Origin: Armatimonadota bacterium
Lineage (GTDB): Bacteria; Armatimonadota; UBA5829; DTLH01
Direction of reading: 5' to 3'
DNA: 64,000 nucleotides
Assembly (NCBI GenBank): GCA_038207085.1
Contig: JBBRAE010000002.1
Coordinates: forward strand, 32,001-96,000
Of the stretch, positions 1 through 64,000 are shown in pieces. A program made the translations under genes and the position numbers. The notes under the pieces are model-generated. The model ran no database searches and was not told where the DNA came from. It was given only the letters and a program-made list of their open reading frames with translations. Every line of letters begins with the position of its first letter. Positions within the stretch are counted from its first letter, which is position 1.

Positions 1-153
1 TTACCGTCAAGGCTGCTAGCAGGGGAACGCTATCGGAGGAAGCTCCGTATGCATATAAAGATGTGGCAAATGTTGTGGAAGCCGCTGAAGGGGCAGGCAT
101 CTCGAAAAGAGTCGCCAAAATGAGGCCGCTTGGCGTGGTGAAGGGGTAGGGTT

Positions 154-1200
154 TTGGACAAACTGAAAATTGGTCTGATTGGTTGCGGTGGCATCGCAAA
201 GCGCAGGCATGCGCCGGCACTTGCGGCGATTCCCGAGGTTTCGGTTACGGCAATCTGTGACGTTGACCCGGCATGCACCTCTGCTCTTGCTGCGCAGTTC
301 AATATAGCCGAAGTTTACACAAGCTACGAGGACATGCTCGAGCGCGCCGACATAGACGCGGTCGATATCTGCACCCCAAACTTTCTTCACGCGCATCCCG
401 CGATCGCCGCGCTTCGGGCAGGAAAGCATGTGCTTGTAGAAAAACCGATCGGGCGAAACTCAGAAGAGGCCCAGGAGATCATCAAAGTCGCCCAAGAGAC
501 TGGCAAAAAGCTTATGGTCGGGCAGTGCCTGCGTTTCTGCTCTGAGGCGATTGCCCTGAAGCGGTTCGTCGATGCGGGCAAGATGGGGGAGATGTACTAC
601 GCCCGGGTGCGGGCGATCAGGCGGCGAGGGATTCCGACCCACGGCAACTTCATCGACAAAGAGCGCCAGGGCGGAGGGCCGTTGATCGATATCGGGGTCC
701 ACTGGCTCGACTACGCGCTCTGGCTGATGGGGCATCCCAAACCCGTTTCGGTCTCGGGCGCGGCTTACGCCAAGTTCGGCAACAGGCCCGACGTATACTC
801 GCCTTACGGCAAATGGAACCATGAGAAGTTTTCCGTTGAGGACTTCGCATCCGGCCTTGTGCGCTTTGAAAACGGCGCGACGCTTACAATAGAGGCGAGT
901 TTTGCCGCAAATATCGAAAAAGACGCGATGGATCTTGCTATAATGGGTACCGAGGGTGGGCTTCAGGCAAACCCCGCACGCATGTTCCGCGAAGAAGACG
1001 GCAACATGTACGACCAGACCCCAGTATTCTTACCTGAGATAAATATGTATGAAGGGGAGCTTCGGGCTTTCGCAGATTCCATCAGAAACGACACTGTGCC
1101 GCCCGTCACGGGCGATCAGGCGCTTATGGTGATGCGTATCCTGGACGGCTTGTACAGGTCCTCGGAATCGGGCGCAGAGGTAAGATTGGTGCACGCTTAA
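154..1200 (+). CDS. Gfo/Idh/MocA family oxidoreductase
   Basis: GLIGCGGIA Rossmann motif, GKHVLVEKP, GGGPLIDIGVH; TTG start after GGGG RBS. Confidence 0.9.
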   Translation: MDKLKIGLIGCGGIAKRRHAPALAAIPEVSVTAICDVDPACTSALAAQFNIAEVYTSYEDMLERADIDAVDICTPNFLHAHPAIAALRAGKHVLVEKPIGRNSEEAQEIIKVAQETGKKLMVGQCLRFCSEAIALKRFVDAGKMGEMYYARVRAIRRRGIPTHGNFIDKERQGGGPLIDIGVHWLDYALWLMGHPKPVSVSGAAYAKFGNRPDVYSPYGKWNHEKFSVEDFASGLVRFENGATLTIEASFAANIEKDAMDLAIMGTEGGLQANPARMFREEDGNMYDQTPVFLPEINMYEGELRAFADSIRNDTVPPVTGDQALMVMRILDGLYRSSESGAEVRLVHA

Positions 1201-1222
1201 CCTGGATTTGACCGATATCTCT

Positions 1223-1280
1223 TTTGGGGTGGCGATTTCCGAATCGCCACCCCAAAGCTAAGACGGGATTTCCGAATCCC
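1223..1280. repeat. Two adjacent hairpins sharing the core GATTTCCGAATC (terminator/REP-like)
   Basis: TTTGGGGTGGCGATT-tccg-AATCGCCACCCCAAA (1223-1256) and GGGATT-tccg-AATCCC (1265-1280). Confidence 0.6.
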
Positions 1281-1309
1281 TAATGGCGTAATGCATGGCA
1301 ATTGACCCA

Positions 1310-1390
1310 GTAGCCTGCATTATTCACGAGGAGCGTGAATAATGCTTTGCTAGCGAGAGCTTTATTCGTGAAGCGAATAAAGCGGGTTAG
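1310..1390 (+). repeat. Palindromic element, composite A+B copy 1
   Basis: GCATTATTCACG-aggag-CGTGAATAATGC, CTAG, GCTTTATTCG-tgaag-CGAATAAAGC; recurs at 4885, 37026, 43509. Confidence 0.95.
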
Positions 1391-1417
1391 ATTAAAGATC
1401 CGGGGACAGAAACGATT

Positions 1418-3142
1418 TTGAAAGAGGAAACTGGCACGATAGAATCACCCAAAGAAGAGATCGGGCTTTTCAGTCGAATATGGCGGCTCGTCAAGTCGTC
1501 AAAGACGGTCATCGGCCTCGCTATAGTGGCGCTTCTCGCGCAGCTGGGCTGGATGGCGCTCAACTTCTCTGCGCTGCCGGTCTGGATGCAGTACAAGCTC
1601 GATATGGGCGCGTCACTGGGCTGGGTGATGGGCGCGTTCATGCTTACAGAGGCGCTTTTTCGGCCCCCCCTGGGTGCGCTTGGCGACCGGATAGGCCGCA
1701 GGCCCCTGATGCTGATCGGCCCGGCGATAAGCGTATTCACATCGATAGCCACGATATTTGTTCATGGTCCCCTGACTGTTCCAATTATGATCGTCCTTAG
1801 GGCGATTGACGGGATAGGTCTTGCGGCGTTCTGGCCCGCTGCGTTTGCCGCTTTTGGCGATGCGGTGGAAGAAAAATACCGAAGCACCGCGATGGCTATT
1901 CTAAACGGCACGCAGATGGGCGCGGTCGCACTTGGAATGCTTCTGGCGGGAGTAGCAAACGACTATCTTTCCCAGGTTCTCCCGGCCTACACTGGCGCGT
2001 TCTATTTCTGCAGCCTGGTCTTTCTCCTAACCGTAGTTGTGGGTTTTATGCTTCTTCCCAAGCAGATCGGCGACCACCATCACCACGTCCCTGAGGTCGA
2101 GGAAACGCACATCCCGCACACCAATGAGATCGAAGGTGCGCTCAAGTTGGTGCCGGACATGATCGTCCTTAGCGTGGTGATGTTTGCCGCGATCGGGATT
2201 CTTATGCCGATTGTGAAGCTCTATGCGATGGACGCGCTCGGTTTGAACGAAACCCAGTTTGGCTCGATTGTCTTCCCTGTTGCGATTATTCTCGGTGTGC
2301 TTGCTCTTCCGTTCGGCTGGTTTGCCGACAAATGGGGCAAGATGGTCTCGGTCTGCTACGGGATGCTCGTGTGCGCCACGGCTATGTGGATAATCGCGAT
2401 GTTTCGGAGCATCGTCGCACTTGCCGGAGCGTCGATCATCCTCGGTATTGGTTTTCAGATAGCGTTTCCCGCGTGGATGGCCGTAGTCTCACAGGCGGCT
2501 CCAAAGGATCGGCGCGGTCAGGTGATGGGCGCGGTTGGACTCGCGCAGGGGATGGGCGCGCTCCTTGGCGTGCTAGTCGCCCCGATTATCTACACCCGCG
2601 ACTGGCTTTCGCTCCCGAGGCTTGGCATCAACCACATCACGATTCCGTTTTATCTGTGCGCGATTCTGCTTTCTATCAGCACGCTTATGACTTTCATCTG
2701 GATCAGCAAAAAGCGGGCGGAGCAGGCCGGCGGCCGACAGATCAGTGGGTTTGAGCGTCGGGGAGTGGTCGCACTCTCGATCATCGGTGCGGTGGCGATC
2801 GCCGGTTGGGTTGTTTATCGTCTGACGGCTCCGATTCCCCCCGGAAACGTCGCATGGATTTGGGTTCAGCAGAGCGCGCGCCACAAAATAGAGAAAGCCG
2901 AGCAATACGCGCTCCCCTCGAACGAAACCGAGGATGCGGCCAGGGTTTACGGGAACTGGATCAACAGTGAAAAGGCCTCCTATCGCATCACCTCAACCAG
3001 AGTAGACGAAGGAGGTAGGCGAGCGACTGTGATTGTGGAGTTCAAGTTCCCTGACTCGCATCCACACGTGGTTCAGGAGGTCATAATCCTTCGGCACGTG
3101 AGCGAGAAAGATTGGAAGGTAATCGGGCGCTCCTCGAAATAG
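1418..3142 (+). CDS. MFS transporter with C-terminal extension
   Basis: GALGDRIGRR motif A, about 12 TM segments, extra TM plus a soluble C-terminal domain. Confidence 0.85.
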   Translation: MKEETGTIESPKEEIGLFSRIWRLVKSSKTVIGLAIVALLAQLGWMALNFSALPVWMQYKLDMGASLGWVMGAFMLTEALFRPPLGALGDRIGRRPLMLIGPAISVFTSIATIFVHGPLTVPIMIVLRAIDGIGLAAFWPAAFAAFGDAVEEKYRSTAMAILNGTQMGAVALGMLLAGVANDYLSQVLPAYTGAFYFCSLVFLLTVVVGFMLLPKQIGDHHHHVPEVEETHIPHTNEIEGALKLVPDMIVLSVVMFAAIGILMPIVKLYAMDALGLNETQFGSIVFPVAIILGVLALPFGWFADKWGKMVSVCYGMLVCATAMWIIAMFRSIVALAGASIILGIGFQIAFPAWMAVVSQAAPKDRRGQVMGAVGLAQGMGALLGVLVAPIIYTRDWLSLPRLGINHITIPFYLCAILLSISTLMTFIWISKKRAEQAGGRQISGFERRGVVALSIIGAVAIAGWVVYRLTAPIPPGNVAWIWVQQSARHKIEKAEQYALPSNETEDAARVYGNWINSEKASYRITSTRVDEGGRRATVIVEFKFPDSHPHVVQEVIILRHVSEKDWKVIGRSSK

Positions 3143-3228
3143 AAGAATATCAGAGTCTTTGTGATTGACATTTATGTTTGATAATAGCGTGTCAGGAACG
3201 CAGTATTACACCTGTCTAGGAGGACATC

Positions 3229-4191
3229 TTGTTAGCATTGGAATTTCTCGGCTTGCTCACGGTAATCGTGGGTGCGGCGTGGCTCCTCAGTGTGGGCGCC
3301 GAGGTGCTCGCAGAAAAATACGGAGCGAACTTTACAGGGAGCATCCTGCTTGCTCTTATCACTACGCTTCCTGAGTACCTGTTTGTCTATTGGGCTGCGG
3401 TAAAGTCGCAGTATCCTATGGCTATTGGCTCGGCTGTCGGGGCATGCACCCTTCTTGTAACGCTTGGGTACGGTTCGGTGATCCTGGTTGCGACGACGCG
3501 TCTTAGCAAGAAGCCTGTGAAACACATTGTGCTTTCGCGACATACGCAGGTAGATGCGATCTATCTTGCCGTGACTTCAGTCCTAGCCTATGTTCTGGCG
3601 TGGGTAGGGAATGGGCTTAGCTTCACAGACGGAATTATCCTTGCAGCCATCTTCCTGATTTATGTAGTGCAGCATTATGTGGTCGCGAGAATGTACGCAA
3701 AGACCATCGAGCACAACGTCACAACCCGAGATATGGTCAAGGCGTTTGTGATGATGGTTATCGGCGGGGTGATAATTGTAATTGCCTCAGAGCCGTTTGT
3801 TGATTCGATGAGTCACATCGCAGATGCCATTGGGGTAAGCGCGATGGCGGTTGCGATTGTCCTTAGCCCTATCGCCTCCGAGCTTCCCGAAAAGATCACC
3901 GCATATCTCACTGTTATGCGCGATGGCAAGAACGCCGAGATCTCTGTCTGCAACTTTATGGGAAGCAAGGTGAACCACAACAGTCTGCTTCTTGCGGTGC
4001 TGCCTTTTGTCGCGGTCGCTTATGCTCACAAGCCTGTGACCGGAGTGATCGGCGCGCCCTTTACGATCATGACGGTGCTTACACTTTTTGCAGCAGTAAG
4101 CCTTGCTCGACGGCGCCTTGAGCGTTGGCAGGGCTGGGTTTTCGTCGCCCTTTACCTGACGACTATCGGCGCGGCGTATATGGTCCGTTAG
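3229..4191 (+). CDS. Sodium:calcium antiporter (CaCA) family protein
   Basis: Alpha-repeats TTLPEY and ASELPEK; hydrophobic; AGGAGG RBS. Confidence 0.85.
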   Translation: MLALEFLGLLTVIVGAAWLLSVGAEVLAEKYGANFTGSILLALITTLPEYLFVYWAAVKSQYPMAIGSAVGACTLLVTLGYGSVILVATTRLSKKPVKHIVLSRHTQVDAIYLAVTSVLAYVLAWVGNGLSFTDGIILAAIFLIYVVQHYVVARMYAKTIEHNVTTRDMVKAFVMMVIGGVIIVIASEPFVDSMSHIADAIGVSAMAVAIVLSPIASELPEKITAYLTVMRDGKNAEISVCNFMGSKVNHNSLLLAVLPFVAVAYAHKPVTGVIGAPFTIMTVLTLFAAVSLARRRLERWQGWVFVALYLTTIGAAYMVR

Positions 4192-4200
4192 AATAACAAG

Positions 4201-4225
4201 CGAGGGCGGAGAGTATCCGCCCTCG
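4201..4225. terminator. Hairpin between convergent genes
   Basis: CGAGGGCGGA-gagta-TCCGCCCTCG. Confidence 0.6.
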
Positions 4226-4230
4226 AATGC

Positions 4231-4680
4231 TTACAGCGAGATTCTCGGCTCTGAGATCTCTTCCAGCGCCTCTTCAAACTCCTCGGTCATCTGCGGCTGG
4301 GCCGCGACCACGCGCCGGGCGATATCGGCCTGCGAGACCATGCCAATAAGCTGCCCCTGTTCGTCGGTGATTGGAATGCGCCGCACCTTATACTCTTCCA
4401 TCATCCTGATGCATTCGTCGACGCTTGCCTGGGGTTTTAGTGTGTGTGGGGTTGGGGTCATGGCGTCGAGCGCCATCATTTCAAGCGGATCGAGCCCTTT
4501 TGCGAGCGTGCGAACTACGATATCGCGATCGGTGACGATCCCTACGACCTCCCCGGTCCGCGAGTCGCAGACCGGAACCGCGCCGCAATCGAACTCCACC
4601 ATCATCTGCGCGACCGCCTCAAGCGAGCTCTCCGGCTCCACGCAAATGGGGTCTCTGGTCATAATATCCTGAACCTGCAT
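4231..4680 (-). CDS. CBS domain-pair protein
   Basis: VQDIMTRDP...VGIVTDRDIV...RRIPITDEQGQLIGMVSQADI; ATG after GGAGG. Confidence 0.9.
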   Translation of the reverse strand: MQVQDIMTRDPICVEPESSLEAVAQMMVEFDCGAVPVCDSRTGEVVGIVTDRDIVVRTLAKGLDPLEMMALDAMTPTPHTLKPQASVDECIRMMEEYKVRRIPITDEQGQLIGMVSQADIARRVVAAQPQMTEEFEEALEEISEPRISL

Positions 4681-4744
4681 TGCTGCCACCTCCAGTGGGT
4701 CTTACAAGTTCGGTACCCGATTGGGATGGAGAGCTAAACGCGGG

Positions 4745-4885
4745 TCAGACTTCTACCTCTCGCAGAATCATACGATCTTCAAGTTGCAACGGCTCCTGGC
4801 GAAGATATAGCCTGATAGCTTCCTTCGCGTTGGCTATGGCGTCGTCCAGAGAGAAACCAGCGGAGGCGCAGCCTGGTTCTTTGTC
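4745..4885 (-). pseudogene. HicB-family antitoxin remnant (N-terminus missing)
   Basis: Minus strand reads EPGCASAGFSLDDAIANAKEAIRLYLRQEPLQLEDRMILREVEV*, matching the HicB PGC..G...EA..NAKEAI.LYL pattern; no start codon, cut at the repeat. Confidence 0.7.
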
Positions 4886-4965
4886 TAGCCCGCATTATTC
4901 ACGAGTAGCGTGAATAATGCTCTGCTAGCGATAGCTTTATTCGCTTCACAAATAAAGCGGGCTAG
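4885..4965 (+). repeat. Palindromic element, composite A+B copy 2, CTAG at both ends
   Basis: CTAGCCCGCATTATTCACG...AATAAAGCGGGCTAG. Confidence 0.95.
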
Positions 4966-4977
4966 TCCGGGTTTGGC

Positions 4978-5247
4978 CTAAGCGATCCAAATTCGTCCCT
5001 CGGAGTCCTCAACAATCTCTCCAATCTCATAGAGAAAGTCGGGCGAAAAGTCGGCATCGTTGTCCCAGACAACAGTGTCGAGATCAGAGCTGACCGCAAA
5101 GGTTTTGAAAAACTCCACATTCTTCAGTGGCTCGAAGATTTCGCCTGAGAGATGAGGTTCGAGGTCGACCAAGCGTGTTGAGCCGTCTTCGAAGGTGATC
5201 CGAAGCTTGTAATCCTTGACATAAGAAGCCTTCCTAACAAAATGCAT
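4978..5247 (-). CDS. DUF2442 family protein (putative antitoxin partner)
   Basis: YKLRITFEDG...GEIFEPLK...TVVWDNDADFSPDFLY. Confidence 0.85.
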   Translation of the reverse strand: MHFVRKASYVKDYKLRITFEDGSTRLVDLEPHLSGEIFEPLKNVEFFKTFAVSSDLDTVVWDNDADFSPDFLYEIGEIVEDSEGRIWIA

Positions 5248-5256
5248 TTTACCCTC

Positions 5257-5517
5257 CTAAACTAACGGCTCGATTTTTTGCAGCGGTTTTCTTGCCATCG
5301 CGAGTTCCCAATCCAGCATTAGCTCTTCACGGTGTGCGAATGCCCACTCCAGGACGAGAGCGACTACCCTCTGCGACAATCTCCCCTCGATTAACCTGAG
5401 GTCTGAAATTACAAACACACCAGTTTGGTCTCCATACTTCGCGTGGAAATGCGGAGGTTGGTGGTCATTATAGTATATCGCAATTATGATACCGAAAAAA
5501 CGACTGATTTCAGGCAC
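5257..5517 (-). CDS. DUF4160 family protein (putative toxin partner)
   Basis: MPEISRFFGIII.IYYNDHQPPHFHAKYG...IEPL. Confidence 0.9.
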   Translation of the reverse strand: MPEISRFFGIIIAIYYNDHQPPHFHAKYGDQTGVFVISDLRLIEGRLSQRVVALVLEWAFAHREELMLDWELAMARKPLQKIEPLV

Positions 5518-5531
5518 GTCGGTCCCTTTCG

Positions 5532-6581
5532 TTAAAGAATCGTAATCTGCTTCTCGGAGTCCTCAACGATTTCTCCGATCTCCAACGCAGGCACGCCAGC
5601 TTCGACCATCTTGCGCTGAAGCTCTTCGGCCTTATCGGGTGAGACGCTTATCAGGAGCCCGCCGGAGGTCTGGGGGTCGCAGAGGAGTAGCTTGTCGGCT
5701 TCGGTCGCGTCCGGCGGCCAGACTATTGCGTTGCATTTTTCTAGAAATTCGAGATTGCGGTAAGCGCCGCCCGGGGCCATGTCGCGGGCGAGGAGGTCGC
5801 GGACGCCGCCCATTGTGGGGATGTCGTCCATGCGCACTCGCGCGCCTACGCCGCTTGCGCAGGTCATTTCCCGCAGGTGACCCAGCAGGCTAAAGCCCGT
5901 TACGTCGGTGCAGGAGTTGATTCCGACCTTTTGCATAACCTCGGAGGCCGATTTGTTGAGCGTTGTCATCCAGGTGATCGATTCGGCGACTTGCTCTGTG
6001 GTCGCTGCCCCTCGCTTGACGGCGGTGGAGATCACTCCGGTGCCGATCGGTTTGGTGAGGAAAAGCACGTCCCCCACCCTCGCCGTCGCGTTTGTTATCA
6101 CTTTGTCGGGATGAACGAGACCCATCGCGACAAAGCCGAACTTGGGCTCGGGGTCGTCGATCGAGTGGCCGCCGACTACGCTTACACCAGCCGCCGCAGC
6201 CTGGTCGGCCCCGCCGCGCAGGATATCCTCAAGTATAGAGAGGGGAAGGTCGCGCGCGGGGAAGGCGACTACGTTTAGGCCGATTACAGGAGTGCCCCCC
6301 ATCGCGTAGACGTCGGAGACGGCGTTGGTGACAGCGATGCGGCCGAAGTCGTAGGGGTCGTCGACGATCGGGGTGAAGAAGTCGAGCGTGAGCACCGCGG
6401 CGATGTCGTCTGTAATGCGATAGACGCCGGCGTCGTCGCTTGTGTTGATCCCGACCAGGACGTTGGGGTCGGTGATCGGCGGCAGAAACTTTATCACCTG
6501 CCGAAGATGCTCCGGCCCGATCTTGCACCCGCAGCCCGCGCCGTGGGAAAGTGTCGTAAGTCTAATCTCTTTTTCGGTCAT
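5532..6581 (-). CDS. selD: Selenide, water dikinase (Cys form)
   Basis: LTTLSHGAGCGCKIG, DDAGVY, DFFTPIVDDPYDFG, DPQTSGGLL; start trimmed to MTEKEIRL. Confidence 0.95.
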   Translation of the reverse strand: MTEKEIRLTTLSHGAGCGCKIGPEHLRQVIKFLPPITDPNVLVGINTSDDAGVYRITDDIAAVLTLDFFTPIVDDPYDFGRIAVTNAVSDVYAMGGTPVIGLNVVAFPARDLPLSILEDILRGGADQAAAAGVSVVGGHSIDDPEPKFGFVAMGLVHPDKVITNATARVGDVLFLTKPIGTGVISTAVKRGAATTEQVAESITWMTTLNKSASEVMQKVGINSCTDVTGFSLLGHLREMTCASGVGARVRMDDIPTMGGVRDLLARDMAPGGAYRNLEFLEKCNAIVWPPDATEADKLLLCDPQTSGGLLISVSPDKAEELQRKMVEAGVPALEIGEIVEDSEKQITIL

Positions 6582-6698
6582 CGAAAACCCTCCGCTACTG
6601 TCACTCTGATAACTACTACGTGAGAAGTCCGCCCATTCCTCCTTGACTTCTATACGCCGGTCTGCTAAAACAATGGAAGATATTCCAAGGAGCAAGCG

Positions 6699-8405
6699 AT
6701 GAAAGAGTCTGAACAGGTAAGCATAGAAACACAGGCATACATACTGACGGTGGATATCGACGCGTGGCAGCTCGATTTTGGCTTCGGCGACAAGTCCGAG
6801 CCCGTATTTTCGTCCAACTCTCCCCTGTTGCTCTACCCCGAGATCGTGGGCGCGCATTTGGTGGAGGGAAGCGGCCAGATCGAGTTCTCGGGCTACGACC
6901 CCGCGGGAAACCCCAAGCTCGTAGTGAGCGCGACGCTTGGCGGGAGCACGGAGGGGCGCGTCACCAACACGATCTTCGGACTGCCCGATCGACTGATCTG
7001 CAACGCCGAGTACCTCGCCCTAAGCGATCACGCCGTCGCCCATTGGGTGGTCGCTGCATCGGGTGGCAAGATCAACGCCGATGGGGTGCACGCCTACGTC
7101 GGTCAGCCTCACCTTGAGACAAACGGGCAGGTCTTCGGGCTCGACGGGGTCGATATCTCTACCGCAAGCCACAACTGGTCGTACTTTCCGGTCGTGCCGA
7201 GGGTGCTTCTGAAGCGCGGGCTCTTTAGCGTCTGCGTCGGCGGAACGAGCCTCGCCCACGACTTTGGGATGGAGCTGAAATCAGGCGCGGGAGAGCTCGA
7301 GCACTGGAGGTTCAACTACGGTGGCGAGAAGTGCCCGCTTGAGCTGCCCGGAGGGCGCGTGCACCGGGGACCGAGGCTTCAGATTCAGGTGACGCTCAAC
7401 CTCACCGACGACCAGGCCCACGGCGCGTTCACCCAGGCGATGATGGACGACGGCATCGTCCCCGAAAAGAAGTTCAAGCCGGAGGACGACGTGTGGCTGC
7501 GGCCATGGTACTGCACTTGGGGCGACCAGTTCGTGATGGCGACCGAAAAGCTCGGCACGCGAAATCATCCCGATCACTTCAATGTGACCAAAGAGAACCT
7601 GACCCAGGAGTTCGTGCTCGCCGCCGCGAAAAAGATTCGAGAAGAAGGCCTGAACATCGGGACGATCATAATCGACGAAGGCTGGCAGGACTTTCGGGGC
7701 GACTGGAACCTCCTGACAGAGAAGTTCCCGGACATGCGCGCGCTGGTCGATGAGCTCCACGCCATGGACTTCAAGGTCGCGCTTTGGTGGTCGCCCTTTC
7801 ACACCGAAGCGGGCGCGAAGGTCTTGAAGCACCCTGAAATGCTCGCAGGACCCTCGAAGCACGGGTACATGTGGCTTGACTACACCAACCCCCGCGTGCG
7901 CGACTGGATGGCCGACAAATTCGAGCTGTGGTTTGGAAACGGCCCGGGCCAGTGGGACATCGACGGAATCAAGCTCGACTACATCGCCGAAAAATACTAC
8001 GCGCGCCCCAACCCGATCGACCTCGACTGGTACGGCGAAGAACGCGCCCTTGCGCGGGTCTTTGAGATGGTCTACAAAGCGATCGCCAAGTACAAGCCCT
8101 CCCCCTACCTCTGGGGGCAGCCTTTCAACCCGCACCACCAGCAGTATTTCATCGCCTGTTGTAGCGAGGAGAGCTTCCTGGAGTACGTCACCTTTATGTA
8201 TTCCAAGGTAGCGATGCGCGACGCCCTCTGCCCGGGCCAGCGAGTGACGACCCACTTCAACTATCACGCGCACATGCAGGCCGATTACCTGCGAATGATG
8301 AACCGGATCGACGGCATCCCCCAGATCGGGCTCTTGATGACCGAGCAGGTGACGCCTGAGATTCTTTCCGAGATGCGCGAGCTGTTGGACGAATACTGGG
8401 GATAA
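6699..8405 (+). CDS. Clan GH-D glycoside hydrolase (GH36/GH31-like TIM barrel)
   Basis: PWYCTW, IIIDEGWQ, KFPDMRALVDELH, DGIKLDY. Confidence 0.7.
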   Translation: MKESEQVSIETQAYILTVDIDAWQLDFGFGDKSEPVFSSNSPLLLYPEIVGAHLVEGSGQIEFSGYDPAGNPKLVVSATLGGSTEGRVTNTIFGLPDRLICNAEYLALSDHAVAHWVVAASGGKINADGVHAYVGQPHLETNGQVFGLDGVDISTASHNWSYFPVVPRVLLKRGLFSVCVGGTSLAHDFGMELKSGAGELEHWRFNYGGEKCPLELPGGRVHRGPRLQIQVTLNLTDDQAHGAFTQAMMDDGIVPEKKFKPEDDVWLRPWYCTWGDQFVMATEKLGTRNHPDHFNVTKENLTQEFVLAAAKKIREEGLNIGTIIIDEGWQDFRGDWNLLTEKFPDMRALVDELHAMDFKVALWWSPFHTEAGAKVLKHPEMLAGPSKHGYMWLDYTNPRVRDWMADKFELWFGNGPGQWDIDGIKLDYIAEKYYARPNPIDLDWYGEERALARVFEMVYKAIAKYKPSPYLWGQPFNPHHQQYFIACCSEESFLEYVTFMYSKVAMRDALCPGQRVTTHFNYHAHMQADYLRMMNRIDGIPQIGLLMTEQVTPEILSEMRELLDEYWG

Positions 8406-8414
8406 GCAAAACCA

Positions 8415-8479
8415 TTTGGAGTGCGGCGCGCGAGCGCCGCTCGCTTTCACAGAGTGTTTGTCCACGTCCGCACTCCAAA
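8415..8479. repeat. REP-like inverted repeat (GGAGTGCG type)
   Basis: TTTGGAGTGCGG (8415-8426) and CCGCACTCCAAA (8468-8479), with an internal GCGGCGC/GCGCCGC hairpin. Confidence 0.65.
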
Positions 8480-8540
8480 CCAAGAGCTCCCAATGGTATA
8501 ATATATCGGCAAGTGAACATCGCCAAGAGGGGAATCATCG

Positions 8541-10286
8541 ATGACAGACCAGACTATAGAACAATTGGCAGAACTTCCCGAGCTTGAAAGCGTCAAGCTG
8601 CGATCTGACCAGGCTGCGCTGGTTATGGTCGGCTTTGCCGGAGTGATCGGTGTTCAGGTCGCGTTGATCGCTTTCCTTGCCGTGTTTGCCTGGCCATACA
8701 TGGAGACAATGGGCCGGGTGCTTTGCGCCATTATTGCTTTGCTCGTAGCATTTATCATCCTGCGAGCGCTTGGCGGATACCACAGCATGTGGACCGACCC
8801 AACGGGGCTCACCCTAAAGGGGGTCCTCAGACACAGATTTATACCCTGGATCGACATTGAGCGCGCGACCCTTCGAAAGACCCGCGCCGGGTACAACGTG
8901 CTCTCACTTTGGACCGGGCGCGGCCGGGTGAAGTTCAACCCCTCAGGGATAAGCGGCAGCTCCAGGTCTTCGGACGCGCTTTCGGCGTCGGTATTCCAGC
9001 ACCTCAGGCGTCTTGGGCGAATTGAAGGTATTGAGATCTCAGACTCGATGAAGAGGATTTGGGAGCCGGTGCCCGAGGACGTTCCACGGGAGCTCGACTG
9101 GACCTCCAAAAGCTCAAAGGGGGACATGGTCGGGTTTGCCATCGTTACGCTGATGCTTGGCGGTGGGGCCATCGGGCTGTGGTTTGCCTTTCCACTGAAG
9201 TTTCCGGCGTTTCTGTTCCCCCTATCGCTTACTTTGGCGTCTGCGGCGATGATCTACTGGTTGTTCATCCCGGAGGCCTTTAGAAAAGCCCAGATCGTGT
9301 CGGTACGGGAGGGGTATCTGGAGGCCAACACGTCGCTTGGCAAGGCCTATGTGCCCTGGTCGGAGGTCGTTGGCCATCAGTTTCTCCAGGGTGCTCTTGC
9401 GTTCTACTACGGGGAGAAGCGCCGTGAGCTTCGCGTGCCCTTCATCAAGGGCAACAAAGATAGCGAAGACCTGATCCTCGCGATCATCCGAAAACTTCGG
9501 ACCGCAGGCCTCCCGCAGGCGGTCGCGATTCCTGATATCATCTCACGCGACCGTTCTTCACTATACGACTCAAGCCTGTCGAGCCACGAACGGAGTAGCA
9601 AACTCGCCGCATTCATCAACACGCTGGACCCACAGACCAAAAAGCGCATTATGCCGCTTTGGCGGATGCACATCGGTGCTACGATGCTCGGTTTTCTTTG
9701 TGGAGCGGCTAGCATGTTCACATTTCCGCTTGAGCGGTTGGCGAAATCGCTTCACTCCACCAGCGACACCATCTACTTTATCATCCCGCTAGATATGGGG
9801 TTCGCGATACCTATGATGCTTGGGTTTGCGCTCGTTCTGGCGCTTGTGTCTGATAAGATCGCACGAAAGCGAGTTGGATCGTACCTTGAGGTGTGGAACG
9901 AACTCCAGAAGGTTGCTTCAGGCGGTAAGGCTGGCATTGTCTCGCAGCGGATAGTAATCGGGGTGGTTGCAGCAGCTGTGGTGCTTGCATTCTTGTATGT
10001 CGATGGCTACGCTCGGGTGACCGAACAGGGTATTGCGATCAACCGTTTCTTTGGTGTCGGCGAGGAGTTTCACCATTGGAAAAGCGTGACTAGCATTGAG
10101 ATCGAGGAGTCAAGAGGGAGCGAACGCCACTGCAGCAGCTATGTCTACAGGGTTCGTTTCTCTGATGGCAGAAGTTGGAAGGCAGATGAAGGCAGTGTCG
10201 GTCCACTGACTCGCCGAGACCTGGAGCCCGCAATTGAGCACATCGCGATAGAAAGCCGCGTAACCCCCACCTACACGTACAAATAA
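8541..10286 (+). CDS. Membrane protein with repeated TM-hairpin plus bacterial PH-like modules
   Basis: Three repeats of TM pairs followed by FIPWIDIE / YVPWSEVV / HHWKSVT motifs. Confidence 0.6.
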   Translation: MTDQTIEQLAELPELESVKLRSDQAALVMVGFAGVIGVQVALIAFLAVFAWPYMETMGRVLCAIIALLVAFIILRALGGYHSMWTDPTGLTLKGVLRHRFIPWIDIERATLRKTRAGYNVLSLWTGRGRVKFNPSGISGSSRSSDALSASVFQHLRRLGRIEGIEISDSMKRIWEPVPEDVPRELDWTSKSSKGDMVGFAIVTLMLGGGAIGLWFAFPLKFPAFLFPLSLTLASAAMIYWLFIPEAFRKAQIVSVREGYLEANTSLGKAYVPWSEVVGHQFLQGALAFYYGEKRRELRVPFIKGNKDSEDLILAIIRKLRTAGLPQAVAIPDIISRDRSSLYDSSLSSHERSSKLAAFINTLDPQTKKRIMPLWRMHIGATMLGFLCGAASMFTFPLERLAKSLHSTSDTIYFIIPLDMGFAIPMMLGFALVLALVSDKIARKRVGSYLEVWNELQKVASGGKAGIVSQRIVIGVVAAAVVLAFLYVDGYARVTEQGIAINRFFGVGEEFHHWKSVTSIEIEESRGSERHCSSYVYRVRFSDGRSWKADEGSVGPLTRRDLEPAIEHIAIESRVTPTYTYK

Positions 10287-10287
10287 A

Positions 10288-10324
10288 AAGTGAGCGGAAG
10301 GCCCCAAAAACCCTCCGCTCACTT
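10288..10324. terminator. Hairpin between convergent genes
   Basis: AAGTGAGCGGA...TCCGCTCACTT preceded by an A-run. Confidence 0.65.
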
Positions 10325-10345
10325 CACTCTTGATTTACCTTCGAT

Positions 10346-11668
10346 TTAGAACGTGTAGCCAACCTCTCCGTGCTGGCTGAGGTCGAGGCCCATCTCTTCG
10401 TCGTTCTTCTCGGCCCTAAGCGGCGAGAAGACGTTGGTTATCTTGAGCAACAGGTAAGTCGCGACGAGCGAGAACGCCGAGACTGCGCCGATTGCTATCA
10501 ACTGCGCGACCAGAAGCTTGGTCCCGCCGTGGAAGAGGCCCTGGTTTGTGACTGCAGGGTTGATCAGGGCGCTTGAGAAGAGGCCCACCGCGAGCACTCC
10601 CCAGATTCCGCCCATCCCATGCACCGCGAAGACGTCGAGCGAGTCGTCGTAGCGGAACTTGCCCTTCATCATAATCGCGAGGTAGGAGAGGCCGCTTATC
10701 ACGACTCCGATCACAAGCGCCGCCATCGGCCCGATGAACCCCGAGGCCGGAGTTACTGCCGCAAGCCCCGCGATCGCGCCGGACGCCACACCAAGCGCAG
10801 TCGGTCTGCCGTGGTGCAGCCACTCGATGAACATCCACGTGACCGCCGCGGCGCAGCCCGCGGTGTTTGTAGTCAAAAATGCGTTGAAGGCGATACCGTT
10901 TGCCCCAAGCGCGCTTCCGGCGTTGAAACCGAACCATCCAAACCAAAGAAGCGCCGTGCCGACGAGGGTCATCGTCAGGTTGTGGGGCGTAATGTCTTCG
11001 TGACCGTAGCCACGGCGCTGGCCGAGGGCGATCGCGCAGACGAGAGCGGCGATCCCGCTTGTGAGGTGTACGACGATGCCACCGGCGAAGTCGAGCGCGC
11101 CAAGCTCACGGAGCCATCCGCCCGGAGCCCAGACCCAGTGGCAGACGGGGATGTATACCAATGTAAACCAGAGCACGGAGAATATCACGTAGCTCTTGAA
11201 TCGCATGCGTTCGGCAAACGCGCCTGAGATCAGCGCGGGAGTGATGATGGCGAACATCGCCTGGAACATCACAAAGCCGATGTGGGGAATGGTCGGGGCG
11301 TAGTCGGGGTTCGGCGCCTGCCCCACCCCACGCAGGCCGATCCACTCAAAGGAGCCGATCAGCCCCCAGTGGTCGTGCCCGAAGGCGAGCGTGTAGCCGT
11401 AGACGATCCAGAGCACGCCGATGATCGCGACCATCACAAAGCTCTGCAGAATGGTTGCAAGCGAGTTCTTGCGGCGCACCATTCCTGCGTAGAAAAACCC
11501 CAGGCCCGGGGTCATCAGCATTACAAGCGCGCTTGAGATGAGCAGCCAGGCCGTGTCGCCTGTGTCTATCTTGCCTCCATCGGCAAACGCGGGGGCCGCG
11601 CCAAGGCCGAGTACAAGCGCGAAGATGGCAAACGCTCTTAGTTTGCCGAAACGTAGCAGTCCTTTCAC
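10346..11668 (-). CDS. amt: Ammonium transporter
   Basis: DTAWLLISSALVMLMTPGL, LDFAGGIVVH, WFGWFGFNAGS, DDSLDVFAVHG. Confidence 0.97.
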   Translation of the reverse strand: MKGLLRFGKLRAFAIFALVLGLGAAPAFADGGKIDTGDTAWLLISSALVMLMTPGLGFFYAGMVRRKNSLATILQSFVMVAIIGVLWIVYGYTLAFGHDHWGLIGSFEWIGLRGVGQAPNPDYAPTIPHIGFVMFQAMFAIITPALISGAFAERMRFKSYVIFSVLWFTLVYIPVCHWVWAPGGWLRELGALDFAGGIVVHLTSGIAALVCAIALGQRRGYGHEDITPHNLTMTLVGTALLWFGWFGFNAGSALGANGIAFNAFLTTNTAGCAAAVTWMFIEWLHHGRPTALGVASGAIAGLAAVTPASGFIGPMAALVIGVVISGLSYLAIMMKGKFRYDDSLDVFAVHGMGGIWGVLAVGLFSSALINPAVTNQGLFHGGTKLLVAQLIAIGAVSAFSLVATYLLLKITNVFSPLRAEKNDEEMGLDLSQHGEVGYTF

Positions 11669-11717
11669 CAGGTTGTCCTCCAGGGTGATTGATTCTTGTC
11701 CATGAAGAGTGTACTAA

Positions 11718-14972
<3,255 letters not shown>

Positions 14973-15062
14973 GGACTTCGTGCGGCGGGGAAGCCAAGTT
15001 ATGTTTCCCCGCTGCGGGGGTATACTCCCAGCGCAAGAGCATCAAGAGCGGAGGTATCATAT

Positions 15063-16523
15063 ATGGCAACACGTGGAAAGCCGATTCTCAGGGTCCTGCG
15101 AACTGCATCGATTGGGGTGTTGGCTGTTGCTGCGGTGTCGGCGTTGGTGGCTCGTTCACCTATTGCGGGCACTCAGGCTGATCCTCGGTCCCGGTGTCAG
15201 GACAATCTTCGGCGGCTCTCCGTAGCTCTCAGCGCTTACGTGACTGACTGGGAAGACGTGCTGCCAAACTCATCCCTCTATAGCCGCCGCAGGGAATGGG
15301 ACCCGGGGGCTTTCTCGGCGTTTGCCTCCGAGCCGGGAACTCTTCCCCCGGGGCAGGGGGCCGCCAAAGAGACCTGGCCGATGGTGCTCTACCCGTATCT
15401 CTCCTATGCAGGCGCTGACCCCGGTTGCTTCTGGTGTCCTGCCGATGGCTCCGATTCCTCCAAGGTGTCCTACTACTGGAAAGCTGCTGTAGATGCTGCA
15501 GGGTTTACAAAAGTTGCCCGAATTTCTGAGTTCGCTATCCCGAGCAGGCAGATGGTTCTTTACGAACGTCAGGGATGGCACTGGGGTGGGCGAAGCAGGG
15601 GACTTTGCGACGGGGTAGTCATCAACTGCGCCTACCTTGACGGACACGTCGCTGCGGTTCAGATACAAGACAGTGGCTACAGCCCAAAGGAGCGCCCCGC
15701 CGGGCCGCTTCCAAAGAGCGGAGTAGGGGAGCCTGCATGGTTTAACTTCTCATTCTTCTCTGAGAGTCCTACCCACAGCGTTGGGAGAAACATGGACCCC
15801 GGCGTCTGGGGGGATCGGCTGGTCGAGGTGAAGTGGCCCGTCCACGTGTCGGCCAAACAGACCAAGGCCTCCTGCCAAGAGAACATGAAGCGACTTGGCA
15901 CTGCGCTTGCGATGTATGTGAACGACTGGGACGGCGCGCTTCCAAGCTCCAGGCTCTGTGGAGACAGTCCGACGTGGAACTCTGCGGACTTCGCACGCTT
16001 TGCAGGTGTTCGAGGGAGCATTCCGCCCCGCGGCGGTTCATCGTCGACATGGTCTATGGTTCTTTATCCGTACACAAGGCAAGAGGGCTACCTCTGGTGT
16101 CCGTCTGACCCAAACCGGTTTGATGAGAACCCGTCCTGCGCGACCTCGTACTTCTGGAAGGCGGCGGTCGACGTGGCATGGTACGGCGGACCCGATGGCG
16201 CGGGACGAGCATTTCACAAGTTGGAGGACTTTTCGTATCCGGAAGAGCAGATGGTGCTCTACGAGCGGGCGGGTTGGCACGGAGCAAGGCAAAGGGGGCT
16301 GACAGACGGCATCACGATCAACTGCCTGTTTTTGGACGGGCACGCAGCCGAGCACGTGGTCCGGGAGAGCGGTTACTCACGACAGGAGACCCCTGCTGGG
16401 CCGCTTCCAAGGAGCGGAGTTGGGGAGCCTGCATGGTTTAACTATTCGCTGGGGGCTGATCGCCCGAGGTTTGACAGGGGCGCCAACTGGGACCCAGGCG
16501 TGTGGACGGACAACCTGCCGTAG
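15063..16523 (+). CDS. Exported protein with two tandem DUF1559/H-X9-DG-like domains
   Basis: Two copies of C..N...L..AL..YV.DW...LP / CP.D / SY.WK / INC..LDGH; N-terminal signal or anchor. Confidence 0.75.
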   Translation: MATRGKPILRVLRTASIGVLAVAAVSALVARSPIAGTQADPRSRCQDNLRRLSVALSAYVTDWEDVLPNSSLYSRRREWDPGAFSAFASEPGTLPPGQGAAKETWPMVLYPYLSYAGADPGCFWCPADGSDSSKVSYYWKAAVDAAGFTKVARISEFAIPSRQMVLYERQGWHWGGRSRGLCDGVVINCAYLDGHVAAVQIQDSGYSPKERPAGPLPKSGVGEPAWFNFSFFSESPTHSVGRNMDPGVWGDRLVEVKWPVHVSAKQTKASCQENMKRLGTALAMYVNDWDGALPSSRLCGDSPTWNSADFARFAGVRGSIPPRGGSSSTWSMVLYPYTRQEGYLWCPSDPNRFDENPSCATSYFWKAAVDVAWYGGPDGAGRAFHKLEDFSYPEEQMVLYERAGWHGARQRGLTDGITINCLFLDGHAAEHVVRESGYSRQETPAGPLPRSGVGEPAWFNYSLGADRPRFDRGANWDPGVWTDNLP

Positions 16524-16527
16524 TCTT

Positions 16528-16821
16528 TCAGGCAAACAGGTGATAGTATCCGTGCCGCTCGGCGACTTTCACGTCCATTCCAAAAAGCTCGGAGAGGCTC
16601 TTGCTTGTGAGCAAGTCTTCTTTTTCGCCGTCGCGGAAGATTCGGCCGTCTTTGATCATGATGACGCGGGTGATGGTCTTGATCAGGGTCGACTTGCCGG
16701 AGCCGTTTGGCCCGAGGATTGCGACGTGCTCGCCCTCTTCAATCCTGAAGCTGACCGAGTCGAGCACGGTCTTTTGCCCCAGACACACGCTGGCTCGGTC
16801 AAACTCAAGTAACGCCGGCAT
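16528..16821 (-). pseudogene. Internally deleted ABC ATPase (ModF-like)
   Basis: Walker A GPNGSGKST joined directly to C-terminal RVIMIKDGRIF...LTSKSLSELFG; no signature, Walker B or H-loop. Confidence 0.8.
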
Positions 16822-17904
16822 CTAAGGCCTGTGTTCCCGAACTATCTTTCCGACGAGTGCAAACTTCTCCATTGTGACCCCTGGAGGGCAGGAGTCGGAG
16901 TTTGCGAGGACGAACGGGCCGCCGCTGCAGGCGTCGATCACTTCTCGCACGTAAGTTTCGAGCTCGCGCATAGAGAGGTTCAGGAACTTGGTCGGCTCGA
17001 TCCCGCCGATGATCCCGCATGTGTCGCCAAGCGCTTCGCGGGCTTCGACGAGGGTGACGTTTCCCGTCGGCTCGGTCGAGAGGCTCTCGACTGCCTTGAC
17101 TCCGGTCGCCTTCATCGAAGAAAGCAGTTCGCGCACGTGTCCGCAGGCGTGCTGGATGTAGCTTTTGCCAGCCGCTCCCAAAATTTCGCAGATCGAACGA
17201 ATCTCGGGGGCTATGTAGCGGTTATACATCGCGGGGGAGTAGTTCTGGGTGCTTGAGTCCTCCCAGGTGATGAAATACTGATAATCGGAGCCTGCGGCGA
17301 GCCTGGCGGCTTCGAGGTCGCGCGCGGTCGCGGTTCGGATAAATGTCTCGACGGTGTCGGGGTAGTCGGCGAGCATGTAGGCCATCTCTTCGGTGCCAAC
17401 GGAGTGCTCGATCATGGACTGAAACGCGGTTTTCCCCCGGGGCATGGCCATTCCAATGGCGAGCCCTTCCTGCGCGAGCGCGTCAGAAACAGCCGAGTCG
17501 CTTCGCACTTCAAAACGGGTCTGCTCCTCCATCCAAGTCAGGACTTTCAGGTCTTCTTCGGTTTTGGCGAGGTGTTCGACCAGAAACGACGTGTTACCGT
17601 CGGCGCTGTACCGGACGGCGTTACGGATGGAGCCGACCGGGGTCTCGATCACGCTGACAAAGAGCTCGCCGTCCCAGAACTGCTTCATCTCGACGCCGGG
17701 CTGGGTCTGAGTGACAGGGCAGGCCGCGCCGCGCCATATTGGGTCGGCGCCGACCTCACGAAGAAACGCCGCCTGGCCCATATCCTGAATATTTTGGGGG
17801 AAGTTCTCCCAGACGTAGGCCAAAAACGGCGACCAGGGAGTGCGGTCTACCGGTTTGCCTTCAATTGCAGCTACAATGCGCTCGCGGGAAGTCATCTCTT
17901 TCAT
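16822..17904 (-). CDS. Uroporphyrinogen decarboxylase-like family protein
   Basis: MTSRER...AIEGKPVDRTP, HACG, IIGGIEP, FVLANSDSCPPG. Confidence 0.8.
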   Translation of the reverse strand: MKEMTSRERIVAAIEGKPVDRTPWSPFLAYVWENFPQNIQDMGQAAFLREVGADPIWRGAACPVTQTQPGVEMKQFWDGELFVSVIETPVGSIRNAVRYSADGNTSFLVEHLAKTEEDLKVLTWMEEQTRFEVRSDSAVSDALAQEGLAIGMAMPRGKTAFQSMIEHSVGTEEMAYMLADYPDTVETFIRTATARDLEAARLAAGSDYQYFITWEDSSTQNYSPAMYNRYIAPEIRSICEILGAAGKSYIQHACGHVRELLSSMKATGVKAVESLSTEPTGNVTLVEAREALGDTCGIIGGIEPTKFLNLSMRELETYVREVIDACSGGPFVLANSDSCPPGVTMEKFALVGKIVREHRP

Positions 17905-17912
17905 ATCTGCTC

Positions 17913-18557
17913 CTAAATCGTTTGGGATTCAGCCCATGAGAGAAAGCTGCCCCAAGTGTCAAAGACGCCAGCGGGGCTCAGCGTTTCGAGGTCTTCTCTT
18001 GTGCGGGCGCCCCATGTGACTGCGACCATCGGGACCCCTGCCGCGTCGGCCGACTCGTAATCAAAAAAGCTGTCGCCCACGTACACCGATTCTTCAGCCG
18101 TTACGCCAAGCGCCTGCAGGCCTTTTGTGATCGGCTCGGGGTGGGGCTTGGGGTTGGTGACGTCGTCTGCGCTTATCACTACTTCGAACTTGCCGCCGAG
18201 CCCGAGCGCTCCGAGCACGCGCGTGGTGCCCGCGGCGTTTTTGCTCGTGACAAGCGCGACCTTCAGGCCGAGGGCGTGAAGGCGGTCGAGCATCTCCAGC
18301 GTGCCGTCAAAGAGCCGGTCTCCGTCGGCGTGGTAGTTTCGGTAGACGTCGCGGTAGGTGTCCATAAACTCCTGATCGCGCTCACGGGTAAGAAGCTGAG
18401 CCTGCACAGTGAGGGGAATACCGATCCAGTTGCGCATCTGGGTCTCATCGTAGGGGAGCCCCATAGAGGCGCAAACCTCTCGGCTTGAGCGCAGGATCAC
18501 ACCAATCGTGTCGATCAGAGTGCCGTCCAGGTCGAAAAGAATAGCCTTTATACTCAT
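17913..18557 (-). CDS. HAD-IA hydrolase (PpaX/Gph-like)
   Basis: FDLDGTLIDT, VTSK, KPHPEP, YVGDS. Confidence 0.9.
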   Translation of the reverse strand: MSIKAILFDLDGTLIDTIGVILRSSREVCASMGLPYDETQMRNWIGIPLTVQAQLLTRERDQEFMDTYRDVYRNYHADGDRLFDGTLEMLDRLHALGLKVALVTSKNAAGTTRVLGALGLGGKFEVVISADDVTNPKPHPEPITKGLQALGVTAEESVYVGDSFFDYESADAAGVPMVAVTWGARTREDLETLSPAGVFDTWGSFLSWAESQTI

Positions 18558-18630
18558 AACGATGAGATTATAGCACTAGCTGTTGGCTTTTAGCTATCAG
18601 CAGTTAGCTTTGTCGTGGTAAACTTGAATT

Positions 18631-19632
18631 ATGGACGCACTTGATAGGCAGTTGCTGAACACTATACAGACGGAGTTTCCCCTGGTTCCCAGGCCGTTCC
18701 AGGCGATCGGCGAGAGGCTTGGGGTGGGGGAGGATGAAGTTCTCTCGCGGCTCGCGGCATTGAAAGAGGCGCGCATTATTCGACAGATCAGCGCGATCTT
18801 TGACTCAAGGGCGCTCGGCTACAGAAGCTCGCTTGTGGCGTTTAGCGTGCAGGCGGACAGGGTAGAAGAAACTGCAGAGACAGTTAGCGGGCACCGGGGA
18901 GTCAGTCACAACTACGAGCGGAGCCACGCCTACAACCTCTGGTTTACTATCACCGTGCCACCGGGAACGACAGTGGAGTCGGAAGTGGAAAAGCTTGCAC
19001 GTGCGACTCGCCCTGCGTCTTATCGAATATTCCCGACGGTGCGGCTTTTCAAGATCGGGGTGGCTTTCGATATGACTGGTGAGCAGAATAGGGGTTCAAC
19101 CAACACCGCGCTTGCGCCGGATGAACCGGTGGAGCTCGATGACCAGGATATTTTGGCGGTGAGGGCGCTTCAGCGGGATCTGCCGCTCGTTTCGCGGCCG
19201 TTTGCGACGCTTGCGGAGTCCGTCGATATGGAAGAGGATGAAATCCTCGACCGGGCGCAGAAGTTCCTGCTCGAAGGGGCGATGCGCAGGTATGCGGCGG
19301 TTCTTCGCCATAGAGAAGCGGGGTTTACTGCAAACGCGATGGCCGCGTGGGTCGTCCCGAGCGAGAGAATCGACGAGATCGCGCCCAAAATGGCCGAGCA
19401 CTCGGCCGTCAGCCACTGCTACCAGCGCCCGACGTACCCCGACTGGCCGTTTTCTATCTTTACAATGATTCACGGGCGCACAAACGAGGATTGCGAACGG
19501 GTGATTGCTGAGATTTCCGATGCGACCGGAGTCTCAGACTACGTCCTGCTCTACAGCACCCGTGAGTTCAAGAAAGCCAGGGTGCAGTATTATGAGCCAG
19601 ACGAAGATCGAGTGGCAGAGCTGGAGCGCTGA
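18631..19632 (+). CDS. Fused siroheme decarboxylase AhbA-AhbB (NirDL/GH-like, AsnC fold)
   Basis: Two units: QTEFPLVPRPF...VSHNYERSHAYNLWFT and LQRDLPLVSRPF...VSHCYQRPTYPDWPFSIFTMIHG...YSTREFKK. Confidence 0.85.
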   Translation: MDALDRQLLNTIQTEFPLVPRPFQAIGERLGVGEDEVLSRLAALKEARIIRQISAIFDSRALGYRSSLVAFSVQADRVEETAETVSGHRGVSHNYERSHAYNLWFTITVPPGTTVESEVEKLARATRPASYRIFPTVRLFKIGVAFDMTGEQNRGSTNTALAPDEPVELDDQDILAVRALQRDLPLVSRPFATLAESVDMEEDEILDRAQKFLLEGAMRRYAAVLRHREAGFTANAMAAWVVPSERIDEIAPKMAEHSAVSHCYQRPTYPDWPFSIFTMIHGRTNEDCERVIAEISDATGVSDYVLLYSTREFKKARVQYYEPDEDRVAELER

Positions 19633-21082
19633 ATCGCTCGAACGCGCGAACCGGGAGGAAAAGCCGGTCCTGCTCGCTATCACCGCGACCTGGTGCCACT
19701 GGTGCCATGTGATGGAGCAGACCACCTTCGGGCATGACGAGGTCGCGGCTTACGTCAACTCCCACTTCGTCCCAATTCGCGCCGACAACGACCGCAGGCC
19801 TGACCTAAACTCCCGCTACAATATGGGAGGCTGGCCGACAGTCGCCTTCCTGCTCCCCGGCGGCGAAATCCTGACCGGGGCGACCTACCTTCCCCCACGG
19901 CAATTGTTGGATATGATGGCGCTTGTCGCCGATACCTACGCCCGTGACCGCGAAGGGCTTGCGAGGCGCGCGGCGGAGTTGCTCGCCGAGCAGCAGGAGT
20001 CGGTATCTTCACCCGGCAGGGAGATCGACCAAAGCGTCTACGACGACACGCTTCGCTCTGTCGAGTCGGTGTTTGACGCGCTCCACGGAGGGTTTGGGAT
20101 CGAGCCCAAGTTCCCGCATGTGCCCGCGCTTGAGATGCTGCTTTTGGACTACCAGCGCACCGGAAACCCACGTCACCTTGAGATAGCCGCGCGCACGCTT
20201 CGGGCGATGGGCGAGGGTGGGGTGTTCGACACCGAGGAAGGCGGGTTTTTCAGATACTCGACGACCCGGGACTGGTCGGTTCCGCACTATGAAAAGATGC
20301 TCGAAGACAACTCCCTGCTCCTTGGCGTTTACATGGAGGCATATTCGATCACCCGCGATGACTTTTTCAAGCATATCGCCGACGAGATCACCCGGTACCT
20401 CGAAACCGTGCTTCTGGACCCCAAGACCGGCGCGTTTTTCGGAAGCCAGGACGCCGATGAGGAGTACTACAAGCTCGGGATGGAGGAGCGGACCAAGCGG
20501 GATGCGCCATCGGTCGACCGCGCGATCTATGCCAACTGGAACGGCATGGCAGCCGACGCCTGCCTTCGCGCCTATCAGCTGACAAACGAGCAGAACTACC
20601 TCGATCGGGCGCTTGGGGCGATTGCGTTCGTTACTGAGAATATGCGCGACGGCGGGATGTTTTTCCACTATTACGAGAGCGAGCCAGGGGGGGCGGGTAT
20701 TCTATCCGATCAGATATGGATGGGGACGGCGCTTCTTCGGGCTTTTGAGGTCACGGGCGAGCGGGAGTATCTTGAGCTCGCAAGAATCTCCGGCGACGCG
20801 ATCATCACGCGATTTTCTGACGCCGTGGGAGGGTTTTTCGACATAACCGAGGAGCGCCGAACAGTGGAGAAGCTGCCGCAGCGCGAAAAATCGATCGATG
20901 AAGCTGCCTACGCCTCCCGTTTCCTGACCAGACTTGCGGCCAAGGCCGGGCATGACCCATATCGCGACGCCGCAGATCGAGCCCTTCGCGCGTTTGCGAG
21001 GGCCTACTCAGCCTACGGCCTGCAGGCTGCGGCTTATGCGACTGCGGTTAGGGAGGGGTTGGAGGTTGGGGGATTTGGCTAG
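19592..21082 (+). CDS. DUF255/YyaL-like thioredoxin-domain protein
   Basis: IEWQSWS...WCHWCHVME, GGWP, GGFG..PKFP, PHYEKMLEDN, SQDAD; start trimmed to MSQTKIEW. Confidence 0.85.
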   Translation: MSQTKIEWQSWSAESLERANREEKPVLLAITATWCHWCHVMEQTTFGHDEVAAYVNSHFVPIRADNDRRPDLNSRYNMGGWPTVAFLLPGGEILTGATYLPPRQLLDMMALVADTYARDREGLARRAAELLAEQQESVSSPGREIDQSVYDDTLRSVESVFDALHGGFGIEPKFPHVPALEMLLLDYQRTGNPRHLEIAARTLRAMGEGGVFDTEEGGFFRYSTTRDWSVPHYEKMLEDNSLLLGVYMEAYSITRDDFFKHIADEITRYLETVLLDPKTGAFFGSQDADEEYYKLGMEERTKRDAPSVDRAIYANWNGMAADACLRAYQLTNEQNYLDRALGAIAFVTENMRDGGMFFHYYESEPGGAGILSDQIWMGTALLRAFEVTGEREYLELARISGDAIITRFSDAVGGFFDITEERRTVEKLPQREKSIDEAAYASRFLTRLAAKAGHDPYRDAADRALRAFARAYSAYGLQAAAYATAVREGLEVGGFG

Positions 21083-21207
21083 CTTCTCTTTGCTGTAGCA
21101 CGTCGATGGTTTTGCCTATCGCACCCTTCGAGAGCCTCAGGGTGATTGGTATTGGCTTGGGTGGATGTGTGGGAGCGACCACCAATCCCCCCGAAGCCAA
21201 TCCCAAA

Positions 21208-21960
21208 CTACTTGATCTGGAAAAGCGCAGGCGACACGCCGGTGTTGATCTTCAGGTTCTTCATCTCGATCGAGCCCGCGCTGCCGCCGTCGGCTGAGAG
21301 GACATTGACCTTTGTCGCGACCGGCATCTTGCCCAAGGTCTTGTGAGCCGAGTAGATGCTTCGGCTGCGGAGTTTGCCGTCGCCCTTGTAGCGCTCGCGC
21401 GTGAGCACCTTCAGAGTCTTCGAGTCGAGCGCGACGATCTCGTGGCGCTGGCCGTCGTCACCCTTGGGATTCAGCCGCAGCTTGATTGTGCCGTTGGACT
21501 GCGAGAGGATCTTGACGTTGAAGTCCCTCCAAAGCGTGTCTGAAGCAAAGCCCAGGTCAAGTGTGGTCTGCTTGCGTGAGCGCTCATCCGCGAGGTCGTC
21601 GGTCTTCTTGAGCATCATCGATGGTGCGAGCACCTGCTTGATGTTGCCGTTTAGCACGTAGCTTACGTCGACCCCCTTGGCATTCCCCTGTGCGCGGAAC
21701 TTGTCGGGGCGGATGTAAAAGACCTCGGCGTCGCGGAAACCGTAGTCGAGGAACTCTAGAATCCCTTTGTTGATCTCTTTGGCCTCGGAGCGGCTTGCGG
21801 GGTGGACGAGCATCGTGCCGCGAAGGTCTCGTATCGATGAACTTGCGGTGGCGAGGCGTGCGCGCAGCCCGTCGACGTTTTCGGCATGAAGCGCCGATGC
21901 GGCGAGAGCGGCGAGCGATAAGATAAGCGCGGCGCGGCGCAGGATAGCTGATTTGGTCAT
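21208..21960 (-). CDS. LolA-like / outer-membrane lipoprotein-sorting family protein
   Basis: Signal peptide, FYIRPDKFR, C-terminal NLKINTGVSPALF; start trimmed to MTKSAIL. Confidence 0.65.
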   Translation of the reverse strand: MTKSAILRRAALILSLAALAASALHAENVDGLRARLATASSSIRDLRGTMLVHPASRSEAKEINKGILEFLDYGFRDAEVFYIRPDKFRAQGNAKGVDVSYVLNGNIKQVLAPSMMLKKTDDLADERSRKQTTLDLGFASDTLWRDFNVKILSQSNGTIKLRLNPKGDDGQRHEIVALDSKTLKVLTRERYKGDGKLRSRSIYSAHKTLGKMPVATKVNVLSADGGSAGSIEMKNLKINTGVSPALFQIK

Positions 21961-22069
21961 TTTACAGGACTCCTTGTGTGTTCCATTATCCCAATACGGA
22001 CAATTTTGCAGGCGCGTTGTTTTGCCTCTATAAAGACTTAGACGCACGCGGGCGAAAAATGTTGCGGGG

Positions 22070-23932
22070 TCAGCGGCTAAGTATTCTCGAACCCGGGACG
22101 CGCTTGATCTTCTTCATGAAACTTGTCGCGTGGCTGTTCAGGACGATTACGAAGAACTGGTCAGGGATATTGAGGCCCGCGACAAGCTCGTCGCAGAGCT
22201 TCTGGTCGCCGGCTTGGGACTGAACGTGGTACCATCTGCCACGGACGACACCCAGCACGTAGAACCGGGAGTGCGCGACGTGGTTCACGTTTTTGCAGAC
22301 CAGATAGGCCTGCGTGACCTGCGGGAAACGCTCAAGCTGCAAGAGAGTGTCTTGAAGCGCGCTTGGAGCGATGTCGTGGGACAGGAAATCGTCTTTGATC
22401 GATATGCTCCGGCGCTCGCTTTCGGCAAGTTCGGCTCTCTCCTGGCAGGCCAGCAGCCGATTCTCGTAGGGCAGGGCTTCCTCGGCGCGCCCGAAGTGGC
22501 GCAGGAACTCCCGGATCATCTCGCAGCCGGGGAGTTCGGCGAGCGGGTCGATGTCCATTGCGTGCTCGACGTAGGCGATTCCCGTGTCGTCGCCGCGCAT
22601 GAGAAGTATCCTTCCGAGGTTGTAGTTGGCGCCGGGGTGGTGGGGATCGATCTCGATCACGTCGTGCATGCGGTCAGTCGCCTCCATCGCATCCCGTAGC
22701 TCATCAGTCAGGCGCGCGCGCTCCCAGGCCTCTTCGTCCTGAAGCGCTCGGTCACGGGCGATCGCGGCGAGTTCGTCCAGCCTTGCGTTTGACTTCAAAA
22801 TATACTCGTGACGCGCCTGCCAGTTTTCAAGAGAAGCGCGCTGCCAGTCGGCGTCCATATGCGCAAGGAACGGGCCGAGGCGGGAGCCCAGCATCTGCTC
22901 GGCTGCGGTCTGCCCAAGCGGCGGCGGGATAGAAAGCCCTGCACCGATGGTCGCAAGTCGCTCGACTGCGCTGTATGAGAGGTCGGTCGGGCCGGTCACT
23001 TTCGCCCGCAGCCTTTCAAGAAGCTCTTCGGCGCGCTCAAGCCCTATCCCGGAGCGCAGCGACTCGGTGATTTCGCTGAAGATCGGGGGCGGCGCGGGCT
23101 CGGAGGCGACACGGGCGAAGACATCGGGCATAATCACTTCATCGAGCAATATGTTCTTGGTGATAGTGTTTACAAGGGCGTCGGCGAAGTGCTCTGCGCC
23201 GGTGATATCCACCGACATCCGATCCGCGAGGCGCTCTTCCCACCTGTAGAATACGGTCGAGGCGGCGTCCCGGAGCGATGCGTAGGAGTTGAACCGCCTG
23301 GTAAAGAGAAACCCCCAGACTTTTTCGTTTCCGGCAAACCGGGTGATCAGATAGTTCCAGTTGTCGAGCGCGCGCCGGGTGAGCCCGTGCAGTCCTCTGT
23401 GAAGCAGGTAGAGGTGGGCGTACTCGTGTGCGAGGATCACGCGGAATTGCTCGGGGGAAAGCGCCTGCATAAGTGGGAGCCCCAGAACGATCGCGTTTGT
23501 CATGCAGCCGAACACTCCAAGCCTCGGCCTGTGCTGCAGGGTCGCCTCAAAGCTCTGCTGCAGGTAAACCTCATGGACTGTTGGGCCGGATAGCCTTTTC
23601 TGAAACTCCAAGAGGGTAGAGAAGACTTCAGGCGCGTCCGCAACCCTCAGCCGGATGCCCTCGGGCCGCCCGATGCGCACCCATGCGGCTATGATCGCTG
23701 TGCTGAGCGTCACGAGCACCGGCACAAACAGCCCGCCTGAGAGCATATCTTTGCCGGAGGTCATCACGTGGACGAGCAGGCCGACGGGGGAGAACAGCAG
23801 GCAGAGGACGGAAAAGATGTAGGCGTAGCCGAGCGCGGTCAGCCCGAGGATGCGCAGGCGAAAGCGCGTCGGGTTCTTTGCGAAATCTGTTTCCATGCGC
23901 GCAACAAGCGCCTCGAACTGTTCCTGGCCCAC
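22070..23932 (-). CDS. M48-family metalloprotease with C-terminal TPR-like region
   Basis: Two TMs, LGLPLMQAL, LAHEYAH zinc motif, ERLAD, TPR-like ANYNLGRILL. Confidence 0.8.
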   Translation of the reverse strand: MGQEQFEALVARMETDFAKNPTRFRLRILGLTALGYAYIFSVLCLLFSPVGLLVHVMTSGKDMLSGGLFVPVLVTLSTAIIAAWVRIGRPEGIRLRVADAPEVFSTLLEFQKRLSGPTVHEVYLQQSFEATLQHRPRLGVFGCMTNAIVLGLPLMQALSPEQFRVILAHEYAHLYLLHRGLHGLTRRALDNWNYLITRFAGNEKVWGFLFTRRFNSYASLRDAASTVFYRWEERLADRMSVDITGAEHFADALVNTITKNILLDEVIMPDVFARVASEPAPPPIFSEITESLRSGIGLERAEELLERLRAKVTGPTDLSYSAVERLATIGAGLSIPPPLGQTAAEQMLGSRLGPFLAHMDADWQRASLENWQARHEYILKSNARLDELAAIARDRALQDEEAWERARLTDELRDAMEATDRMHDVIEIDPHHPGANYNLGRILLMRGDDTGIAYVEHAMDIDPLAELPGCEMIREFLRHFGRAEEALPYENRLLACQERAELAESERRSISIKDDFLSHDIAPSALQDTLLQLERFPQVTQAYLVCKNVNHVAHSRFYVLGVVRGRWYHVQSQAGDQKLCDELVAGLNIPDQFFVIVLNSHATSFMKKIKRVPGSRILSR

Positions 23933-24016
23933 GTAGAAGACCCCTCCTGTTCCCTGTAATGCGACCTGTTAGAATTATCGGTATGGCAGGCTCGTTTCTT
24001 CATCATTATATCCGAT

Positions 24017-24046
24017 TTGACCGTGTAGGCAGGCGGGGGGTATACT
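24017..24046 (+). promoter_or_regulatory. Sigma-70-type promoter of the mqn cluster
   Basis: TTGACC-N18-TATACT. Confidence 0.55.
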
Positions 24047-24104
24047 TACTTGAGGCGGCTGGTGGTTACCTGCCGCTTTAGTAATGTGTGAGACTAAGAA
24101 AATA

Positions 24105-25556
24105 ATGGCCTACAAAGACCTCAAAGACTTCATCGATAGCCTCGAACGCGCGGGCGAGCTGAAACGGATCAAAGCGCGTGTCAGCCCGGACCTTGAGATC
24201 GCCGAGGTTGCCGACCGGTTCATCAAGTCCGGCGGCCCAGCGCTTCTGTTCGAAAACCCGACCGGGTATGGTATGCCTGTGCTGATCAACGCGTTTGGCT
24301 CCGACCGGCGGATGGCGATGGCGCTTGGGGTCGACTCAATAGACGAGATCGGCGCGAGGATCCAGGAGCTGACCAAAGCCGAGGCGCCGAAGGGGCTGGT
24401 CGACAAGATCAAAATGCTTCCGCAGCTCTTTGGGCTCTCTCAGTCGTTTCCAAAGACCGTCAAGTCGGGCGCGTGCCAGGAGGTTGTGCTTCGGGGCGAG
24501 GATGCGACGCTCGACAAGTTCCCCGTGCTCAAATGTTGGCCGATGGACGGCGGAGCGTTTATCACGCTCCCCGTGGTCTTCACCAAAGACCCTGAAACCG
24601 GCGCGCGAAACGTCGGCATGTACCGGATGCACGTCTACGACGGGCAGACGACCGGCATGCACTGGCACGCGCACAAGGTCGGCGCGCGCCACTACGCGGG
24701 TTATGAGCGCTTGAATCGTCGCATGGAGGTCGCGGTCGCGCTTGGCGGCGACCCGGCGATCACCTATTCTGCAACCGCGCCGCTTCCTGAAGACTTTGAT
24801 GAGATGATATTTGCGGGGTTTATCCGAAAGAAGCCGGTTGAGATGGTCAAGTGCGTTTCGGTGGACCTTGAGGTTCCCGCCGACTCGGAGATCGTCCTGG
24901 AGGGATACGTCGACCCGCACGAGCGAAGAGTAGAAGGGCCGTTTGGCGACCACACCGGCTACTACAGCCTCGCGGACCAGTATCCGGTGTTTCATATTAC
25001 GGCTATCACCCACAAAAAAACGCCCGTTTTCCCAGCGACGATCGTCGGCAAGCCTCCGATGGAGGACTGTTGGATGGCAAAGGCGACCGAGCGCATATTC
25101 CTGCCGCTTATCAAGACTCAGCTGCCAGAGCTGGTCGACATGAATCTGCCGATCGAAGGGGTTTTTCATAATCTCGCGATTGTCTCGATCAAAAAGCGCT
25201 TCCCGGGGCACGCGCGAAAAGTGATGCACGCGATCTGGGGACTCGGACAGATGATGTTCACCAAGATCATTATCGTCGTGGACGAAGACGTCGACGTTCA
25301 GAACATGCACGACGTGATCTGGCGGCTCGGAAACAACATCGACCCCTTGCGCGACACGACTTTTGTCGAAGGGCCGGTCGACGTGCTGAACCACGCCTCG
25401 CCGGTGCAGAACTTCGGGAGCAAAATGGGGATAGACGCTACAAAGAAGCTTCCCGAGGAGGGTTTCACCCGCGAGTGGCCGCCGGAGATCGTTATGTCGG
25501 ACGAGGTGAAGGCCAGAATCGACAGTATTTGGAGCGAAATCAACGGCAATGACTGA
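24105..25556 (+). CDS. ubiD: Menaquinone biosynthesis decarboxylase (UbiD family, MqnL)
   Basis: YKDLKDFI, NVGMYRM, EGPFGDHTGYY, GKPPMED, SKMGIDAT. Confidence 0.95.
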   Translation: MAYKDLKDFIDSLERAGELKRIKARVSPDLEIAEVADRFIKSGGPALLFENPTGYGMPVLINAFGSDRRMAMALGVDSIDEIGARIQELTKAEAPKGLVDKIKMLPQLFGLSQSFPKTVKSGACQEVVLRGEDATLDKFPVLKCWPMDGGAFITLPVVFTKDPETGARNVGMYRMHVYDGQTTGMHWHAHKVGARHYAGYERLNRRMEVAVALGGDPAITYSATAPLPEDFDEMIFAGFIRKKPVEMVKCVSVDLEVPADSEIVLEGYVDPHERRVEGPFGDHTGYYSLADQYPVFHITAITHKKTPVFPATIVGKPPMEDCWMAKATERIFLPLIKTQLPELVDMNLPIEGVFHNLAIVSIKKRFPGHARKVMHAIWGLGQMMFTKIIIVVDEDVDVQNMHDVIWRLGNNIDPLRDTTFVEGPVDVLNHASPVQNFGSKMGIDATKKLPEEGFTREWPPEIVMSDEVKARIDSIWSEINGND

Positions 25557-26121
25557 ACGGCGACTCTTTGTGGCGATAACCGGGGCAAGCGGAGCGATTT
25601 ATGCCAGGCGCTTGATCGAGGCTGCCGCGCCTGAGTTTGATCGCATCTACGTTTCTGCCTCTCAGGCGGCGGTCCCGATTGTCCGGGAGGAGCTTGGCGT
25701 GGCCGGGCTTGCAGAGATATTGCCCGAGCGCGGCACATTTGAAATATTTGACTCAAAAGATCTCTACGCGCCGCCATCGAGCGGGTCGCACGAGCTTGAC
25801 GCGATGGTCGTCATCCCGTGTTCAATGGGGACGCTTGGGCGCATCGCTTCGGGGATATCGAGTGATCTGATCACCCGCGCCGCCGACGTTTGCCTGAAAG
25901 AGCGGCGAAAGCTGGTGCTGGTAGTTCGCGAGACGCCGCTTTCGCTCGTTCACATCGAGAATATGGCTGCTGTGACTCGCGCGGGGGCGGTCCTGCTTCC
26001 GGCGTGCCCGGCGTTTTACTCGGGGCCGAAGACCGTGCTTGATATGGTAGACTTCGTAGTCGACCGGGTGCTTCGACAGATCGGTGCGCGAGTGAGGCTG
26101 ATCGAGGGCTGGAAAGAGTGA
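25549..26121 (+). CDS. ubiX: Flavin prenyltransferase
   Basis: AITGASG, SSGS, PCSMGTL, LKERRKLVLVVRETP, PAFY. Confidence 0.95.
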   Translation: MTERRLFVAITGASGAIYARRLIEAAAPEFDRIYVSASQAAVPIVREELGVAGLAEILPERGTFEIFDSKDLYAPPSSGSHELDAMVVIPCSMGTLGRIASGISSDLITRAADVCLKERRKLVLVVRETPLSLVHIENMAAVTRAGAVLLPACPAFYSGPKTVLDMVDFVVDRVLRQIGARVRLIEGWKE

Positions 26122-26318
26122 ACCACGAAGGGCACGAAGAAACACGAAATATACGAAATGAAGAAGAGCGCCGGATGAAGGATATGCGTGACGCCGTAGC
26201 AGATGGTTGTCGCGAAATGGCGGACGTATGGCTGGAGATCGAGAAAGAGTTCGAGGCCGCCGATGCGGAAGTCTTTCAGAAGTATGTAGATGGCGAGCAA
26301 GATGCGTTTGACCAATAA
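26118..26318 (+). CDS. Small acidic ORF, possible antitoxin C-terminal remnant
   Basis: 66-aa ORF coupled to the ubiX stop; GCREMADVWLEIEKEFEAAD resembles RHH antitoxin tails. Confidence 0.4.
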   Translation: MNHEGHEETRNIRNEEERRMKDMRDAVADGCREMADVWLEIEKEFEAADAEVFQKYVDGEQDAFDQ

Positions 26319-27159
26319 GCTTCGAATCATCCTTGAGATGATCAAGTTCGAGCACACGATCTTTGCGATGCCGTTTGCGCTCACGTCTGCCGTGGTAGGA
26401 GCCGGTGGTTTTCCCGCCTGGCGGGTGCTTTTCTGGATCGTTGTCGCGATGATCGGCGCACGAAGCGCCGCTATGGCGTTTAACCGTATCGCCGATGCGG
26501 GGATCGACTCGAAGAACCCTCGCACGTGCGACCGTGCGATTCCCAAGGGGCTCGTCTCGACCGCCGATGCCTGGGTCTTTACGATCGTCTCAGCTGGGGT
26601 CTTCGTGCTTGCGGCTGGGATGCTGAACCCGCTCGCGCTGGCGCTTTCGCCGCTCGCGCTTGTGGTGGTGCTTGGCTATTCGCTCACCAAGCGATTCACC
26701 TCGATGAGCCACCTCGTGCTCGGGCTTGCGCTCGGTATCGCGCCGGTCGGGGCGTGGATCGCGGTGTGCGGGAGTTTTGCGCCTGCGCCAATCGTGCTTT
26801 CGGCGGCGGTCATGCTCTGGACGGCGGGCTTTGATATTATCTATTCGCTTCAGGACGTGGATTTTGACAGCAAGATGGGGCTTTTCTCACTCCCCCGCAG
26901 GCTCGGCTCGGCCCGGGCGCTGCTGGTGTCGCGCCTGATGCACGTCGTAGTAGTAGGCTTTTTGATTTTGTTTGGTAGATTGACTGGGCTTGGCGCTATG
27001 TATTACTCGGGAATCGGCGTAATTGCCGCGTGCCTTGTCTACGAGCACACTTTGGTGTCTGCGAAGGATCTTTCGCGGGTGAACGTCGCGTTTTTTACGA
27101 TGAACGGGTGCGTGAGCCTTGGTCTGTTTGTCTTTACATTGATAGATTTGTTTGTGTGA
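26290..27159 (+). CDS. ubiA: UbiA-like polyprenyltransferase (MqnP)
   Basis: MIKFEHTIFAMPFA, ARSAAMAFNRIAD, NPRT, YSLTKRFT, GFDIIYSLQD. Confidence 0.93.
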   Translation: MASKMRLTNKLRIILEMIKFEHTIFAMPFALTSAVVGAGGFPAWRVLFWIVVAMIGARSAAMAFNRIADAGIDSKNPRTCDRAIPKGLVSTADAWVFTIVSAGVFVLAAGMLNPLALALSPLALVVVLGYSLTKRFTSMSHLVLGLALGIAPVGAWIAVCGSFAPAPIVLSAAVMLWTAGFDIIYSLQDVDFDSKMGLFSLPRRLGSARALLVSRLMHVVVVGFLILFGRLTGLGAMYYSGIGVIAACLVYEHTLVSAKDLSRVNVAFFTMNGCVSLGLFVFTLIDLFV

Positions 27160-27238
27160 GGCGGGTCATGGACCCGCAAAGAGGGGACCGGGATTTCAAA
27201 TTCCGGTCCATCTGCTTGTGACCATCGGAGGATATACT

Positions 27239-27781
27239 TTGAGTCCTAACGAGAAAAATCAGACGGTGCTTGAGATTGAGGCGGCGATAGCCGCAGGTGG
27301 GCCGATTGCGGCGGGCCAGGTTCGGCGGTGGATGAAGGATCGCGATATGGAGGCCCAGGGGGCGGTCGCGAACTTGATCACTTACCCGCCCGGAAGCGAC
27401 AAGATCGATCCGCCGCTTGATGAGGACGATTTCGAGCGGTTCCTGCCCAACTACTACGAGCTGTGTCTGCGGCTCGACCCCGAAGGCGAGTGGGTCGACA
27501 GCCGCTACGGGGTCGCCTGGCATATCGTCGACTGGTTCCTTGCGGTTCCCAGAAACGACGATGTGAGCGAGTATCAGTTCGTAGCGTTTCTGCGGGACTG
27601 GCTCGTCGAGGTTTACCAGAACGGCAAGGAAGAGACTCGGACCGCGATCGTCGAGAGTGTGCTCGCTCGGCTCTTTGAAGAGGAGCGCTGGCGCGTGTTT
27701 TTCGTGGGCTGGCAGGAAGATGAGGAGCTTGCGGAGGCTTATCGGGCTGCCGTGGCGGTGGCGGAAGAGAGCCGAAGTTGA
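27239..27781 (+). CDS. Hypothetical protein
   Basis: 180-aa ORF, TTG start after GGAGGA, fills the gap within the operon. Confidence 0.65.
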   Translation: MSPNEKNQTVLEIEAAIAAGGPIAAGQVRRWMKDRDMEAQGAVANLITYPPGSDKIDPPLDEDDFERFLPNYYELCLRLDPEGEWVDSRYGVAWHIVDWFLAVPRNDDVSEYQFVAFLRDWLVEVYQNGKEETRTAIVESVLARLFEEERWRVFFVGWQEDEELAEAYRAAVAVAEESRS

Positions 27782-27793
27782 TCGGGTGTTGGA

Positions 27794-28891
27794 ATGGATG
27801 AAGTGCTGAAAAAGTCGGATATTGCGGACATTATCGAAAAGGTTGAAGCTGGCGAGCGGCTTTCGTTTGAGGACGGGGTGCGGCTCTATAAGTCAAACGA
27901 CATTACGGCTATCGGCTGGGCGGCGGACCTGGTGCGGCGCAGGCTGAACGGAAACAAGACGTTCTACATCGTCAACCGGCACATCAACCACACCGATGTC
28001 TGCAAGAACCGCTGCAAATTTTGCGCGTATTCGCGGAGTGAAGGCGAAGAGGGGGCGTACACGATGACGGTCCCGGAGATCGTCGCGCGCGCGGAGGAGC
28101 TGTACTCGGAGCTCAAATATACCGAACTGCATCTCGTTGGTGGCCTGCACCCCTCGGAGCCGTTTAGTTACTACACGGGGATGCTTTCGGCGCTCAAGAC
28201 TCGATTTCCCGAGGTGCATTTGCAGGCGTTTACAGCAGTTGAGATCAAGCATATCTCGGAGATCGGTGGGATCGGGGTCGAAGAGTGCCTTCTGCGGCTT
28301 AAGGATGCCGGGCTTGGGTCGCTTCCCGGAGGCGGCGCGGAGATATTTAACCCCGAAGTGCGCGAGCAGATCTGCCCTGAAAAGATGCCCGGCGATGAAT
28401 GGCTGGCGATCACCAAGATCGCGCACGGCCTGGGGCTTAGATCAAACGCGACTATGCTCTACGGTCACGTGGAGAGCGACGAGGACCGCATCGACCACAT
28501 GATCCTTCTGCGCGAGCTTCAGGACGAGACCGGCGGGTTTATGAGTTTTATCCCACTTAGGTTTCACCCCGGAAACACCGAGCTTCAGAGCCTCGCGCGT
28601 CCCAGATCGGCAATGGACGACCTGAAGGCGATCGCCATCGGCCGGCTCATGCTCGACAATTTCCAGCACATCAAGGCCTTTTGGATAATGTTCGGCGTGA
28701 AACTCGCCCAAGTAGCCCTCTCATTTGGCGCGGACGACTTTGATGGAACGGTCGTAGAAGAGAAAATCACGCACAGGGCAGGGGCAGAAACTCCCGAAAG
28801 TATGACCGTAGAGGATATCCGTCGGCTGATTGAAGAAACAGGAACTGTTGCGGTCGAGCGCGATACGCTTTATAGAGAGATTTGCCGATGA
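27794..28891 (+). CDS. mqnE: Aminofutalosine synthase (radical SAM)
   Basis: NRHINHTDVCKNRCKFCAY, ELHLVGGLHP, LPGGGAEIF, SNATMLYGH, DGTVVEEKI. Confidence 0.9.
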   Translation: MDEVLKKSDIADIIEKVEAGERLSFEDGVRLYKSNDITAIGWAADLVRRRLNGNKTFYIVNRHINHTDVCKNRCKFCAYSRSEGEEGAYTMTVPEIVARAEELYSELKYTELHLVGGLHPSEPFSYYTGMLSALKTRFPEVHLQAFTAVEIKHISEIGGIGVEECLLRLKDAGLGSLPGGGAEIFNPEVREQICPEKMPGDEWLAITKIAHGLGLRSNATMLYGHVESDEDRIDHMILLRELQDETGGFMSFIPLRFHPGNTELQSLARPRSAMDDLKAIAIGRLMLDNFQHIKAFWIMFGVKLAQVALSFGADDFDGTVVEEKITHRAGAETPESMTVEDIRRLIEETGTVAVERDTLYREICR

Positions 28892-29715
28892 ACGTCAAGG
28901 GGTTGGAGGTTGGGGGCTGGGGGCTGGATCGGCCGACCCCCAGAATAGGCTGCTTACCGTATCTGAACGTCAAGCCGCTCGTTTATCCGTTCGAGCACGG
29001 GGAGTTGCCGGAGGGCTGGGAGCTTGTCTATGCGAGGCCGTCGGAGCTTGCGGGCATGCTTGTGGATGGGGCGATTGACGTTGCGCCGGTCTCAAGCTTT
29101 GCCTGGATCGCAAACCCGGGGTTTGGGTACGCTTCGGGGATATGCATCGCCTCTGATGGGCCGGTCTTAAGCGTGTTGATGCTCTCAAAGAAGCCGATCA
29201 AGGAGGTGGCAAGCGTAGCGGCAGATGTGTCGTCGCTGTCGGGACGGGCGTATCTCCAGATAGTTGTTGCGGAGAGCTATGGGATCAGGCCAAAGTTTGT
29301 CGACTGCGAGCCGGTGGTTGACGAGATGCTTTCGCGCTGTGATGCGGCGTTTTTGATCGGCGACCCGGCGATGCTTGCAGAAAAGTCCGGGCTCTATGTG
29401 CTGGATATCGGCGAAGAGTGGAAGAAGCTTACGGGGCTTCCGGCTGTGTTTGCACTTTGGGCCGGGCCACGCGAGAAGATCACGTCGGAGATATCCCAGG
29501 AGCTTTTGCAGGCGAAAGAAAAGGGGATTGCTCGGGTACGGGAGATCGCCTGTGAGGAGTCAAAGCGGCTTGGACTGCCCGTTGAGGCGTGCCTGGAGTA
29601 TTTGACCCAGGTGATTTGCTACGATCTTGGGCCACGGGAGACGGAGTCGCTCCGGGTGTTCCGGGAAAAGGCGGTCGCTCACGGCTTGGTTGAGCGACAG
29701 GAGGAAATGATTTGA
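28888..29715 (+). CDS. mqnA: Chorismate dehydratase
   Basis: YLNVKPL, PSEL, IASDGPVLSV, LIGDPAM, W...TGLPAVFALW. Confidence 0.88.
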   Translation: MNVKGLEVGGWGLDRPTPRIGCLPYLNVKPLVYPFEHGELPEGWELVYARPSELAGMLVDGAIDVAPVSSFAWIANPGFGYASGICIASDGPVLSVLMLSKKPIKEVASVAADVSSLSGRAYLQIVVAESYGIRPKFVDCEPVVDEMLSRCDAAFLIGDPAMLAEKSGLYVLDIGEEWKKLTGLPAVFALWAGPREKITSEISQELLQAKEKGIARVREIACEESKRLGLPVEACLEYLTQVICYDLGPRETESLRVFREKAVAHGLVERQEEMI

Positions 29716-30776
29716 GTGGAGCGTTAGCCCGCGCCGCAGGTGGTGAGCGGGTCTCGTTTGACGACGCGGTGGAGCTTTTTCGCTCGGCCACACTGACCGA
29801 ACTTGGGCTTGCGGCAGGAGATGTCTGTGACAGGCTGCACCCTGAGCCGGTGCGCACGTTTGTAGTCGATCGTAACATCAACTTCACCAATATTTGCACA
29901 TCCGGTTGCCGGTTTTGTGCGTTTTTCAGGCCGGAGGGGCACCCCGAGGGTTATGTTCTATCAAACAGCGAGGTGCTGGGCAAGATTCGTGAGGCCGTGG
30001 GGCTTGGCGCTACGCAGATTCTGATGCAAGGGGGACTCCACCCCGGCCTCGGAATCGATTACTACGAAGAGCTGTTTCGTGCGATCAGGCAGGAGTTTCC
30101 TGATCGCAACTCCCTTCGGGTTCACTCGCTTTCGGCTCCGGAGATCGTCTACATCGCCTCTATCTCGGGGCTTGATGTCGAGACTACGCTTTGGCGGCTG
30201 CGGGACGCGGGGCTTGACTCCATCCCCGGCGGCGGGGCGGAGATTTTGGTCGACAGGGTGCGCAGTCTCGTCTCTCCGGGCAAGTGCTCGACCCGTGAGT
30301 GGCTCGGGGTGATGGAAACCGCGGGCAGGCTCGGGATCTGGGCGACCGCGACGATGGTGTTCGGGCATGTTGAGACGATTGAGGAACGGGTGGAGCATCT
30401 TTTGGCGATACGCGATCTGCAGGACCGGACCGGCGTGTTCACCGCGTTTATTCCCTGGACATTTCAGCCCGGTAACACCTCACTCGGCGGCAGAGCAGCA
30501 GGCGCTCACGACTACTTGAGAACGCTTGCGATTTCTCGGCTGGTGCTCGACAACATCGAAAACGTTCAGGCGTCGTGGGTGACTCAAGGGGACGCAATCG
30601 CACAGGTCGCGCTCAGGTTTGGTGCAAACGATATCGGGAGCACTATGATCGAGGAAAATGTGGTCGCCGCAGCCGGAGTCCGATTCAGACTGTCGCGCGA
30701 GCAGCTTGTTGAGCTGATTGAGGGCGCGGGGTATCGCGCGGTCGAGCGGGATACGCTCTACAGAGTGGTCAATTAA
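29712..30776 (+). CDS. mqnC: Cyclic dehypoxanthinyl futalosine synthase (radical SAM)
   Basis: DRNINFTNICTSGCRFCAF, LMQGGLHP, AFIPWTFQP, QASWVTQG, MIEENVV. Confidence 0.92.
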   Translation: MSGALARAAGGERVSFDDAVELFRSATLTELGLAAGDVCDRLHPEPVRTFVVDRNINFTNICTSGCRFCAFFRPEGHPEGYVLSNSEVLGKIREAVGLGATQILMQGGLHPGLGIDYYEELFRAIRQEFPDRNSLRVHSLSAPEIVYIASISGLDVETTLWRLRDAGLDSIPGGGAEILVDRVRSLVSPGKCSTREWLGVMETAGRLGIWATATMVFGHVETIEERVEHLLAIRDLQDRTGVFTAFIPWTFQPGNTSLGGRAAGAHDYLRTLAISRLVLDNIENVQASWVTQGDAIAQVALRFGANDIGSTMIEENVVAAAGVRFRLSREQLVELIEGAGYRAVERDTLYRVVN

Positions 30777-30846
30777 GAGTAACGCTGTGGCCTGTACAGC
30801 AAAACGGCCCGCGGATGCGGGCCGGTGGCAGAGTCTTTTAGAGTTG

Positions 30847-31260
30847 TTAGCTTCGTTGTCTTGATCTGCGGAAGCCGTAGAAGAGTCCGGCAAGTCCTGC
30901 GGACATTCCCGCGAGTGCCCCCGGTTCAGGGACATCCGACCCGAACGGGCCGTAAGTGATCGTGGTGTTCAGGACCTGCATGTCCTCGGTCGATTTGACG
31001 TAGGAGGCTTCACTGATATTGAGATCCTCAAACTGCGGCGCCATCGGCTCGATCGGCTGCTCGGCCAAGACCGGCGCGGAGTCCGCAAGCGCGGCTGAGA
31101 CGCTGTCCTGCATCTCGGCGGTCCAGTTGGCCTCAGGTGCGGGCATCTCAAGCGATGGGATGGGGGCCTGAGGAGTCGGCTGGGGGATATCTAGCGCAAA
31201 TGTCGGGCATGCAAGCGCGAAAACAGTCGCCACAGTAAGTTTTAGAACAAGTATTTTCAT
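30847..31260 (-). CDS. Small PEP-CTERM sorting-domain protein
   Basis: Signal peptide, Pro/Ala-rich body, VPEPGAL-TM-RRSRQRS. Confidence 0.85.
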   Translation of the reverse strand: MKILVLKLTVATVFALACPTFALDIPQPTPQAPIPSLEMPAPEANWTAEMQDSVSAALADSAPVLAEQPIEPMAPQFEDLNISEASYVKSTEDMQVLNTTITYGPFGSDVPEPGALAGMSAGLAGLFYGFRRSRQRS

Positions 31261-31300
31261 CTCAATCGTCCTCCGTGCATGAGAGGTAGGTGCAAGAAGT

Positions 31301-32188
31301 ATGCCAATGACAAAAGTTTCTGTTCAATCGGCTATCATCGGCGGAAGCGTCGGCTACCGTTTTCTGAAAGACAGGTGGAAAGGCATCGAGGCGCTTGGCG
31401 CTGTTTGCACCCCGTTTGGCGACTCGGCGCCTGTCTACCGGGGAGAAAGCGACGGCGTCGACTTTCTCTACATAAGCCGGCATGGAGAGAGCGGCTACAA
31501 TGTGATCGCGTCGTTTGTGAACTACCGCGCAAATATTTGGGCGCTAAAAGAGTTCGGCGTCGAGCGCATAGTCGCCTGGTCCGGGCCTGCGGCGATCGAT
31601 ATGGGTATCAGCATCGGCGAAGTGCTCGTGCCCGTTGATATTGTCGACGAGACCAAAAGGCGCGATTATACCTATTTTGAGGGACAGGGCCTGGGGTTCG
31701 TCCGACAAAACCCAGTCTTCTGCCCTGAGCTAAGAGCTTCCCTCGCAGAGGTGGTGCGCGAACGCTTCGGCGAGTGCCGCATGGAGGACATCTATGTCTG
31801 CACGGAAGGCCCGAGGCTTGAGACCCCGGCGGAGATCCACAAGTTCGCCTCCTACGGCGGGACGCTTGTCGGCATGACGCTCGTGCCGGAGGTGTTTCTC
31901 GCCAGAGAGCTTGAAATGTGTTATTGCCCTGTCTGCTACATTACCAATTACGCTGAAGGGCTGAGAAAACGTTCCTTCCGGCCGGGCGTGTTGTTTGAGG
32001 GGCTGCTTGACGATGAGGAGATTCGCGCGGTCGACGCCGGAGTGGTGTCTGCCGCTGATGCTGCGCTTCGTGCGCTTGTGTCGGTCGCCACAAAGGGCAG
32101 AGGGTGCCACTGTGGGCAGACGATGGAACGCTACAGGCGTCGCGGGGACATTGGAGACGACTGGCGGCAGTGGGTGAAGCGCCCCTGA
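31301..32188 (+). CDS. MTAP-family purine nucleoside phosphorylase (divergent)
   Basis: IIGGS, TPFG, SRHG, NYRANIWAL, EGPRLETPAE, VGMT, TNYAEG. Confidence 0.88.
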   Translation: MPMTKVSVQSAIIGGSVGYRFLKDRWKGIEALGAVCTPFGDSAPVYRGESDGVDFLYISRHGESGYNVIASFVNYRANIWALKEFGVERIVAWSGPAAIDMGISIGEVLVPVDIVDETKRRDYTYFEGQGLGFVRQNPVFCPELRASLAEVVRERFGECRMEDIYVCTEGPRLETPAEIHKFASYGGTLVGMTLVPEVFLARELEMCYCPVCYITNYAEGLRKRSFRPGVLFEGLLDDEEIRAVDAGVVSAADAALRALVSVATKGRGCHCGQTMERYRRRGDIGDDWRQWVKRP

Positions 32189-32255
32189 ATCGTATTGTTG
32201 ATGGGCTTCCGGCGTGATATAATCAAATCAGTCTTGAAGGAGTCTTCCTGAAATT

Positions 32256-32774
32256 ATGAACTGGCGATCAAAACGAGGTAGAAAAGGTTGGGCCGTCGAT
32301 CCGGTGGACGATGCGCGGGTTGGACTGCGGGAGCGCATCGGCGGCAACGACCGTCTGTGGACGTGTTTTGCAGGTGTGGTGATCGTGCTTGGTGTGATCG
32401 GGATAGCCTATCATCCCGCGCGGGAGACAGGCAAAGTCGCCAAAGCGCCGATGGTAGCATCGGAGCGCGTTCTCAGTGCGTTGGAACGCCGAACGTTTCT
32501 TCGTGAGTTCGATCGGATCACTCGAAAACGAGGTGTTCCAGTAGAGGCTCAGTTCGAGGGTGGACGTCACCTGAAGCTTGTTATGGCAAACGATGTTGAC
32601 ATGGACAACCTCCATTACCTTTCAAGGACTGCCGCGCTGGTGCTTTACCGTCGATATCACATAGACCCCACCGTATCAACGTACACAAATGACATCAAGA
32701 CCTCTATTCCCAGACTTGCTGCCGTGACTCGTTGGGACCGCTTTGCCGGTGACTACTCAGTCAAGAACAAATGA
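32256..32774 (+). CDS. Hypothetical single-TM protein
   Basis: 172-aa ORF with one TM; start uncertain. Confidence 0.55.
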   Translation: MNWRSKRGRKGWAVDPVDDARVGLRERIGGNDRLWTCFAGVVIVLGVIGIAYHPARETGKVAKAPMVASERVLSALERRTFLREFDRITRKRGVPVEAQFEGGRHLKLVMANDVDMDNLHYLSRTAALVLYRRYHIDPTVSTYTNDIKTSIPRLAAVTRWDRFAGDYSVKNK

Positions 32775-32923
32775 GTTGAGTTAGGACTGACTCGTCGTGA
32801 TCGGCGGCGCTATCTCTTAAATGTCTACTGCTTGGCGATCGAACATATGTGCGGTATGTCTGGTGCATCTGCCTCCTGGGTATAGTGTATCTGAGCTGTT
32901 TATAATCAGTTGGAGGTAGAGCT

Positions 32924-33634
32924 ATGCGAAGAGTTTCTTTTGTTGCGGTTTTGGTCTTTGTGCTGGTTTGTGGGCGGTTGGCTGTGGCCCAGGTAGACGG
33001 GCGAGCCGTTATGGACATGATCCACGGCATCTCGGTGAGTGGCACGGCTGAGGTTAGCGCTGCTCCGGATATTGCTTATGTGACACTTGGTGTCAGATCG
33101 CGCGTGAAGACTGCTGCTGAGGCAGTGCGGGACAACGCGGGCGCTATGAACCGGGTTATGGAGGCGCTGAAACGTGGGGGCATCGGGAAGGCAGACATCG
33201 AAACAGTGCAGTATTCTCTTCAGCCCGTGTATGAGTATCCTCAAAACTCACCACAGAGACTTGTAGGTTATGAGGCGACAAACATGGTTAGGGTGACTGT
33301 AAGGGATCTGACCCGTGTTGGAACGTTAGTAGATGCCACTTCTGCGGCTGGGGCAAATGTAGTGCAGGACGTGTCGTTCTCTGTTCGGGATGAGTCGACG
33401 TTCCGTGCCAAAGCGCTTGCACTGGCGGCTCAGGATGCAAAGAGTAAAGCGGCGACCATCGCCACTGCGTTTGGGGTGAGCCTCGGGCGGTTGACTGATG
33501 TGAACGAGTCGGGAACTCCCGTTGTGATTCCTTACGTGCTTAGCGCGGAGTCTGCCAAGGCGAGTACTCCCATATCGCCTCAGCAGGTGCAGGTAAGAGC
33601 GAGTCTTACGGTGACCTTTGCGATTGATCCGTAA
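32924..33634 (+). CDS. SIMPL (DUF541) domain protein
   Basis: ISVSGTAEVSAAPDIA, LQPVYEY, GANVV, ALALAAQDAKSKA; GGAGG RBS. Confidence 0.92.
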   Translation: MRRVSFVAVLVFVLVCGRLAVAQVDGRAVMDMIHGISVSGTAEVSAAPDIAYVTLGVRSRVKTAAEAVRDNAGAMNRVMEALKRGGIGKADIETVQYSLQPVYEYPQNSPQRLVGYEATNMVRVTVRDLTRVGTLVDATSAAGANVVQDVSFSVRDESTFRAKALALAAQDAKSKAATIATAFGVSLGRLTDVNESGTPVVIPYVLSAESAKASTPISPQQVQVRASLTVTFAIDP

Positions 33635-33724
33635 TCGAGCCTCTCGTTGACACCTGGTAAATGTAGTGGTAAACTCGTCTTGTGGGCGCGAGAAAATATT
33701 AGTAAAGTTTTTTCGCAAATGGCC

Positions 33725-33752
33725 TAAAGAAGCTTGTGGCAGTGGCCGATAA
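33725..33752 (+). promoter_or_regulatory. Sigma-28 (FliA/SigD) promoter
   Basis: TAAA-N16-GCCGATAA upstream of flgM. Confidence 0.8.
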
Positions 33753-33774
33753 TCGGGATGTAGACAACATGTAA

Positions 33775-33866
33775 TCCGATAAAGGCAAACTCTTCGAAAG
33801 AAGGGGACGCAAAGCCGCAGGGGCTTCCTCCCGCATATATGCGAGAGATGCTGGCCAGGCCGCCGT
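33775..33866 (+). ncRNA. Cyclic di-GMP-I (GEMM) riboswitch
   Basis: AAAGGCAAA-CTCTTC-GAAA-GAAGGG-GACGCAAAGCC...GGCCGCCG matches the class I consensus. Confidence 0.88.
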
Positions 33867-33933
33867 TCTTCCTGATTCGATGGTTTGCCTTTTTTGCATG
33901 GTGGCCGGGGAGTCGGGGTCAGGAGCAGAGACG

Positions 33934-34236
33934 ATGAAGATTTCTATCAACGAGTGTGGACGCGCTGCGGCTTCGAACGACGATATGATCAAGGAGCGGA
34001 TTCTTCCGGAGAAGATGCCCCGGAAGGGTTCGGCGGCTCCTGCGGATTATTCGCACCTTACGCCACTGGAGCAGGGTATTCGCGTGGCAGAGGAGGCGCT
34101 TGCCTCGGTGCCCGATGTCCGAGAGAGTGTTGTCGAGGACCTGCGCAGGCGCATCAATAGTGGTGAATACAAGATAAGCGGCGAAGAAGTGGCCGATATG
34201 ATGCTTAGGCGAAGGGCGGCCGACCGTATCAGGTAG
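33934..34236 (+). CDS. flgM: Anti-sigma-28 factor FlgM
   Basis: C-terminal PDVRESVVEDLRRRINSGEYKISGEEVADMML; AGGAG RBS; sigma-28 promoter upstream. Confidence 0.85.
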   Translation: MKISINECGRAAASNDDMIKERILPEKMPRKGSAAPADYSHLTPLEQGIRVAEEALASVPDVRESVVEDLRRRINSGEYKISGEEVADMMLRRRAADRIR

Positions 34237-34266
34237 CAGAGTCTGCGTCCTTGAACTGGAGATTTT

Positions 34267-34294
34267 GAGAGGCCGGTAAGTTGGCCTCTCTTTT
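34267..34294 (+). terminator. Intrinsic terminator after flgM
   Basis: GAGAGGCC-ggtaagtt-GGCCTCTC-TTTT. Confidence 0.7.
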
Positions 34295-34372
34295 CATGTG
34301 TACCGTGTTGGAGGATTGGGCTGTGCTTGTGGCGAAGATAGTAGTTACTCGTATGTGCGTGGAGAGCGATTG

Positions 34373-35149
34373 ATGGGTTTTACGTTTGCTGTAGTTAACC
34401 AGAAGGGTGGGGTCGGCAAGACGACGACTTCCGTGAACCTTGCCGCGTGTGCCGCTGCGGAAGGTGAGAGGGTTTTGCTCGTAGATACCGACCCGCAGGG
34501 CAATGCGACAAGCGGGGTAGGTGTTGTGAAGTCGAGTCTTCGTGCGTGCGTGTACGATGTATTGATCAATGACGAGTCTATCGAGAATGTCGTTGTGAAG
34601 ACCGATACCCCTAATCTCGACCTTGTCCCGGCTCGTCTCGATCTTGCAGGTGCTGACATAGAGCTTATGTCTATGATGTCACGGGAGATGAAGCTCAAGA
34701 ATGCGCTTGCCAGTGTGAAGGATAAGTACTCACTGATCATCATTGATTGTCCGCCGTCCCTTGGCCTGATCACCATCAACGTGCTCACCGCTGCTGATTA
34801 TGTGATTATGCCGATTCAGTGCGAGTATTATGCTCTTGAGGGAATCAGTCAGCTTCTGCGGACCGTGGAACTGGTTCGCCAGCATCTGAACCCGGCGCTT
34901 GAAATTGCGAAAGTCCTGCTGACGATGTACGATTATCGGACGAACCTTTCTCAGCAGGTTGTCAAAGAGGTTCAGGTTTTCTTTCCTGATCAAGTGTCCG
35001 AGATTCTTGTTCCGCGAAACGTTCGTCTTTCGGAGGCGCCGAGCCATGGTTTGCCGATTATCGCTTATGATCCCAAGTCGAAAGGTGCGGAGGCCTATAA
35101 GAGGTTCTCTGCTGAGGTGGTAGCATTTGGAAAAGAGAGGGCTAGGTAG
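34373..35149 (+). CDS. parA: Chromosome partitioning ATPase ParA/Soj
   Basis: NQKGGVGKTT, DPQGNATSG, DCPPSLG, QCEYYALEG, RNVRLSEAPSHG. Confidence 0.97.
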   Translation: MGFTFAVVNQKGGVGKTTTSVNLAACAAAEGERVLLVDTDPQGNATSGVGVVKSSLRACVYDVLINDESIENVVVKTDTPNLDLVPARLDLAGADIELMSMMSREMKLKNALASVKDKYSLIIIDCPPSLGLITINVLTAADYVIMPIQCEYYALEGISQLLRTVELVRQHLNPALEIAKVLLTMYDYRTNLSQQVVKEVQVFFPDQVSEILVPRNVRLSEAPSHGLPIIAYDPKSKGAEAYKRFSAEVVAFGKERAR

Positions 35150-35990
35150 GGGCCTCGGAGCGCTTATCCCTGGCGCTGACCGGGAAGAGCGGGCTCCGAT
35201 GGAGATCCCTATAGATCGTATAGAGTTTAACAGATACCAGCCGCGCAAGAGCATAAACGATGAGAAGTTCCAGGAATTGGTTCGCTCTGTGCGGCTTCAC
35301 GGTATTTTGCAGCCCATTGTCGTACGTACGTCTGGTGTTGATCGCTATGAACTTGTTGCTGGTGAACGCAGACTGCGTGCGGCTACGCAGTCCGGCCTGT
35401 CGCGCATACCGGCGGTCGTCAAGGAGTTCACGGACGAGCAGAGCCTGGAAGTGGCGTTGATCGAGAACTTGCAACGTGAGGACATCGGGTGTCTGGACAG
35501 TGCGGTAGCATACAAGAAACTGGTTGACGAATTCGGCTTGACCCAGGATGAGATTGCATTTCGGCTGGGTAAGAGTCGTCCGAGTATCGCAAATACGCTT
35601 AGGCTCCTGAATCTGCCGGACGGAATTCAACAGAGCTTGCTTGCCGGAGAAATCACGGAAGGTCACGCCCGAGCTATTCTGGGTATCGGAGAGCTGGATC
35701 GACAGATGGACGTGTGGCGTCGCGTGGTCGCCGGCAAGTTATCTGTGCGGGAAACAGAGAAGCTGTGCCGTGAAACCCCGGTCGGGAATGTTTCACGTGA
35801 AACATTGTCTGCGCCCGTAGAGTCGGCACTGCCTCGTGATCCCAATCTGGATGCCGTTGAGGAGCATCTCAGGCGGCTGTTTGGGACGCGCGTAACGATC
35901 AGTGCTGGCAAGGACAGGGGTAGGATAGTGATTGAATACTACAACGAGGACGATCTGACGCGGTTGCTCACGTTGCTTGGTGCGGACTAA
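35127..35990 (+). CDS. parB: Chromosome partitioning protein ParB/Spo0J
   Basis: KRGLGRGLGALI, QPR, AGERRLRA, ALIENLQRED, GKSRPSIANTLRLL. Confidence 0.97.
   Translation: MEKRGLGRGLGALIPGADREERAPMEIPIDRIEFNRYQPRKSINDEKFQELVRSVRLHGILQPIVVRTSGVDRYELVAGERRLRAATQSGLSRIPAVVKEFTDEQSLEVALIENLQREDIGCLDSAVAYKKLVDEFGLTQDEIAFRLGKSRPSIANTLRLLNLPDGIQQSLLAGEITEGHARAILGIGELDRQMDVWRRVVAGKLSVRETEKLCRETPVGNVSRETLSAPVESALPRDPNLDAVEEHLRRLFGTRVTISAGKDRGRIVIEYYNEDDLTRLLTLLGAD
35789..35804. other. parS centromere-like site (perfect)
   Basis: TGTTTCACGTGAAACA inside parB; palindrome extends over 35787-35806. Confidence 0.9.
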
Positions 35991-36002
35991 TAAGGGGAGA
36001 CG

Positions 36003-36590
36003 ATGCGGCAGTGTGCAATTAGGCGTAAGTCGCTTGTGCTTGTGATCATTTTGGCCACGTGTTTCGCGTATGTCGGTGGAAGGTTCTTAGTTGGACCTCT
36101 ACTTAGCCGAGCATCCACGGTCAGAGTCACTAGCGTCGACAGTGCGACACCTCATATTAATCTAGCGCAATCGTTACCGACTCATCAGTTGTTGCGAAGT
36201 CGTGCGCTGGAACGCGAGGTTGTGACGTCTGAAAGCTCCAAGCCGCGGGTACATTCTCAGTCTCTTCGCGTTAGAGCCGACAATGATGCCTGGGCCCATG
36301 CCACACCACGTCTCGATGAACCGTCCACTGCTGCCGATTCCACCAACTCAATGGGCAAGGGTTATGTGCTACGGGTTGGCAGCTACTCACAGGAGTCTCA
36401 AGCGGACAGTGTTGGACAGTCGATCGCTAGGTTGGGTTACAAAGTGACGGTGACTCAGCGTGGCAGGGCGGATAAACCACGATTCAATGTGTCTGTCGGG
36501 CCTTTTGCGAACCAGGCTGCCACGCGAGAGGCGGAGGCAGCGATAAAGGATGCTGGTGTAGAGGCTGTGGATGCCCCATCTGACCGCTAG
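36003..36590 (+). CDS. SPOR domain-containing protein
   Basis: N-terminal TM, low-complexity linker, YVLRVGSYS...FNVSVGPF. Confidence 0.85.
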   Translation: MRQCAIRRKSLVLVIILATCFAYVGGRFLVGPLLSRASTVRVTSVDSATPHINLAQSLPTHQLLRSRALEREVVTSESSKPRVHSQSLRVRADNDAWAHATPRLDEPSTAADSTNSMGKGYVLRVGSYSQESQADSVGQSIARLGYKVTVTQRGRADKPRFNVSVGPFANQAATREAEAAIKDAGVEAVDAPSDR

Positions 36591-37025
36591 TGGTGGCTTG
36601 GTGTCCTTGTGAATCAAATCCTTCAGAATATTTCCTCTTTTATGCGAACATATCGAGCACAACCCCTGTCTAATACATGTCTCGACAATATGTATACTTA
36701 TAGACGACCAGCGGAGACAACGTCGGACTACAATCAGGTTGGGGAAACCGCGAGCGGATGGATACCTCGAGTTCCGTGTGCGTAACGAGCAAACACACGG
36801 TCGGGGATGCGCTGATGTGACTTTGCAAATAGCCAAGTGGCATTTGCTGTGCACCGTCCGCGTTGGCGGGCCGCTACGGGATGATTGGGAGCCTGCAGGC
36901 TGTTGGGAGCTCGATTAATATAGTCAATCATGCTTTTGGCGACAATGTGACGTGTGGATCACTCGGCAGCAGTTCTCAGAGTGGTTCTGGCAAGGCAGCA
37001 GCGTGCTTCAACAGTAAAAACAACG

Positions 37026-37106
37026 TTAGCCTGCATTATTCACGAGGAGCGTGAATAATGCTTTGCTAGCGAGAGCTTTATTCGCTTCACGAATAAAGCG
37101 GGCTAG
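37026..37106 (+). repeat. Palindromic element, composite A+B copy 3
   Basis: TTAGCCTGCATTATTCACG...CGAATAAAGCGGGCTAG. Confidence 0.95.
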
Positions 37107-37687
37107 GATTGTGGAGTCATGTCCGAAATCTGCATCCTAAACAATGGCTGTTAGCGTCGGTCAGTTGTGGTGATACATTAACTAGCCCCCAATGTGTGCG
37201 GACTACTGGTAGTGAACAGTTGCCATTCTGCGTCTTGCGGGAAGTGTCTGGTGGGACTGACAGTTATATCGGCATCAGGGTGACAATTATGGGGTAGCTG
37301 GAGTGTGTGCGAGTGTGATAGGGTGGATTTAGATGTGTTTGGTATTCGTAGCACGAGTTGAGGTTCCGTGAGATGCGCCCGAGCGACCATCCTTTAGTAT
37401 CCCAGTGCCGCGCACCCTGCAATGCTGTGGCGCGACATTTCTATATTGTTGCTCAAAGGATCTGCAGGGATGTGGCTGGGAACTTGGCACTGCAGGAAAG
37501 GCATTGCGAGGTGTGCCATGTTTGCTCGTGTCCTACGGAGTGATTCTATCCTTGGAAAACTATGGATTTGGTTCGGAACAGGCGTAGGTGATCGTAATTT
37601 TGGAATTTAGAGGAGGATGATCTATCTCAACAATTGACACTCCCGACTCTGGTATTGTACAATCACAATGACAAGGAGGCTCTTGAA

Positions 37688-38569
37688 ATGAAGCGACAAA
37701 AAGGTTTTACACTTATTGAGCTGTTGGTCGTTATCGCGATCATCGCAATTCTTGCTGCGATTCTCTTCCCAGTTTTTGCAAAGGCTAGAGAAGCCGCCCG
37801 CAACACTAGCTGCATTCAGAACATGAACCAGATCGGCAAGGCTATGAAAAGCTATCAGACCGACTGGGAAGACATGTATCCCACGAATCGTGGCTGGTCC
37901 CTCCCAGGAAGAATCCTGGTACCTGCAACTATAGGCATCGACGGAATCTGCAGCCACGTTGCGCTATCACCAACGGATACCACTGGCACAATGAACCCAG
38001 AGCCTAGATTCGATGGTGGTATCAACTGGGTGGAGGCGTTGCAGTCATATGTTGACAAGCTGGCTGAACAAGGTGACGCCCAGTCGATTTGGAAGTGCCC
38101 AAGCGCATCCACGGACGTGAGCGGATTTGCTTATGAATCCACTGCAAATGTGTCTCGGCCCAATTTGCTTGCTCCTGGACCGCTTACCGCTACGGTTACC
38201 TACGCGCTGAACTTCAACCTGTTGGAAATGCCAGACGCAAGCGTTAAGTATCCCGGTAACACGCTAATGCTTCGTGAAACTTACAGGCTGGTTGGTTCTG
38301 CCGCGTTCGGCAAACCCACTACCGCTGGCGGTGTGCCTCAAGACGTCTTCCTAACATCTGAAGACAATATTGGCGCGTCAGCGGATGGCACTCCCGCGAA
38401 ACCGAAAGTTCACCAGGCGGGATCGAACATGCTTTTTGTCGATGGACACACCAAGACCATATCGACAGCAAAGATGCCTACCACGATCGATCCTGCATGG
38501 GTGGATAGCAGAAAAGTATATTGGAACGCTCCTGACGGTGATGCGCGAACGATCGCGGTCACTCCGTAA
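37688..38569 (+). CDS. Prepilin-type N-terminal cleavage/methylation protein with DUF1559 and H-X9-DG motif
   Basis: [34 protein letters not shown]...[25 protein letters not shown]. Confidence 0.93.
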
Positions 38570-38585
38570 ACTGAAACTAATCCTC

Positions 38586-38626
38586 GGCCCCGCGAAAACT
38601 TAGCTTCGCGGGGCTGTTTTTGTTTT
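38586..38626 (+). terminator. Intrinsic terminator
   Basis: GCCCCGCGAA...TTCGCGGGGC followed by TGTTTTTGTTTT. Confidence 0.75.
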
Positions 38627-38642
38627 GGAATGCGACGAGGCA

Positions 38643-38683
38643 CTAGCGAGAGCTTTATTCGCTTTACGAATAAAGCGGGCTAG
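38643..38683 (+). repeat. Palindromic element, unit B alone, CTAG-flanked
   Basis: CTAGCGAGAGCTTTATTCGctttaCGAATAAAGCGGGCTAG; overlaps the TAG stop of the epimerase. Confidence 0.93.
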
Positions 38684-39735
38684 AGCCCCAGGCCGGACGA
38701 CTCAGTGGGGCGGAGCATTGCGCCGGCGCGGTGGAATCCTCCACTGCCGGAGTCGGCTAGAAGCAGGTCTCCGTCGAGATCAAAATGCCTGAATCCAGAA
38801 GCGGCGCACGCGACTTGAAGGGCTGCGGCTATCCCAACACGCGGCTCGATCATACATCCGAGCATCAGATCAAGCCCATATTGAGCGCAGATCCTTGCGA
38901 TCTCAAGTGCGCCAAAGACTCCGGACTTCATAATCTTTACGTTTATCCCGCGAACCGCCCGGCGTTCGGCAAGACGGATCACATCCTCGGGAGTCTGCGC
39001 GCTTTCGTCGGCGAAAACAGGCACCTGCAGCCTCTCAGTGACGTACACAAGCCCGTCGATGTCCCCTGCATCGACCGGCTGCTCGAAAAGCACTACCTCC
39101 ACCCCCCAGGCTACTAGCCTCTCCATAAAGTCGACAGCGTCGCGCGGGGCGAACCCCTGGTTTGCGTCCACGATCAGGCACGAGCCCGGCACCGCCTCGG
39201 TGATAGCCACTGCCCGAGCAATATCCTGATCCGGGTCCGTGCCGCTCACCTTGACCTTGAACCTTCGAAATCCAAGCGCCCCGGCGTGTCGCGTGAGTTC
39301 CACTGCGTGGGCAGGAGGGACTACGGGGATTGTCAGATCGGTCTCGATGCTCCGAGACGTGCCGCCCAGGAGAACATAGGACGGTTTGCCTGCCAGCTTT
39401 CCGGCCGCGTCGATGATCGCCATCTCGACGCCGGCTCTGGCGCTTGGGGAAGCTGGCAGCGCTTCAGCGAGTCGGGCTCCAAGAGTCAGGAACGCCGAAA
39501 CGTCCTGCCCGACAATCGCCTGAGCGGCGCGCTCGACGTCGGCGGCGACCGACTGCACCGTTTCTCCGGTCACATACGCAAGAGGAGTCGATGCGCCAAA
39601 GCCCAATATTCCACCCTCAATGACAAGCTCGACATACACCGTGTTCGACACGTTCGCCCGCCGCTTTGCCGTCTCAAACGGCTCTTTAAGCGGCATTTGG
39701 ACGTGTCGGGAAGAAATTCCAACAATTCTACTCAT
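38680..39735 (-). CDS. Dipeptide epimerase (L-Ala-D/L-Glu, enolase superfamily)
   Basis: FKVKV, VDANQG, FEQPV, ADES, NVKIMKSG, MLGCMIE, DLDG. Confidence 0.9.
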   Translation of the reverse strand: MSRIVGISSRHVQMPLKEPFETAKRRANVSNTVYVELVIEGGILGFGASTPLAYVTGETVQSVAADVERAAQAIVGQDVSAFLTLGARLAEALPASPSARAGVEMAIIDAAGKLAGKPSYVLLGGTSRSIETDLTIPVVPPAHAVELTRHAGALGFRRFKVKVSGTDPDQDIARAVAITEAVPGSCLIVDANQGFAPRDAVDFMERLVAWGVEVVLFEQPVDAGDIDGLVYVTERLQVPVFADESAQTPEDVIRLAERRAVRGINVKIMKSGVFGALEIARICAQYGLDLMLGCMIEPRVGIAAALQVACAASGFRHFDLDGDLLLADSGSGGFHRAGAMLRPTESSGLGL

Positions 39736-39776
39736 AGTGGCTTGATTATAGCAGGGATTTGGGCGTATAAACAGAT

Positions 39777-41222
39777 ATGAAACTGTTGAATAGGCATCTG
39801 ATGCTACTGTTGGCGCTCACGGTGACGAGCGTCGCCCAGGCCGACGCGAATCTTTCTAGCAGGATCGACCGGCTACTTGCGAGCCCTGCGCTTGTGCATG
39901 GCACACAGGGGGTGATCGTTCAATCGCTTTCAACCGGACGGGTGCTCTATGAGCGAAACGCCGACCTCGCGCTTGTCCCGGCGTCGAACTTCAAGCTATT
40001 GGTATCTGCGGCGGCTCTTGACCGGTTCGGGCCGGAACACAGACTGCTCACCCGGGTCTGTTTCACGGGAAACGTTGGGTCTAACGGTGCGCTATCAGGC
40101 GACATCGTGCTTGTTGGGGGCGGGGACCCCTTGTTTAGCCGCGCCGACCTCTTGGAGCTTGCGCGGGCGGTGGCGGCAAAGGGGGTTCGCAGCGTAACTG
40201 GAGCGGTTGTAGGTGACGACACGCTCTTTGACGATGTGCGCCTTGGCCTGGGGTGGGCCTGGAGCGATGAGCCCTATTACTACTCGGCGGAGATCAGCGC
40301 GCTCTGTCTGGATGGCAACGCGGTCGACGTCTACGTGTCGCCGGGAGCTGGGGCAGGGGAGTCGGCGCGGGTGCGGATCGATCCGCCGACCTCGTTTGTT
40401 CGGGTGGAGAACACTGCGGTTACGGCCCTGTCCGGGGAAGACTCGATCTCCGTCAGTCGGGTGCACGGCAGAAATGTGATTCGGGTGACCGGGAATGTTC
40501 CGGTTGGCTTGCAGGTGAAAGGTCCGATTGAGAGGATCTCGGTGGTTGACCCGGCACTATACGCTGCAACCGAGTTTCGTTCGGCGCTTGAGGCCTCTGG
40601 GGTTAAGGTAGCAGGGCGGACGTTCACTCGCAAGCTTTCTCTAGGTTCGACTCCGGCGGCGGAGCATCTGTCCCCTCCGCTTTCGGTGATTCTTTCCAAG
40701 CTGCTCAAGCCAAGCGACAATCTGATCGCTGAGGTGCTCTTCAAGTCGCTTGGTGCCGCGACATCTGGGGTTGGTACGGCTGAGACCGCGCAGGCGGCTG
40801 AAATCGAGTTCATCAAGCGCTCTGGGATGGATCCGGGCGCGGTATCGATCGCAGACGGCTCGGGACTCTCTCGCAGAGACTATACAACACCGCAAAACCT
40901 TGTTCTGCTGCTTAAGTATATGTGGGGCCACAAAAACGGGCGGGTGTTCATCGACGCCCTTCCAATTGCCGGGGTCGATGGCACGCTGCGCAACCGGATG
41001 AAAGGGACCGCTGCCGCCGGAAACGTTCGAGCCAAAACCGGGTATGTCAGCCGCGTGAGCTGTCTATCGGGGTACGTTACGACAAAATCGGGTGATCCTT
41101 TGGCTTTTTCCATTATGATGAACGGTCACCTCTGTCCAAACTCTGATGCGACCAGGGTGCAGGATGCGATTTGTGAGGCTCTGGCAGGCTACAACGCTGA
41201 GTTATTGCCACAAACGCGTTAG
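39777..41222 (+). CDS. dacB: D-Ala-D-Ala carboxypeptidase/endopeptidase (PBP4)
   Basis: PASNFK, GGGDP, SDNLIAE, DGSGLSR, AKTG. Confidence 0.93.
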   Translation: MKLLNRHLMLLLALTVTSVAQADANLSSRIDRLLASPALVHGTQGVIVQSLSTGRVLYERNADLALVPASNFKLLVSAAALDRFGPEHRLLTRVCFTGNVGSNGALSGDIVLVGGGDPLFSRADLLELARAVAAKGVRSVTGAVVGDDTLFDDVRLGLGWAWSDEPYYYSAEISALCLDGNAVDVYVSPGAGAGESARVRIDPPTSFVRVENTAVTALSGEDSISVSRVHGRNVIRVTGNVPVGLQVKGPIERISVVDPALYAATEFRSALEASGVKVAGRTFTRKLSLGSTPAAEHLSPPLSVILSKLLKPSDNLIAEVLFKSLGAATSGVGTAETAQAAEIEFIKRSGMDPGAVSIADGSGLSRRDYTTPQNLVLLLKYMWGHKNGRVFIDALPIAGVDGTLRNRMKGTAAAGNVRAKTGYVSRVSCLSGYVTTKSGDPLAFSIMMNGHLCPNSDATRVQDAICEALAGYNAELLPQTR

Positions 41223-41234
41223 AACGTATATAAT
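41205..41234 (+). promoter_or_regulatory. Sigma-70-type promoter of glnA
   Basis: TTGCCA-N18-TATAAT. Confidence 0.55.
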
Positions 41235-41330
41235 TAAACGTTGCACTAGTACCGGATTAGCCTGATTCTTCGGCTTCGGCAAAGAATAAGTTCCAGGTTA
41301 AGCGTGCACTAGGATGAGGGAGGTCGCGCT

Positions 41331-42659
41331 GTGAAAGACAGTGAGTATGTCCTGAAGGCTGCCAATGACCAGAACGTTAAGTTTGTCCGTTTGTGGTTTA
41401 CGGATATTCTGGGATTCCTGAAGAGTTTTTCGATAACCGTGGCCGAGCTCGAGGGCGCACTCGAGGAAGGCATGGGGTTCGATGGTTCCGCCATCGAGGG
41501 CTTTGCGAGGATCTATGAAAGCGATATGATCGCCAAGCCGGATCCGAACACGTTCACGCTCTTGCCCTGGCGGTCGGGCGCTGGCGGCAACGTTGGGCGG
41601 ATGTTCTGCAATATCGAGTACCCGGATGGGCGGCCCTATGAGGGTGACCCGCGGTGGGTGCTGAAGCAGCAGCTTATACGGGCGGCTGAGATGGGGTACA
41701 CCTTCTACGTCGGGCCTGAGCTTGAGTATTTCTACTTCAAGAACTCAAGCGGCACTCCTGAGGTGCTGGACGTGGGAGGATATTTCGATCTCACTCCTCT
41801 TGACGCCGCAACCGACATGCGCAAGGACACGATACTTGTGCTTGAGGCGATGGGCATCCCGGTGGAGTTCAGCCACCACGAGGCCGCGCCGAGCCAGCAC
41901 GAGATAGACCTGCGCTACGCCGACGCGCTTTCTATGGCCGACAACACGATGACCTATCGACTGGTCGTAAAAGAGGTCGCGATGAAACACGGGGTGTACG
42001 CGACGTTTATGCCCAAGCCGATAACCGGGAAAAATGGCAGCGGAATGCACGTGCATCAGTCGCTGTTCCAGGGTGAGCGAAACGCGTTTTACAATAGAGA
42101 AGACAAGTTTCACCTCTCGGACGTTGGCAAGAAGTACATCGCTGGGCTGATGGCGCACGTGCCGGAGATTACGCTCGTGCTCAACCAGTGGGTGAACTCC
42201 TACAAGCGGCTCGTGCCGGGGTATGAGGCGCCGGTGTATGTGTCCTGGGCGATGCGCAACCGTTCGGACCTGATCCGTATACCGGGGTATCGTCCGGGTG
42301 TCGAGGAGGCCACGCGCGTCGAGCTGCGTTCGCCTGACCCTGCCTGCAACCCGTATCTGGCGTTTGCTGTGATACTTGCGGCTGGGCTTGAGGGCATTGA
42401 GAGAAATTACGAGCTTCAGGAGCCGTATGAGGGCAACATCTACGAGCTTCCCGAGGCAGAGCGCGAGCGGATGGGGATCAAACCCTTGCCTGAAGATCTG
42501 TATGAGGCGATCAAGGCGGCTGAGGGGAGCGATCTTCTTCGGCGAACGCTCGGCGACCACGTATTTGAAAAACTGATCGAAAACAAAAAGGTCGAGTGGG
42601 CGAAGTTCAAGGCTCAGGTCACAAGCTATGAGCTGGAGGAATATCTGCCCATTCTATAG
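41331..42659 (+). CDS. glnA: Type I glutamine synthetase (short GSI-alpha-like form)
   Basis: FDGSAIEGF, GPELEYF, HHE..PSQHEI, FMPKP..GKNGSGMHVHQS, SYKRLVPGYEAP, ELRSPD. Confidence 0.95.
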   Translation: MKDSEYVLKAANDQNVKFVRLWFTDILGFLKSFSITVAELEGALEEGMGFDGSAIEGFARIYESDMIAKPDPNTFTLLPWRSGAGGNVGRMFCNIEYPDGRPYEGDPRWVLKQQLIRAAEMGYTFYVGPELEYFYFKNSSGTPEVLDVGGYFDLTPLDAATDMRKDTILVLEAMGIPVEFSHHEAAPSQHEIDLRYADALSMADNTMTYRLVVKEVAMKHGVYATFMPKPITGKNGSGMHVHQSLFQGERNAFYNREDKFHLSDVGKKYIAGLMAHVPEITLVLNQWVNSYKRLVPGYEAPVYVSWAMRNRSDLIRIPGYRPGVEEATRVELRSPDPACNPYLAFAVILAAGLEGIERNYELQEPYEGNIYELPEAERERMGIKPLPEDLYEAIKAAEGSDLLRRTLGDHVFEKLIENKKVEWAKFKAQVTSYELEEYLPIL

Positions 42660-42738
42660 GAGTGCTAAGTGCTTAGGACGGAGCGCTGTAGGACAGCGTA
42701 GTTCACGCGTCGAAACCGACGGCTCTTTGCAATGGTTG

Positions 42739-43413
42739 ATGTATCGAGTACTAATAGTTACTGATGACCAGCGTCTTGCTGTACCCCTGGGAGGAAGCCT
42801 CGCGGGGGTAAACATTGTGTCGGCGGTCGTCGGGAGCAACCTTGAGCCCATTGATGAAGCTATGGCCAAGGGTGGTTCCGACGCTGTGATCATCGACGCG
42901 CGCGATGGCACGCCTATTGAGCCCCTGCTTCGTGCGATTCGCGAGCACCCCGGGCTTGAGGAGGTCCCGCTGATCGGGATCATCCCCACAAGCGTCCTTC
43001 TTTCTCCGCCGCTTCCCCAGGTGGATGACTTCGTGCTGGAGACCTTCACTGTTTCGGAGCTCACCGTGCGCGTCCTCACCAGGCTCCAGCGCACTCAGAC
43101 AAGCGACGGCGGCAACGTGATCCGTCTCGGCCGCCTTGAGGTCGACATCGACAACTACAAGGCCCGCATCGGACACGAGGCACTGGACCTCACCTACAAG
43201 GAGTTTGAGCTGCTGCGCTTTCTGATCACCCACCGTGGCCGCGTATTCACACGTGAGGCGCTTTTGAACCGCGTGTGGGGCTATGACTACTTCGGCGGCG
43301 CACGCACGGTGGACGTCCATATCAGGCGGCTACGGGCGAAGCTCGGGCAGTATGAGTCGCTGATCGAGACTGTGCGAAGCGTGGGGTACCGATTTACCGA
43401 AGAGAGCCAGTAA
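42739..43413 (+). CDS. glnR: OmpR-family regulator, actinobacterial GlnR-like
   Basis: [58 protein letters not shown]; atypical receiver; follows glnA. Confidence 0.75.
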   Translation: MYRVLIVTDDQRLAVPLGGSLAGVNIVSAVVGSNLEPIDEAMAKGGSDAVIIDARDGTPIEPLLRAIREHPGLEEVPLIGIIPTSVLLSPPLPQVDDFVLETFTVSELTVRVLTRLQRTQTSDGGNVIRLGRLEVDIDNYKARIGHEALDLTYKEFELLRFLITHRGRVFTREALLNRVWGYDYFGGARTVDVHIRRLRAKLGQYESLIETVRSVGYRFTEESQ

Positions 43414-43439
43414 GTCCGTCTCTATGAACTGGAAAAGCA

Positions 43440-43477
43440 ACAAGCCCCCGGGGAAATACTTCTCCCCGGGGGCTTGT
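43440..43477. terminator. Hairpin between convergent genes
   Basis: ACAAGCCCCCGGGGA...TCCCCGGGGGCTTGT. Confidence 0.75.
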
Positions 43478-43508
43478 CCTATATAAACTGGGGCGCTAAA
43501 GCCTCAGA

Positions 43509-43589
43509 TTAGCCCGCTTTATTCGTGAAGCGAATAAAGCTCTTGCTAAGAGAGCATTATTCACGCTTCTCGTGAATAATGCAGGTTAG
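43509..43589 (-). repeat. Palindromic element, composite A+B copy 4 (reverse orientation)
   Basis: TTAGCCCGCTTTATTCG...CGTGAATAATGCAGGTTAG; overlaps the TAA stop of the PEP-CTERM gene. Confidence 0.95.
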
Positions 43590-44674
43590 CGCTTTCTGCG
43601 GGTTGCCAGGCCTGCCAGGCCGACAACGCCGGAGAGCATCGTGAGAACGCTCGAAGGCTCGGGAACGGGGTTGCCCTGGTAGTTCCAGGTGCTTGCCTTG
43701 CTGAAGGTGAGGTTCGGGGTGACTGTCAGATCCAAGTCCTCGAGTCCCGGAGTAGCGGGGTTGGGGTCGGCGTGGTAGAAATCGACGGTCACCATCTCAC
43801 CGTCGACGGTGAAGATGTAGTAACCGACTGAGTACAGCTCGTTCTGGATGTTGGTGTAGCGGCTGGTGAGGGTCGATACGGGAGTGTAGAACTTGTAGCT
43901 GTCCGACGCGCAGATCAGCTGCGAGACGGTGCTCTGACCATCAGGGCTGTTGATCCGGGAGAGATCGTGCATGTGGTCGTGGCCGGAGATGTACATCGCG
44001 TTGTTGGCCTGAAGGCTTGAGTAGAACGCGTTCTGCTGAGTCGGGTTGGACTCATCGCCGCTGCCGAACATGCTGTCTTTGTGGTTTCTGCCGACGAGGC
44101 TCTTGTGACCAAAGACGAACGAGACATCGTGATCGTCAGCTGCGAGCTGGCTGTTCATCCAGGGGGTCGCGATGTTGAGGGCTGTGGTGTTGCCGGCCAG
44201 AGCGTAGTCGAGCAGCACGATCTTGGTGTTGTTGTAGTTCACTGAGTAGCTGGTGGCGTCGGGGGCCAGTGCGACGGTCCGCTCAGAGTTGGTTGACGGG
44301 ATGTAGTTGTTCTTGAAGAAGGTCTGGGCGCCTGTGCTGCTTTCGTGGTTGCCGCGAAGGCCATAGAACGAGATGCCTGCGGTGGTCAGGGCGGAAGTGG
44401 CCCCCAGCCTGGTCTGGAGTCCCGCGTTGTTGGAGCCTTCGCTGTCGCAGAGGTCACCGACCTGCACGACGAACTTTACGCCCTGGTTGATGAACTGGGT
44501 GTTCACCTGGTTGATAATCCCGACCGCAACGGTGCTCGGGTTCTGTCCGTCGAGGTTGGCCTTCCACTGGGTGTCCGACATAACGCCGAACTTGAACGCC
44601 TCCGCATTGGCGGCGACGCTGGCTGCAATTACTGTGGCAACTGCAAATGAGATAAGTTTTGTTGACTTGCGCAT
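43586..44674 (-). CDS. Secreted calcineurin-like metallophosphoesterase with PEP-CTERM
   Basis: SDTQ, VGDL, RGNHE, SGHDH; VPEPSS-TM-RRKR. Confidence 0.9.
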   Translation of the reverse strand: MRKSTKLISFAVATVIAASVAANAEAFKFGVMSDTQWKANLDGQNPSTVAVGIINQVNTQFINQGVKFVVQVGDLCDSEGSNNAGLQTRLGATSALTTAGISFYGLRGNHESSTGAQTFFKNNYIPSTNSERTVALAPDATSYSVNYNNTKIVLLDYALAGNTTALNIATPWMNSQLAADDHDVSFVFGHKSLVGRNHKDSMFGSGDESNPTQQNAFYSSLQANNAMYISGHDHMHDLSRINSPDGQSTVSQLICASDSYKFYTPVSTLTSRYTNIQNELYSVGYYIFTVDGEMVTVDFYHADPNPATPGLEDLDLTVTPNLTFSKASTWNYQGNPVPEPSSVLTMLSGVVGLAGLATRRKR

Positions 44675-44819
44675 CAATTTCCTCCTGTTTCGCGCGTTCC
44701 TGCTCTTCTAAGGTGAGAGCTTGCCCGGTATATTCACTACCAGGGTTTATAATACAGGAGGTATCTCACAGCACACTTCCATTTGGATTGCCATTGGATT
44801 ATGGTCTGCAGCAATACGA

Positions 44820-44926
44820 TGACCCGCGTGTGGGGCTACGACTACTTCGGCGGCGCGCGCACGGTGGACGTCCATATCAGGTGGCTTTGGGCGAAGGTCG
44901 GACAGTATGAGTCGTTGATAGGGACG
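44820..44926 (+). pseudogene. Duplicated 3' fragment of the GlnR-like gene
   Basis: Near copy of 43265-43371 (offset 1555), encoding [32 protein letters not shown]. Confidence 0.9.
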
Positions 44927-44970
44927 ATTCAAGTGGTTCGTCCCTATGTTTTGTGTGGGGTACAAAAAAA

Positions 44971-45046
44971 TGGAGCGGGAGACCGGGCTCGAACCGGCGA
45001 CATCCAGCTTGGAAGGCTAGCGCTCTACCAACTGAGCTACTCCCGC
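44971..45046 (-). tRNA. tRNA-Gly (TCC)
   Basis: GCGGGAGTAGCTCAGTTGGTAGAGCG-CTAGCCTTCCAAGCTGG...GGTTCGAGCCCGGTCTCCCGCTCCA; 76 nt, encoded CCA. Confidence 0.98.
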
Positions 45047-45064
45047 ATCATTGGCGACTGTGCT

Positions 45065-45093
45065 ATTATAGCATGAGTCCACAGGCGGGTCAA
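45065..45093 (-). promoter_or_regulatory. Sigma-70 promoter of tRNA-Gly
   Basis: TTGACC-N17-TATAAT on the minus strand. Confidence 0.75.
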
Positions 45094-45115
45094 CACAATC
45101 TCAAGGAGCAATTCG

Positions 45116-45673
45116 ATGAAACTCGTTGTCATATCAGGTAGCCGCAACGCCGATGGTCAGACCGCACGGGCCGCTTCGGCGTTTGTGCGAGGCGCTGAAG
45201 CCGCCGGCGCACAGTCCGAAGTTTTCTATCTCCCCAAGCTCGACATCCAACACTGCCGTCAGTGTGAGGACTCGGGGTGGGGACTTTGCATCAAGGAGGG
45301 CCGCTGCGTGGCCCAGGACGACTTTTCGATGCTCGTCGCGAAAATTATCGACGCCGACGCAGTCGCATTCGCCACTCCCGTCTACTGGAGCGATCTCTCA
45401 GAGAGCCTGAAGTCGTTTCTCGACCGTCTGCGCCGCATCTGCTGGCACGAAAACGGCGAAAAGGGACTGCAGGGCAAGCGCGCGGTCGGAATCTGTGTAG
45501 CAGGCGGCGGGGGCGGAGGCGCGCCGACCTGCTGCGTCAGTCTGGAGAAGATTCTGCACACCTGTGGGATGGACATGATCGATATGATCCCCGCGCGCAG
45601 GCAGAACCTCGAAATGAAGCTCGACGTTTGTGAAACAGTTGGCAGGTGGATTGTGGAGTCGTCGGCAGACTAA
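45116..45673 (+). CDS. Flavodoxin-family / iron-sulfur flavoprotein
   Basis: ISGSRNADGQT, CRQC......C.....C, ATPVYW, LKSFLDR. Confidence 0.85.
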   Translation: MKLVVISGSRNADGQTARAASAFVRGAEAAGAQSEVFYLPKLDIQHCRQCEDSGWGLCIKEGRCVAQDDFSMLVAKIIDADAVAFATPVYWSDLSESLKSFLDRLRRICWHENGEKGLQGKRAVGICVAGGGGGGAPTCCVSLEKILHTCGMDMIDMIPARRQNLEMKLDVCETVGRWIVESSAD

Positions 45674-45805
45674 CCGCAATACGGTTTGATATGCCTGATA
45701 TGCTGCGAGAACGCCGCCTGAGTTTGATCTCTCAAACCTCCTCAGCCAGAGTTCCCGCAGCTAAAGACCGCCTATCAATCCTTGTCAGTGCCTACTTTTG
45801 CATCT

Positions 45806-48190
45806 TCAGTTGTCTCTAACTACAGTAGTCGCCGACTTGTCCACGATTTTCTCTCCGTCCACGTCTATGATCGTATGCTTCAGGATGTTATGGTTCGCGT
45901 CGGGGGACACGTAGATGCCCAGCGGTCCGTCGTAGATATTGACGTTCTCGATCACGTTCCAGTCCTTGAGCGGGGCGGTCGAGGGAAGCGTCTTAATAGT
46001 GTTCTTCGAGTCGCCGAAGTCGATGGCATAACGGGCCTTAGCATCGAAGTCGTTCGCCCAGCCCATGGACCCGTGAAAGCTCGGCCCGTAGCGGAAACCA
46101 GTGATCTCCGTCGAGCGCACGGTATTCCCGAACACCAGCGGACCGAAAAGCCTGATCTGAGCGCGCGTGATCAACTCGGAGCCGATGACATCGTTGAATG
46201 CCACGGGGGTCGGGTTGTTGGTCTCAAATGCCCAGAGGTAGATGCCTTCGCCGTCTCTTAGGATGTGACCGTCGATCACGTTGCCCCAGCAATTGCCCCA
46301 CAGTCCCGTCCAGTTGGCGGTGTGCTCCTCGGTATTGTCGATCCACATTGTCTCTACCGAGGACTTGCCGACGCAGAAATACGTGCTGCTGTCGGGGGTG
46401 ATTTCCCAGGGCTGCGCCAGTGTGAGAGTGTTCGGCGTGAATGAGACGACTTCGCGATACTGGCCCAGGCCACGTCCGTCGAGGATCATTACGAATGTCC
46501 CGTCCGCGGTATTCCAGGGATGACTGTCGATCTGAGCCTGTGTCGCAGCAAAGGGCGTTCCATCGACGGTCAGCGTGTTGGCAGTCGCCTTCAGCACCTT
46601 GCCATGCCACATAGAATCCCCGGACTCGTACATATTCTCTCCGCCGTTATGCCTTCGGGCGATATTGTTGAACCAAGAGTTGCCCTGGATAATCGTGTGA
46701 TACATGCTCGCGCGGCCTGTCGAGCCTCCAAAGTTCCGCTGTGCGTCGTTTGACGTGTTGTCTTCGATGATCGACCGATTGACGGCTCTGACCCCGAAGT
46801 TTGCGGTAGGGAGCCCCTGACGGGTGGCGTGGAACTTGTTTCCCCCGATATAGGCCTGCACGTGTGGACCGTGGCGCAGAGTCAGGCATCCGTTGGCCGA
46901 TTCCACCTCACAGTCTTTCATCACGAACCCATAGGACCCCCATTCGACCAGTACTGAGCTCGCGCCGTCCGAGAAAGCATCATTGACGCTCGACGTATTG
47001 AAGCGACAACGCTCGATATGACAGTTGTCGTGACCGACATAGGCTGCAATCTGCGTACCGGGACCGTCCACAAATCCGAGGTCAAGGAGTTCGCTGTTGC
47101 TCTCCATCACAATCATCGGTGCGGCATGGCCCTTCGCCATGCGGTTGTCCAGCCAATCCAGGCGCATCTTCGTCGCACCTGCCGGAATGTCGAAGCTCAG
47201 CGGTCTTTTGGGATGCACGATGATAATGCTGTTGTTCATTCCCGCGCCCTGCAGTGTTATGTTGGAAGGCAGGAGGATGGTTCGGCTGATCGCGTAACGT
47301 CCCGGCGGGAAATAGATGATCGCTGGCGCGGAGTTCGCAGCCCCGGCGATTGCCGACTTGATTGCGGCGGTGTCGTCGCTCAGCCCGTTGCCCTTTGCGC
47401 CGAAGCTCTTGACGTCGCGGATGTTGGTGACGGGCCTCGGCTTGGGCTTCACTGTGAAGTCCATAGGTCCGCCCCATCCAGCTTCGCCGCCGCATCCGTT
47501 GTGGACATATAGTTGGTATTCTCCGGCCCGGAGGCCAGCTGGCAGCACAGCGGATGCCTCGTAGATCGTAGATCCGTGCTGGTACATTCGCCCGCCCCAG
47601 ATATCGCCAAGGAAGATCGGCTGCCCCCCCGACTTGGGTTTGATGGCAACGAGGAACTTAGTGCGGTCTGCGCCCGCGTAGGATAGGTTGGTCTCCAAAC
47701 CGGTCGACATGTTGCGACCGAACACCCTGATTCTCTGGCCGGGGTTGGCAATTTCGGGATAGACAAACCACGGTTGGGTAGCCCTGATGAGCCACGGTTT
47801 CGACCATCCGTCCCCGCTCTTGACCCATATCACGTCGCGGCCCAGCATAGCGTCGAAGAAGGACGCACCACCGTAGCGCTCATTAAAATCGACGGCCAGA
47901 ACGAAGCCACGGGGATCGTTATCGATGATGCTGACCTTTGCGGCATCCTTGGGTGGCTCGGGGGGCAGCAGTTTGCGGCCATTGTAGTTGGGAGCAGCAA
48001 GCGCCGCCTTGACTTTTGCCTGGTCGTATGGTGCATTCCAGCCCCATACCTCAGTCTGACCTGGTATGAATCCCACTCCCCAGATGGTCCTGACATTCCC
48101 ACCCTGGACCCTGCAAATCTCCGGCGGCGCGGCCCAAACAACGCTCGACATGGACAGAACGACCAAACACATCATTACGAATCTTCTCAT
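45806..48190 (-). CDS. Secreted right-handed beta-helix (pectate lyase-like) protein
   Basis: Signal peptide; DVKSFGAKGNGLSDDTAAIKSAI...IYFPPGRY...LPSNITLQGAG. Confidence 0.8.
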   Translation of the reverse strand: MRRFVMMCLVVLSMSSVVWAAPPEICRVQGGNVRTIWGVGFIPGQTEVWGWNAPYDQAKVKAALAAPNYNGRKLLPPEPPKDAAKVSIIDNDPRGFVLAVDFNERYGGASFFDAMLGRDVIWVKSGDGWSKPWLIRATQPWFVYPEIANPGQRIRVFGRNMSTGLETNLSYAGADRTKFLVAIKPKSGGQPIFLGDIWGGRMYQHGSTIYEASAVLPAGLRAGEYQLYVHNGCGGEAGWGGPMDFTVKPKPRPVTNIRDVKSFGAKGNGLSDDTAAIKSAIAGAANSAPAIIYFPPGRYAISRTILLPSNITLQGAGMNNSIIIVHPKRPLSFDIPAGATKMRLDWLDNRMAKGHAAPMIVMESNSELLDLGFVDGPGTQIAAYVGHDNCHIERCRFNTSSVNDAFSDGASSVLVEWGSYGFVMKDCEVESANGCLTLRHGPHVQAYIGGNKFHATRQGLPTANFGVRAVNRSIIEDNTSNDAQRNFGGSTGRASMYHTIIQGNSWFNNIARRHNGGENMYESGDSMWHGKVLKATANTLTVDGTPFAATQAQIDSHPWNTADGTFVMILDGRGLGQYREVVSFTPNTLTLAQPWEITPDSSTYFCVGKSSVETMWIDNTEEHTANWTGLWGNCWGNVIDGHILRDGEGIYLWAFETNNPTPVAFNDVIGSELITRAQIRLFGPLVFGNTVRSTEITGFRYGPSFHGSMGWANDFDAKARYAIDFGDSKNTIKTLPSTAPLKDWNVIENVNIYDGPLGIYVSPDANHNILKHTIIDVDGEKIVDKSATTVVRDN

Positions 48191-48234
48191 TTGTTCTTCT
48201 CCTGTGAAAAACTGCGTACGGCTCTAGTGCACGC

Positions 48235-48273
48235 TTAGCCCGCTTTATTCGTGAAGCGAATAAAGCGGGCTAG
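48235..48273. repeat. Palindromic element, symmetrised unit B
   Basis: TAGCCCGCTTTATTCG-tgaag-CGAATAAAGCGGGCTA (16-bp perfect stem); overlaps the TAG stop of tmk. Confidence 0.93.
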
Positions 48274-48902
48274 AGAACAACCGGGTTTCTGCTGCCTATC
48301 CATTGCTGGACAACCTCGTCCACTTTGGCTGCGACCTCAACAAGCGTTCCGGTGGCGTCCACTACGACCCACCGCGCAGGCTCCAGCCCTGCAAGCTCGA
48401 GAAACCCTTCGCGCACCCGCGTGTGGAAGCTTACACTTTCGGCTTCAAAGCGGTTCTTGTCCTGCTGGCGTTCCAGTCCGAGTTCGACCGGGATGTCGAG
48501 GAGCAGCGTCAGGTCGGGAGTGAGCCCCCCGGTCGCAAAGTCGTTCAGGCGGCGAAGGGTGGGGATGTCGAGGCCACGGGCGTAGCCCTGGTAGGCGATG
48601 CTTGAGTCAGCGTAGCGGTCGCAGAGCACGATCGCGCCGCGTTCGGTCGCAGGCACAATCACCTTGCGGACGTGCTGGGCGCGCGCGGCGAGGAAAAGCA
48701 GAAGCTCGGCCTCGGGGGCGACGTCGCCTTTGGAGTGCAAGAGGATCTGCCGGATGTCGCGGGCAAGGTGGTCGCCGCCGGGCTCGCAGGTGGCTATCAC
48801 TTCGTGCCCAAGTGCGGTGAGGCGCTCGGACAGGAGGCGTGTCTGGGTCGACTTGCCCGAACCTTCGGGGCCCTCAAAGGTGATAAAGAGGCCCCGGCTC
48901 AA
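48270..48902 (-). CDS. tmk: Thymidylate kinase
   Basis: [40 protein letters not shown]. Confidence 0.97.
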
Positions 48903-50518
48903 GGTTTCACGATCCTGACTCTTCTGTATGGCTCGGTCCCGATGCTCTCGGACAACAGATGGTATTTTTCGGCTAGCTGATGCTGCAGGCGACGCAGGAA
49001 ACTGGTCGCAGGCGGCAGTTCCTGGGGTTCGCCGTTTTCGAGAAGCCGCTCGATCGCCTCTTCGGCCACGTGAAGCGCCATCTCCTCTTCGTTCCCGACG
49101 TCGAGGTTGAATATCTCGCGCAGCACATTTGCGATCTGCGCGTAGGTGTTGCTTCGCACGACGTAGGTGGGAAGCTGGCGGGAGCCGATCTCCTGGAGCT
49201 TGGCCGGTTCTTTTCTGTAGTGGGCTTTCAGCGCGACCACGGCGTCGGCATCGTTCGAGTCCTTGGTGATATAAGCCGGGACCCGAAGCTCGCGGATCGC
49301 TCGCTCAAGCCTGTTTCGGCTGACCCCGTAGGGAAATATCTTGACGATGGACGGCAACGGCCTCTCCGGACCGAGAGACGCGTGTTCGTGCTCCAGCCTT
49401 CGGCCAGCCTCCTCAGGGCGAGCCTGGATGTCCGAGGGCTGGACCACCTCAACTTCACCCTCGGGGTTGCGCACCCGGATCTCCGGCCTCGGGGGCGCGC
49501 CCCTCAGCATCCGGTCAACGACGCTTGCCACGTCGTGATGGATCGCAAGCTTGTCAACCTCGATTATCTCAATAATTACGTCAAAAGTCGGCGGGGCCTT
49601 TCGCTCAAGGACGCTCTTTTGTGTTCCACGTCGTCGCGCCTCCTCGTCCGAGAGGGTGACGGTTTGGATGCCTCCGACGAGGTCCGAGAGCGTCGGGTTC
49701 AGCATCAGGTTCTCAAGCGAGTTGCCGTGCGCCGTTGCGACAAGCTGAACGCCGCGCTCGGCGATCGTGCGACTTGCGAAAGCTTCGGCCTCGGTGCCGA
49801 TCTCGTCGATCACGACTACCTCGGGCATGTGGTTTTCTACCGCTTCGATCATGACCGCGTGCTGATCTTCAGGGGTCGGCACCTGCATGCGTCGTGCGCG
49901 CCCGATAGCGGGGTGGGGGATGTCCCCGTCGCCTGCGATCTCGTTTGAGGTGTCGACGATCACAACGCGTTTCTTGAACTCATCGGAAAGCACGCGGGCG
50001 ACTTCTCGGAGCTTGGTCGTTTTGCCGACGCCAGGCCGTCCCAGAAGCAGAATGCTCTGCCCGCTTTCGACGACATCGCGGATGATGTCGATCGTGCCGT
50101 AGACCGCGCGCCCAATTCGGCATGTGAGCCCGACGATTCGGTCCTGACGGTTGCGAATCGCCGAGATTCTGTGCAGCGTCCGCTCGATCCCCGCACGGTT
50201 ATCTTTGCCGAAGGCTCCGATGCGGCTAACGACGTAGTCAATCTCGCCGGTGGTGACCGCGATATCGCACAGCTCGAGCACCCGCAGCGGAAAACGTGCT
50301 TCAGCGGGCCTGCCGAGGTCAAGGACGATCTCAAGCAGGTCTTCGAGATCCTCCTGAGCTTCGAGGCACGCGCGCACGTCCGGCGGCAGCACATCAAGGA
50401 GTTGTGCGAGGTTATCGGTTATTCTCTGCGCGACCTTAAATACCTTCAGCCCGCTGTGGCTAGCATCGGTTGCTTTCACGCGCTCACCTTCTTTTTTGTG
50501 TCTATCAGTCAAGCTCAT
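48899..50518 (-). CDS. Ycf45/SpoIIIAA-like AAA ATPase with C-terminal R3H domain
   Basis: [42 protein letters not shown]; start uncertain. Confidence 0.9.
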
Positions 50519-51248
50519 ATACTACGATAGCGGCTGCCGCAACGGCGGCGGTCTCGCACCTAAGGACCCTTGGCCCAAGTGAAACCGCGCGGGCTCCGTT
50601 TGCCGTCATCAGCCGCACTTCGTCCTCCTCAAATCCACCTTCCGGCCCGACAAGAAGCAGCACGCTTGTCGCACCCCTGCTTGCCTGCAGTGCTTCCCGC
50701 ACGCCGGTATGTTCTTCAGACTCCCAAAGCACAAGCGCAAGGTCGAACTCTCCTATGCGCTCGACGAACCGAGAAAGGGGCGTTATCCCCTGAACCGCAG
50801 GGACGATCGCCCTGCAGGACTGCTCGGAGGCCTCTTTCGCGATTGTCCGCCACCTTGTGAGTCTTGATTCTATCTTATTGTCGGGTGGTCGAGCGATTGT
50901 CCTTGAGCTTGTTATCACCTCAAAGCTCGATACCCCTAATTCTGTACCCTTCTGGACGATAAACTCAAGCCTGTCACCCTTGGGAAGTGACTGCGCAAGC
51001 GTCACTTTTACCCGCGCTTCGGTCTCGATTGGGCAGACCTCGACGACCGTTCCAGTGACCGCCGAAGATGTGACCTCTGCAAGCGAGACAATCATCGCCG
51101 ACCCGCTGCCGTCCACCGCGGCGATGCGGTCCCCTGGGGCGAGCCTAAGGACGTTTGTGATCTGCTTTGCATCCTGGCCCGTGATGCGCACCGTGTTGCA
51201 GTCCACGCACTCCCGGGAGACTATGAATCGGTGAAGGTTTCTCATCAT
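50505..51248 (-). CDS. rsmE: 16S rRNA m3U1498 methyltransferase
   Basis: [36 protein letters not shown]. Confidence 0.95.
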
Positions 51249-52147
51249 CTCTTCTTGCTCATCTCAAGCACAACCCAGTCATCATCTGTATTCTTACCCG
51301 CCAACTCGAAACCTTCCTCCGTCAGCCGTTCGACTACTTCATCCGCGCGAGCCTCGATGATCCCCGAGGCGACGAGCGTTCCTCCGACTCTTGGCGCTCG
51401 TCCAAGCTCCGAGGCAAGGGCGATGATCGTGTTCGCGGTGATATTGGCGACCACCAGGTCAAACCCGTCTCCCGCTGAGTCGAGCGCTTCGGCCTCAAAT
51501 ACTTTTACCCGGTCCGAAACCCCGTTTCGTTCGACGTTTTTCTTCGCGGCTTCCACTGCGATCGGGTCGATCTCCGTTGCTACGACCTCCCGAGCGCCAA
51601 GCTTGGCGGCCGCGATCGAAAGAATCGCCGAGCCCGTCCCGACATCAAGCATCCGCTCCCCGCCCCGGATATGATCCTGCAGGAACTGAAGGCAAAGCTG
51701 GGTCGTCGGGTGGTTCCCGGTGCCAAAGGCCATTCCAGGATCGATTTCGACCACCACCTGGCCGGCTTCCGTCGAGACGTCTTCCCAGCTCGGCTTGATA
51801 AAGACGTTTCCGATCAACACTGGCTTGAAAAACGATTTCCACGCCCCGGCCCAGTCGGAGTCTTCGACCCATTTGATCGTGATGTCGGAGGAGTCTTCGC
51901 CGGGAAGCTCCCTGATCCTGTCGCGGATCGCGCCAAGGCGCGCTTCGAGCCGGTCGTCCACGGGCAGGTAGCTTGTGACAGTCGTCTCCTCGGGGACCGG
52001 CAGGTCCGCCGAAAGCTCAGCTGGCCCTGAAGCGCGAACGGAGGGGCCGCTTATCGAGGCTCCTCCGCATCCTTCTTCGATCAAAATGTTCGCCGCGAGC
52101 TCCGCAGACTCTTCGGCTACAGTTGCGATTATCTCCGCCCATCTCAT
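51245..52147 (-). CDS. prmA: Ribosomal protein L11 methyltransferase
   Basis: [30 protein letters not shown]. Confidence 0.95.
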
Positions 52148-53295
52148 CTTCCGCCCAGCACGTCCTTTACTCTCTCGAAAAATCCCTTTTCTTCGTGTGC
52201 GCCCACGCTCTCGCCGCGAAGTTCCGCGAACTGCTTCAAAAGCTCGCGCTGCTCGTCGTTTAGCCTGGTAGGCGTTTGCACCTGAATTATCACGTTCAGA
52301 TTCCCCTTGTTTCGTCCGCGCGGGTCGGGGATACCCTTTTCTTTTAGAGTGTAGACCTCGTCGTTCTGCGTTCCTTCAGCGATGTGGAGGTCGGCGTCCT
52401 CGAAGAGCGTCTTCACTGTGATCGTCGCGCCAAGCGCCGCCTGTGCGAATGTTACGGGAATCTCGCACCAGATGTCGTTGCCCCGACGCTCAAAGCGATC
52501 ATGCGGGCGGACGTGTGTGAAAACATACAAATCCCCCGTAGTTCCGCCGCGCATCCCGGCTTCACCCTCGCCTGTGATCCTGATGCGGTTGCCATCATCG
52601 ACGCCTGCGGGTATGTTGACGGTCTTCTCGACCGTCTTCTTGACCCGGCCCGCGCCGCCGCACTCCTTGCAGGGGTTGGTCACGATCCGGCCTTCGCCGT
52701 GGCACCTGGGGCAGGCCATTACCCGGATCTGTGTGCCGAGGATCGTCTGCTGCTGCTGGCGGACTTGTCCCGCTCCGCGACAGGTCGGACACGTCTCCGG
52801 GTTGCTTCCTTCAGCCGCGCCAGAGCCGTGGCAGATGCCGCAGGACTCCCAGCGACTGAAGCGGACCTTCTTCTCGACGCCGGTCGCCACCTCTTCAAGG
52901 CTGAGCTCGACGTCGTAGCGCAGGTCGCTTCCCCGCTCGGCTCCAGGGCGGCCGCCAGCGGTCTGACGCGCGCCGCCGCCAAAGAACATATCAAATATGT
53001 CCCCGAAACCGCCGAAGTCGACCGAGAACCCGTAGTCGCCTCCTCCGCCGGGCGCTCCCGCGCCGCCATTTACACCAGCGTGCCCGAAGCGGTTATACAT
53101 CTCGCGCTTCTGTCCGTCGGAGAGCACCTCGTAGGCCTCGTTGATCTCCTTGAACTGGTCCTCGGCCTCGTTGTTGCCGGGGTTAACGTCGGGATGGTGC
53201 TTGCGCGCAAGCCGTCGGTATGCTTTTTTTACATCATCGGCGTTCGCTTCACGTGAAACGCCTAAGACTTCGTAGTAATCTCTTTTGTCTGCCAT
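52144..53295 (-). CDS. dnaJ: Chaperone DnaJ
   Basis: J-domain HPD, G/F region, four CxxCxGxG. Confidence 0.98.
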
Positions 53296-53354
53296 AGTTC
53301 CAAATCTGGGGTTAGGGATTAGGGGCTGGGGTGGTAGACCCTTCGCCCCTGACC

Positions 53355-55133
53355 TTATACTTCTTCCGTTACTTCGGTTTGTACTTCTGTTTGCTGCTCT
53401 TCGGCGGGTTCGGCTGTCGCCGCCGCCGCTTTATATACGAGCTCGCTAAGTGATTCGGCGCAGGTTTTGATCTCTGCGGTGTCGTCACTGGAGAGCTTTG
53501 CCTTTAGCTCGGTTATAGCATCGCGGATCGCTTCGGCCTTTTCAGCCGGAAGCTTGCCGTCTGCGCTTGCAAGCGACTGCTCGGCGGCGTAGACTACGGA
53601 GTCCGCGAAGTTGCGTGTCTCACGGGACTCTCGAAGTTCGTGATCCTCCCGCGCATGCACTTCGGCGTCCCGGATCATCTGGTCGATCTCTTCTTTTTTC
53701 AGGCCCTTCGAGCCGGTGATCGTTATGCTCTGCTCGCGCCCGGTCGCTTTGTCCTTCGCCGAAACGCTCACGATGCCGTTTGCGTCGACGTTGAAGGTGA
53801 CTTCAACTCTCGGCATGCCCTTTGGAGCCGACTGGATACCTGTGAGCTGGAAGTTGCCGAGCCTCTTGTTGTCCTCGGCCATATCGCGCTCGCCCTGGAA
53901 GACCTTGATGTCCACCTCGTGCTGATTGTCCGCGGCGGTCGTAAACTCCTGGGTCTTTGAGGTCGGGATCGTCGTGTTGCGATCGATAAGCCGCGTAAAT
54001 ATCCCGCCCAGCGTTTCAATGCCAAGCGAAAGCGGCGTCACGTCGAGCAGAACGATGTCCTTGACCTCGCCTGAGAGCACTCCGCCCTGTATCGCCGCGC
54101 CCACCGCGACTACCTCGTCCGGGTTCAGCCCCTTGTAGGGCTCTTTGCCGAACATGCTTCGCACAAGCTCCTGCACCGCGGGCATCCTGGTCGAGCCGCC
54201 GACCAAAAGCACCCGGTCGATCTCACCAGCCGCAAGCTTTGCGTCCGAGAGCGCCTGCCGGGTCGGCCCGAGCATTCTGTCCCGCAGGTCAGATGTGAGA
54301 TCCTCAAGTTTGGCGCGTGTAAGGTCCAGGTCAAGATGCACCGGTCCGTCGCTTGTGACCGATATAAAAGGCAGGTTGATATTGGTCGAAACGACGCTTG
54401 AAAGCTCGACTTTGGCCCGTTCGGCAGCTTCGCGAAGCCGCTGCAGCGCCATCTTGTCGGCCCTCAGATTGACCCCATTTGCCCGCGCGAACTCGTCGGC
54501 GAGGTGGTTGGTGATCCGCTCGTCCCAATCGTCGCCGCCGAGTTTCGTGTCGCCGTTTGTCGCTTGAACCTCAAAGACCCCTTCGCCGATCTCAAGGATC
54601 GAAACGTCAAAGGTACCTCCTCCGAGGTCCCAGACAAGAATGGTGTGAACGTTTTCCTTGTCCATACCGTAGGCAAGCGCCGCCGCAGTCGGCTCATTGA
54701 TGATGCGCACGACCTCAAGCCCGGCGATCGCTCCCGCGTCTTTGGTGGCCTGCCTTTGGCTGTCGGAGAAGTAGGCCGGGACGGTGACTACCGCCTTTGT
54801 GACCGGCTCCCCGAGGTAAGCTTCGGCGTCAGCCTTCAGCTTCTGCAGGATCATCGCAGAAACCTCGGGCGGCGTATAGTCCTTGCCGTCAATCGCGACT
54901 TTGTAGTTCGTGCCGATATGGCGCTTGACCGACGCTACCGTGCGGTCCGGGTTGGTTATCGCTTGCCGTTTTGCGAGCTGGCCGACGAGTCTTTCGCCGT
55001 TCTTGGTGAACCCCACAACTGACGGACAAAGCCTGCTTCCTTCAGCGGTCGGTATGACCGTCGGTTCGCCGCCTTCCATCACCGCGATGACGGAGTTGGT
55101 CGTCCCGAGGTCTATGCCTACGATCTTGGGCAT
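53355..55133 (-). CDS. dnaK: Chaperone DnaK
   Basis: [41 protein letters not shown]. Confidence 0.98.
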
Positions 55134-55143
55134 TTAGTCGTCC

Positions 55144-55599
55144 TTACTCTTCTTCGGTCTTCTCTTCGGACTCTTCTTCGTCCTCAGGGATTGCCAGCAA
55201 TTCGGAAATCTGCTCGCTTGTAGGTGCGGCCTCTTCATCTTCGGACTGGCCGTTTCCTTCGTCGGGGAGTCTCAGAAGCTCGGCGACTCTTGCGGCCTCG
55301 TCTACAGGCGCAGGCTCAGCGGTGATTTCCGCGGCCTCAGTCTCTGCAGCCTCAAGCTCAGGAAACCCGTCAAGTGTCGGAACGGATGTGCACAGCACTT
55401 CGTCGTGCGACGGCACGTCAAAGGTCACCTTGCCAGCCGCGATCTCTTCGAGCGCGATGGTGAGTGGGTTGGTCGACGGCGTGTCGAGGAGCTTAGGCGC
55501 TCCTTCACGAAGTTGCTTTGCTCTTCTGGCGGCAAGTATGACAAGCGTAAAACGGCTGTCGACTCTCTTTTCCAGTTCGTCAGCGGATGGATAAATCAA
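55144..55599 (-). CDS. rpoZ: RNA polymerase omega subunit with acidic C-terminal extension
   Basis: YPSADEL...SRFTLVILAARRAKQL...NPLTIALEEI. Confidence 0.9.
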   Translation of the reverse strand: MIYPSADELEKRVDSRFTLVILAARRAKQLREGAPKLLDTPSTNPLTIALEEIAAGKVTFDVPSHDEVLCTSVPTLDGFPELEAAETEAAEITAEPAPVDEAARVAELLRLPDEGNGQSEDEEAAPTSEQISELLAIPEDEEESEEKTEEE

Positions 55600-55694
55600 T
55601 TTATTATCACCTCATAATAGATAGGTTGCGAATCGTAATCACAAACAAAAAGGGCCGGTAATACCGGCTCCAGACACATATTTCCATCGGTGTA

Positions 55695-55723
55695 ATTATA
55701 CTCCAAACAACGATCTTGGTCAA
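55695..55723 (-). promoter_or_regulatory. Sigma-70 promoter of the rpoZ-dnaK operon
   Basis: TTGACC-N17-TATAAT on the minus strand. Confidence 0.75.
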
Positions 55724-55799
55724 ACGCCGATTGCTTTTATACTCGTTTGGCAGTGACCACGTGACGACAGACTCGCCTATCGCGTATAATAACTGAGCA

Positions 55800-56534
55800 A
55801 TGGAACACCCCGATCTGAGCGTCGTAGTGCCGGCGTACAATGAAGAATATCTGCTTGAAAGCACCGTGCGGGATATCGCGGAGTATCTCGCGGGGCTCGG
55901 GCTCGCCTGGGAGATACTCATAGTCGATGACGGCAGCCGCGACCGCACCCGGGATATTGCAAACAATCTTGCCAAAGATATTCCCTGCGTGCGGGTGTGC
56001 TCCTACGAGCAAAACAGGGGCAAAGGCTTCGCTGTGCGCACGGGGATGCTCGCCGCAGCGGGGGAGCGCGTGCTCTTTACCGACGCCGACCACTCCACGC
56101 CGATCAGTGAGCTTCCGGCGATGATGTCGGCGCTTGACCAAGGTTTCGGGGTAGCTATCGGCTCGCGCGCGGTGCGTGGGTCGGTTCGAACCGTCCGCCA
56201 ACCCTGCTACCGGGAGCTTGGCGGGCGGATGATCAACCTGTTTATCAGACTTTGGGCTGTGCCGGGGATCAAAGACACCCAGTGCGGTTACAAACTCTTT
56301 TCACGCGCCGCGGCGCAGGACGTCTTCGCGCGCTCCACGATCGAGGACTTCAGCTTCGACATCGAGGCGCTTTATCTCGCGCGAAAGATGGGCTACAGAG
56401 TCGCCGAGCTTCCCGTGCACTGGGCCAACCGGAGCGCAAGCCGTGTGAGGCCGTTTCGAGACGGGATGCGCATATTTGCCGATATCTTCAGGATCAGACG
56501 GCACAGGTACAAACTCCCCGGAGCGCGATCTTGA
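55800..56534 (+). CDS. GT2 glycosyltransferase (polyprenyl-phosphate glucosyltransferase-like)
   Basis: SVVVPAYNEE, VDDGS, NRGKG, FTDAD, DTQCGYK, FDIE. Confidence 0.9.
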   Translation: MEHPDLSVVVPAYNEEYLLESTVRDIAEYLAGLGLAWEILIVDDGSRDRTRDIANNLAKDIPCVRVCSYEQNRGKGFAVRTGMLAAAGERVLFTDADHSTPISELPAMMSALDQGFGVAIGSRAVRGSVRTVRQPCYRELGGRMINLFIRLWAVPGIKDTQCGYKLFSRAAAQDVFARSTIEDFSFDIEALYLARKMGYRVAELPVHWANRSASRVRPFRDGMRIFADIFRIRRHRYKLPGARS

Positions 56535-57355
56535 TAGGGACTGCGATTGCGGCGGGGCTCGTCGCTTACGGGGCGTTTTATGAGCGCGTCGCCGTGCGTC
56601 TCACGCGTATGGAGCTTGCCTATTCGCGCCTGCCGGAGGCGTTTGACGGCTTCAGGATTCTCCACATCTCCGACACGCACATCTCCCACTGGTGGGACGG
56701 CGAGCGGCGGATGGAAACCCTCGTGCGCGAAAACCCCGCCGATATTCTCTTCCACACTGGCGACATCGCCGTCAATCCCTGCGGCGCGCGCCTTGCCCGT
56801 GAGTTCTTCGACCGGGTCGGCCCCGAGATGGGAGTTTGGGCGGTTTGGGGGAACACCGAGCACAAGGGCGACTATGGCCGCGAGCGGCGCGATGATCTCA
56901 CCTACCCGGGCCTGCGGGTGCTTACAAACGAACATGTCACGCTCGAGCGCGACGGGCAGAGCATTGTCCTTGCAGGAGTCGACGACCCGTTCCTCGGGCA
57001 TGCTGACCTGGAGCGCGCGATGCAGGGCGTGCCGGGTGACGCCTTCAAGATTCTTCTAGCCCACGCGCCAAGTATCGCCGGACGTGCCGCTGACGCAGGG
57101 GTCGACCTGCTGCTATCGGGCCACACCCACGGCGGACAGATAAGGCTTCCCATCATCGGCTGCGTATACCCCCATATTCACGAGTATAAGGCGCTTGTGA
57201 AGGGTTTGTTCGAAGGAAAGCGACTCTCAAAAATCCTCGGGCGCGACGCAGGTGAGATGCGGGTATTTACCAACTCGGGAATCGGCATCAGCAACGTGCC
57301 GATGCGCTTCCTTTGTCCGCCCGAAGTCGCCCACATCACCCTCCGAAAAGCCTGA
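56531..57355 (+). CDS. Metallophosphoesterase (YkuE-like)
   Basis: HISDTH, TGD, GN, LAHAP, SGHTHGGQI, RFLCPPE. Confidence 0.88.
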   Translation: MIGTAIAAGLVAYGAFYERVAVRLTRMELAYSRLPEAFDGFRILHISDTHISHWWDGERRMETLVRENPADILFHTGDIAVNPCGARLAREFFDRVGPEMGVWAVWGNTEHKGDYGRERRDDLTYPGLRVLTNEHVTLERDGQSIVLAGVDDPFLGHADLERAMQGVPGDAFKILLAHAPSIAGRAADAGVDLLLSGHTHGGQIRLPIIGCVYPHIHEYKALVKGLFEGKRLSKILGRDAGEMRVFTNSGIGISNVPMRFLCPPEVAHITLRKA

Positions 57356-57433
57356 TCACGCGCCGATAATCACTGTATAAGGGGAAATCCCGGTGCTGTT
57401 GGATGTTTCACTAATCCCCAAACGAGGTTCACG

Positions 57434-57817
57434 ATGGCGAAAAGAATTATGATAGTTGATGACAGCATGCGCTGGAGGATGGAGCTTCGCGACGTGTTGG
57501 CAAGCCACGGGTTCTCCGTCTGCGCCGAGGCCTCAAGTGGCAGGCAGGCGCTCGATCATTACGAAAAGGCGAACCCCGATATCATAATGGTCGATGCCGT
57601 GATGCCGGACTGGGACGGCGTCTGGACTATTCGCCAGATCAAGGGGAAATACCCGGATGCGACCATCATACTCTGTGCCGGAAACGGCGAGCAGTCCACA
57701 GTCACCCAGGCGCTCACCGCCGGGGCCGCCGACTTTTGCGTCAAACCATACGTCGCCCGGGCCGTGCTCGCCGTGATGCGACGAGTGGCGATGGGTGGCC
57801 GCCCCACCTGGAGTTAA
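57434..57817 (+). CDS. Single-domain response regulator (CheY-like)
   Basis: IMIVDD, MVDAVMPDWDG, FCVKP. Confidence 0.88.
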   Translation: MAKRIMIVDDSMRWRMELRDVLASHGFSVCAEASSGRQALDHYEKANPDIIMVDAVMPDWDGVWTIRQIKGKYPDATIILCAGNGEQSTVTQALTAGAADFCVKPYVARAVLAVMRRVAMGGRPTWS

Positions 57818-57907
57818 TTTCGAACAACTGTTGCCGCTGCTGTTCTCCGATGTTATAATGGCTTCACTAGCTTAACTTCACTTAATCATCAACGAGGAGA
57901 TATATAG

Positions 57908-59203
57908 ATGGAGCAGCGCCAGTTCTTACTCAAGCAGGAAGACATGCCGAGGCAGTGGTACAACATCGCTGCCGACCTTCCGAACCCGCCCGCCCCGCCT
58001 CTTAACCCGGCGACAAACGAGCCCGCCGGACCAGAGGACCTTGCGGCGATTTTCTGCGACCCGATCATCGAGCAGGAGGTCTCCACCAAGCGGTGGATAG
58101 ACATCCCCGAGGAGGTCCAGGACGCGCTCGCGATCTGGCGGCCTACACCGCTTATTCGCGCGACCAGGCTTGAACGAGCGCTTGGGACCCCGGCCAAGAT
58201 TTTTTACAAGTACGAGGGGACGAGCCCGGTCGGAAGCCACAAGCCGAACACCGCCGTCGCCCAGGCCTACTACAACAAGATTTCAGGGGTAAAGCGACTT
58301 GCGACCGAGACCGGCGCGGGCCAGTGGGGCTGCGCGCTTTCTATGTCGTGCAACTTCTTTGGCCTGGAGTGCACCGTCTACATGGTGCGTGTCAGCTTCA
58401 CCCAGAAGCCGTATCGCAAGTCGATGATGCAGACCTTCGGCGCGACGATCTTTCCGAGCCCGAGCCCTGCGACCGAGTTTGGTAAAAAGATGCTCGCGCT
58501 CTATCCGGATACCCCCGGCAGTCTCGGGATCGCGATCAGTGAGGCGCTTGAGGACACTGTCACCCACGAGGGAGTCAAGTACGCGCTTGGGAGCGTCTCA
58601 AACCACGTGCTCCTGCACCAGACCGTGATCGGTCAGGAAGCCAAGAAGCAGATGGAGATGGCCGGGGAGTATCCCGATGTCGTGATCGGGTGCGCGGGCG
58701 GCGGCAGCAACCTCGCGGGTATCGCCTTCCCGTTTATCGCCGACAAGATCGCCGGAAAGAATGTGCGTGCGCTTGCCGTCGAGCCCTCGTCCTGTCCGTC
58801 GCTTACCGAAGGAGAGTACCGCTACGATTTTGGTGACACCGCGCAGATGACCCCGCTTTTCAAGATGTACACACTGGGGAGCGACTTTATCCCGCCCGGA
58901 ATCCACGCCGGAGGACTGCGCTACCACGGAATGGCTCCGCTTGTGAGCCAGGTCTACCACGAAGGGCTGATGGAGGCCGTCGCTTATCCCCAGCTTGAGG
59001 TGTTTGACGCCGCAGTTGCCTTCGCTCGCGCCGAGGGTATCATCCCCGCGCCAGAGTCCTCGCACGCCATCAAAGCCGCGATCGACGAGGCAATGAAGGC
59101 CAAAGAAGAGGGCCGCGAGCGGGTGATTCTCTTTAACCTGAGTGGAAACGGCTACCTAGACCTCGGCGCATACGACGCCTACTTCGCAGGCGAGCTTAGC
59201 TGA
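57908..59203 (+). CDS. trpB2: TrpB-like PLP enzyme (TrpB2)
   Basis: [51 protein letters not shown]. Confidence 0.93.
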
Positions 59204-59219
59204 AGAATCAAGGGTTTTT

Positions 59220-59960
59220 ATGAACTATTACGCAATAGTCCTCGCTGCGGGCAGGGGCAAGAGAATGAGGGACGAGTCACTTCCCTCTGAGTTTCCCAAG
59301 GTGCTCCGGCAGGTTCGTGGCCGGGCTCTGGTCGAGTACGTCGTCGACGCCCTTCGGGGAGCCGGGGTAGATGATATCGCGCTCGTCGTCGGTTTTGGCG
59401 CGGAGTTTGTCCGGGATGCGATGGGTGAAGGCTTCACGTACGCCACCCAGACCGAGCAGCTCGGCTCCGGGCACGCCGTTGCGTGCGCCCGGGAAGCGCT
59501 CTTGGGCCGGGGCGGCTCGGTGATCGTTATGTGCGGCGACAGTCCGCTCTTCACCTCCGAGACTATCAGCCGACTGATCGCGTGCCACAGGGAGTCGAGC
59601 GCGACGATCACCCTCGTATCGTCCGTCCTCGACGACCCGACCGGCTACGGCCGCATCATGCGCGAGAAGTCGGGCAGGATCACGGGAATCGTTGAAGAAA
59701 AGTGCGCGGGAGCGGCAGAAAAAGCTGTCCGGGAGATAAACGGCGGCGCGCTCGCCTTTGATTCGGCCTGGCTTTGGGAGAACATCGACCAGATGCAGGT
59801 AAACGACGCGGGTGAGCTCAACCTGACCGACCTCGTGCGGGTCGCGATCTCCCAGGGAAAGCCGGTCGAAGCAGTCGAGTGCCTCCCCGAAGAGGTAATG
59901 GGCGTCAACACCCCCACCGATCTTGCCAACGCCGAGAAGATTTTGGAGAAACGGGACTAA
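59220..59960 (+). CDS. Stand-alone GlmU-type nucleotidyltransferase domain
   Basis: LAAGRGKRM, PKVL, QTEQLGSGHAV, PTGYGRI, EINGG, LTDLV, GVNT; no acetyltransferase domain. Confidence 0.85.
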   Translation: MNYYAIVLAAGRGKRMRDESLPSEFPKVLRQVRGRALVEYVVDALRGAGVDDIALVVGFGAEFVRDAMGEGFTYATQTEQLGSGHAVACAREALLGRGGSVIVMCGDSPLFTSETISRLIACHRESSATITLVSSVLDDPTGYGRIMREKSGRITGIVEEKCAGAAEKAVREINGGALAFDSAWLWENIDQMQVNDAGELNLTDLVRVAISQGKPVEAVECLPEEVMGVNTPTDLANAEKILEKRD

Positions 59961-59984
59961 GAACTACCGCCATTGTCGCCAGAC

Positions 59985-60749
59985 TCACAACTCGCTTGCC
60001 TCGGCTGTCCATTTTAGCATTCGCACGCTGAAACCCGACTTGGTCTGAGGGTATTCCACCTCGTCCATTGTCGCCTTGATAAGCTTGGTGCCGAGGCCGC
60101 AGGAGCCAGCGGGCGCATCGCCGTTGGGCTGGGAACCAGTCCCCGAGCCCTCGTCCATCACCTCTATCACAAGCGCCAGAGGGCACGACATGCATCTGAG
60201 TCGGATCCTGCTCCGGGGGCTTTTTGACCCGTGCCGAAGAGCGTTTACCAGCGCCTCACCGGCGGCGAGTCGCACGTCAAGGAGCGCGTCGGCGTCAAAG
60301 CCGGTTTCCCTTGCCGCCTCGATAGCCATATCCCGAAGGACTGCGACAAGCTCGGGCTCGGCAAGCGTGACGGACTCTGTCATTCGCCACTCCTGGCGTC
60401 TAAGCGTCGAACGATCCGGGCACTGCCTGGGGATTCCCACAACAGCCGGAGCGAGCCCAAACACCGGGGCCAGCCCCGAAAGTCTGAGGACGTGACTTAG
60501 CGAGTCACTTGCCCCGGAAAGCCTGATGTCGACCCCACTGTCGCGCGCCTGCATATAGGCGGCGACAAGTCCCGAAAGCCCGCGCGAATCTATCAAATCA
60601 ACTTCCGACAGATCGATCGTTACGGCCCGTTCTTCGTCGATCATCCCCGCGAGCATCTCGACAAACTTGTCGCTGCTCATAAAGTCGACGTTTCCGCTGA
60701 TTTTCAGGATGTTTCCATCCCGCACTGAAACCAGACATGCTTCTTCCAT
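59985..60749 (-). CDS. STAS (anti-anti-sigma) and HATPase_c (anti-sigma) fusion
   Basis: DLSEVDLIDSRGL; LAAGEALVNALRHG, EVMDEGSG, GLG. Confidence 0.85.
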   Translation of the reverse strand: MEEACLVSVRDGNILKISGNVDFMSSDKFVEMLAGMIDEERAVTIDLSEVDLIDSRGLSGLVAAYMQARDSGVDIRLSGASDSLSHVLRLSGLAPVFGLAPAVVGIPRQCPDRSTLRRQEWRMTESVTLAEPELVAVLRDMAIEAARETGFDADALLDVRLAAGEALVNALRHGSKSPRSRIRLRCMSCPLALVIEVMDEGSGTGSQPNGDAPAGSCGLGTKLIKATMDEVEYPQTKSGFSVRMLKWTAEASEL

Positions 60750-60785
60750 CGGCGTCCCCTTCCGACGTTTGGCTGTATTGCTGTC

Positions 60786-63467
60786 CTACTTTTCAAAACC
60801 CGCGGCTATCAGCGCAATGTCATCTTTGAGATCACACTGCGCATAGTCACTTGTCTCTCGGCAGACGGTCTCGGCCATCTCAATCGGCCCCAAGCCCGCG
60901 TTATCAAACAAAATATCCTCAAGCCCCTCTATACCAAGCATCGACCCCTGCCTCTTTGCCTCTATTACCCCGTCAGTGTACAACAGAAGTGAGCTACCGG
61001 GTTCCAGCCGGATCTTTCTGTCCTGGTAACAGCATTCTTCCGTTGCGCCGATCGGCATTCCCGTGCGATAAAGGTGGATCAGCTGCTTTCCCTCCCTCGC
61101 GATGACGATCCCAGGAGGGTGCCCGCCGTTTGCGTATGTCATCCAGCCGGTCTCGGGGTCGATCACCGCGCAAAAGACAGTGACAAGCACGTGCCCGTCG
61201 GAGTAGTTGATCGCGGCCTTGTTCAGCAGGTCAAGCGCGGAGGCGGGCGAGTCCGGCCACTGGTATAGGAACCCACGGAGCATGTAGCGCACCATCGCCG
61301 TATGCACCGCGGCTCGGATCCCCTTGCCGGCGACGTCTGCGACCACAAGGGCGACCTTGCCGTTAGCAAGGGTAACGACATCATAGAGGTCGCCGCCCAC
61401 GCTTGCTTCGTCGAGTGCGGGTATATACTTGTGGCCGAAAGTGAGCCTGCCGATCCGCGCCGGCACGTCGCCCTTCAGTGTGTCCTGCAGGGTTTCGGCG
61501 ATCTGATACTCGCGCCCAAAGAGTTTGGCGTTTGCGATAACCGCGGCTGCGTGGCTTGCGATCGATGCAAGTAGGTGGACCTCGAGCCCACGACCCGTGT
61601 AAGGCTCGGCCATCCAGACATTGATCGTGCCGATGGCGTCGTTTGCCGCAAGCAGAGGCGAGCACATAAACCCTCGCAGGCCCTCCATCTCAACTTCCTC
61701 GCGCAGTCGCAGGTCGGCGTCCGAGCAGATATCTTCGCGCACGATCGTTCTTTTCTCGGAAAATGCCACTCCCGTCCAGGGCTCTCCGGGGGTGATGTTC
61801 AGCTTGTCGCGGAAGTCTTTGCTCAGGTTAAAAGCCTCGGCGACGGCGAGTTGGCCGTTCTGGTCCGAGAGCAGGATCGCGCATGCTTTGGCATGCATCA
61901 CCTCACAGGTGGTTTTGACGAGCGCGTGAAGCACCTGTTTCAGGTCAAGGGATGAGGATATTGCCTCTGTAACCCGGCGATGCGAGTTCAGCATCTTCAT
62001 AAAGTCTTCGGTGCGCCCGTGGATATAGGCGTTGTGCAGAGCGATTCCGGCAAGCGATGCAAACGTTTCCAGCAGTTCAAGCCTGTTCTTTAGCTCTGTA
62101 TCCCAGGCCTCCCCCGGAGTAAGAGTCGCTGCAAGCACTCCGACACGCGCGTTGCCGACCACCAATGGCAGCGCAACCGCAGTAGACTCCTGCACGCCGC
62201 CGGGGTAGGCGATCGTAGAGGGTATCGAAAGAGCGCTTGGAGAAGTGAACGCATGCTCTGCAAGTCGGGTAAGTGAGGTGGAGGCGTGAACCTCTGTGCC
62301 CGCTTCGACGGGAACCGGTTCGAGTTTATCGGTCAGGTCGTTTCGCCCGAACACCACGACCTCGGTTGCGTGGAAGTGCTGGCTCAGGGCGTCAGTTATG
62401 GACTTTGCGACCCGTGTTACGTCGAGGCTTGATGTGATCGTTCCTGCGAGCTCGAAAAGCGTCTGCTGGACGCGGGTTTTGGTGCGCAGGTCCCGTTCGT
62501 GCTGCTCCAGGTTTTCGGCCATGGTGTTGAAACTCTGGGCAAGGGATTGCAACTCGTCGCCGGTGTTGATTACCACCCGTCGCCTGAGGTCGCCCACCGC
62601 AACGGCCGCTGCGGCCCGCGAGAGCTTTCTGATCGGGTTTGCGATGTGCTTTCCCATCATAAGGGCTAGCATCGCCGCTGCAAGGGACGTTATAATCGCG
62701 CGCGGCAGCCACTCCTGGTTGCTCTCGCCGATCGCGTTTCCGTAGTCGTGTGCGACAACCCGCCAGTCGGCGCTTCTCAGCCGAACCGTCATCTCGCTCT
62801 CTTCAGGAGTGGAGACCAGTGCGCTTGCTGCGGCCACAGGTCGCCCCGGACTTTTCGGGCCGATCTCGCAGACAGCGTCACCGTTGGCGTCAACTACCCG
62901 GACAACACTATTTCGCCCCACAGTATTCTTGATGGCGGTGAGTACAGCCTCACTCGATACCACCGCATAAGCGACTACAGCGTCCTTTCCCGGGGCTGAA
63001 ACCGGAGCGCTGACCACGAATATACGTGTGTTGCCTTCGGTTACAACGGGGGATACGGTAGGTTCAGTCGCAAGTTCGGGGCCGGCGAGGTGTTGATCTA
63101 TGGGTTTCCCACTGTTTGCGGTTGTGGAGCTAACAGGTTTCTCCCGGGTGTCGATAAGGCCAGCGTTTATCCAATCCGGATGCACAGCAAGCAGGGCTTT
63201 GAGGACGCTTTTTCGGTGTTTCGGTGTTCGATTGTCTTCTGAAGCCCAGGCGCTTGTTAGCTCGACTATGGTGTCTTTCAGCGTGTCGTCAGCGGCAGCC
63301 GCTGCCGCATGAGTCACGCTCGCCTGCAAGGCGAGCGTGAGCCGCTGCCTGCTGCGGTAGCTCTCGAGGAATGCCGCATACTGATATGCCATCGCAAGCA
63401 GGAACACCGCCAGTATCGCAACAAGAAGTTTGCCCGTAATGCTTCGAAGGCGTATAAATCCGCTCAA
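60786..63467 (-). CDS. Membrane SpoIIE/RsbU-type PP2C phosphatase (sensor-HAMP-GAF-GAF-PP2C)
   Basis: Two TMs, HAMP GDELQSLAQSFNTM, VGGDLYD, ADVAGKG, NGGHPP, YTDGVIEA, DDIA. Confidence 0.9.
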   Translation of the reverse strand: MSGFIRLRSITGKLLVAILAVFLLAMAYQYAAFLESYRSRQRLTLALQASVTHAAAAAADDTLKDTIVELTSAWASEDNRTPKHRKSVLKALLAVHPDWINAGLIDTREKPVSSTTANSGKPIDQHLAGPELATEPTVSPVVTEGNTRIFVVSAPVSAPGKDAVVAYAVVSSEAVLTAIKNTVGRNSVVRVVDANGDAVCEIGPKSPGRPVAAASALVSTPEESEMTVRLRSADWRVVAHDYGNAIGESNQEWLPRAIITSLAAAMLALMMGKHIANPIRKLSRAAAAVAVGDLRRRVVINTGDELQSLAQSFNTMAENLEQHERDLRTKTRVQQTLFELAGTITSSLDVTRVAKSITDALSQHFHATEVVVFGRNDLTDKLEPVPVEAGTEVHASTSLTRLAEHAFTSPSALSIPSTIAYPGGVQESTAVALPLVVGNARVGVLAATLTPGEAWDTELKNRLELLETFASLAGIALHNAYIHGRTEDFMKMLNSHRRVTEAISSSLDLKQVLHALVKTTCEVMHAKACAILLSDQNGQLAVAEAFNLSKDFRDKLNITPGEPWTGVAFSEKRTIVREDICSDADLRLREEVEMEGLRGFMCSPLLAANDAIGTINVWMAEPYTGRGLEVHLLASIASHAAAVIANAKLFGREYQIAETLQDTLKGDVPARIGRLTFGHKYIPALDEASVGGDLYDVVTLANGKVALVVADVAGKGIRAAVHTAMVRYMLRGFLYQWPDSPASALDLLNKAAINYSDGHVLVTVFCAVIDPETGWMTYANGGHPPGIVIAREGKQLIHLYRTGMPIGATEECCYQDRKIRLEPGSSLLLYTDGVIEAKRQGSMLGIEGLEDILFDNAGLGPIEMAETVCRETSDYAQCDLKDDIALIAAGFEK

Positions 63468-63739
63468 CAGCTATCATCCTTGGGGCAACCGCCACGTAAT
63501 TATGTCAGTCCGGCTCTGCCACTGGAGTATACACCAGCTTGTAAGCTATGTCAACGACTGGGTGCGGATTTTTATAAAAAAGAATGATTAATTGCGAAAC
63601 GTGACGAAGTGTGTCCTGTTGACAGATGCGTGCGATTGCGACTTGCGAGCCAGAAGCTAAGAGGCCGCAAGCAGCGGCGCATCTTGCACGCGGCTGCTTG
63701 CGGCCTGCCGGGCATGTCTGATATGCTCGACCGCTCCGC

Positions 63740-64000
63740 TCAGATCGACTGTGCCGAAACTTTCTTTGCGGGCTTTCTACCCTGAGAAAAGAGTTCTATC
63801 ATATTTTTGTTGAACGCGGGTATATCCTGCGGGCCGCGGCTAGTCACCCAATTGTCATCTACCACGGACTCCTGGTCCACCCAGTTGCCCCCCGCGTTCT
63901 TTACGTCGTCGCGAATCGAGGGCCAGCTTGTAAGCGTCCGCCCCCGCACTAGTCCGGCGGAAATGAGCGTCCAGGGAGCATGACATATCGCTGCGATGGG
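63740..64000 (-). CDS. PfpI/DJ-1 family protein (5' end beyond window)
   Basis: IAAICHAPWTLISAG...GRTLTSWPSIRDDVKNAG..WVDQE.VVD.NWVTSRGPQD. Confidence 0.9.
   Translation of the reverse strand, partial: PIAAICHAPWTLISAGLVRGRTLTSWPSIRDDVKNAGGNWVDQESVVDDNWVTSRGPQDIPAFNKNMIELFSQGRKPAKKVSAQSI

Follow-up and report, generated by a model that had tools for sequence, protein, structure and literature searches.

A conserved c-di-GMP-I riboswitch leader with a terminator-like element precedes a FlgM-family anti-sigma gene in Armatimonadota

As a second messenger, c-di-GMP usually acts on flagellar and developmental sigma factors by way of proteins, e.g., PilZ brakes, FleQ, and RsiG. The locus studied here lies in a stretch of 64,000 nucleotides from an Armatimonadota bacterium (the window, to which all positions refer unless a contig is named), in which a sigma-28-type promoter, a c-di-GMP-I aptamer and a FlgM-family gene are found in series; these sequence features are real and, like all the features of the locus given below, lie on the + strand. 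The questions raised by this arrangement are which sigma factor such an anti-sigma protein would serve and in which direction c-di-GMP would drive its synthesis. A previous reading of the letters alone (the sequence-only reading) had proposed a translational OFF switch and knew of no report of direct riboswitch control of flgM. This lack of precedent was borne out, as our full-text literature search found no riboswitch directly upstream of flgM, and nothing was found in it on riboswitches and c-di-GMP in Armatimonadetes.

The promoter, CCTAAAGA-N15-GCCGATAAT (33723..33753), is located 3' of an A/T-rich stretch and contains, as had been pointed out, TAAA (33725-33728) and, 16 bases further on, GCCGATAA (33745-33752). 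The textbook form of the sigma-28 (FliA) consensus is TAAA-N15-GCCGATAA; both boxes match it perfectly and the spacer, of 16, is one base longer. Among the 84 relatives with sufficient upstream sequence, the strict motif TAAAG-N14-18-CCGATAA was present in 34, of which 30 had the same spacer as the window and 4 a spacer of 15, and the promoters of the others mostly presented one or two base differences at constant spacing. In a position-weight-matrix scan of the genome the window promoter was among the top 2 of 20 matches, none of which was located before flagellin or the flgM of the flagellar cluster. About 75 bases upstream of it there is a sigma-70-like match (33647..33675; TTGACA-17-TAAACT, with TG before the second hexamer; 10/12 matches), although such matches were no commoner than in shuffled sequences. 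In addition, one metatranscriptome contig of 197 bases, with 2 differences, spans 33762-33958, so that a read-through RNA exists. Its 5' end, 9 bases after GCCGATAAT, gives a weak hint of a possible transcription start at 33762, considering that contigs, here those of one metatranscriptome run, cannot prove starts, 3' ends or levels. The run contained 0.14 of the words, and the parts of the window that it did not cover are uninformative.

The aptamer (33774..33867), already recognized as class I in the sequence-only reading, was recovered with the Rfam model RF01051 (58.0 bits against a gathering score of 35, E 9.4e-9) as one of only 2 gathering-level matches within the 64-kb window, and those of its relatives scored 57-90 bits. 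It consists of a P2 hairpin with a GAAA loop (33790-33805) and of P3 (33813-33861), whereas the P1 helix of the bound form has just 2-4 possible pairs by eye. The equivalents of G20, A47, and C92, the ligand-contact bases in Vc2 numbering, are all canonical: G at 33784, the first of GGCAAAC, as had been stated for G20; A at 33811; and C in the CC at 33863-33864 (GCCG). Both GGCAAAC and GACGCAAAG were invariant across 28 orthologous leaders, and the distal P3 stem presented compensatory changes among the loci L013-L018. The tetraloop receptor region reads CUUCC...AGAUG instead of the consensus CUAAg...AuG, opposite a GAAA loop; this atypical form is common to the closest relatives and the usual one is found in more distant ones. 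An altered ligand specificity was considered, given that RF03167 (c-di-GMP-I-GGC) was the top-scoring model for 6 of 29 loci, and was rejected. The contact bases are canonical, the only alignment inspected (L023) has A where RF03167 has G, and all six loci carry GACGCAAAG, so their best score reflects the competition of related models and not a variant. Judged by these positions, the contact bases are of the c-di-GMP type, and c-di-GMP is the predicted ligand.

Downstream of the leader, a Shine-Dalgarno (SD) sequence, GGAG (33922..33925), is found 8 bases 5' of the start codon of a gene (33934..34236) encoding a protein of 100 amino acids that starts with MKIS. This protein matches Pfam PF04316 over residues 42-91, in its C-terminal half (E 1.9e-13; 50.8 bits vs. 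a cut-off of 25). Its 28 orthologues are 42-70% identical, with the same start and end, and its N-terminus (MKIS..ESGKA...KILP) is conserved. The gene has its own intrinsic terminator (34267..34294), as had been noted, with a hairpin of 10 pairs, 6 of them G-C, at 34267-34290, followed by TTTTC. Its neighbors, which include no flagellar gene, are a SIMPL/DUF541 gene on the upstream side and, on the downstream side, parA, parB, and a SPOR gene. The aptamer precedes the FlgM-like gene in all 29 orthologue loci from relatives, in 6 of 10 further loci and in 60 of 71 metagenome loci, and all the named records belong to Armatimonadota. On this comparison of sequences, the layout is common to many uncultured members of the phylum.

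With regard to the protein, its assignment to the FlgM family and its non-flagellar neighborhood stood up, but the plain name flgM has to be qualified, the gene being a second paralogue. The canonical FlgM is encoded in the flagellar cluster, on another contig (C7:42902-43096); flgF, flgG, flgA, flgH, flgI and a rod-binding (FlgJ-like) gene precede it, and flgK and flgL follow it. Its identity to the FlgM-like protein is only 31%. The genome also has two FliA/WhiG-type sigmas above the cut-off, one beside flhA-flhF-flhG and one orphan, of the sigma-28 family (C5:23181-23951), and in the sigma tree the flagellar and orphan clades split at 100/100 support. An orthologue of the orphan clade was found in 49 of 61 genomes. 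A match to the FlgM-like protein was present in 47 of these 49 and in 1 of the 12 others, counts that ignore kinship among the genomes and hence overstate the case; among the FlgM matches, the four most distant (E 1e-4 to 1e-5) may represent the canonical FlgM. Of the 8 genomes that had a FliA-type sigma but gave no FlhA match, 6 also kept strong matches (E <= 1e-10), namely G004, G009, G036, G037, G038, and G048. Apart from G009, which has two sigmas and is not in the tree, the single sigma of each of these genomes without an FlhA match groups in the orphan clade. Conversely, G045, a 100% complete genome with FlhA and only a flagellar-clade sigma, gave no match with the FlgM-like query. Considering these distributions, the FlgM-like protein probably binds the orphan sigma.

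Alternatively, the protein would be a second FlgM of the ordinary kind, with the flagellar FliA as its target; c-di-GMP would then bear on the flagellar checkpoint directly, and the orphan sigma would be irrelevant. This explanation concerns the protein only and is independent of the direction of the switch. The Pfam FlgM match, a promoter resembling the textbook flagellar class 3 promoters and the full flagellar gene set carried by the genome all agree with it. It is opposed by the low identity to the cluster-encoded FlgM, by the strong matches kept in genomes without an FlhA match and by the absence of a match in G045. In addition, flagellin and the cluster flgM are preceded by a different −10-like box, T(C/T)GATAC, in the arrangement TAAA...T(C/T)GATAC, although these are two cases only. 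On balance we regard an action on the flagellar FliA as rather unlikely. The promoter motif of the window was not found before flagellin or the cluster flgM, and the assignment of either sigma to this promoter is a guess. The FlgM/FliA flagellar checkpoint, for which Salmonella and Bacillus are the models, is similar to the present locus in having the FlgM domain in the C-terminal half of the protein and a sigma-28-type promoter before the anti-sigma gene, which provides feedback. Unlike in the checkpoint, the gene studied here is outside any flagellar cluster, is a paralogue that exists beside a canonical, cluster-encoded FlgM, encodes a conserved N-terminus and persists in genomes that gave no FlhA match.

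Between the aptamer and the SD sequence, the leader contains a tail (33865..33889) that is a degenerate complement of the 5' half of the aptamer, i.e., of the GGCAAAC core and both P2 strands, with its own core, GTTTGCC, at 33883-33889. The exact complementarity between GTTTGCCTTT (33883-33892) and AAAGGCAAAC (33781-33790) reported in the sequence-only reading was confirmed and is kept in relatives. As regards the conservation of the two crossing helices described there, the helix between tail and aptamer strand held, its core positions being paired in 63-76 of 76 unique leaders (pair counts from stored sequences), but the helix masking the SD did not (1 of 70 relatives). Changes on the tail side of the core were G-U wobbles at two positions (8) and A-C or A-G mismatches at two others (16). 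As the aptamer strand is invariant, the tail helix cannot show compensatory changes and its evidence is the kept complementarity alone. In the minimum-energy fold of the window, 33781-33791 pair with 33882-33892 and 33794-33798 with 33876-33880.

A run of six T (33890..33895) is located directly 3' of the tail core and forms with the long hairpin a terminator-like element, whose stem base, GGC/GCC followed by U6, is present in the window and conserved. Among 78 unique relatives, the U-run comprised at least 4 U in 76 and at least 5 in 66, with lengths of 4-7. For transcripts that end at the U-run, the long hairpin came out as the fold of minimum energy in 29 of 30 leaders and in 73 of 78, and it was 11.6-23.0 kcal/mol more stable than the aptamer secondary structure. 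Following the order of folding in the window, the aptamer fold is predicted to be favored until the fifth base of GTTTGCC emerges, and the hairpin thereafter, by up to 12 kcal/mol. A tail helix followed by 4-7 U in 76 of 78 relatives looks like a terminator that forms only in the ligand-free state, which is the conventional ON logic. The conserved complement of GGCAAAC and the U-run after it resemble an intrinsic terminator with a long hairpin, whose formation would be incompatible with the ligand-bound fold. We favor an ON switch by such a competing terminator, to which we give about an even chance, over a translational OFF switch, neither being proven.

It must be noted that this putative terminator is unusual, as about 90 bases are enclosed between its closing strands and a hairpin scanner for loops of 3-8 made no terminator call there. 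Comparable gene-end terminators in the window are those at 38585-38616 (with TTTTTG), 30824-30805 (with TTTTG), and 34267-34290 (with TTTTC). The number of terminators found in a scan over 20 kb (19 sites vs. 18.6 in shuffled sequences) is no evidence in itself. In addition, 3-5 of the U can pair with an A-rich stretch 5' of GGCAAAC, so that the U-run may owe part of its conservation to the helix, or to a pause, instead of to termination. A further point against the ON switch is that a plain terminator switch has no need of strand 3 (33900..33918), the predicted downstream partner of the tail in the read-through RNA. The tail/strand-3 duplex was found in 30 of 30 relatives, with z <= -2 in 20 of them (z -1.2 in the window), and compensatory changes in it were seen by eye, e.g., in L039, L040, L073, and L074.

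The translational OFF switch starts from the same elements. According to it, the bound aptamer would free the tail, whose pyrimidine-rich 5' part would mask the SD and lower the synthesis of the anti-sigma. Without ligand, the aptamer strand would hold the tail, the SD would be free and the U-run would be non-terminating. The masking helix proposed between TTCCTGATTCGAT (33869-33881) and 33912-33925 can indeed be drawn, and the 5' part of the tail alone pairs with the SD region at -16.7 kcal/mol (z -1.9). The masking helix needs three to four G-U pairs and a bulge, and was neither conserved nor above chance: the duplex of the whole tail with the SD region had a z of -0.33 against shuffled tails, and in 70 relatives the mean z was +0.45, with z <= -2 in only one. 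In the predicted fold of the ligand-bound leader, 33867-33875 pair with 33910-33918 in a different register that leaves the SD open. No consistent change in SD opening was found either, the predicted cost in the window being 3.9 kcal/mol when the aptamer strand holds the tail and 3.1 when the tail is free. For 78 relatives the mean difference was -0.44 kcal/mol (14 above +2 and 21 below -2), with sub-group means of +0.72 in short leaders, -0.69 in leaders with an internal −10-like box and -2.01 in the MQIS-type group. The OFF switch as first proposed for this locus was thus not upheld.

Some observations do speak for an OFF switch. In relatives with short leaders the tail/strand-3 helix extends into the SD, and in 8 of 26 such leaders, including L014, L015, L016, L027, and L108, opening the SD is predicted to cost over 2 kcal/mol more; in the first three of those named, which are close relatives, SD masking of 4-5 kcal/mol is predicted in the ligand-bound state. 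Strand 3 returns 7-38 of the 12-23 kcal/mol gained by the hairpin, making the states nearly equal, as suits a thermodynamic switch, and the P2 3' strand of this family is purine-rich, as an SD is. A distant lineage that lacks the U-run (L076, L077, L080, L145, L150, and L154, taken from Rfam or motif-search matches, with L151 and L157 presumably two further loci) has a 9-base complement between tail and SD. Its energies point to OFF, but there is also a small conserved hairpin that overlaps the anti-SD and could turn the direction round. Moreover Vc2, upstream of tfoY in Vibrio cholerae and the type member of the class, is described as a translational OFF switch (PMC7371385). Nevertheless, L143 and L144 retain the tail, the U-run and strand 3 despite about 170 bases between strand 3 and the SD. 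In addition, 5-7 U after a stable helix would bring transcription to an end in the very state that is ON in this model, so that the U-run should be counter-selected, and yet it is present in 76 of 78 relatives. We therefore consider the OFF switch improbable. A relay by which strand 3 would mask the SD in the ligand-free state was also examined and set aside (mean z -0.67; z <= -2 in 9 of 70; no excess in the window, z -0.84); the excess of strand-3/SD complementarity is modest and, as far as sequence goes, offers a side argument for an ON switch.

The least probable explanation is neither simple model but a mixed control, in which the U-run would be a pause site allowing time for the ligand decision, or termination without ligand would be combined with partial SD masking with ligand, the output being set by timing or by falling c-di-GMP and the direction possibly varying between lineages. 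Riboswitch leaders carry U-rich pause sites, both the terminator-like element and the SD-adjacent tail/strand-3 helix are conserved, and the predicted translational effects are opposite between the sub-groups mentioned above. However, mixed control requires more assumptions than either simple model, and the very slow ligand release of c-di-GMP-I aptamers speaks against a re-equilibration during the lifetime of the mRNA.

Returning to the ON switch by termination, we infer the following sequence of events. Transcription would be driven by the sigma-28-type promoter through the canonical c-di-GMP-I riboswitch that forms the leader of the FlgM-family anti-sigma gene. Without ligand, the emerging tail (33865-33892) would unzip P2 and pair with the 5' half of the aptamer, including GGCAAAC, giving a single long hairpin that carries P3 at the tip and closes immediately 5' of the six U; RNA polymerase would stop at the U-run and no anti-sigma mRNA would be made. 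With c-di-GMP, the aptamer would hold GGCAAAC, the hairpin could not close and the polymerase would read through. The tail would then pair with strand 3, leaving the SD open, and the FlgM-like protein would be made. The net effect would be that high c-di-GMP gives more anti-sigma. As this protein would probably bind the orphan sigma, and the orphan sigma would probably read the promoter of its own anti-sigma, the result would be a negative feedback loop gated by c-di-GMP.

This mechanism has partial precedents. Among 322 GEMM RNAs, 78 were reported with a competing terminator and a predicted increase of expression by the ligand (Weinberg 2007; PMC1950547). The GEMM-I terminator cases described there resemble the present one in the aptamer class, the canonical contacts, a terminator stem that excludes the aptamer fold and a location in the 5' UTR, before a gene with a link to motility and signaling. 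In those cases the 5' arm of the terminator overlaps with the 3' arm of the last hairpin in the aptamer, whereas here the downstream strand pairs with the 5' half of the aptamer and most of the aptamer becomes the upper portion of the terminator hairpin. The gene families in the main text of that report include no flgM or anti-sigma genes. Vc2 is also a class I c-di-GMP riboswitch over a motility-related regulator, but its bound state is reported to block translation and its target is a transcription factor, not an anti-sigma (PMC7371385). The same text describes further promoters within and downstream of that riboswitch. A box TTGCCT-N17/18-TAnnnT in 39 of 78 relatives suggests likewise, while the window, unlike Vc2, has no such internal promoter-like box. 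As to the outcome, the closest counterpart is RsiG and the sigma WhiG of Streptomyces, in which c-di-GMP also controls a non-flagellar sigma of the sigma-28 family through an anti-sigma (Gallagher 2020; PMC7005675). In that system it is the protein complex that c-di-GMP binds, and RsiG is not related to FlgM, of which that genome has no homologue; here, the signal would act through RNA on the synthesis of a FlgM-family protein.

Tentatively, we propose that in Armatimonadota a second sigma of the sigma-28 family and its own FlgM-like anti-sigma have left flagellar duty, that the riboswitch-gated anti-sigma sits under the feedback promoter of that sigma and that the pair survives in lineages that yielded no flagellar export gene. 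Whether the phylum follows or reverses the usual rule that c-di-GMP stops motility genes depends on the direction of the switch. As an expression platform, the leader is a clean natural case in which the ligand-contacting strand doubles as half of the competing helix. A riboswitch directly ahead of an anti-sigma gene would connect a second messenger to a whole sigma regulon by a short path through RNA alone and, if the proposal is true, would be an RNA-level counterpart of the c-di-GMP-RsiG-WhiG switch of Streptomyces, with a terminator built on the ligand-binding strand of the aptamer. The arrangement is conserved across a poorly known and mostly uncultured phylum, and it gives a handle on the targets of its second sigma-28-type sigma.

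The source genome (3.35 Mb in 83 contigs, with the window at 32001-96000 of contig C2) carries a conserved riboswitch-FlgM locus. Its sigma-28-type promoter had been read from sequence alone as TAAA (33725-33728), 16 bases and GCCGATAA (33745-33752) and is present as described; in their full conserved form the boxes are CCTAAAGA (33723-33730) and GCCGATAAT (33745-33753) on the plus strand. The Rfam check of the class I c-di-GMP aptamer proposed behind it gave a match at 33774-33867 (58.0 bits, gathering score 35, E 9.4e-9), one of two gathering-level matches in the 64 kb window, and within RF01051 the aptamer is unremarkable. The equivalent of G20, the base contacting c-di-GMP, is a G as had been stated, namely the first of the motif GGCAAAC (33784). 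A Shine-Dalgarno (SD) GGAG (33922-33925, plus strand) precedes an ORF of 100 amino acids (33934-34236) scoring 50.8 bits against Pfam FlgM (cut-off 25), which is followed by a hairpin and TTTT at 34267-34294; the stand-alone flgM with its own terminator was thus borne out, and so was its position away from any flagellar cluster, as the 5′ neighbor is a SIMPL/DUF541 gene and the 3′ neighbors are parA, parB and a SPOR-domain gene. The sequence-only reading knew of no precedent, and a full-text literature search found no riboswitch directly 5′ of flgM, nor one before any FlgM-family anti-sigma. In the portions of the main text of PMC1950547 that name gene families, flgB, fliG and motA are included and flgM is absent.

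The records holding relatives of the locus are titled as Armatimonadota MAGs. Full-length relatives of the FlgM-like protein (42-70% identity) occurred in 48 of 61 related genomes, and a c-di-GMP-I-clan match lay directly 5′ of the gene in all 29 orthologue loci fetched. At six of these the variant model RF03167 scored best; an altered ligand was rejected for them, since an A replaces the model's defining G in the one alignment inspected (L023) and GACGCAAAG is common to all six, so they were considered canonical. With one genome taken for each species, a scan yielded 39 loci. Rfam, run on ten of the more distant ones and on the genome's own second flgM, detected the aptamer in six of the ten and none at L070, L071, an Ignavibacteriales record, a Bacillota record or the second flgM. 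Metagenomes contributed 71 loci, and the aptamer motif lies 5′ of the gene in 60; among the 11 without it, seven offer less than 300 bases of upstream sequence. Removal of duplicates left 87 unique leaders, 78 forming the main group and nine being put aside as divergent.

Loci L070 and L071 (genus g21, no FlhA match) have the orthologous FlgM-like gene and no gathering-level riboswitch match. Their leader of about 250 bases lies behind a TTGACT...TAGACT box, retains a tail-like AAGCTTGC stretch and may be a decayed switch. In addition, the divergent lineage put aside above (L076, L077, L080, L145, L150, L151, L154, L157; two records titled Capsulimonadaceae) has the aptamer 5′ of a FlgM-like gene on a different platform, with neither the sigma-28-type promoter nor the U-run. 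Its conserved tail CCUGCGUUAAGGnUGUUCC complements, with its 3′ part, nine bases over the SD, and a small hairpin overlapping that part covaries.

Promoter boxes and spacing were conserved among the relatives. The strict form TAAAG-N14-18-CCGATAA was found in 34 of the 84 leaders with enough upstream sequence, most others being one or two bases away from it, and the bases ahead of the first box are rich in A and T. A position-weight matrix made from 54 of the relatives' promoters identified 20 sites in the whole genome, the window promoter tying for the top score; other sites lie 5′ of a PP2C-like gene, response-regulator-like genes and unknowns, and none of the 20 precedes flagellin or the cluster-encoded flgM. 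Upstream of these two genes (C7:38298-39113 and C7:42902-43096, contig C7) we found TAAA, 14-16 bases and T(C/T)GATAC, a −10-like box unlike GCCGATAAT; this pattern, known from two cases only, could mark a second class of promoter, read by the flagellar-clade sigma. A metatranscriptome contig of 197 bases, with two differences, spans exactly 33762-33958. Its 5′ end agrees with a transcription start nine bases past the −10 box, and its extent fits RNA bridging the U-run described below, although contigs can prove neither starts nor read-through. It stops short of a strong sigma-70-like match at 33647-33675 (TTGACA-17-TAAACT with TG), about 75 bases 5′ of the sigma-28-type promoter.

The complementarity between the segment 3′ of the aptamer (the tail, 33865-33892) and an aptamer strand, the first of two helices in the sequence-only reading, proved real and conserved. 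In every main-group leader the tail core (mostly GTTTGCC, 33883-33889 in the window) is complementary to the invariant GGCAAAC; positions G20−3 to G20+6 were paired in 63-76 of 76 leaders, depending on position. On the tail side of the core, changes at two positions give G-U wobbles, and those at two further positions give A-C or A-G mismatches. The tail is complementary to the first aptamer hairpin as well, on either strand, so that the alternative fold becomes a single long hairpin tipped by the second aptamer hairpin. This was the minimum-energy fold of RNAs that stop at the U-run for 29 of 30 leaders and for 73 of 78 of a larger set, with a predicted stability 11.6-23.0 kcal/mol greater than that of the aptamer secondary structure. 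Folding of the window by length favored the aptamer for as long as fewer than five bases of the core were made, after which the long hairpin prevailed by up to 12 kcal/mol. The U-run directly follows the core (at least four U in 76 of 78 leaders, at least five in 66, six in the window), and gene ends in the window carry ordinary terminators with T4-5 runs. The predicted long hairpin and the U-run have the geometry of an intrinsic terminator. Competing terminators are predicted for 78 of 322 GEMM RNAs in the sections of PMC1950547 on this subject; those overlap the final hairpin on its 3′ side, whereas here the tail pairs with GGCAAAC and the first hairpin.

A different box occurs in 39 of 78 unique leaders (e.g., L019, L028, L031, L093) and is absent from the window: TTGCCT, within the core, followed after 17 or 18 bases by TAnnnT (TATTAT, TATGAT, TAATAT and similar), spanning the tail and the loop after it to about 30 bases past the core. 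It looks like an internal sigma-70 promoter that would yield transcripts without the aptamer, and resembles the promoters within and behind Vc2 in passages of PMC7371385. The source genome has six further c-di-GMP-I matches. Tandem pairs on C50 (329-416 and 802-897) and C27 (37701-37771 and 37862-37956) are close to contig ends, so the genes behind them are unassembled; the copies at C33:19566-19650 and C7:82865-82949 have long leaders with a hairpin and U-run 3′ of the aptamer. Near-identical peptide ends (…SLHYSRGA) in ORF translations at about 36990-37054 of the window and about 230-290 of C50 (minus strand), two unrelated places, suggest a short repeated DNA element.

Since GGCAAAC contains the ligand-contacting G20, the bound aptamer and the long hairpin exclude each other, and c-di-GMP should prevent termination. 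Ligand would hold GGCAAAC in the aptamer, block the long hairpin and turn anti-sigma synthesis on; we give this anti-termination ON switch about an even chance. The sequence-only reading had proposed a translational OFF switch, in which c-di-GMP lowers anti-sigma through masking of the SD by the tail. That helix, the second of the reading, can be drawn, but tail/SD complementarity did not exceed that of shuffled tails (mean z +0.45, one of 70 leaders at z ≤ −2; window −0.33). Moreover, the energy predicted for opening the SD was nearly equal whether the aptamer strand holds the tail or leaves it free (mean difference −0.44 kcal/mol over 78 leaders, above +2 in 14 and below −2 in 21; window 3.9 held and 3.1 free). 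The free tail pairs instead with strand 3 just downstream (33900-33918 in the window) in 30 of 30 leaders (z ≤ −2 in 20; window −1.2), with apparently compensatory changes, judged by eye, in several lineages; L143 and L144 keep tail, U-run and strand 3 although some 170 extra bases lie between strand 3 and the SD. In favor of the OFF switch, the tail/strand-3 helix extends into the SD in several relatives with short leaders, bound-state masking of 4-5 kcal/mol being predicted for L014, L015 and L016. Strand 3 is left unexplained by a terminator-only switch, some of the U-run is able to pair with an A-rich stretch 5′ of GGCAAAC, and PMC7371385 describes Vc2 of Vibrio cholerae as an OFF switch that acts on translation. 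A relay through strand 3 in the ON switch would need strand 3/SD complementarity, which was modestly above chance (mean z −0.67, nine of 70 at z ≤ −2). On these predictions OFF is the weaker of the two candidate directions and unlikely, and mixed or other behavior of the riboswitch is less likely still.

With respect to the sigma factor concerned, the genome encodes a complete set of flagellar genes. The cluster on C7 (flgF, flgG, flgA, flgH, flgI, a rod-binding FlgJ-like gene, flgK, flgL, fliW, flagellin, fliD, fliS) contains the second FlgM match (C7:42902-43096), with which the window protein shares only 31% identity. A group of flhA, flhF, flhG and a PilZ gene on C6 adjoins a FliA-type sigma match, and a second FliA/WhiG-type sigma is solitary on C5. 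The PilZ-domain gene after flhG (C6:112857-113984; L089:6858-7985), with the flagellar-clade sigma match (C6:114288-114959) next downstream, is a second, protein-level c-di-GMP route to the flagellum. A tree of 20 sigmas separated the flhA-adjacent clade from the orphan clade with 100/100 support; the sole sigma falls in the orphan clade in G004, G036, G037, G038 and G048, genomes with no FlhA match, and in the flagellar clade in G045, where FlhA is present. Of the 61 genomes, 49 have an orphan-clade orthologue (52-88% identity; members of the other clade give 38-47%). The FlgM-like protein accompanied them in 47 of the 49, being missed in G033 (68% complete) and G057, and occurred in one of the 12 genomes lacking them (G046, 69% complete); in these counts related genomes are not independent of one another, and the four remotest FlgM-like matches are weak. 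The closest analogue in logic is RsiG-WhiG of Streptomyces, where, according to the pertinent part of PMC7005675, c-di-GMP arms the anti-sigma RsiG against sigma WhiG at protein level in a genome without FlgM. From the distribution of these genes, we consider it somewhat more probable than not that the anti-sigma of the window belongs to the orphan sigma and not to the flagellar checkpoint.
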